In this document: positions 1-34,548 of the stretch, piece after piece
Layout: every line of letters starts with the position of its first letter
Position numbering within the stretch: the stretch's first letter is position 1
Source of the DNA: a virus
Taxonomy: Duplodnaviria > Heunggongvirae > Uroviricota > Caudoviricetes
Strand: one strand, 5' to 3'
DNA: 34,548 nucleotides
Virus record (IMG/VR): IMGVR_UViG_2563366980_000013
Notes under the pieces: generated by a model
The model's database searches: none
What the model saw: the letters and a program-made list of their open reading frames with translations, nothing else
Told to the model about the DNA's origin: nothing
Position numbers and translations under genes: made by a program

Positions 1-399
1 TTGTACGGTGCCTTTTGCCGTCAGCGAGGCAGCAGGCACTCCCGTTATCTGACTCCACGGGTGAGTGTGGCTGACGGGCGCCTTGCCGGCTGCAAGGTCG
101 TATGCAGCCTTGACGGCTTTTGGTGTGGCGGCCAGCGTTTCAGAGGTGCTGTTGGTGGCACTGCTCAGTTGGGTGAACCCCTTAGCTGTCAGTGTCGCGT
201 CCGGGTGGTTACGGGAACGTACGTGTTCAGCCAGTGACTGTGCGGCTTCCTCCGTTTTTTTCTTCAGCCATTTCGTCCTGTTTGCCAGTTGCCGGGGGGC
301 TCGATTTGATATCCCGTCAGCACCACCCAGAACCGGATCTGATGTCTCCAGTTGATAGATATTTTCTTCCCACTTTTCTGTTTCATTCAGGTTTCCCAT
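1..399 (-). CDS. Tail fibre protein, N-terminal part (gene continues beyond window start)
   Basis: By identity with the duplicated copy (ORF 998..1384) the frame starts at ATG 397-399 just after the gp48-like stop; the duplicated part contains the motif QLSSATNSTSETLAATPKAVK and an HTHPWSQITG-type repeat typical of side tail fibres. No stop is expected before the window edge. Confidence 0.7.
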   Translation of the reverse strand, partial: MGNLNETEKWEENIYQLETSDPVLGGADGISNRAPRQLANRTKWLKKKTEEAAQSLAEHVRSRNHPDATLTAKGFTQLSSATNSTSETLAATPKAVKAAYDLAAGKAPVSHTHPWSQITGVPAASLTAKGTVQ

Positions 400-1015
400 A
401 ATCAACTGCTCCCGTGGTTATAACTGCCATCATGGATGGCGGTATTGTTATAGCGAATGGCCACAGACTGATACTCCAGGCTGGCCAGATGGCAGCGGGC
501 CGGTGCAAATGCAGCGAGCGTCTGACGCAGCATCGCGGCCTGATCGTTAGTAATGGGCTGTTTCAGAATAACGCGATAAACCGCCCAGGCGGCTGCATCT
601 CCATGAACAAACAGTCCGTTATAGCTGCGATTGCCGTCGTAACTGAGACGACCTGTGCCTTCAATCAGATCCACTTCACCAAAGCCAAAACGGCGGATAA
701 CTTCCCGGATTGACCACGGCGTCCCTTTATACCGGTGTAGTTCGATGGCTGCTTTTATAAGCATGCGGCGAACATCGTCCGATTCCGCCAGCTCCCAGCC
801 ATCGCCAGACAGTGAGAACTGCTCGCCCAGCCATGGCAGCGCAGAACTGTCGACGATATCGACGAGAAAGACCATCAGTACGCTCAGGTCGATGTTATCC
901 AGCCGCCCTGCCAGTCTTCCCAGCGTCCTGAGACTGATATCACCCTCAAGCGGTGGCGGGAGTTGTAATGGCTCAGTCATCAGACACTCCACTCATGTTA
1001 AGTGTGATCGCCGTA
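37..1015. repeat. Tandem direct duplication, copy 1 (979-bp unit)
   Basis: Sequence 37-1017 reappears at 1016-1996; ORF track gives identical proteins at 65..355 vs 1044..1334 and 402..992 vs 1381..1971 (offset exactly 979). Confidence 0.9.
402..980 (-). CDS. Baseplate/tail protein, P2 gpI / Mu gp48-like (copy B)
   Basis: 192-aa product from ATG (fifth residue of track ORF 402..992); position after the J-like gene and before the tail fibre; identical to copy A. Confidence 0.7.
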   Translation of the reverse strand: MTEPLQLPPPLEGDISLRTLGRLAGRLDNIDLSVLMVFLVDIVDSSALPWLGEQFSLSGDGWELAESDDVRRMLIKAAIELHRYKGTPWSIREVIRRFGFGEVDLIEGTGRLSYDGNRSYNGLFVHGDAAAWAVYRVILKQPITNDQAAMLRQTLAAFAPARCHLASLEYQSVAIRYNNTAIHDGSYNHGSS

Positions 1016-1378
1016 CACTCCCGTTATCTGACTCCACGGGTGAGTGTGGCTGACGGGCGCCTTGCCGGCTGCAAGGTCGTATGCAGCCTTGACGGCTTTT
1101 GGTGTGGCGGCCAGCGTTTCAGAGGTGCTGTTGGTGGCACTGCTCAGTTGGGTGAACCCCTTAGCTGTCAGTGTCGCGTCCGGGTGGTTACGGGAACGTA
1201 CGTGTTCAGCCAGTGACTGTGCGGCTTCCTCCGTTTTTTTCTTCAGCCATTTCGTCCTGTTTGCCAGTTGCCGGGGGGCTCGATTTGATATCCCGTCAGC
1301 ACCACCCAGAACCGGATCTGATGTCTCCAGTTGATAGATATTTTCTTCCCACTTTTCTGTTTCATTCAGGTTTCCCAT
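998..1378 (-). pseudogene. Truncated 5' fragment of tail fibre gene created by the tandem duplication
   Basis: First ~122 codons identical to the tail fibre start in copy 1, then the reading frame crosses the duplication junction and stops after 6 unrelated codons (..VYGDHT*). Confidence 0.6.
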
Positions 1379-1994
1379 AATCAACTGCTCCCGTGGTTAT
1401 AACTGCCATCATGGATGGCGGTATTGTTATAGCGAATGGCCACAGACTGATACTCCAGGCTGGCCAGATGGCAGCGGGCCGGTGCAAATGCAGCGAGCGT
1501 CTGACGCAGCATCGCGGCCTGATCGTTAGTAATGGGCTGTTTCAGAATAACGCGATAAACCGCCCAGGCGGCTGCATCTCCATGAACAAACAGTCCGTTA
1601 TAGCTGCGATTGCCGTCGTAACTGAGACGACCTGTGCCTTCAATCAGATCCACTTCACCAAAGCCAAAACGGCGGATAACTTCCCGGATTGACCACGGCG
1701 TCCCTTTATACCGGTGTAGTTCGATGGCTGCTTTTATAAGCATGCGGCGAACATCGTCCGATTCCGCCAGCTCCCAGCCATCGCCAGACAGTGAGAACTG
1801 CTCGCCCAGCCATGGCAGCGCAGAACTGTCGACGATATCGACGAGAAAGACCATCAGTACGCTCAGGTCGATGTTATCCAGCCGCCCTGCCAGTCTTCCC
1901 AGCGTCCTGAGACTGATATCACCCTCAAGCGGTGGCGGGAGTTGTAATGGCTCAGTCATCAGACACTCCACTCATGTTAAGTGTGATCGCCGTA
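1016..1994. repeat. Tandem direct duplication, copy 2 (979-bp unit)
   Basis: Same as copy 1; the junction at 1016/1017 shares a 2-bp 'ca' microhomology with the distal end at 1995/1996. Confidence 0.9.
1381..1959 (-). CDS. Baseplate/tail protein, P2 gpI / Mu gp48-like (copy A)
   Basis: Identical to copy B; its start ATGACTGA overlaps the stop of the upstream J-like gene (translational coupling). Confidence 0.7.
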   Translation of the reverse strand: MTEPLQLPPPLEGDISLRTLGRLAGRLDNIDLSVLMVFLVDIVDSSALPWLGEQFSLSGDGWELAESDDVRRMLIKAAIELHRYKGTPWSIREVIRRFGFGEVDLIEGTGRLSYDGNRSYNGLFVHGDAAAWAVYRVILKQPITNDQAAMLRQTLAAFAPARCHLASLEYQSVAIRYNNTAIHDGSYNHGSS

Positions 1995-3055
1995 CAGTTT
2001 GCCCATTCGTTTTCTGCCACCACCCTCAGTGCCGGTGTCACCAGTTCAACCTGGTACACCCCGGAAACGGACAATGCACTGATAATCTGGCTGGGGACAA
2101 TATCGCGTCCCAGCGTGGCGGCACGTGATGCCACCCAGTTCTGTATGGCGCTGTTAGCGGCATCTTTTACAGACCTGGCATCCTGATCACGATAGATCGT
2201 AATCCTGGCTTCAATGGTGTAATCCACCTTCACTGGTGTTTTAGCCCGCACTGTATCAGTGAGTGGCCTGACTTTCTCATCAGAGCAGAAACTCTCTACC
2301 AGCGTGAGAACACCGCCGTCCGGCAGACCGGTACTGAGCAGCGGATACAGATCTACGGTCCCGGGAACCGGGGAAAGCACAGCAACATCGACAATGTTGG
2401 GATGGGCCTGCATGGCATGAAAGCGGTATGCGCCACGGCTTCCGGCATTGGTGAATGACTCCGGGGCCAGCCTGATACGCTCCCGGAGCCTGTCATCGTC
2501 TTCCTGTTCTGAACCGCCGGAACTGGCCGTCAGATTGCTCACCAGCAGGTCGACGTTATCAATCTCATCGAGTAACTGACTGACCTGCGCAGGTTGCCAG
2601 CCGTTACCAGCGGTACCGGGTTCGGTACAGGTGGACGTGACATTGACCAGCAGCAATCCGGCCTTCAGTACCACATCTGTATCGGTGGCAAAAATAACGC
2701 TGTCGGAAGCGCTGACGCGGGTGCCTGCCGGGATCAGCACATCAATGGTCAGTGCCTCATCCACAGAGAACTGAAGTGTGGTGGTGGCAGGCTGCGCGGC
2801 AAGGCGGTATACACCAACCAGTTCTCCGAGGTAATCAATCATCGGCTCTCGTGAAAAGGCGACCAGATTCTGCTTTGCTGCCTCCTGTACCGCAACCCTG
2901 ACCAGCATTTCGCGATAGGCCCACAGATCAATCAGCAGACGTTCTGCCTGTGCCGGGTACAGCGTTTTGCCGGTATCCGCTTCATACTTCGCAATCATTT
3001 CTGCTGTGATTTTGTCGGCATCGCGTTCAATAAAATCGGGTTCTGTCAGCGCCAT
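1952..3055 (-). CDS. Baseplate protein J-like (Mu gp47 / P2 gpJ family)
   Basis: 367-aa ORF; position between the W-like and I-like genes; sequence character consistent with baseplate J family. Confidence 0.7.
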   Translation of the reverse strand: MALTEPDFIERDADKITAEMIAKYEADTGKTLYPAQAERLLIDLWAYREMLVRVAVQEAAKQNLVAFSREPMIDYLGELVGVYRLAAQPATTTLQFSVDEALTIDVLIPAGTRVSASDSVIFATDTDVVLKAGLLLVNVTSTCTEPGTAGNGWQPAQVSQLLDEIDNVDLLVSNLTASSGGSEQEDDDRLRERIRLAPESFTNAGSRGAYRFHAMQAHPNIVDVAVLSPVPGTVDLYPLLSTGLPDGGVLTLVESFCSDEKVRPLTDTVRAKTPVKVDYTIEARITIYRDQDARSVKDAANSAIQNWVASRAATLGRDIVPSQIISALSVSGVYQVELVTPALRVVAENEWANCTAITLNMSGVSDD

Positions 3056-3393
3056 AGCAGCTCCTGAGTCCGGGTCTGTCCGTCTGAGCCTTTCCAGCTC
3101 ACCCGGAGCGTAAGATGTTCGCCGTCGACGGCGGGTTTAACTGACATAAGCTGGCAGCGGGGCTCCCAGCGCCGGATGGCATCGACGGATTCGCGCACCA
3201 CATGCGGAATGGCCCGGTCTACAGGCCAGTCGATATAAAGATGCAGATTGCTGCCGAACTCCGGGCGATGCGGGTCGCTGCCGCGGGGAGTCCGCAGGAT
3301 AATTTGAATCGCCTGCCGGATATCATCCAGCCCCCGGACAATTTCGCCGGGAGCCTGCAGGGCTGGTTGCCAGAATACTGAGGTCGTTTTCAT
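3046..3393 (-). CDS. Baseplate wedge protein, GPW/gp25-like (Mu gp46)
   Basis: 115-aa ORF; size and position typical of GPW/gp25; overlaps the J-like start. Confidence 0.65.
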   Translation of the reverse strand: MKTTSVFWQPALQAPGEIVRGLDDIRQAIQIILRTPRGSDPHRPEFGSNLHLYIDWPVDRAIPHVVRESVDAIRRWEPRCQLMSVKPAVDGEHLTLRVSWKGSDGQTRTQELLWR

Positions 3394-3447
3394 GGGGGCA
3401 GTATTGCCCCCGTGCGGGAACGCTGATATTAAAGGCGTTTAAGAAGC

Positions 3448-4044
3448 TCAGTGGGAGTGGTGGCTGGAGTTTTCGCCATCAGACAGCATACTGCCCGTGG
3501 CATGGGCATTCCCTTTAATCTCGATATTGCCATGGATGGTCGCGGTAACACCTTTACCACCAGAACCCGCCATGCCTCCTTCGTAAATCAGCTTACCCCT
3601 GACACGCAGATCTCCGGTAAGTTCGGTTTCCGGTGCGTCAATCGTGGCTTTCTGTGTTTTCAATACCACATCAGCACCACACTCAATGACAATATGCTCA
3701 ATGCCGCCCCGGATGGTCAGAGTGTGCGTCTTCCGGTTGTAGCTGTACTCTGCACCATCAGCAAACCGGGTTCCCCGGATATTTTTGTCACTGAACGGTG
3801 GTTTATCGACGTCTGAGTACACCGCGCCCAGAATAACACCATCCTCGCCGTTGGCATCGAGCAGCACCTCAACCTGCTCCCCCACGTCAGGGAGCCAGTA
3901 ATCTTTGTTATCCTGGGTATTGCGCTGCAGCACGTTAAGCCAGTTTGTGCGCAGGTTATCGCATTCAGGCAGACGAACGCGGGCCTGAACCCTGTCGGCA
4001 TCAACGGCACTGACCGTACCGACCTGACGAGTGACACCAGTCAT
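3448..4044 (-). CDS. Baseplate assembly protein V / spike (Mu gp45-like)
   Basis: 198-aa ORF with a Gly-rich C-terminal part; position after the gpD-like gene. Confidence 0.65.
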   Translation of the reverse strand: MTGVTRQVGTVSAVDADRVQARVRLPECDNLRTNWLNVLQRNTQDNKDYWLPDVGEQVEVLLDANGEDGVILGAVYSDVDKPPFSDKNIRGTRFADGAEYSYNRKTHTLTIRGGIEHIVIECGADVVLKTQKATIDAPETELTGDLRVRGKLIYEGGMAGSGGKGVTATIHGNIEIKGNAHATGSMLSDGENSSHHSH

Positions 4045-5195
4045 TTTTTCTTCTCCTTAATCACCGTCGATGTACTGCCATCCGGGTGATAAACCGTGAG
4101 TTTCTGAGTTTTTTGTTTTTTCCCTCTTGTGACTGGCCCCCGTGCCACTTCCAGCTCTGTGGTGTAGCCGCTGTTACGGTCAAACGCATGGCGGGCAGTG
4201 GTTATGAGCCATGGCCCGGATAACTGCCCAAAACCCACCAGTTCAATTTTGTTGCCTGCTGTCAGTTGAGGTGTTCCCGTCAGCGTCAGGGAGCCGTTCT
4301 GCTGGTATTCGTTATGTCTGGCCAGTGCTGAATCCGCTTTAATCCGGGCACTGTCCGGGTCGCTGACGCGGCTGTTAACTTTAAGTGAGTCAGCGCTGGT
4401 AACCTTACCACCTTTGAGCTTTTTGTCGCTTTCACGGGTACCACCATCAGCTTCGTAGACGATCAGTTTTTTACTGCTGCTTTTCTGGTGTTTTACCTTT
4501 GCAGATTTATAGACCCGGTTGATGGTGTCACGCAGGGAAAAGCGGGCCACATCCTGCGGTTTTAACTGCCTGACCGGCTCCTGACTGCGCAGTGTGGCCA
4601 GATGAGAAAAAATCAGCTGGTCACTGACCACTTTCACTGCATAACCATACTCGCTGGCCAGCCGGCGCAGAAAACCCACGTCGGTTTCAGCATACTGGGT
4701 CACCCGGTCGATTCTGATGGACTCAATGCTGCCCACCAGTTTCAGTCGGTGCTTTCTGGCAATCCGCCCCGCAACAGCTGCCAGCGTGGTGTTCTCAAAA
4801 CCACGACTGGTTTTAGTCCGCAGGGCACTGTTAACCGAGGTGGCCACCCCACGGATAGAAACAACGGAAGCGGGCGAACTCACTTCGATCTCGTCTATAG
4901 AGAACGTACCGCAGGACAGCAGCTTCTCGCCCTGATAGCCCATTTTCAGCGTCAGCGTGTCACCCTTGCCCGGATACCATTTATCCAGCCAGCGGCCATC
5001 GGTGTCGTCCAGCTCCACCTCAATGGTATCGGACTCATTTTTGATGTTATCGCTCCAGGTCACACGGGTGACATAAGGCGCGATATCAGAGGTGATGTTT
5101 TTCTGCAGATACCACAGAGTGAACACCGGTGTCAGCACATCGCTGACGCCGGTTAACGCTGATGTGACTTGCGCAGTGCTGTTTATCTCAGCCAT
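4041..5195 (-). CDS. Tail protein, late control D (gpD) / Mu gp44 (P)-like
   Basis: 384-aa ORF downstream of tape measure and U-like genes; GPD-family size and composition. Confidence 0.65.
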   Translation of the reverse strand: MAEINSTAQVTSALTGVSDVLTPVFTLWYLQKNITSDIAPYVTRVTWSDNIKNESDTIEVELDDTDGRWLDKWYPGKGDTLTLKMGYQGEKLLSCGTFSIDEIEVSSPASVVSIRGVATSVNSALRTKTSRGFENTTLAAVAGRIARKHRLKLVGSIESIRIDRVTQYAETDVGFLRRLASEYGYAVKVVSDQLIFSHLATLRSQEPVRQLKPQDVARFSLRDTINRVYKSAKVKHQKSSSKKLIVYEADGGTRESDKKLKGGKVTSADSLKVNSRVSDPDSARIKADSALARHNEYQQNGSLTLTGTPQLTAGNKIELVGFGQLSGPWLITTARHAFDRNSGYTTELEVARGPVTRGKKQKTQKLTVYHPDGSTSTVIKEKKK

Positions 5196-5398
5196 GGGGC
5201 AATATCCTCTTCTGTACGGGCTTCTTCAGCCTCAATCACTGGGATCAGTAACAACAGCCCGGAGGGCAGCACCGGCGTGATGGCCACGTGCGGATTGGCG
5301 GCAATAATCCGGGGATAGCCCAGCGGGTCACCGTAGTACTGCCATGCCAGCGAATCCCAGCGCTCTCCGTCACGGGTAACATGTTCAAGAAACATCAC
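5183..5398 (-). CDS. Tail protein X-like small protein (LysM-like)
   Basis: 71 aa; motif ERWDSLAWQYYGD resembles the P2 gpX family. Confidence 0.55.
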   Translation of the reverse strand: MMFLEHVTRDGERWDSLAWQYYGDPLGYPRIIAANPHVAITPVLPSGLLLLIPVIEAEEARTEEDIAPWLR

Positions 5399-6279
5399 AC
5401 ACTCCTCGTCAGTATTCTGGCGGCCATTGCACTTAATCCCGGAGACATGCGGTTGAATGCTGTGCCGGCGGCGTTAAGCTGCCCGGAAACGGTATCCAGA
5501 GCACCTGCAATATTTCTTTTGTCCACACCACTCAGCGCAGACTGTGCCTGCTGTACATACGTGGCTGCTTCGCTGGCTGTTCTGGCCAGACTGATGGCAT
5601 CGGGCATGGATTCAGAGAGTGCGTTAAACGCCGGAATACTTTTCCCCAGAGCGCCGGATATATTACCCAGTCCGCTCATCAGTCCCGGCACACGGGTCAG
5701 CGCGACAACGGGGTTACCCTTCATTTTCTGCGCCACCCGAACGGTACTGATGGTGGTCTGGAGTACAGACTGCGCCTGTTTCGCATAGTTGACGCCGTTA
5801 CGGACGAACTGCGCCACCCCGGAAGGCGATGGAACAGCACCAGATATGGCCCCGGCACCGGGAACCTGCCTGCGTATTGCCGGCGGTTGCAGAGGATTTT
5901 TCGGGTCACCGGTGTATTCCCGGAGAGACACGGTGGCACTGACAGCCAGCACGTTACCGGTGCTGTCTGTCTGCTCGCTGGTTGCGGTCACATCGGTAAT
6001 CACGAACCAGCCGCGATAGTCACCGTTGCCGAAGACCAGCGCCAGTGCCTGATGGGCCTTCATGGCTGTTCGCACTCTCGCCAGCTCCACGTCGGGCACA
6101 CAATAATGCTGATGGAGGACCAGGCTTATCTGGATTTCGTCCAGCCTGTCGCCGACGAACTGCAGGCCGGGTTTACCCTCGATGCGGGCATGCTCCGCAT
6201 AATCGACGCCAAACGTGGCCTCGAAGCCGTCCCAGTAGGTAATCAGTTCAAACTCAATATCACCCAGTACGGCAAACAT
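5395..6279 (-). CDS. Tail protein, gpU-like N-terminal domain / Mu N (DNA circulation)-like
   Basis: 294 aa immediately downstream of tape measure; N-terminal ~120 aa pattern resembles gpU-type tail proteins, followed by an Ala/Gly/Ser-rich C-terminal region. Confidence 0.5.
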   Translation of the reverse strand: MFAVLGDIEFELITYWDGFEATFGVDYAEHARIEGKPGLQFVGDRLDEIQISLVLHQHYCVPDVELARVRTAMKAHQALALVFGNGDYRGWFVITDVTATSEQTDSTGNVLAVSATVSLREYTGDPKNPLQPPAIRRQVPGAGAISGAVPSPSGVAQFVRNGVNYAKQAQSVLQTTISTVRVAQKMKGNPVVALTRVPGLMSGLGNISGALGKSIPAFNALSESMPDAISLARTASEAATYVQQAQSALSGVDKRNIAGALDTVSGQLNAAGTAFNRMSPGLSAMAARILTRSV

Positions 6280-9164
6280 CAGCTGTACTCCTTACGTTGT
6301 TTCTGAGCCAGCAGACGCTCCAGCATTTTTTCCAGCTCATGCAGGCTCATATTCAGGGCACCAGCCAGCCCGGCAGGCGCTGCGGTTTCCTTACCATTGA
6401 GGAAAAACTGAGGATTAAAGCTGACCTGGATACCACCAGACGTTCCACCGCCGGTTGCAGCTGCACCACGGCCTGAATATCCGGCAGCCATGATTTCAGG
6501 CGAGGGGATACGGGGAACATCCGGTGTCATCTCATTTGCCAGACGTTGCCCTGGTAAAATCGATGCCCGGGTGGAGAGCGGGATAGCGGGCATGGAAGAC
6601 AAACTATTGATTACGGCTCCGATCGCATTTTTAGCAGACGACATAAACCCGTTGATATCGGGCAACGGCATACTGAAGCGAACACCTGAAGTGTTATCCC
6701 GTATTTCTGGCCCCTGAATGCTCACGGGCATTTTGGGGAGCAGTTCACTGGCCATTCGCTGCCCGGCCAGAGCTGCAAGCGGAGTGGTCCGCTGCAGGCC
6801 AATGGCGGCCCCCTGCGCGATATTGTCACCAAAGCCCATAAACACGCGGCTCGGCGAATGAATACCCAGCTTTTCACTGAACCAGCCACTGATGCTGTCA
6901 CCCATTCCGGTTACACTGGATTTGAGCGACTCCCATTTGTTTTTGATACCGTTAATCAGACCGTCGACAAGATGGCCACCGAAGTCGGTGAACTTTGCCG
7001 GCAGATCAACACCAAGATATTTCAGCGCAGCTGCAAAGGCTTTATAGAGCAGACCTGCCGGCGACCAGTTAATCAGCAGCTTACCAGTTCCCGCGATACC
7101 GCCGTTAAAGGCTTCCTGAATGTCAGCCCAGCACTGTTTAAACCAGCTACTGATGCTGTCACCCATTCCGGTTACACTGGATTTGAGCGACCCCCATTTG
7201 TTTTTGATACCGTTAATCAGACCGTCGATAAGATGGCCACCGAAGTCGGTGAACTTTGCCGGCAGAGCAACGCCGAAATATTTCAGCGCAGCAGCAAAGG
7301 CTTTATAGAGCAGGCCTGCCGGCGACCAGTTAATCAGCAACTTACCAATTCCCACAATGCCGCCGTTAAAGGCTTCCTGAATGTCTGCCCAGCGCTGTTT
7401 AAACCAGCCACTGACTGCCCACCAGTTGCGGTAGATAAGGTAAGCTGCTGCCGCGACAGCGGTGATAACGAGACCGATGGGATTCATCATCAGCGCACGT
7501 CCAATCCAGAGAACAGCACGTCCGGCGAGCATAATTCCGCGAACCAGCCAGCGGAGCTTACCGCCTTGCCCCAGTGCGAGCGACAGACGAAGCCAGTTGG
7601 CCCGAAGTAAAACAGCATTTTTCCAGACACTTACAAAGGGGGAAATAAGGAGATTCAGCCCCAGTTTGAGACCAACAGTCGCTATCTTAATCGCAAGGAG
7701 CGCACTGATGAGCTTAAAAGCCCCACTGACAAATTGCGGGTGAGTCGCTACCCAGTGTTTTGCCCCCTGAATGAGTGGAAGCAGTTCCTGAGTCAGAGAA
7801 ATAAAAGATGGAGCTAATTGATCGCCCAGCGTAATTGCCAGATCGCGACTGCTGACCATAAGTGTTTTAGTGGCTTCAAGGGGAGATTTCAGCCGCTGAT
7901 CATAAGCACTGGCAAGCAAATCGTTATCCGCAGCCCTGAGAGCACCGGCACGGATCTCTCGATATCTGTCCATGTTGGCCAGCATCGGGCGGATAAATGC
8001 CATGACCTGCATATCCGCGAACATATCGCCCAGACCAAAGTTTTTCGCCAGAGCCTGAAGTGCCTCATCTCTTGCCGTATCATTCTTTATTTTCATGGCG
8101 GATTTGAAGCCGGCCAGCGCTTCGGGGCTTTTGGCATTGAGGTAACGTTCTATAACACTCAACATCCCTTCAATCGGAGAGATCCCCGCAGCTTTATAAC
8201 TCGCAATAGATCCCTGCAAATCAATACCCAGATCAGCAAACTGTTTCTGAGTATCGCGGGCAAAAATTTTGGTAAGAAAGTTTTTAAAATTATTGGCTGC
8301 TTCGTCGGTGGAACCTGCACCGATTTTTGCTATCTGGAGACTGGCCCCGATTTCAGCAACAGCCTCTTTTCCACTGGCAATACCCGCCATCATTGGGGCC
8401 AGGGACTGCATCCACTTGACCTGATCCGGGATTTCAAATGCCCCCTGGTCACCGGCATAAGCCATAATATTCTGAACGGCACCAAAATCTCTGGCCGCAC
8501 CTTTCAGGGAGTTTTGCCAGACTGCGGCCACTTTTGCCCAGTCCTGAGCAGACGTGCGTGTTGCCGTTGCCGCGCGGGCAATATCCGGCATCAGAAAACC
8601 GATATCTGACACATTATCAATATTGTCGCTGATGAGTGAACCCACCGCCTCCTGCAGCTCATCCTGATACTGATTGTATTTAAGCGCCCAGCCTTTTATC
8701 TGTCCGGCAAGTGCATCCCGCGTTTTATTGTCATATTTTGCGGTGATCGACATATCAATCATTTTGTCCTGAAAAGACATGGACTGCTGAACGGCAGGGG
8801 AAACCGTATGATAAACAGTCTGTGCCATGCCATACGCTTCAATCCCCTGACCATACAGCGCCATGCGGTTAGCTTTCAGCGCATCACTGGTAGCGGATGC
8901 CGCTGACAGACGGCGCTGCTGGCGCTCAATTTGCTCCATGGTGCGGCTTACCCGCAGCAGCTCGCTGTTGAGATGCTGCATCCGGGAAGAACCCAGTTGA
9001 CCATAACGTTCTGTTGCACGGGTTAAAGCGTTCTGACGTTCCTGCAGGCGGCGTGAGGTATCGCTCAGGGAATCAAGCGCACGGCGGGTACCGCTCATTG
9101 CAGAACGGAATGTGCTGCCAATCATCCCGCCGATAACAACGCCGACTGAAAACTGTCCCGACAT
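6279..9164 (-). CDS. Tail tape measure protein
   Basis: 961-aa ORF between tail chaperone and baseplate genes; hydrophobic central segment and internal in-frame tandem repeats. Confidence 0.85.
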   Translation of the reverse strand: MSGQFSVGVVIGGMIGSTFRSAMSGTRRALDSLSDTSRRLQERQNALTRATERYGQLGSSRMQHLNSELLRVSRTMEQIERQQRRLSAASATSDALKANRMALYGQGIEAYGMAQTVYHTVSPAVQQSMSFQDKMIDMSITAKYDNKTRDALAGQIKGWALKYNQYQDELQEAVGSLISDNIDNVSDIGFLMPDIARAATATRTSAQDWAKVAAVWQNSLKGAARDFGAVQNIMAYAGDQGAFEIPDQVKWMQSLAPMMAGIASGKEAVAEIGASLQIAKIGAGSTDEAANNFKNFLTKIFARDTQKQFADLGIDLQGSIASYKAAGISPIEGMLSVIERYLNAKSPEALAGFKSAMKIKNDTARDEALQALAKNFGLGDMFADMQVMAFIRPMLANMDRYREIRAGALRAADNDLLASAYDQRLKSPLEATKTLMVSSRDLAITLGDQLAPSFISLTQELLPLIQGAKHWVATHPQFVSGAFKLISALLAIKIATVGLKLGLNLLISPFVSVWKNAVLLRANWLRLSLALGQGGKLRWLVRGIMLAGRAVLWIGRALMMNPIGLVITAVAAAAYLIYRNWWAVSGWFKQRWADIQEAFNGGIVGIGKLLINWSPAGLLYKAFAAALKYFGVALPAKFTDFGGHLIDGLINGIKNKWGSLKSSVTGMGDSISSWFKQCWADIQEAFNGGIAGTGKLLINWSPAGLLYKAFAAALKYLGVDLPAKFTDFGGHLVDGLINGIKNKWESLKSSVTGMGDSISGWFSEKLGIHSPSRVFMGFGDNIAQGAAIGLQRTTPLAALAGQRMASELLPKMPVSIQGPEIRDNTSGVRFSMPLPDINGFMSSAKNAIGAVINSLSSMPAIPLSTRASILPGQRLANEMTPDVPRIPSPEIMAAGYSGRGAAATGGGTSGGIQVSFNPQFFLNGKETAAPAGLAGALNMSLHELEKMLERLLAQKQRKEYS
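6880..7401. repeat. Two tandem ~261-bp (87-codon) in-frame repeats inside the tape measure gene
   Basis: Protein repeats WFKQ(R/C)WADIQEAFNGGI..KSSVTGMGDSIS(S/G) occur twice in succession; DNA copies roughly 90% identical by eye. Boundaries approximate. Confidence 0.8.
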
Positions 9165-9239
9165 AGTGGTTAACCTCCGGGGAAGGTGAAAAGACGTGAG
9201 GGGATAACGCAGAACAGCCGCTACTGGCGGCTGTCTGTA

Positions 9240-9497
9240 CTATGATTTGTCGCCGTACTCGCTTTTTATTTGCTCTTCAGCCTGCTCCAGCCACATCTCC
9301 AGATCGTCAGTATCGAGGGCATCAATCTCCCCCGGCTGAAACCGGAACCATCTCGCCAGCAGCCCCTGCGCCTGCGTCAGCGCCCTGGTTGCTCTCACCC
9401 ATCCCCGTGATGAGCTGAAATCGTTTCTGTAACTGCAGGTAATCAGCCAGATCCATATTGTCGAGATCTTCCGGGAGAAGACCAGTACTGCGGGCAA
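9240..9497 (-). CDS. Frameshift-extension ORF of the tail assembly chaperone (E'/GT-like); probably not translated independently
   Basis: Open in the +1 (equivalently -2) frame relative to 9322..9657 and overlapping its 3' end; acidic tail (..DALDTDDLEMWLEQAEEQIKSEYGDKS). Confidence 0.45.
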   Translation of the reverse strand: MPAVLVFSRKISTIWIWLITCSYRNDFSSSRGWVRATRALTQAQGLLARWFRFQPGEIDALDTDDLEMWLEQAEEQIKSEYGDKS

Positions 9498-9657
9498 TCA
9501 GCGGTTCGTCCCAGTCTGCCGGGTTTTTGCTGATTTTGCGCACCTGCTTCAGGTCTTTTACCGTCAGGCGTTTCAGTTCAACCAGCTCAATTCTGGTACC
9601 TGCAGCAGTGGTGAAGGGATAAGACAATTTAAAAGTATCGGATGGGGTCTGTGACAT
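9322..9657 (-). CDS. Tail assembly chaperone (gpE/gpG-like)
   Basis: 111-aa ORF between tube and tape measure; Gly/Ala-rich C-terminus; 3' region overlapped by a second open frame. Confidence 0.6.
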   Translation of the reverse strand: MSQTPSDTFKLSYPFTTAAGTRIELVELKRLTVKDLKQVRKISKNPADWDEPLIARSTGLLPEDLDNMDLADYLQLQKRFQLITGMGESNQGADAGAGAAGEMVPVSAGGD

Positions 9658-9754
9658 GATTGTGCTCCTGTGTAAGTTCAGGGCAGTATGTCGGGAGAAG
9701 CGCGTGACGGATATTAAAGGAGATTAAGAAGAAGGGGCCGGAGCCCCTGTGATG

Positions 9755-10036
9755 TCAGCAAGTGCGAAACCCCTTGCAGTTACGCAGGAAAGCGATGAGA
9801 AGCGTCTTTCCCTCAGATTTGCCGGTGCCGGAGAACCAGTGGTCGGGAGGCTCCCATGCTTCAATCAAATCCGCCAGTTTGCGGGCCTTTGAACGTGTGC
9901 AGTCAATCGGGTCATTGGTTTTACGGGTATTAAAAAGGGTTTCCACCCCCGGAATATCAAGGAGGGTAAACCACGTACCATTTGACATGCCCAGTGCCGC
10001 ACATCGTCCTCCTTTATCCGTCAGTTCAACACTCAC
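9755..10036 (-). CDS. Hypothetical protein between tail tube and chaperone
   Basis: 93-aa ORF with GTG start 3 nt after the tube stop (or 77 aa from an internal ATG); same strand as the operon. No family recognised. Confidence 0.35.
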   Translation of the reverse strand: MSVELTDKGGRCAALGMSNGTWFTLLDIPGVETLFNTRKTNDPIDCTRSKARKLADLIEAWEPPDHWFSGTGKSEGKTLLIAFLRNCKGFRTC

Positions 10037-10038
10037 CG

Positions 10039-10560
10039 TCAGCCCCCGATATTGATCCGATAGTCAGTCAGTTGATCAACGCCACCGACGCGGAAGATGT
10101 TGGCCAGATAGTCCAGTTGCAGCAACTCTTCACCATCCAGTACCTGTCTGATATACGTGCAGGTGAAGCTACTGGAGAACTCGGCGTTCTCGTGCTGTTT
10201 AAACGTCCCCAGCGGGTTCTTCTTGAACATAATTGTCAGGAAGGTGACCAGCGGGATTTCGTCGATCAGCCCCTGCGAGCTGTAGCGCTGGACGCTGGAG
10301 CGACACTGCAGCGCCAGCGACTTGTACGGGTTCGCGGCAGACAGCATCGCATCGCGGTAAAAGCTGTTCCATTTGATTTCGCCTTCCAGTTTGTCAAAAC
10401 CAGCCGGGAGTTCCACCTTACCCACCATCCCCAGTGCCTTGTGTTCCTGCATAATCATGGAGACATCGGGGAGTTTAACTTCCTCAGCCCGTCCCAGCAG
10501 GTTAGTACCATCCAGATAGATGTTGGCATTCGTGATGCGGTTTATCTCAATCTTTGACAT
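10039..10560 (-). CDS. Tail tube protein (Mu M / P2 FII-like)
   Basis: 173-aa ORF directly downstream of the sheath gene; start overlaps the sheath stop. Confidence 0.75.
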   Translation of the reverse strand: MSKIEINRITNANIYLDGTNLLGRAEEVKLPDVSMIMQEHKALGMVGKVELPAGFDKLEGEIKWNSFYRDAMLSAANPYKSLALQCRSSVQRYSSQGLIDEIPLVTFLTIMFKKNPLGTFKQHENAEFSSSFTCTYIRQVLDGEELLQLDYLANIFRVGGVDQLTDYRINIGG

Positions 10561-11987
10561 CAGTTGCCCCCTTTCAGGGTTAACAGGTATTCCGAGGTGA
10601 TCTCAGTCTCAAACGTCAGTCGCTCCAGCGGCGGTGGTGGCGTATATTTGTAGCTCAGCAACAGGTGCCCGGCGGCCAGCTCCGTCTCCGGATTGCGGGC
10701 AGGATCAAACCAGCAACGGAAGCCCAGTACCGCACCATCACCAGTCATTTTGCGACCGTAGGCGTTGACCGACTCCGTCAGTGCATCAATCAGCGCCTGA
10801 GTAATCGGCATGTCGATGTACTGCTGGCTGAAATAACGAATGGACTCGTTGATCACATCACCGGTGCGGCGAACGTTCTCAAAGTTACGCATATGGGTGA
10901 CCGTTGGCCATGCTGCCGTCCGGTTACCCCACAGACGAAGGCCGCTGCCGTAACTGCTGAATACCGTGGTGATCCCCTGTTCGTTAAGCAGGTTCACCTC
11001 ACTCTGCGGGTCATCAATCATCGCGGACAGCTGGCGCTCCACGCCGGTGATCCCCAGAATCTCCTGATTGGAGGATGACCACCAGTAGCCCTTGTCCAGA
11101 TCGACTCTGGCACGCAGACCTGCTGCACGCTGGCTGAGCGGCTCCAGACGCTCTGTGTTTGTCACCGGGTCATATACCTTCACATGCGGATAGCACAGAC
11201 GGACGCGGTCGGAGCTGGTATTGAAGTTGATGGTGCCTTCCGGGCCACGACCTGCCAGAGCCTGTGCAAAGGTGGTACCGACAGGCGCATCAATGTAGGT
11301 TACCGCGCCCAGCTTCTCTGCCATGGCGATAAGCTCAACTGCGACACTCTTCTGGGTGCAGAACACCGGCGCAATCAGAATTTTGGCGAAATAGCCGTAC
11401 AGGTTGAAGCTGTCGTTAAGCAGCTTCATGCCGGTTCGGTTTCCGGCGCTGTTCACCCCGCCGATGATGTCCGCCGCAGTCACCTTCGACGGGTCCGCGT
11501 ACTCATAGCTCACCTTCACGCTGCCACCGGCCTCAATAGCCTTGCCCAGGTTCGTGAGCACACCCGCCTGCGCATCAACACGGTAGTCCGTGTTCGCCGT
11601 GTGGGAGGTGCTGCCTTCACTGTTTTTCACCACCACATTAGCGACAACCGGATGCGCCAGTCTGGCCTGCCCTGTCGATTTGTCAAAGGTAACCACCTCA
11701 TCCTCGATCGCCGTTTTATGTTTCGCCGGGTCGAGGACGTTAATGACCAGAACGGTACCTGCACCATGGTCATAAATCGCATCCAGCGCCTGCGGAATGG
11801 TAAAGCCGGTGAACTGGCTGCCAAATGCCGCTGCGTCTTTCTCAGACAGGCACTGTACCAGCGTATTGACATCCCCCATCGGGGCGGTACCAATCAGGCC
11901 AATAACGGCAGATTTCACCGTTTTAACCGGGCGGGCACCGTTTTCCACCTCAATGGTTTCGGGACCATGCAGATAGTTAGCTGCCAT
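10560..11987 (-). CDS. Tail sheath protein (Mu L / P2 FI-like)
   Basis: 475-aa ORF in the canonical position of the contractile tail module. Confidence 0.8.
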   Translation of the reverse strand: MAANYLHGPETIEVENGARPVKTVKSAVIGLIGTAPMGDVNTLVQCLSEKDAAAFGSQFTGFTIPQALDAIYDHGAGTVLVINVLDPAKHKTAIEDEVVTFDKSTGQARLAHPVVANVVVKNSEGSTSHTANTDYRVDAQAGVLTNLGKAIEAGGSVKVSYEYADPSKVTAADIIGGVNSAGNRTGMKLLNDSFNLYGYFAKILIAPVFCTQKSVAVELIAMAEKLGAVTYIDAPVGTTFAQALAGRGPEGTINFNTSSDRVRLCYPHVKVYDPVTNTERLEPLSQRAAGLRARVDLDKGYWWSSSNQEILGITGVERQLSAMIDDPQSEVNLLNEQGITTVFSSYGSGLRLWGNRTAAWPTVTHMRNFENVRRTGDVINESIRYFSQQYIDMPITQALIDALTESVNAYGRKMTGDGAVLGFRCWFDPARNPETELAAGHLLLSYKYTPPPPLERLTFETEITSEYLLTLKGGN

Positions 11988-12231
11988 CGGTGTCCTCCGT
12001 TTTCACTTCGCTGTCACTGCTGCTTCTGCGCTTTGGTGACTGCACAGCCGGTGTGCCGGCGGGTTTAGTCTCTTCAGGTACCGGCGTCAGATGTTTCAGC
12101 GCCACCAGTACCTTCACGTAGTCATGCTCCTCCGGCAGGGAAACCGTCTTCCCCGGCCAGAGCAGGATTTCGGTTCCGTCCGACAGCGTGACGCCGCTGG
12201 CCGGGCCGGAATAGCGGTATTCTTTCATCAC
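11977..12231 (-). CDS. Small conserved phage protein (Mu gp38 position)
   Basis: 84 aa; overlaps both neighbouring genes in the operon. Confidence 0.45.
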   Translation of the reverse strand: MMKEYRYSGPASGVTLSDGTEILLWPGKTVSLPEEHDYVKVLVALKHLTPVPEETKPAGTPAVQSPKRRSSSDSEVKTEDTDGS

Positions 12232-12692
12232 TCGCTTTCCTCATAGTTCACTTCGGTTAACAGCGGGCCGGACGGTAAATCGCTGTCTTCGATAAAGACG
12301 CTTTCAGTCGCGAAGTCGAGGGCGTATTGCCACAGCCCCCTGACTTCACCGATAAACACCTCGCGGGTCAGCCAGATACGGCGGCGGCAGCCGGGCGGGG
12401 TGTGGCCACCGAGAATGCGGCGGACAGCATCCAGGACATTAATCGCCCCTTTTTTACCGTTGAGCTGGCGGAAGACCACCGTGACGCAGAGCTGGATAGT
12501 CTGAGACTGGATCACCGCACCGGTATCATCCGGCCTGTCAAAGCGCGATCCTGCATAGCTCAGCAGCAACGCCCCGACAGAATGATTGAGGCGGTATTCG
12601 GACGGCTTTTCCGGGAAGTACTCAACCTGCAGCTGAGGCAGCTTCTCGCGCAACCGGGCCAGCACCGCATCAAGGACGGGCAGAACATTCAT
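12228..12692 (-). CDS. Head-tail joining protein, Mu gp37-like
   Basis: 154 aa; position between gp36-like and sheath-proximal genes. Confidence 0.5.
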   Translation of the reverse strand: MNVLPVLDAVLARLREKLPQLQVEYFPEKPSEYRLNHSVGALLLSYAGSRFDRPDDTGAVIQSQTIQLCVTVVFRQLNGKKGAINVLDAVRRILGGHTPPGCRRRIWLTREVFIGEVRGLWQYALDFATESVFIEDSDLPSGPLLTEVNYEESE

Positions 12693-13138
12693 CAGTATTT
12701 CTCCAGTAAGCCGTCACGACCGCCGAAAGTGGCCGGGCGACTGCGTACACGAAACTCGCCAGGCTCAGGCACATCTTTCTGAGTGGACGGCAGCCCCAGC
12801 GTGAGCCTGTTATCACGTAACTCCCTGAGTTGCCGCAGCGCTTCTTTGTGGTCATCCTTCACCGTATCCGGGAGGTCACCTTCCGGGCGGCGGGCGTAGA
12901 GCCGGTAACGGACCAGCGTGATGGCAATGTCCCGCAGAACAGTCGGTATCTCTGCCAGTGGCAGGATATAGCGTCCGCGCAGATGGGCATCAATCAGCTC
13001 GTCGGCATAGCGGATACAGCTGTCCAACACACGGGTATTCACTGTTGCAGGCGAGTCGAAGTCCATCTCTTCACTGGTGAGCTCGATAAGCGTCCGCTCC
13101 GGCACCTGCGCAAGCAAATCCTCCAGGGTGCAGTACAT
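12692..13138 (-). CDS. Head-tail connector protein, Mu gp36-like
   Basis: Track ORF extends to 13300 but overlaps the upstream gene; the ATG at 13136-13138 (MYCTLEDLLAQ..) directly follows the upstream stop and is the likelier start. Confidence 0.5.
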   Translation of the reverse strand: MYCTLEDLLAQVPERTLIELTSEEMDFDSPATVNTRVLDSCIRYADELIDAHLRGRYILPLAEIPTVLRDIAITLVRYRLYARRPEGDLPDTVKDDHKEALRQLRELRDNRLTLGLPSTQKDVPEPGEFRVRSRPATFGGRDGLLEKY

Positions 13139-13139
13139 G

Positions 13140-13478
13140 TCACACCCCGCGCAGGATACGAATGACGTCGCCTTCACCCCCGGCTTCATCAAGTGCAATA
13201 CCACAGGATTTACCGTCGCCGGACTGCGGCACGGCTCTGGCCTGAGCATCTGACTGAACAGCCACACCACGGCTGACAGCGGCCCCGGCCTCGACAGCAA
13301 TAATGCCCAGAACGCTCACCGGCGTGCTGTCGCCGGTAACAGCATCCACTTCGGCAACCCCGAGCGCTGCGGCACCGGCTTTACAGGGGGTATTATCTGC
13401 CCCGACAAAACGCTGCTGTGCCAGTGCTGCCCCTGCCGTTACGGTTGTGATCAGAATGACCTGCTGAGTGGTTCCCAT
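13140..13478 (-). CDS. Small Ala/Gly/Val-rich head protein (possible decoration/completion protein)
   Basis: 112 aa immediately downstream of the major capsid gene. Confidence 0.45.
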   Translation of the reverse strand: MGTTQQVILITTVTAGAALAQQRFVGADNTPCKAGAAALGVAEVDAVTGDSTPVSVLGIIAVEAGAAVSRGVAVQSDAQARAVPQSGDGKSCGIALDEAGGEGDVIRILRGV

Positions 13479-13487
13479 AACGCCTCC

Positions 13488-14441
13488 TTATTTACTGATA
13501 CCGGTAATGAGATACCCGGCATCGCCACCAACCACGGCGACTTTGTAGATATCGGTATAACGGCAGTACTTCACCTTGCCACCGGCTCCGTCGTATTTGT
13601 CGGCAACAGGCATCCCCTTACGACGCAGGGTGTAGCCGAAGGACGGCTCGTTCTCGTCCGCGCTGTCCGCCCCCGGCTGCGGTTTGCCGACATAGTGCAG
13701 CATCAGATTGTCTCCCCAGATATCCGCCGGCACGCTGTTCTTATCCATTGCCGCTTTCATGGACGGCAGGGAGACTGGGGCACCGATGACGATCTCTTCG
13801 ATCTGAAAGAGGTCCTGCAGGATTTCTGTGGTGATGCGCTTGCGTTCGTTGGCTCCGATGGCGGCCTGAATCGCCGGGTGGAACTTCAGCAGCGCCATCA
13901 CGCCGGCCCCCATGGTCATCAGGTTAGGACGCAGCCCCGTGGCCGTACGGACCGCTTCCATACCGGCTTCAATCACCCCGATGGGGTCCCCCTTACCACC
14001 GGCCCAGCGATCACTGGCTGTCAGTTTTTTGACGTGCCCGGTACGGTAGACCTTTTCATCCTGAGCCAGACGGGCAGCGATAAGTTCACGGCGCAGGTTC
14101 ACGCCATTCGTGGCGCGACGGATGGCCTTGCTCTCTTCGTTAAACATGGACTCCGCCTGCTCGCGATAGTCCACCGGCGCAGCCAGATCGTGTTCACCCA
14201 GCACCAGGTCCAGCGTGCCTGTTTTTTCACGGACCAGAACATTGCTGTCCGCCCCGACGGCACGCTCGGTGTCATATTCCACAAAGGCGGTTTTCCCGAA
14301 GGTCGGTACACGCACGCCTTCCTTGTCCGTCAGCACGACGGGGAAAATACGTTCGCCGATGAATGCGGCATTTTTATAGCCACGGGCGATACTGGTCAGT
14401 ACCGGATCAACGACACGTTTACCTTTTAAGTAATCAGACAT
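13488..14441 (-). CDS. Major capsid protein (Mu gpT-like)
   Basis: 317 aa; N-terminus MSDYLKGKRVVDPVLTSIARGY.. and position after the protease/scaffold gene are typical of Mu T-family. Confidence 0.8.
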   Translation of the reverse strand: MSDYLKGKRVVDPVLTSIARGYKNAAFIGERIFPVVLTDKEGVRVPTFGKTAFVEYDTERAVGADSNVLVREKTGTLDLVLGEHDLAAPVDYREQAESMFNEESKAIRRATNGVNLRRELIAARLAQDEKVYRTGHVKKLTASDRWAGGKGDPIGVIEAGMEAVRTATGLRPNLMTMGAGVMALLKFHPAIQAAIGANERKRITTEILQDLFQIEEIVIGAPVSLPSMKAAMDKNSVPADIWGDNLMLHYVGKPQPGADSADENEPSFGYTLRRKGMPVADKYDGAGGKVKYCRYTDIYKVAVVGGDAGYLITGISK

Positions 14442-14455
14442 GCTCTCTCCTTAAA

Positions 14456-15571
14456 TTACAGGCAGCGTGCGACAGCAGCCTCATAGCTGATGCCTTCTTT
14501 TTTGGACAGGGCCACTGCTTTCTGATGCAGGGCCAGACGCTCAGGATCGGCTTCCGCAAACTCTGCCACATCCACCTTCACCGTGTCGCCGACACGCTCT
14601 TTTGTGGCCTGTTCGGCGAAATTCATCACCGGCTCCCCGTCGGAGAGCAATGAACGAAAGGCGGTGGCCAGCGGTGTGCGGCTTTCCCCCTCAGCAAACT
14701 CCACCGGCTTGTCGCCACCGGCGACGGCATCCAGCAGGGCAACCACCACGGAGGAGGCGCGGGGAGCCAGACGGCCCTCTGCGACCAGTTTTTCTGCAAA
14801 GGCCACATTGTCCTTATGCAGTTGCTCCTGTCTGACCTGTGCATCACGCGCATCGCGATCAGCAGCCTGCTGCTTCAGGCGGCGGTTCTCCTCCTGAAGG
14901 GCTTCAATCTCTTCTTTTGTCATCGATGATTCCTCGTTACTTGCGGAAGACGGCCCCGGGCCTGTCTCACTGAATTGTGCACCTGCTGCATCCTGCGACA
15001 GTGTGTCGCGGTACGCCTCTTCGCGCAGACTGTTGAGCTGCCATTCCGGCAGGACTTTTTCTGCCTCGTCCAGACTGAAGCGGGCGATCAGAAAATCGCG
15101 CAGCTTTCCCCACAGGGAGGCATTCGTGATGGCCTGCCAGTCGGCGAACTCCACCACACCTTCTTCCTGCTCACTGAAGGACACCTGTTTCAGCCCCTTG
15201 ACGGAAGGTGGCTGTGCCCCGAGAAAGCCCACATGGCGAAGGTAGAGCACGCCGGGCTTCGGATTGGACGGTGAATCCGGGAGGTAGAAAGAGGCGGACA
15301 CTTTTTTGAATCGTCCGTCGGTGACCATCTCAGCAAACTGCGGGTCCAGCTGGGCAGGCTCTGCCATCAGATCGACGCCGCTGAGCGACAGGGCTTTCAC
15401 CCAGCCCCACGCCGGGTCTTCCGTTCTGGGATGACCAATCACGAGTGGTGCTTCATGGACGGACGGGTCATAGGCTTTCACGCAGGCGGCAAGATCGTCT
15501 GGCGTGAACGGCAGTTTTTTGCCGTGCATATCGGTATGAGTACCGGCTTTAAAAATGTGAATGGCTGACAT
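14456..15571 (-). CDS. Head maturation protease / scaffold (Mu gpI-like)
   Basis: 371 aa with protease-like N-terminal half and a charged, coiled-coil-like C-terminal half (..EEIEALQEENRRLKQQAADRDARDAQVRQEQ..); a nested scaffold product from an internal start is possible, as in Mu I/Z. Confidence 0.75.
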   Translation of the reverse strand: MSAIHIFKAGTHTDMHGKKLPFTPDDLAACVKAYDPSVHEAPLVIGHPRTEDPAWGWVKALSLSGVDLMAEPAQLDPQFAEMVTDGRFKKVSASFYLPDSPSNPKPGVLYLRHVGFLGAQPPSVKGLKQVSFSEQEEGVVEFADWQAITNASLWGKLRDFLIARFSLDEAEKVLPEWQLNSLREEAYRDTLSQDAAGAQFSETGPGPSSASNEESSMTKEEIEALQEENRRLKQQAADRDARDAQVRQEQLHKDNVAFAEKLVAEGRLAPRASSVVVALLDAVAGGDKPVEFAEGESRTPLATAFRSLLSDGEPVMNFAEQATKERVGDTVKVDVAEFAEADPERLALHQKAVALSKKEGISYEAAVARCL

Positions 15572-15690
15572 TTTGCTGTCCCGCGTTATGTTGTCGGAGA
15601 CAGTTTGTGAGAAATGCAGGCCCGGCGATTTTAATCTGCTTTAGAAAACATCAGGGGAGAAGGACAGGGAAAGCAATACGGTGAACCGGA

Positions 15691-15735
15691 GGCGGTTATA
15701 AAACAGAGGCTGTAAAGCCTTTATAAAGGTAATAC
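15691..15735 (-). terminator. Candidate intrinsic terminator/attenuator hairpin between G-like and I-like genes
   Basis: Imperfect inverted repeat (ggctgta..cctttataaagg..tacagcc) followed on the minus strand by a T-run; coordinates approximate. Confidence 0.3.
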
Positions 15736-15785
15736 AGCCCCTCATTCGCTGGCAATGATAAATCACTCGCCTGAAGAGAGAAAAC

Positions 15786-16244
15786 TCAGCGACGGGCCGC
15801 TGATTCAAGATGGCGGACAATGGTATCGAGGATGGGGATTACCACTTCAGGCTGTAGTTCTCCATCCCCCGTCACCGGCAGGAACGGGCGGGCCGGAAGT
15901 TCAACAGACTCATTACGCCCCGTTTTACCCCCGAACTGGTGAATGGCACCGTAAACAACGTTGGTCCCCACAACAGCCTGCCGGTCGTCATAGTCGGTTG
16001 ATACTGACCCCATCAGACGCCCGGTATCCTGCAGTGTCTGCCCGTCACGTTCTTCCGCTGCCAGCGAGGGCATCCACCCCGGACGCCCCTCATCAAGAAA
16101 GTTAAACTGTGTTTCCGCCAGCAGGGTTCCGGCGATTTTGCGCATCGCGGGCTCCAGGTCTGTGGCAGCAAGATCCAGCGCACGGAGGCTCCGGCGCAGG
16201 GATTTATCGTTAATGGTGATACTGACCAGGTTATCGGAAGCCAT
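15786..16244 (-). CDS. Virion morphogenesis protein (Mu gpG-like)
   Basis: 152 aa; position between F-like and protease genes. Confidence 0.65.
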   Translation of the reverse strand: MASDNLVSITINDKSLRRSLRALDLAATDLEPAMRKIAGTLLAETQFNFLDEGRPGWMPSLAAEERDGQTLQDTGRLMGSVSTDYDDRQAVVGTNVVYGAIHQFGGKTGRNESVELPARPFLPVTGDGELQPEVVIPILDTIVRHLESAARR

Positions 16245-16246
16245 TG

Positions 16247-17068
16247 TTATCCTCTCAGTTCCTGTTGTGCCAGTGGCTGAAGCGTACCCTGATAGCGGGC
16301 CAGGTCGGGACGGTATGCTGCCCCCGGTGCATAAGACCAGCCGACGTCGGTGGTCACCTTCGTGGTGCCGGTATTAAAGGTGGCCACGTTCCGCATTTCG
16401 CCGGTTTTCTCTGAGACCAGTTTCAGTTCCTGGCCCATGACAGAGCCGGAGCTGATAACCTTCAGGCCACGGGCACGTACATCCGCCGCACTCAGGGCAA
16501 TCACACTACAGCGGCAGCGCCAGCCGTTCGGCGGGTAAAATGCCTGCCAGAACGGGTCATCCCAGCGCAGCACCAGACCATGCAGCGCCAGATGGCTCCT
16601 GCGGGTATGGCTGTCGTTGATGCCGGTATACATCCAGTACGGCCTGTCGTCGACGTTTTCCATCTGCTCCGCCCAACGACCGGCGCTGTAGAGTACGGAC
16701 ATATTGGTGCGAAAGATGGTATCGAGCCGCCACGGACTGCCCTGCTGAATGGTGACCGGCTCACCCGTTACCGGGTCAGTCGTGTCACGTGGTCCCCACC
16801 ATCCCTTACGCTTCAGCACCGGCTCCAGCGCCTGCCGGAACCAGCGATCGGTTTTTCCTTCATCGACAGCCTGCTGCAGTGCCCCGCGAATATCTTCCAG
16901 GATATCCAGGCGGGTCACTTTAGCGACGGTAAAGGCGCGGGCATGGGCTTCCTGCCACATCTCCTCCCAGTCCCAGGTAATCTGATACCCTTTGGACTTC
17001 AGGTAGCTGACTGCCCGCTTCGGGGGAAGCGTCATGCAGTACGCCAGTTCAGCCGTTGTCACGCTCAT
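16247..17068 (-). CDS. Minor head / head morphogenesis protein (Mu gpF-like)
   Basis: Track ORF 16247..17095; the internal ATG (MSVTTAEL..) is the likelier start and overlaps the portal 3' end. Confidence 0.65.
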   Translation of the reverse strand: MSVTTAELAYCMTLPPKRAVSYLKSKGYQITWDWEEMWQEAHARAFTVAKVTRLDILEDIRGALQQAVDEGKTDRWFRQALEPVLKRKGWWGPRDTTDPVTGEPVTIQQGSPWRLDTIFRTNMSVLYSAGRWAEQMENVDDRPYWMYTGINDSHTRRSHLALHGLVLRWDDPFWQAFYPPNGWRCRCSVIALSAADVRARGLKVISSGSVMGQELKLVSEKTGEMRNVATFNTGTTKVTTDVGWSYAPGAAYRPDLARYQGTLQPLAQQELRG

Positions 17069-18542
17069 GCAGACGCCCCCAGATATTTGCCACAAAGAGA
17101 ATGCGGGCCAGCCGCTCCTGCAGATCGTCCGTGTTCATCTGAGGGTAGAGCTCCGCCAGTTCGCCCAGCAGCTCAGACGGGTTAACCCCGTTTTCGACCC
17201 GCCTGAACAGAGGTGCCAGGACGGGTTCCAGCGTGCCATTTAACACACCTCCGTTCATCAGAATGTCCAGCGCGTCGTCAAGCTGCTGTTGTGCATCATG
17301 ATCGGCGCTTATCGCCTCGGCAAACTCCGCAGGCACTGCCCCGTCCGCAACCGGTGCATCAGAGAGGTCAATATCCCCCTCCTGCAGCTGGTACTCCCGC
17401 ATGAAGTACTGCGGGGTCAGGCGTAGTCCCGCGCGGGTGAGTTTTTCGTCGCGGGTGGCACGGGTGTCATCAATGGCCTCCTGTTCCCACATGGCCCAGA
17501 CCGGACACGGCACATCGCCGAAGTTCAGGGTGACCACCGTTCTGATGACCTGATTCACTGCCGCCTGAATGATGTCCGCATCCGCATCGCGGATATCAGC
17601 CGTCACCTCCAGCCCGGCCTGTGCAGAGGCCTTGTTACTGTTCGCTTCAGTGGTCTGATTCTGACCGAGTAATGCAATGGAGATCTCACTGCGTGACAGC
17701 GTGATCAGCTCGCGGAATACCTCGCTGCTGTCCGCCTTGCCATCCGCGGCTTTGAGTTCAATGCTGCTGTCATCGGGGATGGCGGCCACAGCGTCCTCCA
17801 CCATCTGCTCCATGGAGTCCAGCAGTTTTTCAATCTCTGCATCATTTGCACCCCTCGGGTGCTTACCGATCACCCACGGGGAGCCAAACTTTTCGGCAAA
17901 GCGGAGCCAGAATTTCATCCCGCCTTTCTTGAAGGCGACCGGCCAGAAGCACATGGACAGGTCCGGGAAACCGTAAGGATTGTCATACGAGGCATCCTGT
18001 GCCGGCACCACGAATTTTGACGGTGACAGCAGCTCACCCTCCACACCCGCATCACGCGCCCGGAAGCGCAGGCAGTTGTCCGTATCAAACTGAAACCACT
18101 CAGGCGGTTTGCCGACAATATCCGTCACCGCCCACGCCCTGACCGAACGGCCCCACATGATTTCACAGGGCTGATACCCGTAGAGCACGGCATCGCTCAT
18201 CTCACCGATGATGCGGGACAGATCCAGATCGTCGAGCATGTCGCGGATGAAACGGAAGACCCGGGCAGAAGCGTGACCGCGCTCCAGTCCACGCTCCAGC
18301 GATTTGAGCGCTGCTTTACGTCTGCGGATACAGCCTCCGACCAGCGGGTCGGTGCGCAGTTCGCGGTAGATACGGATATCCCGTCCCTGAGCCTTGAGAA
18401 TGGGATCAGGATTGGGCAGATACATGCCCAGTCCGTAAAAGTCGATCGCGCGGCTGCGGGAGGCAATCTGCGCGGTCAGTGATTTCTGAGGCTCAGAAAA
18501 AGCAACAAATTCATCGGGTGAAACCCAGATACCCCTCGCCAT
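17049..18542 (-). CDS. Portal protein (Mu gpH / gp29-like)
   Basis: 497 aa directly downstream of the large terminase gene (start overlaps its stop). Confidence 0.8.
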   Translation of the reverse strand: MARGIWVSPDEFVAFSEPQKSLTAQIASRSRAIDFYGLGMYLPNPDPILKAQGRDIRIYRELRTDPLVGGCIRRRKAALKSLERGLERGHASARVFRFIRDMLDDLDLSRIIGEMSDAVLYGYQPCEIMWGRSVRAWAVTDIVGKPPEWFQFDTDNCLRFRARDAGVEGELLSPSKFVVPAQDASYDNPYGFPDLSMCFWPVAFKKGGMKFWLRFAEKFGSPWVIGKHPRGANDAEIEKLLDSMEQMVEDAVAAIPDDSSIELKAADGKADSSEVFRELITLSRSEISIALLGQNQTTEANSNKASAQAGLEVTADIRDADADIIQAAVNQVIRTVVTLNFGDVPCPVWAMWEQEAIDDTRATRDEKLTRAGLRLTPQYFMREYQLQEGDIDLSDAPVADGAVPAEFAEAISADHDAQQQLDDALDILMNGGVLNGTLEPVLAPLFRRVENGVNPSELLGELAELYPQMNTDDLQERLARILFVANIWGRLHERDNG

Positions 18543-20137
18543 CAGAATCCCTCCAGCATACGGGCCGCCTGACGACGACGGCGTGAGCTTGCCTTCACCG
18601 GCCCTTTGTTAATTTCACGGCTGGCGAAATACGCCAGCGCCAGTGCGATGGCTGAATCCCCGTGGCGTTTACCACCGTCAGCCTTTGCTTTTGAGCGTTG
18701 CTCCGGTACGCGGGGGACACCGTTCACCACCTGAACGGCCCGCAGGTCATCCAGTGTGTCTTCATCCTTTGGTAAGTCCACCAGGTTACCGTCTTCCAGT
18801 GCAGCTTTGACCGGAGGCATATGCTCCCTGTACCAGCCTTCGGTTGGCATCACCTGCTGAATCCGGCTGGAGCCGTAGCGCTGCATGGCGTATTCAGCCA
18901 GATAGGCACCATTACCACGGGCATCAAACGCTGCACCCAGCAGACCGGGCAGGCCATCCATCAGATACCAGGTGATTTGCTCCTGCTGTCTGAACGGCAC
19001 GTTACGCAGCTCCAGTACGAATGGCACGCGTCGTACCAGGTTCTTCTCCTGCAGCAGGGGATAGTCCACCGACAAATCACCGCTACGGCCAAAGTCGCGC
19101 CCCAGGAAAGAGCGGGCATCAGTGGGGAGTGCCTCCAGCAATGGTTTCAGATACTCATCAAGCCAGTCCTGCGTCTCGCGGAAGCGAACCTCATCAGACA
19201 GCAGTTCATAACCTTCCTTGCAGGTCAGACGCAATACCGGCGTATCAGCGGACATGCGGGACTCTATCAGGGCACGGGACAGCCAGGCACCGCCACCGTT
19301 GGCCGGAATACAGTCAAGCTCTTCGGATGCGCCGGCACCGTAGAATTTGTACACCGATGCCATCCAGGCCTGCTCGGAGGCCTCCGACCATTCCTTCCCG
19401 GTGCGCAGACAGACGCGCCGGAACAGCCCCTCAGATACGGCTTCCCGGAAAGTGATGCGATGTATGCTGCCTCCCTGACGTCCGGCACGGATATCCCCGA
19501 TAAGCGTATTGAACGGATTGTCGTCACCGTTATGGGTGGAGATAACGTGTACCTTCCCCCCCCAGATAAGCATCGCCAGCGCCGCTTTCAGCAGTTCGTC
19601 CAGTTGCTCATGGAACGCCGCTTCGTCGATAACAATAATACCCTGACGGCCACGCAGGTTAGACGGGCGGCTGGAGAGCGCAACAATACGAAAGCCGGAG
19701 TCAGGAAATTTGATGGTGTAAGTCTTGATGTGTTTGTCGTCGTCGTCCTCTTCCCAGAATCCTTCTTCAATTTCACTGGCCGCATAGTTGAATGCCCGTG
19801 CCCACATCGCACACGCCTGAATGTATTCGACGGTCATGTCCTGGTTATAAGCGATGTAATACACATTCATCCCGCCTGCTGGCGCAGAAGAGGCGGCGGT
19901 CAGTACGTTATCGGATGCCTCAGCCCATGTAATACCGGTACGACGGCTCTTTTCTATCACCTTAAGCGGAGAGGTGTCTGCCACCCAGCGCTGCTGGTAA
20001 GGCAACAGAACGGGAGGGGCATCCAGCGCCGAGGTATCAGGCAAAACGGGAGCAAGGTTATTCCTCCCGTCCATGGGACTCATCCCTTCGGGGCCGCCGC
20101 CAGCGGCGTTTAAAATCACTCCGGATGATTTTGTCAT
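18542..20137 (-). CDS. Terminase large subunit (Mu gp28-like)
   Basis: 531 aa; ATPase and nuclease-like regions; overlaps the small-subunit stop. Confidence 0.8.
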   Translation of the reverse strand: MTKSSGVILNAAGGGPEGMSPMDGRNNLAPVLPDTSALDAPPVLLPYQQRWVADTSPLKVIEKSRRTGITWAEASDNVLTAASSAPAGGMNVYYIAYNQDMTVEYIQACAMWARAFNYAASEIEEGFWEEDDDDKHIKTYTIKFPDSGFRIVALSSRPSNLRGRQGIIVIDEAAFHEQLDELLKAALAMLIWGGKVHVISTHNGDDNPFNTLIGDIRAGRQGGSIHRITFREAVSEGLFRRVCLRTGKEWSEASEQAWMASVYKFYGAGASEELDCIPANGGGAWLSRALIESRMSADTPVLRLTCKEGYELLSDEVRFRETQDWLDEYLKPLLEALPTDARSFLGRDFGRSGDLSVDYPLLQEKNLVRRVPFVLELRNVPFRQQEQITWYLMDGLPGLLGAAFDARGNGAYLAEYAMQRYGSSRIQQVMPTEGWYREHMPPVKAALEDGNLVDLPKDEDTLDDLRAVQVVNGVPRVPEQRSKAKADGGKRHGDSAIALALAYFASREINKGPVKASSRRRRQAARMLEGF

Positions 20138-20679
20138 GTGGCAATCCCCAGAATCTCGCGACGAAGCGCCTGTACTGCGTCGCTTGACAGTCCCCCCTTA
20201 CGGGCAATTTTCTCGGCGTTGCTGGCTGCCTGCTGCGCTCTGGCCCGTACTTCAGACTGGAACTTTTTGAGGTTGACGGACGCGCGGGACAGCGTAGCCA
20301 CATTCTTCGCCACCTTCGACAGCAGGGCCACGCGTTCTTTAGGATCGACTTCGCCTTCTTCCGCCTCCTGCAACTGGACAATACTCTCGAACAGCTCGGT
20401 CTGAATAAGGGCTATCACAGCCTCCGAACGCGCATCCTGATCGTCTGCTGCGCCTTCGGTCAGCATGCGGGCCGCTTCTGTCGCCGCACGGATAGCACCA
20501 TAGCGGCGCTCAATCTTCTGTCCATAGCGATGGATAGCGGATTTGCTGATGACGTACCCCCGCTCACGCAGCAGGGACTCCAGCTCGTTATACCCGCTGA
20601 AGCCGGATTCAGTCAGCGCCCGTTCAAGCCAGCGGCGCACGTCTTCCGGCAGCTTTTCTATTGTGCTGCGTCTGGCCAT
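20134..20679 (-). CDS. Terminase small subunit (Mu gp27-like)
   Basis: 181 aa; N-terminus MARRSTIEKLPEDVRRWLERAL.. typical of Mu-type small terminase; immediately upstream of the large terminase. Confidence 0.7.
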   Translation of the reverse strand: MARRSTIEKLPEDVRRWLERALTESGFSGYNELESLLRERGYVISKSAIHRYGQKIERRYGAIRAATEAARMLTEGAADDQDARSEAVIALIQTELFESIVQLQEAEEGEVDPKERVALLSKVAKNVATLSRASVNLKKFQSEVRARAQQAASNAEKIARKGGLSSDAVQALRREILGIAT

Positions 20680-20990
20680 TATTCACTCCAGTACTTTTCC
20701 GGGCGGGCAATACCCGGACCACATTCCACGGTGTATTCCACCAGGTCTACGCCGAGGCGGGTCAGGTCAGCAAACCAGTCACCAGAAGGTTTTTTCTCCA
20801 GCTCAACCATTTTACGGTCAGCCAGATAATCCAGTTCGCGGCGCAGCTCCAGCGGTGTGGTGTCCGGGTAGATGGCACGGGACACATCCAGCAGCAGCGT
20901 CTCGCTGGCGGTGTAAGGGCGGGTCTTGTTCAGGGCAACCAGCAGACTCCAGCGCAGGGATTCGCGGCGTACTCGGGTAATATCGACCAT
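20679..20990 (-). CDS. Conserved Mu-like late protein (gp26 position)
   Basis: 103 aa; abutting neighbouring genes. Confidence 0.45.
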   Translation of the reverse strand: MVDITRVRRESLRWSLLVALNKTRPYTASETLLLDVSRAIYPDTTPLELRRELDYLADRKMVELEKKPSGDWFADLTRLGVDLVEYTVECGPGIARPEKYWSE

Positions 20991-21316
20991 TATTGACCTC
21001 CGGTATTGCGGTACTGCTGTACCACTTCCAGTTTGTTATAAAGCGCGTCCAGTTTGGCCTCAATGACTGTCTGGCCACGGATATAATCCTCTCGACGGAC
21101 ATAATTCAGCGGTAAATCCGCTTTAAATCGCATAAATTCTTTTTCCAGCTCGCCCCAGTTGGAGGCGGATTGTTGCAGGGCCTGTTCAAGGGAGGCGAAT
21201 CGTGCCGCCTGGCGTTCTTCTGTTTTACTGAACAACCATTTGGCGAGCCCTCCCACAAACCCCATGAAGGTGAGCAGAAAACTCACCACCGTCCAGAATT
21301 CAACCTGCAGTGTCAT
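20990..21316 (-). CDS. Small membrane protein (gp25 position; possible lysis accessory)
   Basis: 108 aa with an N-terminal hydrophobic helix (FWTVVSFLLTFMGFVGGLAKWLF) followed by a coiled-coil-like region. Confidence 0.45.
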   Translation of the reverse strand: MTLQVEFWTVVSFLLTFMGFVGGLAKWLFSKTEERQAARFASLEQALQQSASNWGELEKEFMRFKADLPLNYVRREDYIRGQTVIEAKLDALYNKLEVVQQYRNTGGQ

Positions 21317-21962
21317 TTCTGTAATCCTTCCCGTTCATCCAGCAGCGCGTTTATCTGGTTCCGCCAGCGACGACATTGCCATGCGTTGTCGATGATGTTG
21401 GCGAGAACGTCACGCTGGGAGACACCCGAATCGCGTAACCGGGTGTCAGTGGTTTCAGGTTGCCCGGTCGCTGTGCCAGAGCGGGTGCCAGTGGCGGCAA
21501 CTGAGTCTGAATGACCGGTGTCGACGGATGCGTTGTCATATCCGAGTGCGGCGTTGTACTGGCGCACGAAACCGCGAGTAAACACGCACTCAATGGGATG
21601 ACTCTTACCTTTTTCATCAATCCAGCGCTGTGTGACATCGTTAATTTGCCCCTGTAGTTGTTTGTTCCGGCTCTCCAGTTGAGCAATCTGCTCAAGATAA
21701 CCGGCTTCAGCCCGCTGCCCGGCGGCCACCTGCTCCTGATACCGTCTGGCCCAAGCCCGCAGCGCAGCATTCTCAAGCGTTGCCTGCGCCGTTTTGTACG
21801 CGTCAAATGCTGACTGCAACTGACTGAGCGCGGTATTACCGTCACGCTTTGCAGAGTCATGACCACTTCTGTATCCCATGGCATACAGGCCGATCAGAAA
21901 GGCATTGATAAGAATGGCCAGCAGAATGCCGCGCCACGGCAGCTTTTTAACCAGATGCCACA
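21313..21962 (-). CDS. i-spanin (Rz-like inner-membrane spanin)
   Basis: GTG start preceded by GGGGAGG; N-terminal TM helix (WRGILLAILINAFLIGLYAMG) then a long Ala/Gln-rich helical region; directly downstream of the endolysin. Confidence 0.6.
21351..21617 (-). CDS. o-spanin (Rz1-like outer-membrane lipoprotein) embedded in the i-spanin gene
   Basis: +1-frame ORF inside the i-spanin gene starting MKKVRVIPLSACLLAVSCAS (lipobox LAVSC), followed by a Pro-rich 88-aa product. Confidence 0.6.
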   Translation of the reverse strand: MKKVRVIPLSACLLAVSCASTTPHSDMTTHPSTPVIQTQLPPLAPALAQRPGNLKPLTPGYAIRVSPSVTFSPTSSTTHGNVVAGGTR

Positions 21963-22681
21963 CAACTGCTGCCTCCCCATGTGAGATATCGCGGTGCCAG
22001 TTCGCGCAGGATGCGCTGCGGATAATGGCGGTTCTCCCGCCAGCTGGCCGCATTGCGTCCGGCATTCACCGTGGCGACATGTCCGAACCAGCGGGTGCTG
22101 TCCAGACCTTTCTGTGATGCAAGCCGCCTGTCCCGTTGTACCCAGCCCAGACCACCGTTATAGCCTGACAGTGTCATGGCCATACGCTCGCAGTCGTTGG
22201 CGGCGCTGACGCGCTGCCACAGCCAGCGGTCATAGCTGACCAGCGCCCGGATGGCCCATGCCGGATTAAACGGCTCACGGCTGTTAAGTCCCGGCATCAG
22301 CTGACTTATCCAGTCGGCAGTGGCAGGCATGAACTGCGCCAGTCCCTGAGCACCAGCCGGCGAGACCGCATCAGGTCGCCAGCCGCTTTCCTGATGCAGT
22401 TGCGCGGCGAAATCTGCCACCGGCGCAGACAGTCCCCATTCAAGCCGGGCATTACGGATCACATCATCGCGATACTGCAGCGCAGCCTGCGGAGGCTGCG
22501 CTGCGCGGGCCTGACTGAAGAAGCCACCACACCAGAGCAGCCAGACAATCACCAGTTTGCCAGCAAGCTGCCACCAGAAGCTGTATTTATCGTTACGTGG
22601 TTCGCCGTGTCTGATGGCGGTTACGCCCAGACCAAAGGCGAACAGAATAATGAGGGTGATTTGAGGCCAGTTCATGGTCAC
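21947..22681 (-). CDS. Endolysin, lytic transglycosylase (SLT domain) with hydrophobic N-terminal region (SAR-like)
   Basis: SLT catalytic motif ..LHQESGWRPDAVSPAGAQGLAQFMP..; N-terminal 60 aa contain two hydrophobic stretches; start overlaps the holin stop (ATGA). Confidence 0.7.
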   Translation of the reverse strand: MTMNWPQITLIILFAFGLGVTAIRHGEPRNDKYSFWWQLAGKLVIVWLLWCGGFFSQARAAQPPQAALQYRDDVIRNARLEWGLSAPVADFAAQLHQESGWRPDAVSPAGAQGLAQFMPATADWISQLMPGLNSREPFNPAWAIRALVSYDRWLWQRVSAANDCERMAMTLSGYNGGLGWVQRDRRLASQKGLDSTRWFGHVATVNAGRNAASWRENRHYPQRILRELAPRYLTWGGSSCVASG

Positions 22682-23028
22682 AGTCCTGTTGCCACAGCCA
22701 GACAGACCGCTGCAACAATCAGTGCACGGCGGATTAACGCAGCAGAAAATACAAGGTGAAGGCCGGTCTGCACAGGGAAACGCCCTTCAGCCATCAGCCT
22801 GTCTTCATGTTTCAGGTACTGACCGGGACGGGCTTTGGGGAAGAGCGAACGGTCAAGCCAGTAACCCAGCACTGCTGCCAGCGTGATGAGTGCCAGCTTG
22901 TAGATCACAACAGGCAACTGCTGTGGCGAGACCAGAGCGATGGTGCCCAGCAACAGCACTGAGGTCAGCAGCCAGCCGCTGAGGCGAGGTTTTTTAACAG
23001 GGGGAATGAATTTTTTCAGGCTTTTCAT
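22678..23028 (-). CDS. Putative holin
   Basis: Small membrane protein with 2-3 predicted TM helices immediately upstream of the endolysin; start taken at the internal ATG (MKSLKKF..); the track ORF extends to 23061. Confidence 0.55.
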   Translation of the reverse strand: MKSLKKFIPPVKKPRLSGWLLTSVLLLGTIALVSPQQLPVVIYKLALITLAAVLGYWLDRSLFPKARPGQYLKHEDRLMAEGRFPVQTGLHLVFSAALIRRALIVAAVCLAVATGL

Positions 23029-23061
23029 GTGTGTCTCCTTGTTTGGTGGAGACAGCATCAC

Positions 23062-23158
23062 AAATGTGGCGGGATACGGATTTTAAAGCGCGTTATAAGT
23101 GTTCGCAGAGGGAAGCGACCAGAATGGTCGCACACAAAACATAGGGGAGGCAAGCACA
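23062..23158. promoter_or_regulatory. Divergent intergenic region upstream of the late operon, containing a 17-bp dyad (gcgacca gaa tggtcgc, approx. 23115-23131)
   Basis: Perfect 7-bp inverted repeat with 3-bp spacer located between the holin start and the divergent + strand gene; candidate late-activator or operator site. Confidence 0.35.
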
Positions 23159-23482
23159 ATGACTGAACCGAAACAGTCTGGTATTAAAAAAGGGTTCCTC
23201 TTTGGGAGCAGAATCGGAGAGCAGAATAAAACTTACACGCTAAGCTTGGATGCATGTTGTCCAACCGAAGCGATTATAGAGCTGAAAAACGTTCTGGTTG
23301 CACTTGAAGAGAGAAGAAGTCATTTCGCCAGCGGAGAAAACAACGTCATGCTAATTGGCGATGTGGCGGCGACATCACGATATAAAACCGCACCTAATCC
23401 TGCGATTCAGTTATCCTTCGACCAACGAATACTGGAAGCGGAATCAGCAGTTCCCAGAACGGTTCGTCCTCACCAGTCTTAA
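23159..23482 (+). CDS. Hypothetical protein (accessory)
   Basis: 107 aa from ATG with good RBS (AGGGGAGG, 8-nt spacing); no recognised family; 3' end overlaps the convergent gene 23394..23969. Confidence 0.45.
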   Translation: MTEPKQSGIKKGFLFGSRIGEQNKTYTLSLDACCPTEAIIELKNVLVALEERRSHFASGENNVMLIGDVAATSRYKTAPNPAIQLSFDQRILEAESAVPRTVRPHQS

Positions 23483-23969
23483 CTGGGGCTGCTTCACCCG
23501 ACCAGTAAAGCCAAGCACGGTGATACAGTTCCAGCACCGGGCAATCACTGTTCAATAACCTCATATCTCCGCGATGCACCTGCTCATTTGTGATGACTTC
23601 ATATATCGGTGCCGTTCTTATTTCGTCTTCGCCTCTCTCATCAGCCAGTAATTCCCTGAACTTCCTGACTTCACTCAGATGCTGACAGGCAAACAGTGAC
23701 TGATAGCGGGAAGGTTTATCAGGAAAATGGCTACGGCGAACTAACTCAAACACCAGACCGACCAGCAGACTTCTGCTGATTCCACTGTCATCTTCCATTT
23801 TAGGGCCGGGGTTATAGAGATAGTTATACCCGTGACTCGAAAGGCCATTGGGATACATCTGATGAAGAAAAGCGGCCAGTTCTGGCATTTCAGGCTCGTA
23901 TTTTCCGGTAATTACATGACAAGGCGAAGGCAGACGACTAGCGGAATCAAGTGTGTAATACGTTCCCAT
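23394..23969 (-). CDS. Hypothetical protein (accessory)
   Basis: 191-aa ORF; intermediate GC; no recognised family. Confidence 0.5.
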   Translation of the reverse strand: MGTYYTLDSASRLPSPCHVITGKYEPEMPELAAFLHQMYPNGLSSHGYNYLYNPGPKMEDDSGISRSLLVGLVFELVRRSHFPDKPSRYQSLFACQHLSEVRKFRELLADERGEDEIRTAPIYEVITNEQVHRGDMRLLNSDCPVLELYHRAWLYWSGEAAPVKTGEDEPFWELLIPLPVFVGRRITESQD

Positions 23970-24378
23970 TCAGAAAACAATCCTTATCGAACAAACACTG
24001 CACGTAGGTAATGCATCCAGTAAATCGCGTTAATAGAAATCATGTATCTCAAAACTTCACTCTGAACTCTGACAGTGAAAGAACGACCAGCCCGGTACCC
24101 GAACTCCAGGCTGGTCATCGCCCCACAGGAATGCACTGTGAGCCGACCGAGGTTCAGTCAGTCTCGCGAGACCAGACTAGCCTGCCATATTTTTTATAAT
24201 TATAAAAGGGTTACAGATTATGAAAATGCAGACATTCCCCATCGCTCCATGGATTGGTTGTAAACGCCGCCATGCCAGACATATTCTGGCCGATGTTTCC
24301 TAGCACGCACGAATATGAGGCAACTGACGAGAATAAATGATGCGTCAGAATGAACCGTCGACACCGTGCTTTCAGGTT

Positions 24379-24990
24379 TCAAAAATCTGGAGAAGGTATA
24401 TCTATCTGACCGACGTTTCGTAACCACATCTCTTGCTTTGTTTCTTTATTGGTTCGGGCGATATCATTAGCATTGTATCTGCATGTTTTAACCGCAACCT
24501 CACGAACTCGTGCTATAGGAGTATTTGTGTAGAATTTAAGATCTTCCTCTACCGCTCGTATGGCGATAAGCCCTCCACTCTGAAAACCGCTGGTTACTTT
24601 TAAAAGATCAACTCCTTGGTTATAAACGGCATTACATACGTTAGGGAACTCATCTTCTACAGTTTTGGGGATCATCAGCATATCAGGAAGACCCTGTAAC
24701 ACGTTATCTTCCTTTGGCCTCCATGCCCTTCCCAAAAAAGCTGTTATAGGTTGTGGTGTAGAAAGAAATGCCAATTCTATATAAAACAAACCACTGTAGT
24801 GATCGCGTAACGAATAGACTAGTAAATGATCTTTTCCAGTTTTACTTGCATTGCTAAGTTTTATATCAAATGGTTTTTTCTGGTACTTAAGCAATCCATC
24901 AACTCCCGCATAATAATGCTTTGAAACAGCAACAGAAAGTTGATGTACTTGGTTCGGATAATCTGTTCTATATCGTTTAATTAGCCCCAT
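24379..24990 (-). CDS. Hypothetical soluble protein, second gene of the repressor-linked cargo pair
   Basis: 203-aa ORF in clearly AT-rich DNA relative to the phage backbone; 20 nt downstream of the membrane-protein gene on the same strand. Confidence 0.6.
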   Translation of the reverse strand: MGLIKRYRTDYPNQVHQLSVAVSKHYYAGVDGLLKYQKKPFDIKLSNASKTGKDHLLVYSLRDHYSGLFYIELAFLSTPQPITAFLGRAWRPKEDNVLQGLPDMLMIPKTVEDEFPNVCNAVYNQGVDLLKVTSGFQSGGLIAIRAVEEDLKFYTNTPIARVREVAVKTCRYNANDIARTNKETKQEMWLRNVGQIDIPSPDF

Positions 24991-25010
24991 AATAGCCTCG
25001 CAGTTATTTT

Positions 25011-25997
25011 CTATTTCAAAATATAACGATATTTACTATCTGGAGTGTTTTGTTGGTCAAGTAATAGAGCTCTACATGGGGCGGTCAAAACACGGGCATA
25101 ACGACCATCGGGGTTTATGTTGATGTAACAAGTTTTCCCTTTAACACCATAAGATTCAGGTATTATTGCCTGTGTAGACACCGTGAATTTAAGGGTATGC
25201 CAGCCCGATTTTTGCTTGTAGCTTGAAACCGAATGGAAATCATCTGAGTACTTATTTAACCCTGGAAACATGCTGCGTAATGCTGGGATGGAATCTTCTA
25301 TTATTTTGTCGTTGGTTTTAATGTTAAAAACGCTGGTTTCAGTAGATGCTACTGCTTTAGCATTTCCCCATTTACCAGCGAACACAATCATTCCCACGAA
25401 AAATATTGCGACAAGAACTAACGCTCCCCCCAACACTACTACATGAGGCTTCCGGCTTCTGGTTGGTACAGTCGCGACTGATTTTGCCCCGCTGTCCGAT
25501 GGAGGTGATAGAGTTTTACTCTCATCACGAATATTCAGCAGATCATCAAAATAACCAAACACAGCCTGCAACTGCTCTTTGTCCAGGCCTTTAAGATGGG
25601 TTGTACCGAAATGCTTCAGACAGTATCTGTCACGGTCAAGACGATACCTAGGGTCAGTAAGCACCATTATTTTGCTGACCAGAAGATTACAGTCCTTCAT
25701 ATTCTGGATCTGTTGTGCATATCTCTGGAGGATCTCAACCGCACCATGATAATCAGCCGCAGTCATTTCATTAACTGTTTTGGTATTAAGTTTCGTGTGG
25801 ATCGTCATCCATAGTTCGCGCTTACTTTCCCCCAGATCAACCAATTCATCCATCAATCTGTGTAAATCGCGTTTTTGCAGCAACGAAATTGGTTGCTGGG
25901 CAGAGGGAAGTATGTCAGCAGAATAGTTATGAATGGTAACATCACCGCTGACAACGTTACCCACATCTCCGTTAACTGTTTGCTTCTCTTTACTCAT
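25011..25997 (-). CDS. Hypothetical single-pass membrane protein, first gene of the repressor-linked cargo pair
   Basis: 328 aa; N-terminal ~185-aa soluble domain, one TM helix (HVVVLGGALVLVAIFFVGMIVFAG), C-terminal ~115-aa domain; start overlaps the repressor stop (ATGA); AT-rich. Confidence 0.6.
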   Translation of the reverse strand: MSKEKQTVNGDVGNVVSGDVTIHNYSADILPSAQQPISLLQKRDLHRLMDELVDLGESKRELWMTIHTKLNTKTVNEMTAADYHGAVEILQRYAQQIQNMKDCNLLVSKIMVLTDPRYRLDRDRYCLKHFGTTHLKGLDKEQLQAVFGYFDDLLNIRDESKTLSPPSDSGAKSVATVPTRSRKPHVVVLGGALVLVAIFFVGMIVFAGKWGNAKAVASTETSVFNIKTNDKIIEDSIPALRSMFPGLNKYSDDFHSVSSYKQKSGWHTLKFTVSTQAIIPESYGVKGKTCYININPDGRYARVLTAPCRALLLDQQNTPDSKYRYILK

Positions 25998-26455
25998 TTT
26001 CTCTTTGTATTTTTGTTCATTATTCCACCTGTTCCTATGGTTACGTTACCTTTGATAACATTCCCCAGAACATCTCCATGAATAACCTGTTCCGCCCGTT
26101 CTCTGGAGGAGCCAGTCGTCAATGCCGACAAAACTGAACCTTTGACTTGTAACGGTGCTTGCCGGTAGTGCTGAAGTAACTCCATTTCATCACGTGATAA
26201 AGTTATACCTGATGATTCCCCAGTAAGAATGAACTGTACGTTGGCCCCAATTCTTGCAAAGGCTGCAAGTAACTCACCTCCGGGAACTGCAACCCCTCGT
26301 TCATATTTCCCCCACATTTCTCTTGAAACGCCACAAAGGGCTGCTACTTCAGCCTGCTTGAGTGATAACCGCGAACGCTCAGCTTTGAACCGCGACGCGC
26401 AAAGAGAATCAAAATTCACATAAACCTCATTGACAATGAGAACAATAGTTCTCAT
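25994..26455 (-). CDS. HTH (XRE/Cro-C1-type) transcriptional regulator, putative prophage repressor
   Basis: HTH region ..LSLKQAEVAALCGVSREMWGKYERG..; divergent from the Ner-like early gene across a 50-bp intergenic region; true start may be an internal GTG/ATG. Confidence 0.65.
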   Translation of the reverse strand: MRTIVLIVNEVYVNFDSLCASRFKAERSRLSLKQAEVAALCGVSREMWGKYERGVAVPGGELLAAFARIGANVQFILTGESSGITLSRDEMELLQHYRQAPLQVKGSVLSALTTGSSRERAEQVIHGDVLGNVIKGNVTIGTGGIMNKNTKRK

Positions 26456-26505
26456 AATCTATCACATATAAAACAAACATCATTGCATCAACAAAGGAGA
26501 CAACA
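26456..26505. promoter_or_regulatory. Divergent repressor/early promoter-operator region
   Basis: 50-bp AT-rich spacer between the divergently transcribed repressor and Ner-like genes, with AAAGGAG RBS before the + strand ATG. Confidence 0.45.
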
Positions 26506-26694
26506 ATGACTTCCGAACAAGTTAAAACTCTCTTCCGTCAGCGTGGTATCACGTTTACCCGCTGGGCCGAAGAACACGGCTACAGCCGCAATGAGGTCTA
26601 TCGTGTTCTCAATGGACAGACCAAAGCTCGTTACGGCAAAGCCCATGAAATTGCCGTAAAGCTGGGATTAAAACCCACGTCAAATGCGGCATAA
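26506..26694 (+). CDS. Ner/Cro-like small DNA-binding protein
   Basis: 62 aa; HTH-like segment TRWAEEHGYSRNEVYRVLNG; first gene of the early operon, divergent from the repressor. Confidence 0.55.
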   Translation: MTSEQVKTLFRQRGITFTRWAEEHGYSRNEVYRVLNGQTKARYGKAHEIAVKLGLKPTSNAA

Positions 26695-26746
26695 ATTTTC
26701 CATATATGCAACAGGTTATCACATATTGCAAAAATGGAAATGTGAC

Positions 26747-27055
26747 ATGAGTAAAGTAAATATCTCCAGTTCCGGGACCCGCATCCTACGTGTACTCAAA
26801 GCTCTACGCGGTCACTCTCTGAACGGTGTTTCTAACGGTGAACTGGCATCAGCCCTAGATGAGTCCCCGGCGAACATCAATCGAGCACTCAATACCCTTA
26901 TCGAAGAGGGACTAGCCCTGAAACTGGAAAACGGGCGTTTCGCACCAGGCATCCAGTTGCTGCAGATCGCCATGGCCCACAGTAACGAGATGGCACGTGC
27001 ACAGGATCGCATTAACGAAATCAACCAACGTGTTATTTCAGGTAGTCGTTTGTAA
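26747..27055 (+). CDS. Winged-helix DNA-binding protein (early regulator)
   Basis: 102 aa from the internal ATG; wHTH-like segment ILRVLKALRGHSLNGVSNGELASALDESPANINRALNTLIEEGL. Confidence 0.45.
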   Translation: MSKVNISSSGTRILRVLKALRGHSLNGVSNGELASALDESPANINRALNTLIEEGLALKLENGRFAPGIQLLQIAMAHSNEMARAQDRINEINQRVISGSRL

Positions 27056-27065
27056 GGAGTAATCA

Positions 27066-27977
27066 ATGGGACGCACCAAATCACCGGTTAGCACTGAACT
27101 GAATGTCGAGGTACCGCTGTCGGATGATCTCAATGTCAGTCTAAACGCCATGACACAGCATCGCATGGAAATCATGCAACAGTTCGGCGATGGTCTGCCC
27201 TATGAGCGCGATCGTGTTGTCCATGAGGCACGCTTTTATATGGCACAGAGCGCTGAGGCCATGCTGGAGGCAGGTAAGCGGCTGATAATCCTTAAGGAAA
27301 ATGAACCACACGGGGAGTTTATAAAGATTCTTGAAAGTGAGTTGGGGCTGGCATACCGGACATCTGTGAGAATGATGCAAGCATCGACAAAATACTTATC
27401 CCCGACGCTGAAACCAAATGTGCCAACGTTGGCACATTTGGGAAAAGCCAAACTTTTCGAATTAATGACAGAAGACGACGAAGAGCTTGCCGAACTGGCC
27501 GACGGCGGCACAGTTGCCGGCATGACGCTTGACGATGTTGATCGCATGTCAGTACGTGAATTGCGTCAGGCCCTGCGTGAAGCGCGCGAAACCAACGCAG
27601 CACAACAGCGTGTTCTCGCCGATAAAAATGAAAAAATAGACTCACTCTCCACCAGACTGGAGAAGAAATCCCGTATTCAGCCACCTGAGCCTGATGAAGA
27701 GGTGAAGAAACTGCGGGCGGAAGTGACCGCGTTAGCGGTTGAGGCGGAATCTGCCATCGCCGTTCGACTGTCCAGCGCTTTTGAGACACTGTGCGCATAT
27801 TGTACTGAAAACATGATTGATACCCCCAGAGACTTCATGGCAGGCCTGGTCTGTCAACTGGAAAGCACAGCGCGTAGCCTGCGCTCCACATTTGACCTGC
27901 CGGACGAGCCAACAGGCGATGTCGCGCCTTCATGGCTGACTGAGCCGACGCCACAGATTAACGGGCTGGAGGCATAA
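27066..27977 (+). CDS. Conserved early protein of unknown function
   Basis: 303-aa ORF with RBS, immediately upstream of the transposase. Confidence 0.5.
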   Translation: MGRTKSPVSTELNVEVPLSDDLNVSLNAMTQHRMEIMQQFGDGLPYERDRVVHEARFYMAQSAEAMLEAGKRLIILKENEPHGEFIKILESELGLAYRTSVRMMQASTKYLSPTLKPNVPTLAHLGKAKLFELMTEDDEELAELADGGTVAGMTLDDVDRMSVRELRQALREARETNAAQQRVLADKNEKIDSLSTRLEKKSRIQPPEPDEEVKKLRAEVTALAVEAESAIAVRLSSAFETLCAYCTENMIDTPRDFMAGLVCQLESTARSLRSTFDLPDEPTGDVAPSWLTEPTPQINGLEA

Positions 27978-27980
27978 CCA

Positions 27981-29750
27981 ATGAATGCTGCCCTGACTGA
28001 ACGACTGGTTTATGTCGCCCGCGCGGCACGTGACGCGGGGCATGGTAAACGCGGTGCAATATACGACGCTGCCTGTGCTGAACTTGGCATGTCCCGCGCC
28101 ACTCTGCTGCGCAGGCTGAAGGAGGTATCTGTGACTGATAAACGCAAAAAACGCGCCGATGCCGGGCGCAGCGCCCTGACCCGCGACGAAGCCGCGCTGA
28201 TATCTGCCACACTGCGTGAGGCCACCCGCAAGAACGGTAAGCGTCTCTATTCCATCGCAGATGCAGTGGAAACCCTGCGGGCTAACGGCTTTATCTCCGC
28301 AGGCAGAACAGATGAAACCACCGGTGAGTTTTTCCCGTTGTCCGAAGATGCCATCAGTCGTGCCTTGCGTAACTATGGCCTGCACCCAGAACAACTGGAT
28401 GCCCCTGCGCCGCATACCGAAGTGGCCAGTCTGCATCCCAATCACGTCTGGCAGATTGATGCCTCGCTCTGCACGCTTTACTACCTGAGCAATGGACACA
28501 AAGGGCTGCAGGTGATGGACAGCGCGAAGTTCTACAAGAACAAACCCGCTAACCTTGCCCGTATCGCCAGTGACCGCGTGTGGAGTTACGAGATTACCGA
28601 CCATGCCAGCGGCTGGATTTACGTTGAGTATGTGACGGGTGCGGAATCCGGTGAGAACCTGTGTTCTGTGCTTATCAACGCCATGCAGGAGCGTGGCGGC
28701 GCAGACGTGCTGCACGGCGTGCCGAAAATACTCTATCTCGACCCCGGCTCGGCAAACACCGCGGGTATGACGAAAAACATGTGCCGCTCACTGGGCATCG
28801 ACCTGATAGCGCACAAGCCGCATAACGCCCGCGCCACCGGACAGGTGGAAAAGGCGCGTGACATTATCGAACGCAAGCTGGAGCCGGGTCTGAAATTCCG
28901 GCCGGTTCACAGTCTGGAAGAACTCAACGCGCTGGCCGCGAAATGGCGTAGCCACTTTAACGCAACAGCTGTTCACAGCCGCCACGGTAAAACCCGCACG
29001 GATATCTGGCTGAAGATTACTGCTGAGCAGCTGAAAAAAGCGCCTTCCGTTGAGGTATGCCGTGAACTGGCTGTGGCGACACCAGAACTCCGCAAAGTCA
29101 CGCCAAAACTTCGTGTCTCGTTCCGGGGCACTGAATTTGACGTATCAACGGTACCGGGCGTACTGGTTGGTGAAAAACTGATGATTACCCGTAACCCATG
29201 GCGCAGCGATGTGGCACAGGTGGTTCTGACCGGTGAGGACGGCCACGAGACGTTCTTCCTGGTCGAAGAGGTCAGAAAGAACGAGTTTGGCTTTGCTGAA
29301 GGCGCGGCGGTATTTGGCGAAAGTTACAAAGCCCTGCCGGAAACACCGGCACAGACGGCGGCAAAAGAAACCGAAGCGCTGGTCACCGGTACAGACAACG
29401 CCGCAGATGCAGCTGCCGCACGCAAGGCGAAGGCGCTGCCGTTCGGCGGGCGGCTTGACCCGTATAAACATATTGATGACGCCACACTTCCGGCCTGTAT
29501 ACCGAAGCGCGGTCAGGTCTCTGATGTACGCAGACCGCGCACTGAACAACGTCCCATGACTCATGTGGAGGCCGCGAAAGCCCTGCGCGATAAGTTCAGC
29601 GCCGACGGCCTTACCTGGACGCCGGAACATTACCGCCAGTTAACGGCACAGTACCCGGACGGCGTACCGGAAGCCGCACTGGATGAAGTAATGGCCACGC
29701 TGACCACGCCGGCCCGCAGCAGCGTTATCAGCATTGTTAACGGCAACTGA
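27981..29750 (+). CDS. DDE transposase (retroviral-integrase-type catalytic core; Mu A functional analogue)
   Basis: 589 aa; candidate catalytic residues in HVWQIDAS, LYLDPGSANT and HKPHNARATGQVEKA; followed by an AAA+ partner gene. Confidence 0.8.
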   Translation: MNAALTERLVYVARAARDAGHGKRGAIYDAACAELGMSRATLLRRLKEVSVTDKRKKRADAGRSALTRDEAALISATLREATRKNGKRLYSIADAVETLRANGFISAGRTDETTGEFFPLSEDAISRALRNYGLHPEQLDAPAPHTEVASLHPNHVWQIDASLCTLYYLSNGHKGLQVMDSAKFYKNKPANLARIASDRVWSYEITDHASGWIYVEYVTGAESGENLCSVLINAMQERGGADVLHGVPKILYLDPGSANTAGMTKNMCRSLGIDLIAHKPHNARATGQVEKARDIIERKLEPGLKFRPVHSLEELNALAAKWRSHFNATAVHSRHGKTRTDIWLKITAEQLKKAPSVEVCRELAVATPELRKVTPKLRVSFRGTEFDVSTVPGVLVGEKLMITRNPWRSDVAQVVLTGEDGHETFFLVEEVRKNEFGFAEGAAVFGESYKALPETPAQTAAKETEALVTGTDNAADAAAARKAKALPFGGRLDPYKHIDDATLPACIPKRGQVSDVRRPRTEQRPMTHVEAAKALRDKFSADGLTWTPEHYRQLTAQYPDGVPEAALDEVMATLTTPARSSVISIVNGN

Positions 29751-29760
29751 GGAGGGAAAC

Positions 29761-30927
29761 ATGCTGGTACTGAAGCAGCAACTGAAAGAGGCCCGTATTC
29801 CACAGGCGGTGGTGGCGAGAGCTGTCGATGTTTCTGAGGCCACGCTGGCCCAGATTGTGAATCATAACGCGTGGCCCCGCACCAGCCCCGGAGAAGTGCG
29901 CCGGCGTCTTGCGTCCTGGCTGGAAAGTCAGGGGATTGATACAGCGAAGAGTTTTGATGCTGTACAGGGCGCGGCCACGCCCCGTACAGCGGGTACCACA
30001 GATAAAACGAGCCTCAGTGAGGAAGAGAATATGTTACTCAAAAAACAGGTGTTATTCCCGGCAACCAAAAAAGCGTTTGGTCTTTTCCGTGACCCGTTCG
30101 CCGACGAAGCCATGCAGGGTTCTGATGATGTGTTCACCACCCCGGACATTCGCTACGTGCGTGAGGCGTTGTACCAGACAGCCCGTCATGGTGGGTTTAT
30201 GGCCGTCATCGGTGAGTCCGGTGCGGGTAAATCCACGCTGCGCCGCGACCTGACTGAACGTATCAACCGCGAGAATGCGCCGGTAATTGTTATCGAGCCA
30301 TACATCATCGCTATGGAAGACAACGATGTGAAAGGGAAAACCCTGAAGGCAGCAGCTATTGCCGAAGCCATTATCAGTACCATCGCACCACTGGAAAGCA
30401 TCAGACGCAGTCAGGACGCCCGCTTTCGCCAGTTGCATCGCGTCCTGAAAGACAGCAGCCAGGCGGGGTTCAGCCACGTTCTGGTGATTGAGGAGGCCCA
30501 CAGTCTGCCCATTCCGACACTGAAACACCTCAAACGCTTTTTTGAGCTGGAGTCCGGTTTCAAAAAACTGCTGTCCATCGTGCTGATTGGCCAGCCGGAA
30601 CTGGCGACAAAACTGTCTGAACGCAATATGGAAGTCCGTGAAGTCGTTCAGCGCTGTGAGGTGGTCGAACTTCTGCCTCTGGACAATAACCTTGAAGAGT
30701 TTCTGACGTTCAAACTGCAACGGGCAGGTAAACAACTGACGGACATTATGGACGCCAGTGCAGTGGATGCCATACGTGCCCGCCTGAGCAATCCGGGAAG
30801 TCATCGTAAAAATATGGTCAGCCTGTTGTATCCGCTGGCCGTCAGTAACCTGGTGATAGCCGCCATGAATCTGGCCGCTGAAATCGGGGTTCCACAGGTC
30901 AACGCTGACGTTGTCAAAGGGGTTTAA
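29761..30927 (+). CDS. AAA+ ATPase, transposition helper (Mu B / TniB / ExeA-like)
   Basis: Walker A GESGAGKST and Walker B-like HVLVIEEAH; start at ATG after GAGGAGG, overlapping the transposase 3' end. Confidence 0.75.
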   Translation: MLVLKQQLKEARIPQAVVARAVDVSEATLAQIVNHNAWPRTSPGEVRRRLASWLESQGIDTAKSFDAVQGAATPRTAGTTDKTSLSEEENMLLKKQVLFPATKKAFGLFRDPFADEAMQGSDDVFTTPDIRYVREALYQTARHGGFMAVIGESGAGKSTLRRDLTERINRENAPVIVIEPYIIAMEDNDVKGKTLKAAAIAEAIISTIAPLESIRRSQDARFRQLHRVLKDSSQAGFSHVLVIEEAHSLPIPTLKHLKRFFELESGFKKLLSIVLIGQPELATKLSERNMEVREVVQRCEVVELLPLDNNLEEFLTFKLQRAGKQLTDIMDASAVDAIRARLSNPGSHRKNMVSLLYPLAVSNLVIAAMNLAAEIGVPQVNADVVKGV

Positions 30928-30929
30928 TA

Positions 30930-31199
30930 ATGAAATCCACCACAGGTATCAACCAGCAAATCAGCAAAGTGCAGTCAGCCATTATGGCGCTTAAGGCGAC
31001 GAACACGGATGTACAAAGCACCACCATCAGGGGTAACAAACCTGTCATCCGCGTTTCCCGGAGTGCGCATTGCATGCGCATGCTTGAGCAGGGAAAGGCC
31101 TGTTATCTGTATACCGGACATGACCACAGGGGATATTTCCGTCAGGGCGTTTTCGAACTGCACGGCTGTCGCGTCGTGTGGCCGGAATCTTTGTGGTAA
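30930..31199 (+). CDS. Hypothetical early protein
   Basis: 89-aa ORF tightly packed after the ATPase gene. Confidence 0.4.
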   Translation: MKSTTGINQQISKVQSAIMALKATNTDVQSTTIRGNKPVIRVSRSAHCMRMLEQGKACYLYTGHDHRGYFRQGVFELHGCRVVWPESLW

Positions 31200-31226
31200 T
31201 CAGCACAACTGGAGAAATCATAAGAT

Positions 31227-31757
31227 ATGGCAAAAAGTACAAAAGGGGCAAAACGTATCAAGTCCGCAGCGGCACTCTGGGTACCGGGGACACGCGAAGA
31301 GGTCATTGAGGGAATCAGACTGCTCGGTGACGCACAACGTGAACTGGTCAGGGCTGAAACAGAAATGAATGACGCCATTGGCGATATCACCGCACGTTAT
31401 GCCCCGCTCACCGAGAGCCTAAAAAAACGCATGGCCGAACTGCAGTCCGGTATTCAGACATGGTGTGAGGCACACCGTGATGAACTGACCGGCAACGGGA
31501 AGGTGAAGTTCGCTAACCTCACCACCGGCGAGGTGCAGTGGCGAAACCGTCCGCCATCAGTCAGTATCCGTGGAGCGGATAATGTTATTGAACTACTGAG
31601 ACGTCTGGGGCTTGAGCGCTTTATTCGTGTAAAAGAGGAAATAAATAAAGATGCCATTCTGAATGAAAAAGAGGCCGTAAAAAATATTCCCGGTATTACC
31701 ATAAGAAGTGATATTGAGGATTTTTCAATAATTCCTTTTGAGCAGGATGTGCAGTAA
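31227..31757 (+). CDS. gam: Host-nuclease inhibitor protein Gam (Mu Gam family)
   Basis: 176 aa; N-terminal MAKSTKGAKRIKSAAALWVPGTREEV.. and coiled-coil region typical of Mu Gam. Confidence 0.7.
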   Translation: MAKSTKGAKRIKSAAALWVPGTREEVIEGIRLLGDAQRELVRAETEMNDAIGDITARYAPLTESLKKRMAELQSGIQTWCEAHRDELTGNGKVKFANLTTGEVQWRNRPPSVSIRGADNVIELLRRLGLERFIRVKEEINKDAILNEKEAVKNIPGITIRSDIEDFSIIPFEQDVQ

Positions 31758-31854
31758 ACACACCACGTTAATTATTTAATAAAAACATTTTCTTTTTTAT
31801 TCCGGCGTCAGCGCCGTGGGCTTCTGCACGCCGGAAACAGAGGAGAATTAAATT

Positions 31855-32049
31855 ATGATATTTAAATGTATTCAGTGCGAGAGGGATATAACAGCCCTGC
31901 GTTTTCACAGCGCCATCGCCGTGATGTCCGGTAAGTACCACGTACCTGCAGTACGTGTCACCCTGGTCTGTCCGTACTGCAGCCAGCATTTTTCGGCGGA
32001 CGTGCCCGTCATGGAATTCTTCCGCCCTGACAGGGAGGACGCGCAATGA
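31855..32049 (+). CDS. Small zinc-ribbon protein
   Basis: 64 aa with paired CxxC motifs (CIQC .. CPYC); RBS GAGGAG upstream. Confidence 0.45.
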   Translation: MIFKCIQCERDITALRFHSAIAVMSGKYHVPAVRVTLVCPYCSQHFSADVPVMEFFRPDREDAQ

Positions 32050-32318
32050 TTACCCCACAGGACGCAGAAAAACGGACCCGCGAAATTGTCGCGGAATATA
32101 TCCGTGAATGTGGTTGTAAAACCCCCAACCATATCCGGCTGGTATTAACCAAATTAATCAGCATGGCCGCGCAGGCTATTGTGGCGACCAACGGAAAGGA
32201 GGCTGCCCTGCAGGTACTGGTGAACACACTCACCCACACGGCAGAGCATGAGGTGCCGTACCGGATGGAAACTACTGCAGAAGGCGGCCTGCACATCACC
32301 GTCGACCGGAAGCACTGA
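32046..32318 (+). CDS. Hypothetical early protein
   Basis: 90-aa ORF, start overlapping the previous stop. Confidence 0.4.
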   Translation: MITPQDAEKRTREIVAEYIRECGCKTPNHIRLVLTKLISMAAQAIVATNGKEAALQVLVNTLTHTAEHEVPYRMETTAEGGLHITVDRKH

Positions 32319-32327
32319 GGGCGCGAC

Positions 32328-32633
32328 ATGACACGAAACACCGAACTCACCCGCACCGCCCTCTACCGTCTGGCTCTGCAGCGTTTCGGGCCGGATGCAC
32401 AGGCCCTGAAACTGACAGAAGAGGCCGCCGAACTGGCGGCCAGTGCCGCCCGCAACCTGAACGGACAGGGCAGCGAAAGTGACCTCGCGGCAGAGCTGGC
32501 AGACGTGGAAATCATGACAGAGCAGTTGCGCCTTCAGGGGATGGACCGGCTGATTGACTTCCACAAACAGAAAAAACTGGAACGCCTTGCCGCACGGCTG
32601 GGCGTCATGTACACCGGAGATACTGAACAATGA
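32328..32633 (+). CDS. MazG-like nucleotide pyrophosphohydrolase domain protein
   Basis: 101 aa; helical pattern with conserved acidic positions (LTEEAAELAASA .. AAELADVEIMTEQL) resembling the MazG/NTP-PPase fold. Confidence 0.45.
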   Translation: MTRNTELTRTALYRLALQRFGPDAQALKLTEEAAELAASAARNLNGQGSESDLAAELADVEIMTEQLRLQGMDRLIDFHKQKKLERLAARLGVMYTGDTEQ

Positions 32634-33313
32634 CAGACCAGGATAAACACATTGAGAAACTGAAAAAGTTGCTGGCGCTGGCCGCATCCGGCAACCCTCA
32701 CGAGGCCGCTCTGGCACTGCGCCGTGCCCGTAAACTGATGGATGTTCACGGCATCACACATTCCGACATCGCCATGAGTGATATTGATGAAACCATCAGT
32801 CACTACTGGCCGACAGGCAGCCTCCGTCCACCGCGCTACATGCTGGGCCTGATGAACATCATCCGCGAGGCATTTGGTGTTAACTCCATCATTCACCCCG
32901 GCACATATCCGGGTGTGGGGTTCTACGGCAACCGGGAACGGGCTGCACTGGCTGTGTACACCTGGGAAGTGCTGGCCCGCCAGCTGAAAAAGGCGCGTCA
33001 GCAATATATCAGCGCACAGAACAAAAGAATAAAAACTGCCACCCGTACCAGCCGTGGTGACCAGTTTGCTGAAGGCTGGGTGCTGGCCGTTATCAGTGAA
33101 ATACAGTCCTTCGCCCTGACCGATGACGAACGTGAACTGATGCAGCAGTGGCTGGAACATAAATACCCGCAAACGCAAACCACCAGGGCGCGTAAACCGG
33201 GAAGAAGCCGCAATGGCGACGCCTCGCGCTATGCGGGGTTTCGTGAAGGGCAGAACGTCAGACTGCACCGCCCGGTCAGTGGGCAGGAACAACAGAAACT
33301 GGAGGCCAGATGA
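32630..33313 (+). CDS. Conserved Mu-like early protein (N-terminus resembles the DUF2786 family)
   Basis: 227 aa; N-terminal IEKLKKLLALAASGNPHEAALALRRARKLM motif. Confidence 0.5.
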   Translation: MTDQDKHIEKLKKLLALAASGNPHEAALALRRARKLMDVHGITHSDIAMSDIDETISHYWPTGSLRPPRYMLGLMNIIREAFGVNSIIHPGTYPGVGFYGNRERAALAVYTWEVLARQLKKARQQYISAQNKRIKTATRTSRGDQFAEGWVLAVISEIQSFALTDDERELMQQWLEHKYPQTQTTRARKPGRSRNGDASRYAGFREGQNVRLHRPVSGQEQQKLEAR

Positions 33314-33537
33314 TTACGCTATCAGGTAACAGCCGGAAATTAAAAGCCTGCCGAATATCTGCCAGATACCTTTTTGCCCGCGCCTTTTTTAAGAACGTCA
33401 GGCCGGGGATCACAATTGGTGTTATTGCCGGACGCGAACAGGTTGAAAAATACATGTCAGGTGCATGGTGGAATAACGACCCTGTCATTGCTGCCCGTAA
33501 TATTCATATCAGTTGGGGGGATATTCAGAATGACTGA
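33310..33537 (+). CDS. Hypothetical protein
   Basis: 75-aa ORF, start overlapping the previous stop. Confidence 0.3.
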   Translation: MITLSGNSRKLKACRISARYLFARAFFKNVRPGITIGVIAGREQVEKYMSGAWWNNDPVIAARNIHISWGDIQND

Positions 33538-33745
33538 TGAATCTGTTGTATGTGCCATGTTCTGGTATTGTTTTGTCGGTTGGTGTACTGCTGAACTGCA
33601 CCGCCGTTCAGGGTTTTATTCACGTTACAGTGGTGCCGGCTACTGGATTAGCTGGTCGGTGATGTTCCTGTGCTGGCCTGTGGCGCTTCCTTTATATGTC
33701 GATTATATCGGTGGCGCAGGTAAAAGGAGCAACGATGATGATTAA
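33530..33745 (+). CDS. Small hydrophobic membrane protein
   Basis: 71 aa from ATG; two Trp/Cys-rich hydrophobic segments. Confidence 0.35.
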   Translation: MTDESVVCAMFWYCFVGWCTAELHRRSGFYSRYSGAGYWISWSVMFLCWPVALPLYVDYIGGAGKRSNDDD

Positions 33746-34187
33746 ACAACGTCTTATCCAGCTCATTCATATTGCCCGTAATGAACTGGGTATGGATGAA
33801 GACACCTACCGCCAGATGTTACAGGGGCTGACCGGTAAAGCCTCAACCAAAGGAATGGATACCACACAACTAAACTGCGTGCTGGAATCCATGAAAAGGA
33901 AAGGCTTTCGCGTTAAGCCTGCCGGAAAAGCCAGCTCCGGTTTACCGCTGGATAACCATCCGCAGTCCAGGAAAATCCGTGCGCTATGGATTGAAATGGC
34001 TGCTGCCGGCATTGTTCGTGACCGTTCAGAAAATGCATTAGCGCGGTGGATCAAGCGGGAAACGGGCATCAGCGCCCTGCGCTGGCTCAATACTGAACAG
34101 GCAAGCAGTGTTATTGAGAAACTGAAGAAGTGGCAGCGCAGAGCTGCGGGAGTAAAACATGAGCGACCTGAATCAGTTTCGAAGTAA
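33735..34187 (+). CDS. gemA: GemA-like regulatory protein (Mu gp16 family)
   Basis: 150 aa from ATG after AAAGGAG; N-terminus MMIKQRLIQLIHIARNELGMDEDTYRQML..; located immediately upstream of mor, as in Mu. Confidence 0.6.
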   Translation: MMIKQRLIQLIHIARNELGMDEDTYRQMLQGLTGKASTKGMDTTQLNCVLESMKRKGFRVKPAGKASSGLPLDNHPQSRKIRALWIEMAAAGIVRDRSENALARWIKRETGISALRWLNTEQASSVIEKLKKWQRRAAGVKHERPESVSK

Positions 34188-34548
34188 AGGGCCGGAACTC
34201 CTGGTGGAACTGGCACAGCATACCTCTGAGACCGTTCGCGAGATTATTGATATTGAGCCCGCAATTGCCGACCAGATTGGTCAGGCTGTCGCGAACCGAA
34301 TGATGCAGGTCTGGGGCGGGCAAAACGTTTATTTCCCAATGGGCATGGTATGGAAGGTCAGTCAGCGCGACCGGGAAATCTTCAGGGAGTTTAACGGACG
34401 CAACCACCACGAACTGGCCCGCAAATTTGGTGTTTCGCTTCAGTGGGTCTACAGCGTGGTTAAGCGGGTAAGAAAAGAAGAACTGGATCGGATGCAGGGC
34501 AAGCTATTTGCTGATGAACCCGATGCAGATACGGAGAAAAAAGAGTAA
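34159..34548 (+). CDS. mor: Middle-operon transcriptional activator Mor (Mor/C family)
   Basis: 129 aa; C-terminal HTH region FNGRNHHELARKFGVSLQWVYSVVKRVRKEE; stop codon at the window end. Confidence 0.7.
   Translation: MSDLNQFRSKGPELLVELAQHTSETVREIIDIEPAIADQIGQAVANRMMQVWGGQNVYFPMGMVWKVSQRDREIFREFNGRNHHELARKFGVSLQWVYSVVKRVRKEELDRMQGKLFADEPDADTEKKE

Follow-up and report, generated by a model that had tools for sequence, protein, structure and literature searches.

The window analysed here, a 34,548-nt stretch of viral DNA (IMG/VR record IMGVR_UViG_2563366980_000013), carries near its left end a tandem repeat that gives it two baseplate genes of the same kind. The question is whether this repeat belongs to the phage or to the assembly from which the sequence was taken.

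Extent of the repeat and genes affected

The perfect 979-bp tandem duplication, first noticed from the letters of the sequence, is present in the deposited record: positions 37–1017 are identical to positions 1016–1996 over an exact run of 981 nt with a period of 979, and owing to this length a chance origin is impossible. Positions 1016–1017 are common to both units and form a 2-nt overlap ('CA' on the plus strand, 'TG' on the coding strand), with no further homology at the junction. N is absent throughout the window, and both the repeat and the junction lie in gap-free sequence. All genes in this region are encoded on the minus strand, and the features are as follows:

1952–3055, minus strand: J-like baseplate gene, 367 aa, intact; its final 45 nt are the start of the duplicated unit
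1016–1996, no strand: unit copy 2, continuous on its right with the native J gene
1381–1959, minus strand: I-like baseplate gene in its native position after J, 192 aa, PF09684 (Tail_P2_I), Mu gp48-like
1016–1017, no strand: junction between fibre nt 361–363 and a point in J that lies 45 nt ahead of its stop codon
998–1378, minus strand: chimeric fibre fragment ORF, 126 aa, PF03406
37–1017, no strand: unit copy 1, exactly identical to 1016–1996 and nearest to the contig end
402–980, minus strand: second I-like gene, the probably redundant copy, identical to 1381–1959
1–399, minus strand: 5' part of the tail fibre gene (first 399 nt), cut off at the window edge; position 1 corresponds to fibre nt 399

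The gene calls and Pfam matches agree with the sequence-only reading both in the arrangement, two intact I-like genes with a truncated fibre fragment of 127 codons between them, and in the identities proposed, an I/gp48-like baseplate gene (PF09684) and the 5' end of a tail fibre gene (PF03406). WP_000138756.1, annotated in closed genomes, has the same sequence as the product of the I-like gene at 1381–1959. The chimeric ORF at 998–1378 consists of fibre codons 1–121 followed by YGDHT and a stop codon, which come from the 3' end of J read in another frame. Its 126-aa product (ELE10592.1) is on record on one contig only, from E. coli KTE55, and a 128-aa version using an upstream TTG start was looked up and is not on record. 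Copy 1 (37–1017) is probably the redundant piece, in which the preceding 979 nt recur before 36 new nucleotides follow (window 1–36).

Prophage context

The window is a BcepMu-like transposable prophage, and its positions 1–3100 are 98.4% identical to Escherichia phage PhiKM (PQ738613, Bcepmuvirus). Contigs that encode a Mor protein identical to that of the window carry rve, AAA_22, Phage_Mu_Gam, GemA and Mor upstream, with ORF lengths that match those of the window, and the Pfam matches of the tail genes are Phage_GPD, Phage_base_V, GPW_gp25, Baseplate_J and Tail_P2_I. The features of a BcepMu-like context are present, namely a DDE transposase, a MuB-like ATPase, Gam, GemA and Mor, together with a Mu-type head and a P2-type tail module. 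The prophages listed at 100.0% identity are located at different sites (fhlA/hyp in KTE55, dinG in SF-088 and yniB in S1-ZIM-01-A), and contigs with the same Mor protein have many further chromosomal flanks.

BcepMu-like phages such as PhiKM and the window share the early genes (transposase, Gam, GemA and Mor), the order of J (Mu gp47-like), I (gp48-like) and then the fibre gene, a serine invertase downstream and an invertible fibre region of the Mu G-segment type. However, only one I gene separates J from the fibre gene in PhiKM and in all other relatives examined, whereas the window has two. A conserved functional two-cassette arrangement was rejected on three grounds: the two copies do not differ, the ending of the fibre fragment is out of frame, and the arrangement is shared by no relative.

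Occurrence of the junction in other assemblies

This prophage family is widespread in E. coli: among 5,426 complete genomes, about 640–680 gave a match, the number varying with the query. The J–I–fibre arrangement is standard in it. J runs on into I without interruption, as in the native order, in 637 of 638 closed genomes, at a median of one place per genome. The junction between the two units showed a different distribution: a 160-nt query across it, at a coverage of at least 80%, was found in none of the 614 matching complete E. coli genomes, and an exact scan with a 46-mer did not find it in IMG/VR, in the GTDB representative genomes or in the JGI metagenomes.

The comparison with related prophages, proposed earlier as a check, showed that the relatives are single-copy. 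Eight closed genomes are listed at 100.0% identity to window positions 1997–26000 (four of them share the top bit score), and the closed genomes so listed have a single copy of the unit. When one unit is deleted from the window, the resulting 2,121-nt sequence is found exactly in three closed genomes (FDAARGOS_1252, S1-ZIM-01-A and SF-088). Likewise, every other fetched locus covering I, drafts included, has one I gene only.

These comparisons bear on two explanations in which the extra copy exists in the cell. According to the first, the tandem duplication is genuine and arose very recently, in strain KTE55 alone, by microhomology-mediated illegitimate recombination or slippage between fibre nt ~362 and the 3' end of J. 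It would be consistent with a junction in gap-free contig sequence, with a 2-nt microhomology typical of illegitimate recombination, with the perfect identity of the copies and with the fact that I and the fibre start downstream keep their reading frames. However, the junction occurs in no other assembly (neither the 614 closed genomes, nor the three contig collections, nor any fetched draft), the closed genomes listed at 100.0% identity are single-copy, three of them carrying the exact unit-deleted sequence, and a 2-nt overlap is also expected by chance in about 1 of 16 blunt joins. Together with the position of the breakpoint, described below, this makes a real duplication improbable.

The second explanation is that KTE55 contains another, partial prophage tail region starting near the 3' end of J, and that its contig was mis-scaffolded into the first copy. 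The family can indeed be multi-copy, as the J–I region occurs at up to three places per genome and a 24-kb query has a median of two. However, the J–I region is single-copy in most genomes (median one place), the second unit is directly preceded by the end of the first and not by a foreign flank, and a de Bruijn graph would collapse a shared segment and never write it twice. Such a second region is very improbable.

Source scaffold and its gaps

The reverse complement of window positions 1–11378 is identical to KB732698.1 (GCA_000351505.1), a scaffold of the short-read draft of E. coli KTE55. In this scaffold a gap of 14 N adjoins window position 1, and the 78 nt on its two sides are identical. 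The repeat is therefore only 36 nt from the contig end. The gap is followed by a 332-nt piece of the fibre gene and then by a second gap of 1,590 N (~1.59 kb). The earlier expectation that an intact fibre gene continues beyond the window start did not hold, since in the source assembly this gene is broken by the two gaps.

Just outside the window lies an invertible tail fibre segment of the Gin/Cin type with its serine invertase gene (Resolvase and HTH_7). The crossover sites are ...ACCTTGGTTT and AAACCAACGT..., and the flanking pentamers have exchanged places in SF-088 relative to S1-ZIM-01-A, which shows that both orientations occur in nature. The fibre genes of these two closed genomes diverge at nt 1122, and the 332-nt piece of KTE55 ends at fibre nt 1121, exactly at the inversion crossover site where they diverge. 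A junction made by the serine invertase through a 2-nt crossover was also considered and rejected, because neither breakpoint, compared by eye, resembles the AAACCnnGGTTT-type crossover sites.

Repeats in the fibre gene and assembly breakpoints

The fibre gene contains three near-identical internal repeats, in which the exact stretches (nt 286–399 = 754–867, 322–407 = 622–707 and 622–699 = 790–867) measure 78–114 nt. Fibre nt 399, which is window position 1, is the last nucleotide of the 114-nt repeat and borders the 14-N scaffold gap. A de Bruijn simulation was run on the SF-088 locus, and the unitig boundaries were read at several values of K. At K = 79 the boundaries were predicted at fibre nt 363, 399 and 790, and at K = 77 or 78 the first of them moved to nt 361 or 362. 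The breaks in KTE55, at fibre nt 361–363 (junction), 399 (contig end) and 790 (restart after the gap), coincide with these simulated boundaries. The range K = 77–79 was fitted post hoc, and as the boundaries at 399 and 790 hold for any K up to 79, the coincidence at nt 361–363 alone is specific to it. No publication stating the assembler of the KTE55 draft was found. We take the Broad KTE series to have been assembled with ALLPATHS-LG at K = 96, a value which in the simulation would put the boundaries at fibre nt 380 and 773, unlike the KTE55 breakpoints.

Breaks at the same places were found in independent short-read drafts, in which contigs stop at fibre nt 362–365 and carry one I gene; the 121-aa partial fibre product of such contig ends is indexed in 229 collection blocks, and three contigs were read. 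Other drafts stop at fibre nt 399–401 (indexed in 42 blocks), also with one I gene, and in two scaffolded drafts N gaps begin at fibre nt 400. Short-read contigs thus end most often, within this gene, at 1–4 nt from the fibre-side breakpoint of the repeat. The three internal repeats and the invertible segment make the fibre gene break short-read assemblies reproducibly.

The J-side breakpoint (window 1996/1997) is of another kind: it coincides with no repeat or mosaic boundary, and the de Bruijn simulation predicted no unitig boundary there. Its interpretation as a mosaic or repeat boundary was ruled out by this simulation and by the contiguity of J and I in the closed genomes.

Origin of the repeat

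On the basis of sequence comparison, we consider it about 90% probable that the duplication is false, created in the assembly or gap-filling of the KTE55 draft, and no feature of the prophage. The initial alternative of a recent duplication or an assembly artefact can accordingly be narrowed: the artefact is strongly favoured by the gap at 36 nt, the recurrent breakpoint and the junction found in no other assembly, and the recent duplication is not. As for a real duplication, nothing in biology would direct its breakpoint to the place where short-read contigs most often end, at a distance of 36 nt from a gap. In bacterial chromosomes, genuine tandem duplications by microhomology have read support and bear no relation to assembly-graph boundaries or scaffold gaps. 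The KTE55 repeat resembles them in its head-to-tail arrangement of ~1 kb, its 2-nt microhomology and the perfect identity of its copies, but differs in coinciding with both a graph boundary and a scaffold gap and in occurring in one draft only. If it were nevertheless real, J, I and the full-length fibre would all stay intact, the I-like baseplate gene would be doubled and the duplication would be days to years old. The 126-aa N-terminal fibre fragment could then compete with full-length trimers for docking at the baseplate, lowering the infectivity of the released phage.

The false duplication could have arisen as follows. Short-read assembly graphs branch at the internal repeats of the fibre gene and at the downstream Gin/Cin-type invertible segment, and the KTE55 contig with J, I and the 5' end of the fibre gene would halt at fibre nt ~363, with the last k-mer that is unique to that side. 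A second piece, consisting of the final 979 nt of the same contig and 36 further bases up to nt 399, may then have been pasted on with the overlap left untrimmed. The outcome would be a perfect tandem repeat, a residual 14-N gap, the 332-nt fibre piece and the 1.59-kb gap over the invertible segment. Both the pasting step and the software responsible for it are inferred. The junction is free of N and has a 2-nt overlap, and a de Bruijn mis-join needs a shared k-mer, so that either pasting or chimeric reads must be assumed.

The second of these routes would involve a chimeric library molecule, for example a read over the circularisation point of a ~1-kb mate-pair ('jumping') fragment, which extended the contig. 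In such a read an end is joined to a start exactly as in a tandem duplication. The same-orientation end-to-start join with only 2 nt of homology is what would be found at a circularisation junction; a J-side breakpoint at no sequence feature would also fit. However, the position of the fibre-side breakpoint exactly at a graph boundary is left unexplained by this route, and error correction normally removes single chimeric reads. We regard a chimeric molecule as possible but rather unlikely.

The J-side breakpoint at 1996/1997 is arbitrary under the pasting model, and this speaks against the artefact.

A well-known mark of false duplications in assemblies is a gap beside the duplicated pair (Ko et al. 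2022, Genome Biol 23:205, PMC9516828). The KTE55 case and the homotype false duplications of that study are alike in having identical copies on one scaffold with gaps adjoining the pair, and false duplications in both produce spurious extra genes and are absent from better (closed) assemblies. That study concerned vertebrate assemblies, with heterozygosity as the main cause and a read-depth criterion, whereas KTE55 is haploid and the cause would be the internal repeats of one gene and an invertible DNA segment.

Since the evidence favours an artefact, the consequences suggested for the repeat in the sequence-only reading, a change in the dosage of the I gene and a substrate for fibre-gene rearrangement, are unsupported.

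Meaning for prophage annotation

The assembly probably gave rise both to the deposited protein ELE10592.1 and to what looks like an additional baseplate gene. Perfect repeats that adjoin scaffold gaps should be masked when prophages are scanned for gene duplications. The biological weight of the repeat is small, and its practical use is as a warning.

Genes over the repeat and identity of the prophage

Shifted by 979 nt, the window matches itself exactly over a run of 981 nt (37-1017 = 1016-1996), which bears out the 979-nt tandem repeat described in the sequence-only reading; the window contains no N. Positions 1016-1017 are common to both copies and read CA on the plus strand and TG on the coding strand. 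The gene description in that reading, two I-like baseplate genes with a truncated fibre fragment between them and a fibre gene running past the window start, was also accurate.

Genes over the repeat, in window coordinates
1952-3055, minus: J-like baseplate gene
1381-1959, minus: I-like (Mu gp48-like) gene, 192 aa, PF09684 Tail_P2_I
998-1378, minus: 126-aa ORF, fibre codons 1-121, then YGDHT and a stop from the J 3' end in another frame
402-980, minus: second I-like gene, identical to the first
399 down to 1, minus: fibre gene again, leaving the window at its start

The window is a BcepMu-like transposable prophage of E. coli. Escherichia phage PhiKM, classified as Bcepmuvirus, is 98.4% identical across window 1-3100 and has the same gene order J, I, fibre. 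Transposase, MuB-like, Gam, GemA and Mor genes lie at the far end of the window. Matches to window 1-3100 were present in 676 of 5,426 complete E. coli genomes, and the family is common in this species. Nothing in the gene context is new: the tail module is of the standard BcepMu-like kind, with an invertible fibre region of the Mu G-segment type.

Window 1997-26000 is listed at 100.0% identity in eight closed genomes, with the top bit score in four. Copies listed at 100.0% identity occupy unrelated chromosomal sites, as a transposable phage should show, and this suggests one phage clone in recent, active spread. The flanks inspected in three of the eight lie beside dinG, beside yniB and across the record start (FDAARGOS_1252); the prophage of KTE55, the source strain, lies beside fhlA. 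The matching region of strain 510016 contains IS21-family (IS100) transposase genes. The tape measure gene (6279-9164, minus) carries a 261-nt in-frame tandem repeat (6880-7401, two copies, 94% identical), which appears genuine because the 24-kb stretch around it is listed at 100.0% identity in closed genomes; by coordinate conversion, a 100-N sequencing gap in the PhiKM record falls within this repeat. The window starts at the last base ahead of a gap and finishes precisely with the stop codon of a Mor-like late activator gene (34159-34548); it looks like a prophage region trimmed at gene boundaries, with the prophage end past Mor left out.

The junction in other genomes

A 160-nt query with the junction at its centre matched 614 complete genomes, always as two separate halves, and no record among them covered at least 80% of it. 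The junction-spanning 46-mer was not found in the viral, GTDB-representative and JGI metagenome contig collections. When one 979-nt unit is removed, the remaining 2,121 nt are exact in the closed genomes FDAARGOS_1252, S1-ZIM-01-A and SF-088, each with a single I gene. All loci retrieved from other assemblies that span the I gene carry it once, and KTE55 alone carries it twice. The comparison with related prophages proposed in the sequence-only reading thus found single-copy relatives and the junction in KTE55 alone.

The KTE55 scaffold and the invertible segment

The chimeric 126-aa protein (ELE10592.1) is recorded on one contig only, scaffold KB732698.1 of E. coli KTE55 (GCA_000351505.1); window 1-11378, once reverse-complemented, is identical to this scaffold. 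Window position 1 directly adjoins 14 N (11379-11392 on the KTE55 scaffold), and therefore the junction lies 36 nt from a contig end. Beyond this gap, the scaffold continues with 332 nt of fibre sequence, 1,590 N, a gene for a serine invertase and the fhlA-hyp genes of the host. The junction is thus located in the most broken stretch of a short-read draft scaffold. The KTE55 fibre breaks at three points: nt 361-363 of the gene (duplication junction), 399 (contig end, window position 1) and 790 (restart after the gap). Since the sequence ends at 399 and resumes at 790, the 14-N gap really conceals 390 nt of collapsed repeats (nt 400-789). The 78 nt ahead of the gap recur exactly behind it; they are a segment common to all three fibre repeats and do not represent real overlap between contigs.

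The 332-nt piece ends at fibre nt 1121, the exact point where the SF-088 and S1-ZIM-01-A fibres cease to be identical, at a Gin/Cin-type crossover site ...TCAATTACCTTGGTTT (also given as ...ACCTTGGTTT). The partner site AAACCAACGTTTATCTC (also given as AAACCAACGT...) precedes the invertase start codon by ~60 nt. Between SF-088 and S1-ZIM-01-A, the pentamers beside these sites have traded places, and the segment is therefore inverted in one relative to the other; the opposite orientations yield fibre proteins of 543 and 530 aa with identical sequence as far as nt 1121. As the 332-nt piece ends at a crossover site, the 1.59-kb gap corresponds to the invertible segment, which in KTE55 is replaced by the 1,590 N. 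This Gin/Cin-type segment lies just outside the window, downstream of its start (11393-13886 on the KTE55 scaffold L003; 6030-9399 and 4058-7427 at the fetched loci L010 and L014), and its invertase is of the serine type (Resolvase+HTH_7).

Fibre repeats and contig breaks

The fibre gene of closed genomes, which encodes 530 or 543 aa, contains three near-identical internal repeats. They fall in the Phage_fiber_2 motif region, gene nt 286-867 (gene at L010 7807-9399, minus).

Exact repeats within the fibre gene, in gene nt
286-399 = 754-867: 114 nt
322-407 = 622-707: 86 nt
622-699 = 790-867: 78 nt

A de Bruijn graph was simulated on the SF-088 locus at several K. At K=79, the fibre unitig boundaries include ends at nt 363 and 399 and a start at nt 790; the first shifts to 361 at K=77 and 362 at K=78. 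K=96 gave 380 and 773, and K=127 gave no boundaries in the fibre gene. The values K=77-79 were chosen post hoc, while boundaries 399 and 790 are valid at any K up to 79.

Because of these repeats, contigs of many independent short-read assemblies end at gene nt 362-365 and 399-401, and numerous database entries of 121-146 aa are named 'tail fiber protein, partial'. In the collection, 229 blocks index a 121-aa partial product that ends in ...SQITGV, exactly where the KTE55 fragment departs from the native sequence; three contigs carrying it that were read end at nt 362, 364 and 365. A 133-aa product ending at nt 399 occurs in 42 blocks, and two further scaffolded drafts have N gaps from nt 400, like KTE55. 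None of these independent assemblies broken at the same positions carries the duplication.

Origin of the duplication

Between the recent duplication and the assembly artefact left as alternatives by the sequence-only reading, the evidence above strongly favours the artefact, and we consider the tandem repeat a false duplication with a probability of about 0.9. A contig carrying J, I and the 5' end of the fibre gene would have stopped at its last unique k-mer, about nt 363. A second piece, comprising the last 979 nt of the same contig and 36 bases more, to the repeat end at nt 399, would then have been set after it with the overlap left untrimmed and a residual gap remaining. Such a pasting step, which we infer, would account for the perfect identity, the 36-nt distance, the place where the fibre-side breakpoint falls and the adjoining gaps. 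A gap beside the duplicated pair is a known sign of false duplication (PMC9516828).

In a variant of the artefact, the junction would derive from a chimeric library molecule, for instance one circularised during mate-pair preparation, the junction of which has the topology of a tandem duplication. The junction lies in gap-free sequence with an overlap of only 2 nt and is therefore no simple k-mer mis-join. Nor does the artefact neatly explain the J-side breakpoint (1996/1997), which coincides with neither a repeat nor a mosaic boundary: 637 of 638 genomes have the native J-I junction uninterrupted (median, one place per genome), and the simulation predicted no unitig boundary at this point. 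Because of this 2-nt junction, the featureless J-side breakpoint and the post hoc K, we leave a slight chance to a real, very recent, microhomology-mediated duplication private to KTE55; J, I and the fibre would then stay intact, and an N-terminal fibre fragment would be gained. The finding is nevertheless best filed as an assembly artefact rather than a real feature, and its value is cautionary: neither ELE10592.1 nor the second I gene of KTE55 should be taken as a gained gene.

Follow-up and report, generated by a model that had tools for sequence, protein, structure and literature searches.

The locus considered here raises a simple question, namely, whether the open reading frame (ORF) that overlaps a phage tail assembly chaperone gene is translated and, if so, how ribosomes enter it. 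The window, that is, the whole analyzed stretch of 34,548 nucleotides (IMG/VR record IMGVR_UViG_2563366980_000013; Caudoviricetes), contains on its minus strand a chaperone ORF of 111 aa that starts with ATG (9322..9657; frame 0) and an ORF of 85 aa that starts with TTG (9240..9497). The two are offset by 160 nt, so that the second lies in frame +1 (equivalently, −2), and share the stretch 9322..9497. The chaperone ORF ends with GCC GGG GGA GAT TGA (9336..9322, minus strand), with a run of five G residues at 9329..9333 directly before the stop codon. The two overlapping frames and the G-run had been pointed out in an earlier note on this DNA, which placed a candidate programmed frameshift here and remarked that the geometry is not the classical −1 one; re-derivation of the coordinates and of the offset yielded the same arrangement, with the second frame being +1/−2.

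The chaperone ORF, an analogue of P2 gpE, matches PF10109 (Phage_TAC_7) over residues 8-81 with E=5.5e-21 (74.8 bits, against a cut-off of 25) and is assigned to phrog_166. The genes are arranged in the order sheath, tube, chaperone and tape measure, with the chaperone flanked by the gene for a tail tube protein of the P2 FII type (10039..10560, minus strand; PF04985, E=2.1e-53) and that for a 961-aa tape measure protein (6279..9164, minus strand; PF10145, E=1.9e-20); only 75 nt separate the stop codon of the overlapping frame from the tape-measure start. The domain match and the flanking genes bear out the identity that the earlier note assigned to the 111-aa ORF, and the slot between the tube and tape-measure genes is, as it also stated, the position of the G/GT or E/E′ frameshift in tailed phages. 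This region of the window is 99% identical to Escherichia phage PhiKM of the genus Bcepmuvirus, and a BcepMu-like prophage with this locus is found in 637 of the 5426 complete E. coli genomes (~12%). The locus is thus likely to be the E / E+E′ (lambda G/GT-type) chaperone pair of a BcepMu-like myovirus prophage whose tail module is of the P2 type. Presumably, the tape measure protein is the binding partner of the chaperone domain, and the tail tube protein, by analogy with lambda gpT, that of the E′ domain.

Alternative-frame ORFs of 85-290 aa are numerous in the same 8 kb, and therefore the length of the 85-codon ORF is, by itself, within the range expected by chance. The overlap is judged real because the +1 frame is conserved in homologues. 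This frame is kept as a protein in about 190 loci from several bacterial orders and is under purifying selection that begins 50 nt or more before the G-run. In the codons of the +1 frame upstream of the run, Arg is encoded by CGG, AGA, AGG or CGC (synonymous change 0.69, nonsynonymous 0.02), Phe by TTT or TTC, and Pro by CCN. Among 83 unique enteric homologues, the synonymous signal of frame 0 disappears after about nt 255 of the gene (about codon 85), whereas from nt ~278 onward, the +1-frame codons change almost only synonymously. The last ~30 residues of the chaperone, which overlap the +1-frame coding region, form a Gly/Ala-rich, poorly conserved tail. The frame-0 stop is located 11, 25, 27, 29, 30 or 32 codons past the UUU codon of Phe80 in enterics, and anywhere from 7 to 36 codons past this residue among relatives, whereas the +1 product holds steady at about 59 codons in the enterics. 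Given this protein-level conservation in ~190 loci, the synonymous-only change and the homology to P2 E′, a chance open frame that yields no second product has next to no probability, even though alternative-frame ORFs of such length are common in the window. A second frame lacking conservation in homologues had been named as the observation that would count against a frameshift; the frame is conserved, and the claim of a second product survives.

The site that was originally proposed for the shift does not fare as well. Under this proposal, a Mu-like −2 or +1 slip on GCC_GGG_GGA (9336..9328) would add only the last 28, acidic residues, EIDALDTDDLEMWLEQAEEQIKSEYGDKS, and yield a product of ~137-138 aa. 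In its favor, the G5 run exists and the frames are arranged as described, a −2 shift on such a run, CGG_GGG_CGA, has been verified in phage Mu (PMC5009743), GGG in the P site is intrinsically prone to shifting (bioRxiv 10.1101/2025.10.02.679949), and some adventitious shifting might occur in the window's own lineage. However, the run consists of the +1-frame codons CCG GGG GAG (Pro-Gly-Glu) inside the conserved E′ domain, that is, within the region of the +1 frame that evolves under purifying selection, so that after a slip here the strongly selected segment LLARWFRFQP would stay untranslated. The G-run is present in 54 of the 91 unique enteric homologues, and in only 24 of those is frame 0 still open through it; in the remaining 67 of the 91, the run is either missing or lies past the frame-0 stop. 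In 37 loci of this set, frame 0 ends at GEVV*, five codons upstream of the run. Some homologues carry CCG AGT GAG instead; in Burkholderia and Pseudomonas relatives, either CCG TCC GAG or CCG AGT GAG replaces the run, and BcepMu, phiE255, Komp_PAO1_1 and Bise lack it. Furthermore, the window protein belongs to PF10109 and has no match to PF23746, the family of the Mu chaperone. A shift at the G-run is accordingly a highly improbable account of the second product. The alignment of homologues, which had been suggested as a check, thus separates the two parts of the original proposal: the overlap is conserved, and the G-run is not.

Several 138-aa 'fused' proteins in the databases (P0007, P0009, P0023 and P0060) change frame at the G5 run or further upstream; these fusions presumably reflect homopolymer runs that differ in length by 1 nt between assemblies rather than recoding.

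The conserved part of the +1 frame extends well beyond the ~28 residues initially envisaged, to about 58 aa. This E′-like extension, SSSRGWVRATRALTQAQGLLARWFRFQPGEIDALDTDDLEMWLEQAEEQIKSEYGDKS, is predicted to comprise the 58 residues after Phe80 (9240..9419, minus strand) and to end at the TAG codon 9242..9240. Residues 100-132 of the predicted 138-aa fusion (9261..9359, minus strand), LARWFRFQPGEIDALDTDDLEMWLEQAEEQIKS, correspond to a putative E′-like domain, PF06528 (Phage_P2_GpE), over profile positions 4-36 of 37; the match, at 18.4 bits and E=0.0015, is below the gathering score of 23, and 12 of the 21 aligned family members hit the same profile at E<=0.01. The +1 ORF is assigned to phrog_8286 with E=7.9e-34. 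The whole of the extension can be aligned with the post-shift E′ of P2, WO, Pasteurella phage AFS-2018a (46% identity) and Vibrio phage Valp1, and the alignment with P2 E′ and the −1-type relatives retains the motifs PK.L and [FW]xPSE[IL]..L...[DE][LF]..W. The domain layout is close to that of P2, with PF10109 at residues 8-82 and PF06528 at residues 100-132 of the predicted fusion, compared to 7-85 and 104-139 in P2. Searches with the fusion model detected no match in NCBIfam, and a PDB sequence search found no relative.

A conserved +1 frame could also be expressed without any frameshift, as an independent gene for a 46-52 aa 'GpE family phage tail protein' with its own start, for example, GTG at 9398..9396. 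Such ORFs are called by PGAP in a few E. coli genomes (WP_112013525.1, WP_001202894.1) and are grouped in the PHROGs family phrog_8286; BcepMu gp42 has an ATG; and the annotations of phiE255, Komp_PAO1_1, Valp1 and WO include small separate ORFs. The start codons themselves argue to the contrary. Codon tables show no ATG, GTG or TTG that is kept in the +1 frame across the enteric homologues: in place of the window's GTG, relatives have GCA, CTG, ATC, CTA, TTA or GTA, with ATG in only three loci (L033, L041 and L043), and at the next candidate start position, ACG, ATT, TGG or CGT. In Komp_PAO1_1, the sole available starts would cut off the conserved LLLVL segment, and translation from any of the candidate starts would omit conserved +1-frame residues (W, PK.L) located further upstream. 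The homologous E′ of P2 is made solely as a fusion, by a mapped −1 shift (PMC3091744). An independent gene would also leave unexplained the frozen synonymous sites described below, and we regard it as an unlikely source of the second product.

The route that remains the most plausible is a frameshift upstream of the conserved +1-frame region. Between UUU_C and nt ~278 of the gene, change among the 83 unique enteric homologues is mostly nonsynonymous in both frames, and therefore the analysis of selection alone places the shift no finer than within ~40 nt. In the sequences compared, no slippery motif other than an in-frame UUU_C (UUU_U in a single case) is conserved across the relatives from Escherichia, Salmonella, Burkholderia and Pseudomonas. 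The corresponding candidate site in the window, CGA_UUU_C (9417..9423, minus strand), covers Arg79, Phe80 and the first base of Gln81, is located about 90 bases upstream of the G-run, and contains the only in-frame TTT_C of the chaperone gene. UUU_C is found in 123/123 enteric loci (91 unique), in 16/16 Burkholderia loci and in 72 of 73 further loci of the +1 type, the remaining one having UUU_U, such that every +1-type lineage examined has an in-frame UUU_Y at the end of the PF10109 domain. The surroundings of the tetranucleotide vary: CGA_UUU_CAR in enterics, UCC/GCC_UUU_CGC in Burkholderia, GUG_UUU_CGG and GCR_UUU_CAA in Pseudomonas, and AAA_UUU_CAG, UUU_UUU_CGG or ACG_UUU_UAC in other loci.

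This conservation acts partly at the level of the protein, because Phe80 is itself a conserved residue and the next residue is Gln, Arg, His or Tyr, all encoded by codons starting with a pyrimidine. Codon choice at the site is nevertheless frozen in enterics (TTT in 83/83, CGA in 79/81); by contrast, synonymous codons alternate at the other positions with a conserved Phe or Arg. In the structural genes of BcepMu, UUU accounts for 17 of 105 Phe codons (16%), compared to its presence at the candidate site in all 16 Burkholderia loci.

Stop codons constrain the position further. In the +1 frame, stops three codons upstream of UUU_C (L007, the Komp_PAO1_1 type and L220) set the upper bound, and in frame 0, stops seven codons downstream of it (L166 and L224) set the lower one; these bounds come from different lineages and are pooled on the assumption that the position of the site is conserved. 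Between the two bounds, there is no other tetramer that permits re-pairing. A shift at a different or lineage-specific site between UUU_C and nt ~278, for example, a +1 slip on GCA_GGG_G (9366..9363), would fit the window itself, where both frames are open in this stretch, the selection analysis has no resolution and GGG_G permits perfect +1 re-pairing. However, the Gly codon of GGG_G varies among GGG, GGA, GGC and GGT, the +1 codons that follow vary as well, other tetramers in the permitted interval do not re-pair, and relatives with a frame-0 stop 7-11 codons past UUU exclude all downstream sites in those lineages. With GCA_GGG_G dropped on account of the synonymous variation of its Gly codon, such a site appears very unlikely.

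Thus, the reading that we favor is that a low-level +1 slip of tRNA-Phe at CGA_UUU_C probably makes the 138-aa fusion. Most ribosomes would stay in frame 0 and produce the 111-aa chaperone. In a minority, tRNA-Phe in the P site on UUU (9420..9418) would slip by one nucleotide onto UUC (9419..9417), with AGC as the next codon, and translation would then proceed through 58 codons in the +1 frame to the TAG at 9242..9240. The predicted product of 138 aa (80 + 58) would join the PF10109 chaperone domain to the PF06528/E′-like domain, as in P2 E+E′. A shift at Phe80 would give the junction peptide FSSSR, and the +1-frame peptides of the predicted extension include ALTQAQGLLAR and FQPGEIDALDTDDLEMWLEQAEEQIK. 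We infer a ribosomal shift, in the +1 and not the −2 direction, that occurs at UUU_C with a low efficiency. Transcriptional slippage appears unlikely given that the run is only T3 in all loci except for one (L166, T7).

Little in the vicinity of the candidate site looks like a stimulator. An RNAalifold analysis of 19 diverse sequences downstream of UUU_C gave a consensus of −4 kcal/mol and 0 compensatory pairs, and the window sequence alone a folding z=-1.9, values that lend no support to a stimulatory structure; inspection of the aligned sequences by eye detected no conserved Shine-Dalgarno-like stimulator upstream, with GAGGUG directly before UUU in Komp_PAO1_1 alone. There being no conserved stimulator structure, the efficiency would rest on the tetranucleotide and its context. 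None of the A-site codons (CAG, CAA, CGC, CGG) is rare, and the only unusual codon is the E-site CGA, confined to enterics, where this rare codon may help the shift.

Comparison with P2 gpE/gpE+E′ places the window's site within a known arrangement. The P2 genes occupy the same slot, with the tube gene FII on one side and the tape-measure gene T on the other; the upstream domain belongs to the same family, PF10109, and so, probably, does the downstream one to PF06528, against which it scores below the threshold in the window; the fusion consists of 142 aa in P2 compared to the 138 aa predicted here; and P2, too, shifts where the PF10109 domain ends, at a site that aligns within three codons of the candidate site in the window. 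The direction differs. P2 shifts −1 on the tandem heptamer U_UUU_UUG in its FETUD tail operon, whereas the window has E′ in the +1 frame and, as its conserved motif, the tetranucleotide UUU_C; past the shift site, the frame-0 tail consists of 31 residues in the window compared to 6 in P2. X_XXY_YYZ heptamers of the P2 type are present in P2, WO, Valp1 and Pasteurella AFS-2018a; the permitted stretch of the window contains none, and its E′ is not in the −1 frame. It appears fairly likely from these sequences that a large clade of P2/BcepMu-type myoviruses from Escherichia, Salmonella and other Enterobacterales, Burkholderia and Pseudomonas makes E+E′ by programmed +1 slippage on a bare UUU_Y, whereas the sister lineages (P2, WO, and Vibrio and Pasteurella phages) use −1 heptamers about three codons away.

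Mu gp41/gp41-42 resembles the window in coming from a transposable myovirus, in its functional slot and in having the second frame at +1/−2. Mu gp41, however, belongs to PF23746 and shifts −2 on a G5 run near the frame-0 stop, unlike the window's family, where the G-run is not conserved and lies within the E′ domain. In lambda, a siphovirus with protein families unrelated to those of the window, gpG/gpGT arise by a −1 shift on G_GGA_AAG. In this paradigm of such pairs, the two proteins have a common N terminus and their ratio is fixed and low; the chaperone binds to the tape measure, and the T part to the tail tube protein (PMC5009743). If the window's locus works like lambda G/GT and P2 E/E+E′, its two products would coat the tape-measure protein, and the rare fusion would recruit tube subunits, with neither product ending up in the virion; we infer the role of the fusion in assembly from these systems.

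The same tetranucleotide is found in the known +1 sites of the UUU_Y type, namely, E. coli UUU_Ynn, Yersinia YopN-TyeA and influenza A PA-X (UCC_UUU_CGU). The +1 site of influenza PA-X is UUU_C (PMC3498833), and a screen of tetramers in an E. coli cell-free system counts TTT_C among those that promote +1 shifting efficiently (bioRxiv 10.1101/2025.10.02.679949). At these sites, as in the model proposed for the window, tRNA-Phe pairs with UUU through wobble and then moves onto UUC, its cognate codon, with no strong RNA structure and at low efficiency. PA-X has a rare A-site codon, whereas in the window, the A-site codon is common and the unusual CGA, in enterics only, occupies the E site.

That tailed phages make a chaperone along with a frameshift-extended chaperone is already known. 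What would be new is a specific, testable +1 site, CGA_UUU_C, for a clade in which the frameshift is unannotated or mis-assigned. If real, this site would count among the few natural cases of UUU_Y +1 shifting in bacteria, as one that operates without a stop codon or an RNA structure and for which an efficiency of a few percent would be enough. It would also represent a clean evolutionary switch of frameshift direction inside one protein family: homologous two-domain chaperones would reach the second domain by −1 or +1 shifting at nearly the same place, which bears on the evolution of recoding signals. Literature searches uncovered no mention of a +1 site in the chaperones of BcepMu-like phages, although Xu et al. 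2004 or Christie et al. 2002 might mention it.

For annotation, the consequence, if the model holds, would be a correction of a prophage gene in the 637 of 5426 complete E. coli genomes mentioned above, and a practical rule for annotating this family would be to check the end of the PF10109 domain for UUU_Y. Most of the examined records list only a 'phage tail assembly protein', and a few add a stray 'GpE family' ORF; PGAP names the +1 ORF 'GpE family phage tail protein', and several phage annotators also call a separate small gene. In BcepMu, gp41 is the homologue of the window chaperone and gp42 that of the +1 ORF, and a +1 junction from gp41 to gp42 is annotated in none of the genome records examined. 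The BcepMu GenBank record (AY539836) predicts slippage between gp42 and gp43 instead. This annotated slippage is inapplicable to the window, from which the gp43 region is absent; in phiE255, the equivalent region is annotated as a membrane protein gene on the minus strand.

The window DNA is 99% identical to that of Escherichia phage PhiKM, a member of the genus Bcepmuvirus, and shares about 82% identity with that of Klebsiella phage KP12; the prophage is carried by 637 of the 5426 complete E. coli genomes. On the minus strand of the window, a gene (9322..9657) that starts with ATG and ends in ...TCA GCC GGG GGA GAT TGA encodes a 111-aa product, which in a profile search matches PF10109 (Phage_TAC_7, 'E, or 41 or 14'), a tail assembly chaperone family (E=5.5e-21). 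Upstream are the genes for the sheath (10560..11987) and the tube (10039..10560; PF04985), with a 93-aa ORF (9755..10036; phrog_1239, E=4.6e-48, and a weak, sub-threshold match to DUF7739) between the tube and chaperone genes; downstream is the tape-measure gene (6279..9164; 961 aa, PF10145). PhiKM and KP12 also carry the 93-aa ORF; P2 and BcepMu lack a counterpart. Given the chaperone family and the tube and tape-measure neighbours, this is the slot of the frameshift pair of tailed phages, as the earlier note had recognized, and the lambda counterpart is G/GT. At the same slot, P2 produces E/E+E' through a -1 shift at TTTTTTG (PMC3091744), and Mu produces gp41/gp41-42 through a verified -2 shift (PMC5009743).

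Re-derivation of the ORFs on the minus strand yielded the same coordinates, overlap and +1/-2 geometry as those initially described: the second ORF (9240..9497; 85 codons from a mechanical TTG start) is displaced by 160 nt, that is, lies in frame +1 (equivalently, -2), and shares 9322..9497 with the chaperone ORF. The length of this ORF alone is unremarkable; the same 8 kb of the window contain numerous alternative-frame ORFs of 85-290 aa. Conservation was analyzed in 119 loci from genomes and viral contigs, 14 Burkholderia loci, 80 more distant loci, and annotated phages. Every enteric homologue encodes, in the +1 frame, ...W....K.L.QAQGLLARWFRFQP[GS]EIDALD.DDLEMWL.QAEEQIK.E.GD*; the 0-frame C terminus differs among these homologues in both length and sequence (GEVV*, ..SAGGD*, ..SVSAE*, ..SAG*, GESN*). 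Synonymous changes in the +1 frame are seen in codon tables (Arg as CGG, AGA, AGG or CGC; Phe as TTT or TTC; Pro as CCN), and the swap of Arg CGG for AGA turns a 0-frame Pro codon into a stop. Counted pairwise over 83 unique sequences, the synonymous/nonsynonymous fractions in the +1 frame were 0.69/0.02 for Arg (nt 314), 0.44/0.02 for Phe (nt 311), 0.42/0.00 for Arg (nt 305) and 0.26/0.00 for Pro (nt 323); the synonymous signal of frame 0 was slight past nt ~255 and essentially nil past nt ~295. From these substitution patterns, we infer that the +1 frame is a real coding sequence beginning well upstream of the run of five G residues (9329..9333) that directly precedes the chaperone stop. The Gly/Ala-rich 0-frame tail (..GADAGAGAAGEMVPVSAGGD), because of its variable length and the lack of frame-0 selection, looks like a by-product of the underlying +1 coding.

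It is very likely that the chaperone gene undergoes a programmed shift into the +1 frame, but the G-run that had been proposed cannot be the conserved site of this shift: the +1-frame synonymous pattern places this run (nt 325-329) inside the stretch translated in the +1 frame. Furthermore, the second frame is conserved throughout the enteric homologues but the G-run is present in only 54 of the 91 unique enteric loci, of which only 24 keep the 0 frame open across it; in 37 of the unique enteric loci, the 0 frame stops 5 codons upstream. At the position of the G-run, other enteric loci have CCG AGT GAG, and BcepMu has CCG TCC GAG. Neither does the extension of ~28 aa that was originally envisaged hold, the conservation of the +1 frame giving about 58 aa.

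If a small GpE-like ORF were initiated independently, without frameshifting, no shift site would be needed. The window contains a GTG (9398..9396) in the +1 frame, and ATG occupies this position in three relatives (L033, L041 and L043). In other relatives, it is replaced by GCA, CTG, ATC, CTA, TTA or GTA, the next candidate start is ACG, ATT, TGG or CGT, and the codon tables reveal no +1-frame start codon conserved among the relatives, so that this explanation appears unlikely. For the frameshift, +1-frame stops 3 codons ahead of Phe80 of the chaperone (L007, the Komp_PAO1_1 type and L220) set the upstream limit of the permitted interval, and 0-frame stops 7-9 codons past Phe80 (L166, L224, Bise and L227) set the downstream limit. 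The sole tRNA re-pairing motif in this interval is an in-frame UUU with a pyrimidine after it, and all +1-type loci have this motif: CGA_UUU_CAR in enterics, UCC/GCC/UCU_UUU_CGY in Burkholderia, GUG_UUU_CGG and GCR_UUU_CAA in Pseudomonas, AAA_UUU_CAG and UUU_UUU_CGG in other loci, and, in the single locus lacking UUU_C, ACG_UUU_UAC. Synonymous positions at the site are frozen, with Phe80 encoded by TTT in 83/83 sequences and Arg79 by CGA in 79/81; conserved positions elsewhere have freely mixed codons (Phe9, 58 TTT and 12 TTC; Phe15, 18 TTT and 50 TTC; Arg30, CGC, CGT, CGG or CGA; Arg56, 49 CGC and 29 CGT). UUU accounts for 17 of the 105 Phe codons in the BcepMu structural genes, yet is kept at the site in 16/16 Burkholderia loci. 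In the window, TTT_C occurs in frame only once in the chaperone gene, at Phe80, and CGA accounts for 7 of the 139 Arg codons in the neighbouring genes. A shift elsewhere in the overlap hence seems highly improbable. In L061 and a second, identical locus (98% identity to the window), a CAG->TAG change creates a premature 0-frame stop (...GMGESN*) 11 codons downstream of UUU_C and leaves the +1 frame intact; provided that those prophages are functional, this would fit a shift upstream of the premature stop.

UUU_Ynn is described as particularly liable to +1 shifting in bacteria, does not need a stop codon, and is the probable site in the Yersinia YopN-TyeA fusion (PMC5009743); in influenza PA-X, the +1 shift takes place at UUU_C (PMC3498833), and an E. 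coli cell-free screen found TTT_C to be one of the efficient +1 tetramers (bioRxiv 10.1101/2025.10.02.679949). On the strength of these precedents, we propose slippage of the P-site tRNA-Phe at Phe80: in the model we favour, a +1 shift probably takes place at CGA_UUU_C (9423..9417) and would yield a 138-aa analogue of E+E'. The tRNA would slip from UUU (9420..9418) to UUC (9419..9417), AGC would be decoded next, and the product would read M1...K78-R79-F80 and then SSSRGWVRATRALTQAQGLLARWFRFQPGEIDALDTDDLEMWLEQAEEQIKSEYGDKS. At UUU_C, a -2 event would require re-pairing with GAU, which is impossible. Neither a conserved RNA structure downstream of UUU_C nor a conserved SD-like element was found, which fits a low efficiency, such as the ~2.2% reported for Mu. 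The rare, near-invariant CGA in the E site might modulate the shift in the enteric lineage.

With the frames joined after Phe80, residues 8-82 of the 138-aa model match PF10109, and residues 100-132 match PF06528 (Phage_P2_GpE, the E' part), the latter with 18.4 bits (E=0.0015), short of the gathering score of 23; in P2 E+E', the respective matches are at 7-85 and 104-139. The 58-aa extension can be aligned from end to end with what P2, Wolbachia WO, Pasteurella AFS-2018a and Vibrio Valp1 encode past their shift sites, sharing PK.L about 10 residues past the junction and an [FW]xPSE[IL] core, and is 46% identical to the Pasteurella E' over 35 residues. PF06528 is detected at E<=0.01 in 12 of the 21 aligned members. 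The -1-type relatives that share both domains carry classical heptamers at the matching place (GGU_UUU_UUG in P2 and WO, G_GGU_UUU in Valp1, A_AAG_GGA in Pasteurella); in the protein alignment, the P2 slip codons lie 3 residues downstream of Phe80. Mu differs, with a chaperone of the PF23746 family and a -2 shift on CGG_GGG_CGA, near the 0-frame stop.

In the few genomes where the +1 ORF is called, PGAP names it 'GpE family phage tail protein'; slippage joining it to the chaperone is marked in no annotated record examined, and no published description was found in the literature searched, of which the coverage was partial. The UUU_C model is of moderate interest to specialists in recoding and phage assembly, and its chief use is as an annotation rule. 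The GenBank record of BcepMu predicts slippage between gp42 and gp43, the latter (4978..5364 of our BcepMu locus; AY539836 24977..25363) being annotated as 'alternative gene42 C-terminus produced by ribosomal slippage'. The gp43 region is absent from the window, and phiE255 annotates it as a minus-strand membrane protein gene (gp17). Because of this reverse-strand gene and the absence of the region from the window's lineage, the original gp42/gp43 assignment is probably wrong.

The tape-measure gene contains a tandem duplication (6880..7414, minus strand) of 261 nt (87 aa), with the two copies 93% identical; in the PhiKM record, a sequencing gap coincides with this stretch. Since tail length is set by the length of the tape measure, the window's lineage may have a longer tail. 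Directly past the E' stop, about 45 nt ahead of the tape-measure start, is a strong hairpin (9210..9237, minus strand; ACAGACAGCCGC-CAGUA-GCGGCUGUUCUG, -18.1 kcal/mol, z=-4.5), with the stem conserved and the loop different in KP12. Lacking a T-run after it, this hairpin does not qualify as a typical terminator; it may act in mRNA stability or attenuation. A second hairpin, GC-rich, terminator-like and with TCTTCTTAAT after it (9733..9748, minus strand), lies in the gap that separates the 93-aa ORF from the chaperone gene and could lower the expression of the chaperone and tape measure relative to that of the sheath and tube.

Several public assemblies contain in-frame 'fusions' of both ORFs (P0007, P0009, P0023 and P0060; 138 aa), which appear to be due to 1-nt differences in the length of the G-run (…SAGEIDAL…) or of homopolymer tracts farther upstream. 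In our reading, these are either sequencing artefacts or sporadic mutants; the overlap is, as they show, prone to indel miscalls. One homologous locus, on an 8.2-kb contig filed under an actinobacterial genome ('Arthrobacter sp. GMC3', NZ_PJIO01000028.1), is 99% identical to this E. coli prophage region and recurs in IMG/VR (L059); contamination of the assembly, and not host range, seems to be the explanation.

Follow-up and report, generated by a model that had tools for sequence, protein, structure and literature searches.

Two genes that run towards each other and overlap at their 3' ends, at the border between the late operon of a phage genome and an AT-rich block, raise the question of what the two encoded proteins are and whether they belong together. 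An earlier note had described them, in the 34,548-nt stretch of DNA analysed here (the window), as a convergent pair without recognisable family at the edge of a cargo region. An ORF check confirmed both open reading frames and the 89-bp overlap at the coordinates given there, and the strong ribosome-binding site (RBS) reported for the + strand ORF was found as GGGGAGG, 8 nt before the ATG. The features of the locus are listed here in window coordinates:

23159..23482, + strand: gene of the small protein ('ORF107'), ATG start, 107 aa, based on ORF and RBS
23144..23150, + strand: RBS GGGGAGG of the small gene, ending 8 nt before the ATG, from the sequence
23394..23969, - strand: gene of a DUF2441 / BC2332-like protein, 191 aa, with a predicted ADP-ribosyltransferase-superfamily fold
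23394..23482, both strands: 3' overlap of the two coding regions, 89 bp, from the coordinates
23102..24075, no strand: approximate bounds of the two-gene cassette, which blastn against related Bcepmuvirus genomes shows as an indel
23084..23099, + strand: left copy of a 16-nt boundary motif, TAAAGCGCGTTATAAG, between holin and small gene
24021..24036, + strand: right copy of the 16-nt boundary motif, TAAATCGCGTTAATAG, starting 52 nt upstream of the DUF2441 start codon

A chromosomal prophage of E. coli SF-088 equals the window with 100% identity, and the same holds for other human and mouse isolates. The early arm, on the + strand, encodes an IclR-like HTH protein, DUF3102, a DDE transposase, an AAA+ B-like protein, Gam, GemA and Mor, while the late arm on the - strand begins with a lysis cassette formed by a holin (PF13272), an SLT endolysin and an Rz-like spanin. 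With early and late arms that diverge in this way, and with the related isolate PhiKM assigned to Bcepmuvirus, the window is identified as a BcepMu-like transposable prophage of E. coli. The gene pair occupies the central region between these arms, with the lysis/late operon on one side (its edge being the start of the holin gene at ~23028-23061, - strand) and the AT-rich block on the other. Across the pair region the GC content drops from ~0.59 to 0.40-0.47, and the placement between a late operon and an AT-rich module given by the earlier note holds.

Contrary to the view that neither ORF has a recognisable family, the 191-aa protein matches the Pfam family DUF2441 (PF10386) with 31.8 bits, where the gathering cut-off is 25, and its match to phrog_5663 covers the whole protein (E 2e-65). 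The Pfam match spans residues 71-158 of the protein and corresponds to HMM positions 56-141 of 141. Its PGAP name agrees with DUF2441, and a precomputed PF10386 match is present in 27 of 27 homologues. AlphaFold2, employing an alignment of 25 homologues, gave a confident model (pLDDT 89.4), which shares its fold with BC2332 (PDB 2AUA) and in which structure comparison recognises the split β-sheet core of ADP-ribosyltransferases. Score, fold and motif all agree that the 191-aa protein is a member of the DUF2441 / BC2332-like family.

Pfam assigns DUF2441 to its ADP-ribosyltransferase (ART) clan (PMC7955679), and SCOP lists 'BC2332-like' as d.166.1.6 among the ADP-ribosyltransferase family codes (PMC3000352). 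In a structural-genomics analysis, the active-site template of 2AUA moreover picked out three toxins, namely diphtheria toxin, exotoxin A and cholix toxin (PMC3024214). The predicted fold and the curated classifications thereby support membership of the 191-aa protein in the ADP-ribosyltransferase superfamily. Within 25 DUF2441 homologues of the phage subfamily, H46-G47, F93-A94 and E173 are invariant, and F93 is aligned with a Tyr of BC2332. Judged by this conservation, H46, F93 and E173 would be compatible with a site of the H-Y-E type, which is how we tentatively assign the triad. The 191-aa protein probably uses NAD+ to modify a target of the host or the phage, its catalytic activity being putative. 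Neither the 191-aa nor the 107-aa protein matched a defence model of PADLOC-DB v2 at E ≤0.1 or an entry of NCBIfam. Searching a viral structure library returned uncharacterised phage proteins only, e.g. a protein of Gordonia phage JuJu. In a full-text literature search the name DUF2441 occurred in just three papers, with no function reported in any of them.

For the 107-aa protein, searches of Pfam, PHROG, NCBIfam and PADLOC yielded zero matches. Homologues form 16 clusters with identities down to 46%, and a profile search with the small family among 1.84 billion representative proteins retrieved 19 clusters only. The frame is open at every homologous locus examined, and all indels between homologues are in frame, including a 4-codon deletion and indels of 1 to 3 codons. 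GGGGAGG is identical across all close relatives. Comparison with the homologues from Pantoea and a Plautia symbiont (loci L007 and L011), computed on the 78 codons outside the DUF2441 overlap, gave a pS of 0.63-0.71 and a pN of 0.19-0.25. With respect to distant homologues the dN/dS of the small gene is 0.10-0.20, which equals the value of DUF2441 in the same genome pairs. The frame-conservation check that the earlier note had proposed thus found both frames conserved, and its suspicion that one ORF may be mis-called does not stand. This pattern indicates that the small-gene frame is under purifying selection, and, as judged from sequence conservation, the 107-aa + strand ORF is a real coding gene. 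In relatives of ~90% identity its dN/dS is about 0.5-0.58 compared to ~0.1 for DUF2441, a distance at which the + frame is not separable from two other frames and only distant homologues are informative; among these relatives the small gene appears as the faster-evolving partner of DUF2441. PGAP annotates it in one of the 33 carrier E. coli genomes (730V1, WP_024160641.1).

The conserved core of the small protein comprises residues ~10-76 (GFLFG..YTLSV..EAI.ELKNAL.ALE..HFAxGENNxMxIGxVAATSRYK) and is followed by a non-conserved read-through tail (residues ~79-107). This core stands by itself in proteins of 70-110 aa, makes up the C-terminal part of proteins of 230-243 aa and the N-terminal part of others; therefore, it is a genuine, mobile and previously undescribed domain. 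A Pfam scan of the longer proteins bearing it revealed no informative domains, and the best match of a PDB profile search with the small family had an E-value of 0.07. The AlphaFold2 model of the 107-aa protein reached a pLDDT of 54, with only a β-hairpin and a helix (residues 12-51) being moderately confident, and the most conserved stretch, HFAxGENNxMxIGxVAATSRYK, is without confident structure in it. By analogy, the segment from HFAxGENN to ATSRYK resembles what is expected of a segment that would fold onto a partner, as many antitoxins do.

How much the overlap of the two genes means can be judged from homologous pairs, whose coding regions overlap by 107, 89, 80, 77, 11, 10 or 7 nt or are separated by gaps of 9 or 20 nt. 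Many members of the small family end a few residues past the ATSRYK end of the core, short of DUF2441. Within the overlap of the window, where + codon positions 1/2/3 correspond to - strand codon positions 1/3/2, 12 variable sites are distributed 6/5/1 over the + codon positions 1/2/3; in this small sample the + frame appears without wobble-position excess, and no constraint of its own is seen. The 89-bp overlap is incidental: the reading frame of the small gene simply meets no stop codon before it has entered the end of the neighbouring gene. It is the tail-to-tail orientation, and not the overlap, that is conserved, and the weight that the earlier note had placed on the latter is not borne out. 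Since the overlap varies from 107 nt to a 20-nt gap and the orientation is kept, antisense or transcriptional interference is possible, although the ORF overlap does not imply it. A consensus scan found no terminator-like site inside the 89-bp overlap.

The flanks of the locus, 22000-23101 and 24076-24300, are common to the window, Phi06_2974 B and PhiKM. Between these flanks, according to blastn, Phi06_2974 B has ~30 bp where the window has positions 23102..24075, and PhiKM carries different genes over 1.4 kb. The cassette also differs in GC content, with 0.46-0.52 vs 0.56-0.60 in the late operon. By this presence/absence polymorphism and its atypical composition the pair is a moron-like accessory unit at the cargo edge, as the earlier note had anticipated. 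The cassette is flanked by two directly repeated copies of a 16-nt motif, TAAANMRCRTTAWNAG (23084-23099 and 24021-24036). TAAANCGCGTTAWNAG has only two exact matches in the 34.5 kb, and allowing up to 2 mismatches yields 3 matches vs 0.21 expected. Most other cassettes in the slot are flanked by the motif (one or both copies are missing in L005, L006, L019-21 and L023/24/28), and the empty site holds one copy. Both window genes lie ~50-60 nt from a copy, and the same motif also precedes the lysis operon. From these observations, the motif could either mark a site of recombination or be a regulatory element of the divergent holin/dam intergenic region that has been duplicated.

Whether the two genes belong together was assessed by running HMMs of both families on all fetched loci. 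A relative of the small protein is found convergent to DUF2441 in three unrelated prophage settings. The first is the holin-dam slot of Bcepmuvirus (window, L002-L006, L008-L010, L018 and L029/30), where the hosts of the pair are E. coli, Klebsiella, Buttiauxella, Apirhabdus, Erwinia, Intestinirhabdus, Pseudocitrobacter and Pantoea. In the second, represented by a Pantoea MAG and the Plautia symbiont (L007 and L011), the pair is located directly 3' of Mor, where the early operon ends, and the small gene starts 10-40 nt past the Mor stop codon. The third setting is directly 3' of the Q antiterminator in lambdoid prophages of Citrobacter, Klebsiella and Sodalis (L012, L013 and L014). The Q antiterminators beside the pair belong to two different Pfam families, and the DUF2441 proteins of the Klebsiella and Sodalis loci are 35-40% identical to that of the window. 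In a Salmonella prophage, the small domain forms the C-terminus of a 243-aa protein that is again convergent to DUF2441. Among 5426 complete E. coli genomes, 33 carry the pair, and one gene never occurs without the other; 636 genomes match part of a wider query (22600..24400) that includes the lysis genes.

Exceptions to the pairing exist on both sides. An 83-aa member of the small family in Enterobacter (L019-21) faces an unrelated 258-aa gene, and a 232-aa protein with only its first 52 residues in common (L022) lies opposite a 162-aa gene that is likewise unrelated. The idea that the 258-aa protein of L019 might be a hidden DUF2441 was rejected by hhalign, which gave a probability of 0.2%. 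Conversely, DUF2441 lacks the small partner in L025, L027, Gordonia phage JuJu and Streptococcus prophage Javan146. Disrupted pairs were found as well: an IS66 element splits the small gene beside an intact DUF2441 in Pantoea stewartii (L010), and DUF2441 is broken beside an intact small gene in three decaying genomes (L006, L011 and L014). The comparison across loci shows the pair as a conserved, mobile and convergent unit in accessory slots of temperate phages.

Expression signals were sought at the locus itself and at its homologues. In the window, a consensus scan found no sigma-70-like promoter beside either start and only a weak terminator-like site (23178-23161, - strand), and the promoter and terminator counts of the scan show no excess over shuffled sequence. 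An Rfam search of 22800-24500 returned only a sub-threshold match to an archaeal snoRNA, which we took as chance. An inverted repeat, GCGACC-N5-GGTCGC at 23116-23132, was considered as an activator site and dropped, as it is not kept in 90%-identical relatives. The small gene of the window is divergent from the lysis operon and lies outside any known lytic transcription unit. The lambdoid Citrobacter locus contains a terminator with an 11-bp stem immediately upstream of the small gene and 3' of Q; a small gene after a strong terminator behind Q would have the position of Q-dependent late genes. Because the small gene is found directly behind Mor or Q in two of the three settings, and because DUF2441 is antisense to the late transcript in the lambdoid loci, we infer that the small gene is expressed in lytic growth. 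Distant DUF2441 homologues from Gordonia and Streptococcus phages are found in the lysogeny region.

To explain these findings, we tentatively favour, at somewhat less than an even chance, a mobile pair in which an ADP-ribosyltransferase-fold effector is kept in check by a small cognate protein made in lytic growth. The DUF2441 enzyme would be active in the lysogen, where it may, for example, serve in defence or modify the host. The small protein, made during lytic growth, would act as its cognate partner or regulator and restrain or neutralise it. Through the tail-to-tail arrangement the two genes might be expressed reciprocally, such that, once the prophage goes lytic, the small protein and head-on transcription could together shut the enzyme down. 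We regard the small protein as a cognate regulator because a shared N-terminal module is joined to a conserved, unstructured C-terminal segment that is found where DUF2441 neighbours; the two proteins would interact physically, and the effect would be inhibitory. Against the explanation count the small-family members beside unrelated convergent genes and the DUF2441 genes without partner. The position of the window's small gene outside a known lytic unit, together with the lack of a confident promoter for either gene, the absence of a matching PADLOC model and the small-gene dN/dS of ~0.5 in close relatives likewise weigh against it. The IS66-split small gene beside an intact DUF2441 in Pantoea stewartii, moreover, speaks against a toxin so strictly lethal that it requires its antidote.

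Several of these points would be expected if the two genes were independent neighbours, the small gene being an ordinary accessory gene that marks the edges of cargo slots near late regulators and DUF2441 one of several unrelated morons, with linkage but no shared function. We consider this rather unlikely. Small-family members facing unrelated genes, DUF2441 homologues without partner and the tolerated IS disruption all speak for it, as does the composition of the Bcepmuvirus slot, in which every cassette seen is a convergent pair with mosaic + strand genes. However, the pairing recurs in three unrelated settings with DUF2441 diverging down to 35% identity, and all 33 E. coli genomes that have either gene have both. 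Furthermore, wherever the well-conserved half of the core from HFAxGE to ATS is present, the partner is DUF2441, even in fused proteins.

An improbable alternative is a type II toxin-antitoxin system, in which DUF2441 would be a growth-arresting, ADP-ribosylating toxin; the small protein, as a labile antitoxin invariably co-expressed with it, would bind the toxin and autoregulate the module. A modular small partner, with a shared N-terminal and a partner-specific C-terminal part, would suit such a system, and so would the three genomes with a broken DUF2441 and an intact small gene. Yet the genes are convergent in all pair loci and form no operon, and the small protein shows neither similarity to a known antitoxin family nor a DNA-binding domain. 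The opposite disruption is seen in Pantoea stewartii, and the small gene appears to be expressed only in lytic growth, as judged from its Mor and Q contexts. We also rejected the decay pattern of three broken DUF2441 genes to one broken small gene as a toxin-antitoxin asymmetry, since the difference in gene length alone predicts this ratio. A type I or antisense-RNA pair does not agree with the findings either, given the variable distance between the coding ends (107-nt overlap to 20-nt gap) and that neither protein is a small hydrophobic peptide.

The small protein might instead be a positive partner (an activator, adaptor, chaperone or substrate), and the pair would then modify host machinery in lytic growth in the manner of T4 Alt/ModA/ModB. 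The location of the small gene behind late regulators is in line with this, and since each of the two window genes lies ~50-60 nt from a copy of the motif that is also found ahead of the lysis operon, these genes might share a late control. In the lambdoid loci, though, DUF2441 is antisense to the late transcript, which should lower its expression when the small gene is on, and there is no sign of packaging or of a late promoter, so that we hold a positive partner to be distinctly improbable. Finally, that only DUF2441 is a real gene and the + strand ORF an artefact of gene calling, i.e. an antisense or intergenic frame left open by chance, is scarcely credible and, as far as sequence evidence reaches, refuted. 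In favour of an artefact, PGAP leaves the ORF unannotated in 32 of 33 E. coli genomes, no family model matches, its AlphaFold2 model is poor and its close-relative dN/dS of ~0.5 is near that of two non-coding frames. On the other side, all homologues keep the frame open and differ by in-frame indels only, dN/dS falls to 0.10-0.20 at larger distance, the RBS is conserved, and the domain is seen again in fusions with other proteins and at genomic sites that are unrelated.

The restrained-effector explanation that we favour can be extended to a new type of prophage module, which we put forward as a possibility that is, as a whole, unlikely. Here, an ADP-ribosyltransferase-fold effector made in the lysogen would defend against other phages or modify the host, and a small protein of a new family, encoded convergently behind the phage's own late regulator, would silence it at the lytic switch by binding and by head-on transcription. 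The holin-dam slot of Bcepmuvirus would be a hotspot where cassettes of an effector plus a convergent partner are exchanged at the 16-nt repeat.

The pair is a candidate two-gene moron of effector and partner, combining a known domain without assigned role and an unannotated new family. A toxin/antitoxin-like or defence/anti-defence role, which the earlier note had offered, fits the ADP-ribosyltransferase-type fold and the tight co-occurrence. With a conserved partner gene and a mobile cassette of defined extent, the orphan DUF2441 fold becomes a two-gene system that can be tested, and the pair could be a new ADP-ribosylating defence, toxin-antitoxin-like or host-takeover module in prophages of E. 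coli, Salmonella, Klebsiella and related hosts. The analysis also exposes the small family as one that standard annotation almost always misses, and points to the 16-nt motif as a suggested recombination or regulatory boundary of the cargo slot in BcepMu-like prophages.

A structure of DUF2441 has been available since 2005, and its active site is predicted to be toxin-like. Its founding representative, BC2332 of Bacillus cereus (PDB 2AUA), has 224 aa compared to 191 aa and is 20% identical to the phage protein, and the Tyr of its L-[YF]-A strand is a Phe in the latter. As BC2332 is itself without known function, the match gives a fold and a predicted chemistry but not a role. To the phage ADP-ribosyltransferases T4 Alt/ModA/ModB and the anti-CRISPR AcrIF11, the DUF2441 protein has no sequence-level relationship, and these act alone, without a convergent small partner gene. 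In its working, the pair would be most like DarT-DarG, ParT-ParS, MbcT-MbcA and Res-Xre, which are toxin-antitoxin or defence modules with an ADP-ribosyltransferase fold. It differs from these in that its genes are convergent and not co-transcribed, in that the partner is without similarity to macrodomains, Xre, ParS or MbcA, and in that one genome keeps an intact enzyme gene beside a disrupted partner. BstA with its aba element is a prophage defence with self-immunity in the lytic cycle. Its sequence is unrelated to the pair and its immunity element is DNA and not a protein; on functional reasoning only, its logic is nevertheless like that of the proposed model, as a function active in the lysogen is silenced when the same prophage replicates.

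A convergent gene pair is the layout of every cassette seen in the holin-dam slot, the variable site between the holin and DNA adenine methylase (dam) genes of Bcepmuvirus prophages. The plus-strand gene is a mosaic, with N-terminal modules common to different cassettes, and the minus-strand gene differs among them, being either DUF2441 or an unrelated gene of 134, 162 or 258 aa. The cassettes of related loci (own coordinates) lie as follows:
L017 (PhiKM), 2490-3598
L022, 4001-5184
L019, 4001-5031
L023, 4001-5308
In PhiKM, the 134-aa minus-strand ORF (3194-3598), for which the GenBank record has no annotation, shares 25 nt with the end of the 242-aa gene.

Most variable cassettes of the slot are flanked on both sides by a 16-nt motif in direct orientation, TAAANMRCRTTAWNAG, of which an empty site holds one copy. 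Its copies were located at these positions:
Window, 23084-23099 and 24021-24036
L016, 3394
L017 (PhiKM), 2415 and 3817
L008, 4950 and 5968
L022, 3925 and 5202
L029, 2940 and 3895
In the window, the start codons of the holin gene, the small plus-strand gene and DUF2441 each lie ~50-60 nt downstream of a motif copy. The motif is either a cassette-exchange site or else a duplicated divergent-promoter or operator element.

To the right of the cassette, the window carries the following features:
24085-24116, conserved right flank, hairpin with 11-nt arms (GACCAGCCCGG / CCAGGCTGGTC)
24220-24300, plus strand, DNA adenine methylase gene remnant, 5' end, 27 codons (MKMQTFPIAPWIGCKRRHARHILADVS)
24379-26455, minus strand, AT-rich cargo, two genes of unknown function
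KP12, CFSAN051542 and PhiKM have an intact methylase gene at the position of this remnant; the window's copy is truncated, and the AT-rich cargo stands in its place. The 328-aa cargo gene matches phrog_10002, with a weak, sub-threshold match of its N-terminal part to Flk, while no family was found for the 203-aa gene and PADLOC returned no match for either. Both form a tight head-to-tail array with the HTH repressor gene, including a stop/start overlap at 25994-25997, and judging from this arrangement the three genes are probably co-transcribed in the lysogen. The hairpin, which occurs also in Phi06_2974 B and PhiKM, is terminator-like on the minus strand and would stop the repressor/cargo transcript ahead of DUF2441.

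At the left end of the window (~400-2000), a stretch of about 979 bp appears to be duplicated in direct orientation, with twin 196-aa minus-strand ORFs (402-992 and 1381-1971) and matching plus-strand ORFs. The duplicated genes may encode tail-fibre or assembly proteins.

Either member of the DUF2441 pair can be found broken. In Pantoea stewartii (L010, 6693-9348), the small gene is interrupted by an IS66-family element and DUF2441 is intact. The small gene is intact in Erwinia tracheiphila (L006, 6466-7675), where ~1.2 kb of inserted sequence, probably an IS element, interrupts DUF2441, and in two insect-symbiont genomes (L011 and L014), where DUF2441 is frameshifted.

A list of differentially expressed genes from cultures without induction (PMC9867438) includes the DUF2441 gene STM14_RS06850 of Salmonella Typhimurium 14028S. 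This entry hints that lysogens transcribe at least one DUF2441 homologue. In lambdoid prophages, a terminator-like hairpin lies downstream of the Q antiterminator gene and is directly followed by the small gene:
L012, 2154-2129, minus strand, terminator-like hairpin
L013, about 6755-6785, minus strand, terminator-like hairpin
The small gene of these prophages shares its position with Q-dependent late genes and, in Stx phages, with stx.

Follow-up and report, generated by a model that had tools for sequence, protein, structure and literature searches.

An AT-rich block behind a BcepMu-like prophage repressor: a repressor–Flk_N gene pair and a separate relative of the transposase core

In an E. 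coli prophage of the BcepMu-like transposable type, the two genes that follow the repressor appear to belong to two independent things, a repressor-linked immunity module and a separately acquired gene, which together form an AT-rich block on one strand. Judged from sequence, the repressor and the gene directly behind it (gene A) are a conserved two-gene immunity module, in which A is the constant partner of the repressor and not cargo. The next gene (gene B) is a separately acquired moron, and encodes a stand-alone homologue of the phage's own DDE transposase core in which the catalytic residues are replaced. We tentatively favour, at a little under even confidence, a joint reading in which the repressor and A are paired through their tails and B is an independent, non-catalytic mimic of the transposase. 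The window, the whole stretch of DNA analysed here, is 34,548 nt of a caudoviricete (IMG/VR record IMGVR_UViG_2563366980_000013), and its relevant features are collected in Table 1.

Table 1 Features of the AT-rich block and of the prophage transposase, with positions in the window.
Feature	Position	Strand	Basis or remark
Gene B, 203 aa	24379..24990	-	ORF; stand-alone, catalytically dead homologue of the Mu/BcepMu-type DDE transposase core
B positions matching the D,D,E triad	S19 24934-24936; P108 24667-24669; G139 24574-24576	-	
A-B spacer, 20 nt	24991..25010	-	GAGG Shine-Dalgarno 8 nt before the B start; sequence read directly
Gene A, 328 aa	25011..25997	-	ORF; single-pass membrane protein, constant partner of the repressor
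Predicted periplasmic alpha/beta domain of A, aa 221-328	25014..25337	-	pLDDT about 90; lipoprotein homology
Transmembrane segment of A, aa 186-208	25374..25442	-	Kyte-Doolittle 2.9; RSRKPH just before
Flk_N domain of A, aa 28-152, helical, predicted cytoplasmic	25542..25916	-	NCBIfam, Pfam on homologues, BLASTP
N-terminal motif of A, aa 7-24, TVNGDVGNVVSGDVTIHN	25926..25979	-	Matches the repressor tail; class I
XRE-family HTH repressor, 153 aa as called	25994..26455	-	Pfam HTH_31/HTH_3 and NCBIfam RstR/DicA-type matches
HTH of the repressor	26252-26392		
C-tail motif of the repressor, aa 122-141, EQVIHGDVLGNVIKGNVTIG	26033..26092	-	Followed by the basic end NKNTKRK
Sigma-70-like early promoter	26430..26458	+	TTGACA-17-CATAAT, 11/12; consensus match only
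DDE transposase of the prophage, 589 aa	27981..29750	+	Pfam rve
Transposase core homologous to B, aa 147-361	28419-29063	+	hhalign, BLASTP

Gene order, base composition and distribution

The ORFs of B, A and the repressor were called on the same strand, with A and B lying 3' of the repressor as first described. The repressor stop and the start of A overlap in an ATGA, read directly from the sequence, and A and B are spaced closely. A scan of the minus strand from the repressor to the end of B found no terminator-like site, the first one being 274 nt past B. The absence of such a site and the tight junctions fit a single repressor-A-B transcript, which we infer. The repressor is divergent from an operon of a ner-like gene and the transposase, and probably starts at V13 (26419), since its homologues begin VNFDSLCASR. 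The putative early promoter aims at the ner-like gene and lies partly within the repressor ORF as annotated, at its 5' end. Rfam searches of 22900-27100 gave chance-level matches only.

The block had also been described as AT-rich and horizontally acquired, and base composition and phage homology both agree with this. GC content is 38.9% in B, 42.6% in A and 44.8% in the repressor, compared with 54.5% for the window and 58.1% for the transposase. Among 69 consecutive 500-nt bins of the window (mean 0.545, sd 0.051), the four with the lowest GC are contiguous (24501-26500), and the lowest of all, 0.39, is 3 sd under the mean. Homology to phage KP12 ends at about 24297 and homology to phage PhiKM begins at about 26454; therefore 24379-26455 is a mosaic block relative to related phages. 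That both are real genes is indicated by PGAP, which annotates the two in 27 E. coli chromosomes at least 99.8% identical over gene B, and by intact homologues at identities as low as 36-45%.

The first-pass annotation treated A and B as a two-gene module comparable to phage exclusion genes. Lambda rexAB and P22 sieA/sieB are exclusion genes expressed with the repressor. In phage Fc02, exclusion genes (olg1) are co-transcribed with the repressor of a transposable phage (PMC9936078). A and B share with all of these the position downstream of the repressor and, presumably, expression in the lysogen; unlike them, they have no homology to such systems and form no obligate pair. Neither protein matched a PADLOC model (PADLOC-DB v2, 0 families at E<=1 for each), and the likeness to rexAB and the sie genes was not borne out.

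A single membrane-anchored exclusion or abortive-infection system built from both proteins, in the manner of lambda rexAB, would suit their adjacency, their 20-nt spacing and their place on the strand of the repressor, and the pair recurs in a Serratia prophage at 57% identity. However, the distribution of the two genes already contradicts such a system. Among complete E. coli genomes A is present in 127 and B in only 27 of those, which leaves A without B in 100/127. The viral contigs with A carry B in only 2/15 and lack it in 13/15, and prophages of Serratia marcescens and Yersinia have the repressor and A without B. Conversely, B-family genes have no A-like neighbour in any of the other phyla examined. 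We consider a joint two-gene system very unlikely. The survey of homologues that had been proposed as a check thus went against the co-occurrence of A and B, but did find defence genes beside relatives of B.

The repressor and gene A

A was first described as a single-pass membrane protein and B as soluble, and both descriptions agree with hydropathy. The transmembrane segment is the one strongly hydrophobic stretch of A, and B has no strong hydrophobic segment on the Kyte-Doolittle scale. The segment in A aligns with the signal peptide of a homologous lipoprotein. We predict a cytoplasmic N-terminus, one membrane helix and a periplasmic C-terminus, because the C-terminal domain is homologous to a lipoprotein and because of the orientation of Flk. 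The C-terminal domain has two conserved cysteines and is similar to the L027 lipoprotein (25% over 134 aa, BLASTP E 6e-15). In related phages this domain is a separate lipoprotein (KP12_283; L027). In KP12 its gene directly follows a different repressor, and in L027/L028 a short Flk_N protein precedes it. Searches with the domain against PDB and viral folds gave no match, and Foldseek with gene A against viral structures returned nothing at E<=0.001.

The N-terminal half of A runs counter to the statement that neither protein resembles a known family. A matches NCBIfam Flk (PRK10715) over residues 19-147 (E 1.6e-11, 44 bits) and aligns with E. coli K-12 Flk at 25% identity over 133 aa (BLASTP E 1e-5). 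Pfam PF27202 (Flk_N) is a precomputed annotation on homologues of A, and the model of A has helices at 39-154. Flk, a flagellar biosynthesis regulator of E. coli and Salmonella and the founding Flk_N member, was reported by Aldridge et al. (2006) to be a cytoplasm-facing, tail-anchored protein. A resembles it in having an Flk_N domain followed by a membrane anchor. Unlike Flk, whose tail anchor is the last element, A continues past the helix with a predicted periplasmic domain of 110 aa, and Flk has neither the matched N-terminal motif described below nor an adjacent repressor.

The Flk_N homology and the same tail-anchored cytoplasmic orientation would be expected if A acted as chromosomal Flk does on flagellar type III export, bringing about lysogenic conversion of motility or FlgM secretion. 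However, identity is only 25%, and the score of 44 bits lies below the NCBIfam equivalog cut-off of 353, which denies A equivalence to full-length Flk. The motif is absent from Flk, and its matching in the pairs, like the strict linkage to the repressor, would be left unexplained. We regard a Flk-like action of A as highly improbable. Sensitive profile searches and structure prediction, suggested at the outset for both proteins, placed Flk_N on A and a transposase core on B, but comparison of folds yielded no clue to what either domain of A does.

The linkage of A to the repressor was constant. In every examined prophage carrying either gene, the repressor is directly followed by an Flk_N gene. 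These prophages are transposable or integrase-type and belong to Enterobacterales and Pseudomonas, with Flk_N directly after a repressor homologue in E. coli integrase-type, Dickeya BcepMu-like and Pseudomonas Mu-like prophages. The overlap of repressor stop and A start is found in the window, in 15 viral contigs and at four other loci, and the overlapping pairs are those of motif class I (see below). Viral sequences were scanned with single Flk_N proteins, the diverse Flk_N set having no stretch conserved enough for an alignment-based scan.

The two partners also share a Gly/Asn/Val motif of about 18 residues. It occupies the roughly 20 residues that directly precede the basic end of the repressor, and the first 20 or so residues of the Flk_N partner. 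Only these two occurrences are present in a six-frame translation of the window. We distinguished at least four motif classes (I-IV), and both partners of each pair carry the same class. The mean local alignment score is 53.7 within pairs vs 27.9 between pairs, and 2/720 permutations reach the observed sum, a fraction that is not a true probability since the pairs are phylogenetically related. Pseudomonas Flk_N proteins with 83-93% identity from residue 33 on have class II or class IV N-termini, and each such N-terminus is of the same class as the tail of its repressor. One of the four tail classes was found in 48/107 repressor-homologue clusters. Recent duplication is ruled out as the source of the motif, since at the DNA level the two regions that encode it share only 58% identity. 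A constant partner with a co-varying motif is not what the earlier term "cargo" implies, and the term does not apply to A.

We propose that the tails of the repressor and A pair directly, by a homotypic contact of beta-strand or cross-beta type. The membrane protein A would hold or switch the repressor, as an RseA-type anti-sigma factor does its sigma factor, and this contact would couple lysogenic control with envelope state. RseA is the membrane-anchored anti-sigma factor of sigma-E. Like RseA, A has a predicted arrangement of N-terminal cytoplasmic domain, one helix and C-terminal periplasmic domain, and appears to share an operon with a transcription factor; unlike RseA, to which it has no sequence or fold similarity, its proposed target is a repressor, contacted via short matching tails. 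Speaking against tail pairing, the motif region of A has a pLDDT <50 and is thus unfolded in the monomer model. Matching motifs would also be expected from a shared degron or a shared third partner.

Alternatively, A may be a classical envelope superinfection-exclusion protein of the Cor, Llp or SieA type, acting via its periplasmic domain, and the shared motif would then be only co-regulatory, for example a common degron or membrane-targeting signal. The occurrence of the same domain as a free lipoprotein after the KP12 repressor and in L027/L028, the position of gene A in the presumed lysogeny operon and the precedent of phage Fc02 all argue for such a role. However, a periplasmic domain is missing altogether from the majority of Flk_N partners (193-215 aa), yet their motif is still matched, and a generic degron poorly explains how the motif class is swapped jointly in both partners while the Flk_N body stays nearly the same. 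We consider exclusion by A unlikely, although a reading of some weight.

The proposed tail pairing resembles amyloid-signalling pairs, of which Bab/Agp (BASS11) of E. coli and fungal HET-S/NWD2 are examples (bioRxiv 10.1101/2024.11.07.622273). As in both of these, the genes are adjacent, and a short Gly/Asn-rich motif lies at the C-terminus of one protein and the N-terminus of the next. Further points in common are a motif that is more alike within than between pairs and a membrane-targeted partner. The partners themselves differ: an XRE HTH repressor and an Flk_N membrane protein here, an NLR/STAND or TPR sensor and a Bell/HeLo membrane-disrupting pore-former in Bab/Agp and HET-S/NWD2. Literature searches returned nothing on three RefSeq protein accessions or the AGRDY-type motif, and nothing on dead DDE transposases in defence or Flk in prophages.

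Gene B and the transposase core

The relation of B to the transposase was found by fold search and profile-profile comparison, and is the second departure from the statement that neither protein resembles a known family. The predicted fold of B is confident and, in the model, corresponds to the RNase H-like alpha/beta fold of the DDE transposase and retroviral integrase core (rve clan). In hhalign the B family profile aligned with the transposase of the window (96%) and with seven BcepMu-type transposases (98.9%, E 1.5e-17; B 7-205 on transposase 147-361). BLASTP gave E 5e-11 and 23% identity between B and the prophage transposase, and the B profile matched the true transposase P0201 at 3e-20. 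In a tblastn search of 50,697 GenBank phage records, B matched only transposases of Bcepmuvirus and B3-like transposable phages. Searches of B against Pfam, NCBIfam, PHROGs and PADLOC gave no match, and its profile against PDB sequences gave a chance match only (E 0.6).

Comparison of B with the transposase reveals the loss of the catalytic triad. The transposase triad is intact (D160, D254 and E290; D and E positions via alignment to PFV integrase) and aligns to S19, P108 and G139 of B. Across the B family the D, D and E are replaced by Ser or an aliphatic residue, Pro and Gly. In 196/197 aligned members the triad positions are never acidic; the exception is the true transposase P0201, which alone has Asp at the first two positions. 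The non-catalytic motifs PNxVxQ, KxKP, DHxSG..Y.E, GxP and K...W are kept. B covers only the part that corresponds to residues 147-361 of the transposase, and is without the N-terminal DNA-binding domains that bind the ends and the C-terminal domain for the ATPase partner, which drive transpososome assembly. Family-specific invariants that are absent from transposases (H16, H25, Q37, R62 and TSGFQ) lie near the former active site by sequence position and could carry a new activity.

The B family is large, with 527 clusters at E<=1e-3 (50% identity) across six or more phyla. Its members are ORFs of about 200 aa with 8 invariant and about 29 nearly invariant positions. The lost triad would be expected of a decaying, functionless remnant of a transposase gene, but these ORFs are intact from 36% to 100% identity across phyla, and such conservation, together with the confident fold, contradicts B as a pseudogene. 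We find the remnant explanation barely credible.

Outside prophages, most B-family members adjoin defence or toxin-antitoxin genes on mobile elements. Their neighbours include restriction-modification, AbiEii, HipA, ParE, Mrr/CoiA/methylase, type IIG restriction-modification and RhuM genes, and with the precedent of Fc02 these make the conflict-related role suggested in the first-pass annotation plausible. For most B-family genes outside Enterobacterales, no Mu-like transposase was found within 8-10 kb. One B-family gene lies beside TerL in a phage whose terminase is of an ordinary rather than a Mu type, and some relatives are fused to TPR repeats (TPR/ST7-like regions). No conserved partner gene of B was found. 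We also considered the variable slot as a hotspot for known defence systems, but its neighbours in related prophages gave no PADLOC match and were only Dam methylase, small membrane or P-loop proteins. A 193-aa alternative cargo gene after A, present in 100 E. coli genomes, was considered as another dead core and proved unrelated.

We propose that B, produced in the lysogen, serves as a non-catalytic mimic of the transposase core. By taking up protein or DNA sites needed by the real core, it would block integration and transpositional replication of incoming transposable phages; it may also damp the resident transposable phage. Several of the observations above speak against B as a transposition inhibitor: the missing Mu-like transposase near most B-family genes outside Enterobacterales, the member in the phage with the ordinary terminase, the missing domains for transpososome assembly, the family-specific invariants and the TPR fusions. 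Tn5/IS50 Inh and the P-element KP repressor are transposition inhibitors derived from the transposase itself. Like these, B is transposase-related, has no DNA-binding N-terminus and is non-catalytic; it could act on the active enzyme by poisoning or competition. Unlike these, B is a separate, horizontally acquired gene on the opposite strand, 3 kb from a transposase to which it is only 23% identical, and not a product of the transposase gene made through another start or a frameshift. It retains nothing but the catalytic core, in which each of the three DDE residues is replaced, and belongs to a family dispersed across many phyla, remote from any cognate transposase. Mu repressor c and MuA transposase share a DNA-binding domain, a further case in which a lysogeny protein of a transposable phage has homology to a portion of that phage's transposase. 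There it is the N-terminal DNA-binding domain that is shared, and the protein is a transcriptional repressor; in the present prophage the catalytic core is shared, and repression falls to an unrelated XRE protein.

The main rival to mimicry is that B is a neofunctionalised transposase-core scaffold, a nucleic-acid-binding sensor or effector or an anti-defence protein unrelated to transposition. Relatives whose neighbours are defence and toxin-antitoxin genes and not transposable phages, the member beside TerL in the non-Mu phage, the TPR/ST7-like fusions, which are typical of sensor modules, and the invariant His, Gln and Arg missing from transposases are all consistent with this. However, the motifs that B keeps are exactly the non-catalytic ones common to Mu-type transposases, no known defence model matches it and it has no conserved partner gene. 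We judge neofunctionalisation somewhat doubtful, but a serious contender.

A bolder conjecture takes both parts of the block further. The tails of the repressor and the Flk_N protein would form a homotypic cross-beta switch with prion-like templating, so that a change in the membrane protein is passed to the repressor, or the reverse, with control of prophage induction or the triggering of abortive infection as the outcome. Independently, the dead-core family would be a widespread single-gene immunity against DDE-transposing elements. We hold this conjecture to be quite unlikely.

Implications for temperate phages

Genes behind a repressor are not automatically one cargo system, as the block described here illustrates. 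The B family is a large, uncharacterised family in defence neighbourhoods that is absent from Pfam, NCBIfam, PHROGs and PADLOC. If B blocks transposition, it would represent a new class of immunity, directed against the chemistry by which Mu-like phages, and perhaps transposons, replicate, and a natural source of transposase or integrase inhibitors.

If the tails of the repressor and the Flk_N protein interact, the four motif classes would amount to a specificity code that is swappable and directly testable. To our knowledge, Flk, the founding member of Flk_N, has had no known mechanism for decades, and such an interaction would provide a first molecular handle on this domain. It would also mean that many temperate phages have an overlooked connection to the membrane that feeds into, or issues from, the lysis-lysogeny decision. 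A cross-beta switch, if real, would occur in many temperate phages of Enterobacterales and Pseudomonas, and would be the first known instance of amyloid-type signalling coupled to a lysogenic switch.

The repressor, A and B block of the prophage

The window matches, at 100% identity, a prophage in the chromosome of E. coli SF-088 and of ~26 other complete genomes. We treated the element as a BcepMu-like transposable prophage, since its relative PhiKM belongs to Bcepmuvirus. The minus strand carries the structural (myovirus) and lysis genes, which encode among others a Mu-type portal, a Mu gp27-like protein, an SLT endolysin and a Holin_2-3 holin, followed on the same strand by the HTH repressor. 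The divergent plus-strand early operon comprises ner-like, IclR-type HTH, DUF3102, rve transposase, ExeA-type ATPase and Gam genes. Homology to KP12 stops at ~24297 and homology to PhiKM starts at ~26454. Therefore, the repressor, gene A and gene B together form a mosaic block.

Coordinates of features in the window and in compared loci
Feature	Location	Coordinates	Strand	Remarks
ORF, 127 aa	window	23099-23482	+	opposes 3' end of DUF2441 gene
DUF2441 gene	window	23394-23969	-	between B and holin
Weak terminator-like hairpin	window	24105-24089		in spacer after B
Promoter-like site	window	24226-24199		in spacer after B
Gene B	window	24379-24990	-	203 aa
Gene A	window	25011-25997	-	328 aa
Flk_N domain	A	residues 28-152		NCBIfam Flk, E 1.6e-11; precomputed Pfam PF27202; E. 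coli K-12 Flk, 25% identity, E 1e-5
Membrane helix	A	residues 186-208
Alpha/beta domain	A	residues 221-328		confidently modelled; two conserved cysteines
Repressor gene	window	25994-26455	-	XRE-family HTH, 153 aa as called
Early promoter	window	26430-26458		sigma-70-like, 11/12 match
Transposase gene	window	27981-29750	+	589 aa
B-family genes, Leptospira weilii/L. noguchii plasmids	NZ_CP040842.1; NZ_CP091965.1	66439-67038; 15935-16540		33-35% identical; annotated hypothetical
RhuM-family gene, then B homologue	L009; L016; L021	4979-6684; 12-820; 3870-8632		Desulfobacterota
Split B homologues	L018; L021	8001-8677; 8001-8632		Desulfobacter-type MAGs
Slot after A, related prophages	L029; L026; L004; L024	2315-3410; 6070-6819; 6391-6831; 6058-6828
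Flk_N-plus-helix and lipoprotein genes	L027; L028	5001-6160; 1669-2828		197 aa, then 177 aa
Lipoprotein alone	KP12 (L002)	8033-8566
Tandem HTH genes and Flk_N gene	L051	3470-5050		E. coli integrase-type prophage
flk, E. coli K-12	L050	5951-6946

The first-pass annotation had described A and B as an AT-rich two-gene module expressed with the repressor, in a location comparable to that of rexAB. Its sequence observations were confirmed, and its interpretation was supported in part. All three ORFs were found where it had placed them, with the repressor stop and A start overlapping in ATGA, a single hydrophobic helix in A and none in B. The AT-richness was confirmed (GC 44.8% for the repressor, 42.6% for A and 38.9% for B vs 54.5% for the window), and the four lowest-GC 500-nt bins of the window form one contiguous run, 24501-26500. 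A 20-nt gap containing a GAGG ribosome-binding site separates A from B, and a scan from the repressor to the end of B found no terminator-like sites. The called repressor start, ATG 26455, overlaps the early promoter, and repressor homologues such as that of Dickeya L052 begin VNFDSLCASR. Thus, the true start is probably the GTG for V13 at ~26419, giving 141 aa.

The block is not a rexAB-like pair, and A and B are not a two-gene module. A occurs in 127 complete E. coli genomes and B in 27, the remaining 100 carrying an unrelated 193-aa membrane protein where B would be. Only 2/15 IMG/VR contigs with A have B, both identical to the window, and the repressor and A occur without B in Serratia marcescens and Yersinia prophages. 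One Serratia prophage has the repressor-A-B order. The position behind A is a moron slot of variable content, which can hold B, a Dam methylase or small membrane proteins. In the 100 E. coli genomes the 193-aa protein is of glycine-zipper type and is accompanied by a 158-aa P-loop protein named 'ABC transporter ATPase'. Yersinia has a 249-aa membrane protein, Serratia a 146-aa protein behind B, and several prophages the Dam methylase. PADLOC returned zero matches among the slot proteins of related prophages.

Beyond B lies a 409-nt spacer and the DUF2441 gene, which is part of the backbone shared with KP12 (90% identity). Rfam gave no match between B and the holin (window 23394-24378). The 127-aa ORF is absent from the PGAP annotation, has zero family matches in Pfam, PADLOC, PHROGs and NCBIfam, and is probably not a gene.

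Gene B and its family

B itself has zero matches in Pfam, NCBIfam, PHROGs, PADLOC and PDB sequences. Its alignment (49 sequences) is integrase-core-like, showing a DHxSG hairpin and a GxP strand, with a helix following a fifth strand, and its AlphaFold model is confident (pLDDT 91.5). The B family profile matched the window's own transposase (96% probability) and an alignment of seven BcepMu-type transposases (98.9%, E 1.5e-17, B 7-205 to transposase 147-361), and plain BLASTP linked B to the transposase (E 5e-11, 23% identity, 194 residues). A tblastn search with B of all 50,697 GenBank phage records matched only Bcepmuvirus and B3-like transposable-phage transposases. Aligning the transposase to PFV integrase, together with its D(35)E spacing, placed the catalytic triad at D160, D254 and E290; B has S19, P108 and G139 at these positions. 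In the 197 family members aligned, the residue at position 19 is aliphatic or else Ser, Thr or Asn, 154 have Pro at position 108, and Gly, Ala or Ser occupies position 139. The sole Asp-Asp member, P0201, is a true Mu-type transposase of 568 aa. The non-catalytic motifs shared with the transposases (PNxVxQ, KxKP, DHxSG..Y.E, GxP, K...W) are retained. Judged from its sequence, B copies the transposase core but is catalytically dead. As a DDE-core homologue that lacks the defining catalytic triad, it is not a transposase.

When 1.84 billion representatives were scanned in full with the HMM, 527 B-family clusters scored E<=1e-3, of which 98 reached E<=1e-30. The best 150 matches include 98 stand-alone proteins of 150-260 aa and 20 of >400 aa, the dead core being N-terminal in most of the latter. 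Several long members among those scanned bear TPR/ST7-like repeats; in P0083, P0126, P0137 and P0152-P0157 (480-1180 aa) these are C-terminal to the dead core, and one of these proteins also has GLUG repeats. Hosts include Gammaproteobacteria, Desulfobacterota, Acidobacteriota, Chlamydiota, Firmicutes and WOR-3, with plasmid-borne members in Leptospira, Pseudomonas and Cupriavidus. The matches on Pseudomonas megaplasmids and Cupriavidus plasmids are shorter and annotated as hypothetical.

Outside Enterobacterales, B-family neighbours include ParE (L003, L008), HipA on a conjugative element (L010), Mrr with a CoiA-type nuclease and a methylase (L011), AbiEii (L014) and type IIG restriction-modification enzymes (L018, with the same gene arrangement in L019). 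RhuM-family genes adjoin the family in L009, L016 and L021, with a stop/start overlap in the first two. No BcepMu-type transposase lies nearby at the loci examined outside Enterobacterales, and one member adjoins an ordinary terminase on a non-Mu phage contig. Thus, B-family genes are small and autonomous, and belong to mobile elements and defence neighbourhoods. RhuM may be a lineage-specific partner in Desulfobacterota; the L021 RhuM gene is broken by an IS21-like element. The split homologues in L018 and L021 (ORFs of ~101 and 113-128 aa) reflect either a frameshift pseudogene or a long-read assembly error.

We propose that B would act as a non-catalytic mimic of the transposase core, disturbing transposition-dependent integration and replication, an outcome that would be analogous to that of Tn5 Inh. 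Nearly equal weight is given to a neofunctionalised B with a role unrelated to transposition, because most relatives lie away from any Mu-like element and the family-specific invariant residues could mark a new activity.

Gene A and its link to the repressor

The first-pass annotation had assigned neither protein to a family, which fails for B, as a homologue of DDE transposase cores, and for A, which bears a Flk_N domain. A shares this domain with Flk but is not a Flk equivalog (44 bits vs 353). By eye, K-12 Flk appears to contain a second, degenerate Flk_N-like unit at ~residues 160-290, ahead of the C-terminal anchor; the N-terminus of Flk is rich in Pro, Gly and Gln and lacks the phage motif described below.

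The last domain of A is homologous to a lipoprotein (E 6e-15, 25% over 134 residues), whose signal peptide aligns with the A helix. In L027 and L028 a Flk_N-plus-helix protein is followed by a separate lipoprotein homologous to the A periplasmic domain, and in KP12 the lipoprotein stands alone behind an unrelated coiled-coil repressor. This split arrangement is a fusion/fission link between the halves of A. From the homology, the helix alignment and the split arrangement, A is predicted to have a cytoplasmic N-terminus and a periplasmic C-terminus. In the window, in 15/15 viral contigs and at four other loci, the stop codon of the repressor overlaps the start of the Flk_N gene; at a fifth locus, Serratia L004, the genes are 16 nt apart. 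A belongs to the repressor.

Matched motifs of the repressor and Flk_N proteins

A shared motif ends the repressor (...EQVIHGDVLGNVIKGNVTIGTGGIMNKNTKRK) and begins A (MSKEKQTVNGDVGNVVSGDVTIHNY), and its pattern occurs only at these two sites in the six-frame translation of the window. Recent duplication as its source was ruled out, as the two DNA regions are 58% identical. One of four related tail types ends 48/107 repressor-homologue clusters found in a search with the repressor. Genomic context was fetched for one example of each of three tail types, from an E. coli integrase-type, a Dickeya BcepMu-like and a Pseudomonas putida Mu-like prophage, and in 3/3 a Flk_N protein of 193-215 aa directly follows the repressor. 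The motif type at each Flk_N N-terminus is that of its own repressor.

Motif classes of repressor tails and Flk_N N-termini
Class	Repressor tail	Flk_N N-terminus
I	GDV(L)GNV..GNVTI	GDVGNVVSGDVTI
II, E. coli	GKGHRIAGRDYNE	SDNRVAGRDYHE
II, P. putida	GSGNRTAGRDYKE	GARNRTAGRDYYE
III	FHGNVSGQFAGNQIVN	FNGTASGQFSARDIIN
IV	FKEVGQYIEGSVNQ	FQSVGQYTEGHINN

The strongest case for motif matching is a class II/IV swap in Pseudomonas, where class IV N-termini are found on Flk_N proteins whose sequences from residue 33 on match the class II protein at 83-93% identity, and their repressors are likewise class IV. Local alignment scores in a 6x6 matrix averaged 53.7 within pairs vs 27.9 between, and the observed within-pair sum was reached by 2/720 permutations, an indication rather than a probability since the pairs are related by descent. 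The modular co-swap speaks against a model in which both motifs simply occupy a Flk_N-body pocket, and favours direct contact between the repressor tail and the Flk_N N-terminus. In L051, two tandem repressor-like HTH genes have class II tails (GGNNRIAGRDYNENNKG and GKGHRIAGRDYNETEGK) and precede a single Flk_N protein with the same motif, which may be one membrane partner for two repressors.

We propose that the repressor tail and A N-terminus would pair homotypically, by simple strand pairing or cross-beta templating, and that membrane protein A would thereby hold or switch the repressor, with induction, immunity stabilisation or cell death as the output. The predicted topology of A matches that of membrane-anchored anti-sigma factors. 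The gene arrangement follows the logic of amyloid-signalling pairs, in which one gene product ends and the next begins with the same motif, as exemplified by Bab/Agp from an E. coli prophage defence island (bioRxiv 10.1101/2024.11.07.622273). The searchable literature yielded no account of the repressor/Flk_N module, the matched motif or the dead-core family; conceptual precedents exist in transposase-derived inhibitors, amyloid-signalling pairs and anti-sigma factors. What is said here on structure and evolution is well supported, and the proposed mechanisms are hypotheses open to direct testing. The single two-gene system of no known family proposed initially falls away, while a conflict function linked to lysogeny is plausible.

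What the first reader, a model, noticed from the sequence alone, without database searches (positions are those of the whole stretch)
25920..26060. Repressor C-terminal tail and N-terminus of the adjacent membrane protein share a motif (GDV-GNV--G-VTI)
The repressor ends ..VIHGDVLGNVIKGNVTIGTGG.. and the next protein begins MSKEKQTVNGDVGNVVSGDVTIHNYS... Roughly 11 of 17 aligned positions are identical, and the two genes overlap by 4 nt. This could reflect a local duplication, a shared interaction or oligomerisation strand, or regulatory coupling between a membrane-anchored protein and the repressor.
Basis: seen in the sequence. Interest (0 to 1): 0.5.

Follow-up and report, generated by a model that had tools for sequence, protein, structure and literature searches.

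The report
Repressor tail matches membrane partner's N-terminus
A prophage repressor and the membrane-anchored protein encoded right after it carry the same short strand-forming motif at their facing ends, and this matched pairing recurs with at least 13 different motif sequences in many prophages, which points to an undescribed way of coupling a phage repressor to the cell membrane.

Summary
The XRE-type repressor (25994-26455, minus strand) ends QVIHGDVLGNVIKGNVTI plus a basic tip. The next gene (25011-25997, minus strand, ATGA overlap) begins MSKEK-QTVNGDVGNVVSGDVTI. That is 11 identities in 17 aligned positions, and 0 of 20,000 composition-preserving shuffles reach the score. At DNA level the two segments are only about 60% identical, so this is not a recent duplication.

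The window is a BcepMu-like transposable prophage of E. coli. The partner has four parts: the motif, a Flk_N helical domain, a transmembrane anchor and a periplasmic domain.

In 120 related loci, at least 13 different motif sequences occur, including two with a RHIM-like G-phi-Q-phi-G core. Each is matched between a repressor tail and the N-terminus of the downstream protein. The repressor cores and partner architectures are shuffled independently of the motif.

The composition (N/G/V/Q-rich, L/P-poor), length (about 19 aa), gene layout and predicted disorder mirror bacterial amyloid signalling motif pairs. The proteins and organisms differ completely from those pairs.

Best reading: the two motifs pair directly and specifically, linking the immunity repressor to a membrane-anchored partner made from the same transcript. 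What this does to lysogeny is inferred only. I found no description in the literature held here.

The parts
25994..26455 (-). Immunity repressor gene (153 aa as annotated; a GTG at 26419 may be the true start). RefSeq WP_001259267 in E. coli SF-088.
   Evidence: ORF list. Pfam HTH_31 E=4.7e-7 and HTH_3. It is divergent from a Ner-like HTH gene, an IclR-like gene, a DUF3102 gene and an rve transposase gene. AF2 model: HTH at residues 15-78, helices at 88-115, tail at 116-153 with pLDDT<50.
26036..26089 (-). Repressor C-terminal motif, Q123-I140: QVIHGDVLGNVIKGNVTI.
   Evidence: Alignment and shuffles. Coordinates. The motif is nearly invariant in homologues whose HTH part falls to 55-57% identity.
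25997..26035 (-). Gly-rich spacer and basic C-terminal tip of the repressor (GTGGIMNKNTKRK).
   Evidence: Sequence. A basic tip follows the motif in 41 of 51 tail-bearing homologues.
25994..25997 (-). ATGA stop/start overlap. This is the layout expected for translational coupling of the repressor and partner genes.
   Evidence: No terminator-like site lies between the genes.
25011..25997 (-). Partner gene, 328 aa (WP_000031885, annotated as hypothetical): N-terminal motif, Flk_N domain, TM anchor, periplasmic domain.
   Evidence: phrog_10002 E=1e-222. AF2 model.
25923..25982 (-). Partner N-terminal motif, Q6-Y25: QTVNGDVGNVVSGDVTIHNY.
   Evidence: In 18 homologues that fall to 44% overall identity, G10, G13, N14, V15, V16, S17, G18, V20, I22 and Y25 are invariant. 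pLDDT is below 50 for residues 1-30.
25518..25943 (-). Cytoplasmic helical Flk_N domain (NCBIfam match at residues 19-147; AF2 helical domain at 31-160).
25374..25442 (-). Single transmembrane segment (residues 186-208, VVVLGGALVLVAIFFVGMIVFAG). It is preceded by the basic stretch RSRKPH, which suggests the N-terminus is cytoplasmic.
   Evidence: Sequence. Hydropathy scan. AF2 helix at 191-207.
25014..25337 (-). C-terminal alpha/beta domain (residues 221-328), inferred to be periplasmic.
   Evidence: pLDDT above 90. Homologous to stand-alone lipoproteins with a signal peptide and lipobox, encoded just after the partner or repressor in L057, L065 and Klebsiella phage KP12.

Best explanation
This is a two-gene module in the lysogenic (repressor) operon of temperate phages.

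The XRE-type immunity repressor carries, after its HTH and two helices, a motif of about 19 residues. The motif is disordered in the monomer and is N/G/V/Q-rich. A basic tip follows it.

The next gene, whose ATG overlaps the repressor's stop codon (ATGA), encodes an inner-membrane-anchored protein. Its extreme N-terminus carries the same motif, followed here by a Flk_N helical domain facing the cytoplasm.

I propose that the two motifs recognise each other directly by like-with-like beta-strand (cross-beta) pairing. A share of the repressor would then be held by its own partner at the membrane. The many motif sequences would act as private codes that stop cross-talk between co-resident prophages.

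The most likely consequence is control of how much active repressor is available. This could work by sequestration, or by hand-over to or protection from proteolysis. Either would tune maintenance of lysogeny against induction. The logic is that of a co-transcribed repressor antagonist or adaptor.

Shown here: the motif match, its conservation, its recurrence with many sequences, its modularity and the partner's anatomy. Inferred: physical pairing, membrane recruitment and the effect on lysogeny.
For: 1. The window pair is significant beyond composition.

2. Both motifs are the most conserved parts of otherwise diverging proteins.

3. Among 108 repressor/downstream pairs from 120 loci there are 64 non-redundant pairs, and 33 of these have a real cognate match. 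Permuting partners gives a summed score of 1460 +/- 71 (max 1734), against 2458 observed.

4. Fifteen of 17 class representatives, covering at least 13 different motif sequences, are individually significant (z 4.7-12.8). In L100, AGRDY has become ALGDY on both sides.

5. The motif is modular. Repressor cores about 60% identical carry different tail classes. The same class occurs with Flk_N+TM partners and with unrelated Zn-ribbon+2TM partners. L053 has the window's architecture, but both motifs have switched to another class.

6. The match persists when the genes are not adjacent (L086, L019). In L072 it is shared by two HTH proteins plus one partner.

7. There is no DNA-level repeat or gene conversion. 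Median nucleotide identity is 57%, and identical residues share a codon at 44% of positions.

8. Composition: N x3.2, G x2.0; L x0.12, P x0.14. Median length is 19 aa. The motif sits within about 3 residues of the termini. These features match those reported for bacterial amyloid signalling motifs (10.1101/2020.01.06.895854).

9. Both motif regions have pLDDT below 50 in monomer models.

10. Nearly all phage-type Flk_N proteins in a 1.8-billion-protein library start with such a motif. Bona fide Flk proteins do not.
Against: No interaction has been predicted or measured.

Within the commonest class (NRxAGRDY), cognate pairs do not match better than non-cognate pairs of the same class (ranks 2-16). 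Co-variation is therefore seen between classes, not within this one.

The two motifs are usually encoded within about 150 nt. One recombination event can swap both at once, so the number of independent events is closer to the number of classes than to the number of loci.

Some tail-bearing repressors have no matching neighbour within the DNA held (L021, L024/25, L029).

Two partner types (L110, L116) have no TM segment, so membrane anchoring is not universal.

Low pLDDT is also what any unconstrained terminus would give.

The functional outcome, and even its direction (inactivating, stabilising or neither), is not constrained by the data.
Confidence: 0.55

Rival explanations
1. Amyloid-like signalling proper. 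On some cue the membrane partner oligomerises, its N-terminal motifs nucleate a cross-beta fold, and this fold templates the repressor tails. The repressor is thereby cooperatively inactivated or aggregated, and the prophage is induced. This is a special case of direct pairing with a specific mechanism.
For: The genomic logic is the one used to discover BASS motifs: a C-terminal motif in one protein, an N-terminal motif in the protein from the adjacent collinear gene, often with overlapping genes. Composition and length are the same. Many motif families exist. Two classes carry the G-phi-Q-phi-G core shared by RHIM, PP and BASS3 motifs (GGVQVG in L116; VVQIG and SIQIG in L110). Some partners carry pseudo-repeats, for example NRTAGRNYYEVKNANNVAGRDVIHV in P0287, as described for BASS and HET-s. 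These repressors lack an S24 peptidase domain, so they need some other induction route.
Against: There are no fibril or prion data. No NLR-type or Bell-type domain is present. BASS motifs were reported in multicellular bacteria, not in Enterobacterales. Pfam RHIM, pentapeptide and bactofilin models do not hit the motifs. A 1:1 beta-strand complex would explain all the sequence data equally well.
Confidence: 0.2
2. The direction is reversed. The partner is a membrane effector for abortive infection or superinfection exclusion, comparable to RexB or HeLo/Bell. It is switched on through the repressor tail, and the repressor-DNA complex acts as the sensor.
For: Genes just after prophage repressors are classically exclusion or abortive-infection genes (lambda rexAB; from my own knowledge). 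Many partners are small proteins with one or two TM segments. The periplasmic or lipoprotein module next to the partner, or fused to it, resembles typical exclusion morons.
Against: No PADLOC defence model matches the partner. The Flk_N domain is a cytoplasmic protein-interaction-type helical module, not a pore-former. L110 and L116 partners lack any TM segment.
Confidence: 0.1
3. The two motifs do not bind each other. Both bind a common third factor, such as a protease, adaptor or chaperone. The partner's N-terminus would then act as a decoy or competitor that modulates repressor turnover (tail mimicry).
For: The motif sits next to a basic C-terminal tip. Tail-less homologues often end in ...RKK(K/R)A. 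This is reminiscent of basic ClpX recognition tags, and of Mu repressor control by ClpXP through its C-terminal tail (from my own knowledge).
Against: More than 13 unrelated motif sequences occur in closely related hosts whose proteases are conserved, so a host factor could not track them. No conserved third phage gene accompanies the pair: the next gene is orf203 here, DUF8087 in the P2-like prophage, and a lipoprotein elsewhere.
Confidence: 0.1
4. The match is an evolutionary relic. A gene fission or junction duplication left similar ends that are each conserved for unrelated reasons, with no functional link between them.
For: A weak hint that this HTH and a Flk_N/ORF6C-like domain can occur in one polypeptide: the repressor matches positions 10-88 of the 267-position phrog_17822 profile, and the downstream protein of L033 matches positions 107-264. 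The two motifs are encoded within about 150 nt.
Against: This would need the same accident at least 13 times with different sequences. Similarity is held at protein level while codons differ. The match is kept with different partner architectures and when the genes are separated.
Confidence: 0.05

Closest known systems
Amyloid signalling motif gene pairs: bacterial BASS (Bell-domain protein / NLR), fungal HET-S/NWD2, and RHIM (Dyrka et al., 10.1101/2020.01.06.895854)
   Same: A motif of about 20 aa lies at the C-terminus of one protein and at the N-terminus of the protein encoded by the adjacent collinear gene, which often overlaps it. The motifs are N/G/Q/V/I-rich and L/P-poor. There are many unrelated motif families, each matched within its pair. 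Pseudo-repeats occur on one side. One family has a G-phi-Q-phi-G core.
   Different: The carrier proteins are a DNA-binding prophage repressor and a membrane-anchored Flk_N or Zn-ribbon protein, not Bell/HeLo and NLR proteins. The hosts are unicellular Gammaproteobacteria and their prophages, not multicellular bacteria. There is no experimental evidence of fibrils. Sequence membership in BASS1-10 was not tested.
Flk (Fluke/RflH), the flagella biosynthesis regulator of Salmonella and E. coli (PMC13344023)
   Same: It has a homologous Flk_N helical domain and the same topology: a cytoplasmic protein held by a C-terminal membrane anchor. It acts on a regulatory circuit by holding something in check at the membrane.
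   Different: The window protein scores 44 bits against an equivalog cutoff of 353. It has one Flk_N unit instead of two. It carries the N-terminal motif, whereas Flk starts MQPxSGPG (Pro/Gly-rich). It has an extra periplasmic domain and is encoded in a prophage immunity operon.
Co-transcribed repressor antagonists and membrane sequestration of regulators (ImmR/ImmA of ICEBs1; RseA-sigmaE; Mlc-PtsG) - from my own knowledge
   Same: A regulator is encoded beside, or captured by, a partner that controls its availability. The partner is made from the same operon, or sits in the membrane.
   Different: There is no protease domain as in ImmA, and no homology to any of these proteins. Recognition would be through short matched terminal motifs rather than folded domains.
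Mu repressor C-terminal tail and ClpXP control - from my own knowledge
   Same: The repressor of a transposable phage has a flexible C-terminal tail with regulatory potential and a basic end.
   Different: The DNA-binding fold differs (XRE HTH here). No partner with a matching motif is known for Mu. Protease involvement here is untested.
Ant-type anti-repressors with ORF6C / Rha-N plus Flk_N-like C-terminal domains
   Same: Relatives of the partner give weak hits to anti-repressor PHROGs and to Pfam ORF6C. Four members of the Flk_N family begin with an N-terminal sequence that I recognise by eye as Rha-like (not tested with a profile).
   Different: The window protein itself has no such hit, has no Ant, KilA-N or Rha N-terminal domain, and is membrane-anchored.

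Membership tests
Amyloid signalling motif pairs (BASS / fungal ASM) | A short motif shared by the C-terminus of one protein and the N-terminus of the product of an adjacent collinear gene | tested here: met
   In the window there is a 4-nt overlap and the motifs lie at the extreme termini. Across 40 distinct pairs the median motif length is 19 aa, with about 3 residues after the motif in the repressor and about 2 before it in the partner.
Amyloid signalling motif pairs (BASS / fungal ASM) | Composition enriched in N, G, Q, V, I and depleted in P, L, K | tested here: met
   N x3.2, G x2.0, V x1.4, Q x1.35; L x0.12, P x0.14, K x0.76, each relative to the rest of the same proteins. Compare.
Amyloid signalling motif pairs (BASS / fungal ASM) | Carrier proteins are an NLR (NB-ARC or NACHT plus repeats) and a Bell/HeLo-type or other cell-death effector | tested here: not met
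   The repressor has only HTH_31/HTH_3. The partner has Flk_N, a TM segment and a periplasmic domain. There are no NB-ARC, NACHT or Bell hits.
Amyloid signalling motif pairs (BASS / fungal ASM) | Motifs form amyloid fibrils or prions, and the N-terminal motif templates the C-terminal one | not testable with these tools
   This needs peptides, ThT/EM, or a Podospora or yeast prion assay.
Amyloid signalling motif pairs (BASS / fungal ASM) | Sequence match to a described motif family (BASS1-10, RHIM, PP, HRAM, sigma) | tested here: inconclusive
   No Pfam model hits the motifs, and the BASS profiles are not available here. Only the G-phi-Q-phi-G core is seen by eye in L110 and L116. The window's motif has no such core.
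Flk (flagella biosynthesis regulator) | Flk_N domain | tested here: met
   NF007987 E=1.6e-11, residues 19-147 against profile positions 14-143. PF27202 (Flk_N) is recorded on homologues.
Flk (flagella biosynthesis regulator) | Equivalog-level score, full-length two-unit architecture of about 333 aa | tested here: not met
   44 bits against a cutoff of 353, with a single matched stretch. True Flk representatives show two stretches and start MQPxSGPG.
Flk (flagella biosynthesis regulator) | [quoted passage not shown] | tested here: inconclusive
   There is one TM segment at residues 186-208 after the cytoplasmic domain. However, a 108-residue periplasmic domain follows it here. Relatives of about 195-215 aa do end at the TM segment.
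XRE/Cro-C1-type prophage immunity repressor | An HTH_3/HTH_31 domain, divergently transcribed from the early lytic or transposition operon of a prophage | tested here: met
   Pfam hits. The gene is divergent from the Ner-like, IclR-like, DUF3102, rve transposase and ExeA-family (ATPase-type) genes. The same position is occupied in a P2-like prophage, next to the integrase. Repressor activity itself is not tested.
LexA/CI-type self-cleaving repressors | C-terminal S24 peptidase domain | tested here: not met
   There is no Peptidase_S24 hit in the window protein. Only three distant homologues carry PF00717.
Pentapeptide / hexapeptide / bactofilin beta-helix repeat proteins | A match to the repeat family models and several consecutive coils | tested here: not met
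   There is no Pfam hit even at E<=10. Only about three G-[DN]-V-x-x units are present, which is less than one coil.

The most novel reading that the evidence does not exclude
Temperate phages of Gammaproteobacteria use prion-like, RHIM/BASS-style amyloid templating as a lysogeny switch. A membrane-anchored sensor nucleates a cross-beta fold on its N-terminal motif. This fold converts the matching C-terminal tails of the immunity repressor, giving an all-or-none, SOS-independent route to induction or to exclusion. Motif diversity would provide private channels for co-resident prophages. This would extend functional amyloid signalling to unicellular bacteria, to viruses of bacteria and to transcription control.
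Probability: 0.2. Interest if true: 0.95.

Novelty: new variant of a known kind. Interest (0 to 1): 0.78.

Why it matters
Most repressors of Mu-like, BcepMu-like and P2-like phages lack LexA-type self-cleavage, and how their lysogeny is tuned or broken is poorly understood.

A motif-coded link between the repressor and a membrane-anchored partner would be a new regulatory layer in prophages. These prophages are common: the window's module is in 127 of 5,426 complete E. coli genomes, and relatives of the NRxAGRDY module are in 524. Both proteins are annotated only as 'hypothetical' or 'helix-turn-helix'.

It would give a first functional handle on the phage branch of the Flk_N family.

If the pairing is cross-beta, amyloid-type signalling would move out of multicellular bacteria and NLR immunity into phage gene control.

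It is directly testable in available ETEC strains such as B7A and ATCC 43896.

Tried and rejected
- **Reciprocal locus search.** A search with a partner alignment failed because no stretch was conserved enough. I used a profile protein search instead.
- **PADLOC.** There was no defence-system hit for the partner, orf203 or DUF2441.
- **Pfam on the bare motifs at E<=10.** There was no RHIM, pentapeptide, hexapeptide or bactofilin hit.
- **Phage GenBank collection.** No deposited phage carries the whole partner. Only the periplasmic domain is found, in KP12 and Phi06_2974 B.
- **Literature.** Searches on amyloid signalling plus prophage, repressor or HTH, on Flk-like or Flk_N, and on P2-like lysogenic-operon membrane proteins found no description of this pairing.
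- **Fine-scale co-variation inside the NRxAGRDY class.** Not seen.
- **L034.** Its apparent match is an artefact of overlapping reading frames and was discarded.
- **DNA-level repeat or operator explanation.** Rejected on nucleotide identity.
Full report
**What is in the window.** The region is identical to a prophage in E. coli SF-088 and other human isolates. The annotation and Pfam hits identify it as a BcepMu-like transposable prophage.
- Structural and lysis genes lie on the minus strand.
- A divergent early operon lies on the plus strand: a Ner-like HTH gene, an IclR-like HTH gene, a DUF3102 gene, an rve transposase gene and an ExeA-family (ATPase-type) gene.
- At the hinge is a minus-strand operon. 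It holds an XRE-type repressor (25994-26455; Pfam HTH_31/HTH_3), a 328-aa protein (25011-25997) that overlaps it by ATGA, and a 203-aa ORF 20 nt further on.
- No terminator-like site appears until about 24100.

- No composition-preserving shuffle out of 20,000 reaches its score, even when only the 21-residue core is shuffled.
- Nothing else in the six-frame translation of the window comes close.
- The coding DNA of the two segments shares 37 of 60 positions and differs at many synonymous sites, so this is not a recent duplication or a DNA repeat.
- The repressor motif lies at 26036-26089, slightly outside the stated interval. The partner motif lies at 25923-25982.

**Anatomy of the two proteins.**
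- AF2 models the repressor as an HTH (residues 15-78) plus two helices (88-115), followed by a tail (116-153) with pLDDT below 50.
- The partner model has five parts:
  - an N-terminus (1-30) with pLDDT below 50;
  - a confident helical domain (31-160);
  - a disordered linker;
  - one TM helix;
  - a confident alpha/beta domain (221-328).
- The helical domain is a Flk_N domain. NCBIfam Flk gives E=1.6e-11 but only 44 bits against a cutoff of 353. Homologues carry the precomputed Pfam entry PF27202, labelled Flk_N.
[quoted passage not shown] The partner is therefore Flk-like in domain and topology, but it is not Flk.
- The C-terminal domain is extracytoplasmic. In relatives the same domain is a separate lipoprotein, with signal peptide and lipobox, encoded just after the partner (L057, L065). 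In Klebsiella phage KP12 it follows a tail-less repressor.

**Conservation.**
- Partner homologues fall to 44% overall identity yet keep G10, G13-N-V-V-S-G18, V20, I22 and Y25 invariant.
- Repressor homologues with the same tail keep GDVLGNVIKGNVTIG. Their HTH halves diverge to 55-57% identity, or are replaced by a different HTH.

**The key result: many motifs, always matched.** Homologous repressors carry quite different short tails. I fetched 40 genomic and 80 viral loci with the repressor profile. I then compared each repressor's last 40 residues with the start of the downstream protein.
- The tail matches the neighbour's N-terminus again and again, each time with a different sequence:
  - FNGDISGQFAGNQIIN / FNGTAQGQFSSRDIIN
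  - VSGKGNRVAGRDFNEN / STGGQNRVAGRDFNEN
  - FHGNTIGQVVDGDIKN / QHSQIGQVAAGDIIN
  - IHGGQF..INNY on both sides
  - HRFALGDYHE / HRIALGDYYE
  - GGVQVGYVGG / GGVQVGKVDG
  - VVQIGSVGGN / SIQIGNVTGN
- Of 64 non-redundant pairs, 33 have a real cognate match. Permuting partners gives a summed score of 1460 +/- 71 against 2458 observed.
- Fifteen of 17 class representatives are individually significant against shuffles (z 4.7-12.8). Two are weak.
- Within the commonest class, cognate pairs are not better than non-cognate ones. The signal is therefore between classes.

**Modularity.**
- Repressor cores about 60% identical carry different tail classes.
- The NRxAGRDY motif is found on two unrelated partner types: Flk_N+TM partners, and Zn-ribbon proteins with two TM segments.
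- L053 has the window's full architecture, including the periplasmic domain, but both its motifs belong to another class.
- The match survives separation of the genes (L086, L019). In L072 it is shared by two HTH proteins and one partner.
- Nearly all partners have TM segments. L110 and L116 do not.
- In a profile search of 1.8 billion representative proteins the Flk_N family is small (204 clusters). Its phage-type members almost all start with such a motif, whereas true Flk proteins start MQPxSGPG.

**Distribution.**
- The module sits in the repressor operon of BcepMu-like prophages.
- It is also found in P2-like prophages, in the order repressor, partner, DUF8087, integrase, divergent from an early operon that ends in gpA.
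- It occurs in Enterobacterales, Pasteurellaceae, Pseudomonas, Francisella, Thiomicrorhabdus and others.
- The window's version is in 127 of 5,426 complete E. coli genomes. Relatives of the NRxAGRDY version are in 524.

**Nature of the motifs.**
- The median aligned length is 19 residues and the median identity is 55%.
- The motifs lie within about 3 residues of the termini.
- They are enriched in N, G, D, V and Q and almost free of L, P, M, C and W.
- Identical residues use the same codon only 44% of the time.
- These are the properties, and the gene layout, by which bacterial amyloid signalling motifs were defined. Two classes show the G-phi-Q-phi-G core of RHIM, PP and BASS3 motifs.
- Against membership: the carrier proteins are entirely different, the hosts are not multicellular, no Pfam repeat or RHIM model hits the motifs, and nothing is known about fibrils.

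**Interpretation.**
- The recurrence of like-with-like ends, held at protein level and shuffled independently of both protein bodies, is best explained by direct and specific motif-motif recognition. This would tie the repressor to a partner made from the same transcript.
- The features shared across partner types are the cognate motif and, usually, a membrane anchor. Membrane recruitment of the repressor is therefore the likeliest immediate effect.
- The downstream consequence is inferred. It could be sequestration, hand-over to or protection from proteolysis, or templated inactivation.
- The rivals are a shared third factor, a reversed effector role and an evolutionary relic. They are weighed in the Rival explanations section.
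- I found no description of this pairing in the held literature.

Noticed in passing
window 24379-24990 (-): The third gene of the repressor operon (203 aa, no Pfam or PHROG hit) is a distant paralogue of the phage's own transposase core: 23% identity over 194 aa to window ~28434-29015, tblastn E=2.5e-8. It is present in identical prophages but absent from the ~90% variants (L044-L050). It may be a truncated-transposase-like inhibitor or immunity factor.
   Followed up: partly
window 26419-26458: A strong sigma70-like promoter (TTGACA-17-CATAAT, 11 of 12 matches) on the plus strand at 26430-26458 overlaps the annotated repressor ATG at 26455. Most homologues start MNFDSL, so the GTG at 26419 may be the true repressor start.
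   Followed up: partly
window 25014-25337 (-); L057 4091-5053; L065 3689-4282; L122 (KP12) 2486-3019: The partner's periplasmic domain is a separate lipoprotein gene in related prophages. It lies immediately after the partner, or after a tail-less repressor in KP12. The window's 328-aa protein therefore looks like a fusion of two neighbouring genes.
   Followed up: partly
repressor homologues P0058-P0105: Homologues that lack the motif tail often end in ...RKK(K/R)A, KKKSA or RKVA. From memory, this resembles basic ClpX recognition tags such as MuA's RRKKAI. The motif-bearing tails also end in a basic tip.
   Followed up: no
window 37-1996: There are two perfect tandem copies of a 979-bp unit (37-1017 is identical to 1016-1996). 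This duplicates a 196-aa minus-strand ORF at the tail-gene end of the prophage. It is either a very recent duplication or an assembly artefact.
   Followed up: partly
L072 ~3328-4500: One viral contig encodes two consecutive HTH proteins that both end in the NRIAGxDYNETKG-type tail. They are followed by one Flk_N partner with the same motif, so three proteins share one code.
   Followed up: no
L006-L010, L016, L017, L020, L022 (downstream genes): Repressors of the same family that have a different helical C-terminal domain and no tail are followed by small Zn-ribbon or TM proteins. These carry an internal beta-like motif (ITISVGGDNPGSIHVGSVVNIN; IKIKGDHGNINLGTQ) with no counterpart in the repressor.
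   Followed up: no
window 23394-23969 (-): A DUF2441 gene lies between the repressor operon and the holin gene. It is 94% identical in Klebsiella phage KP12, where a Dam-type methylase gene sits in the position of the window's orf203. This is a variable accessory-gene slot.
   Followed up: no
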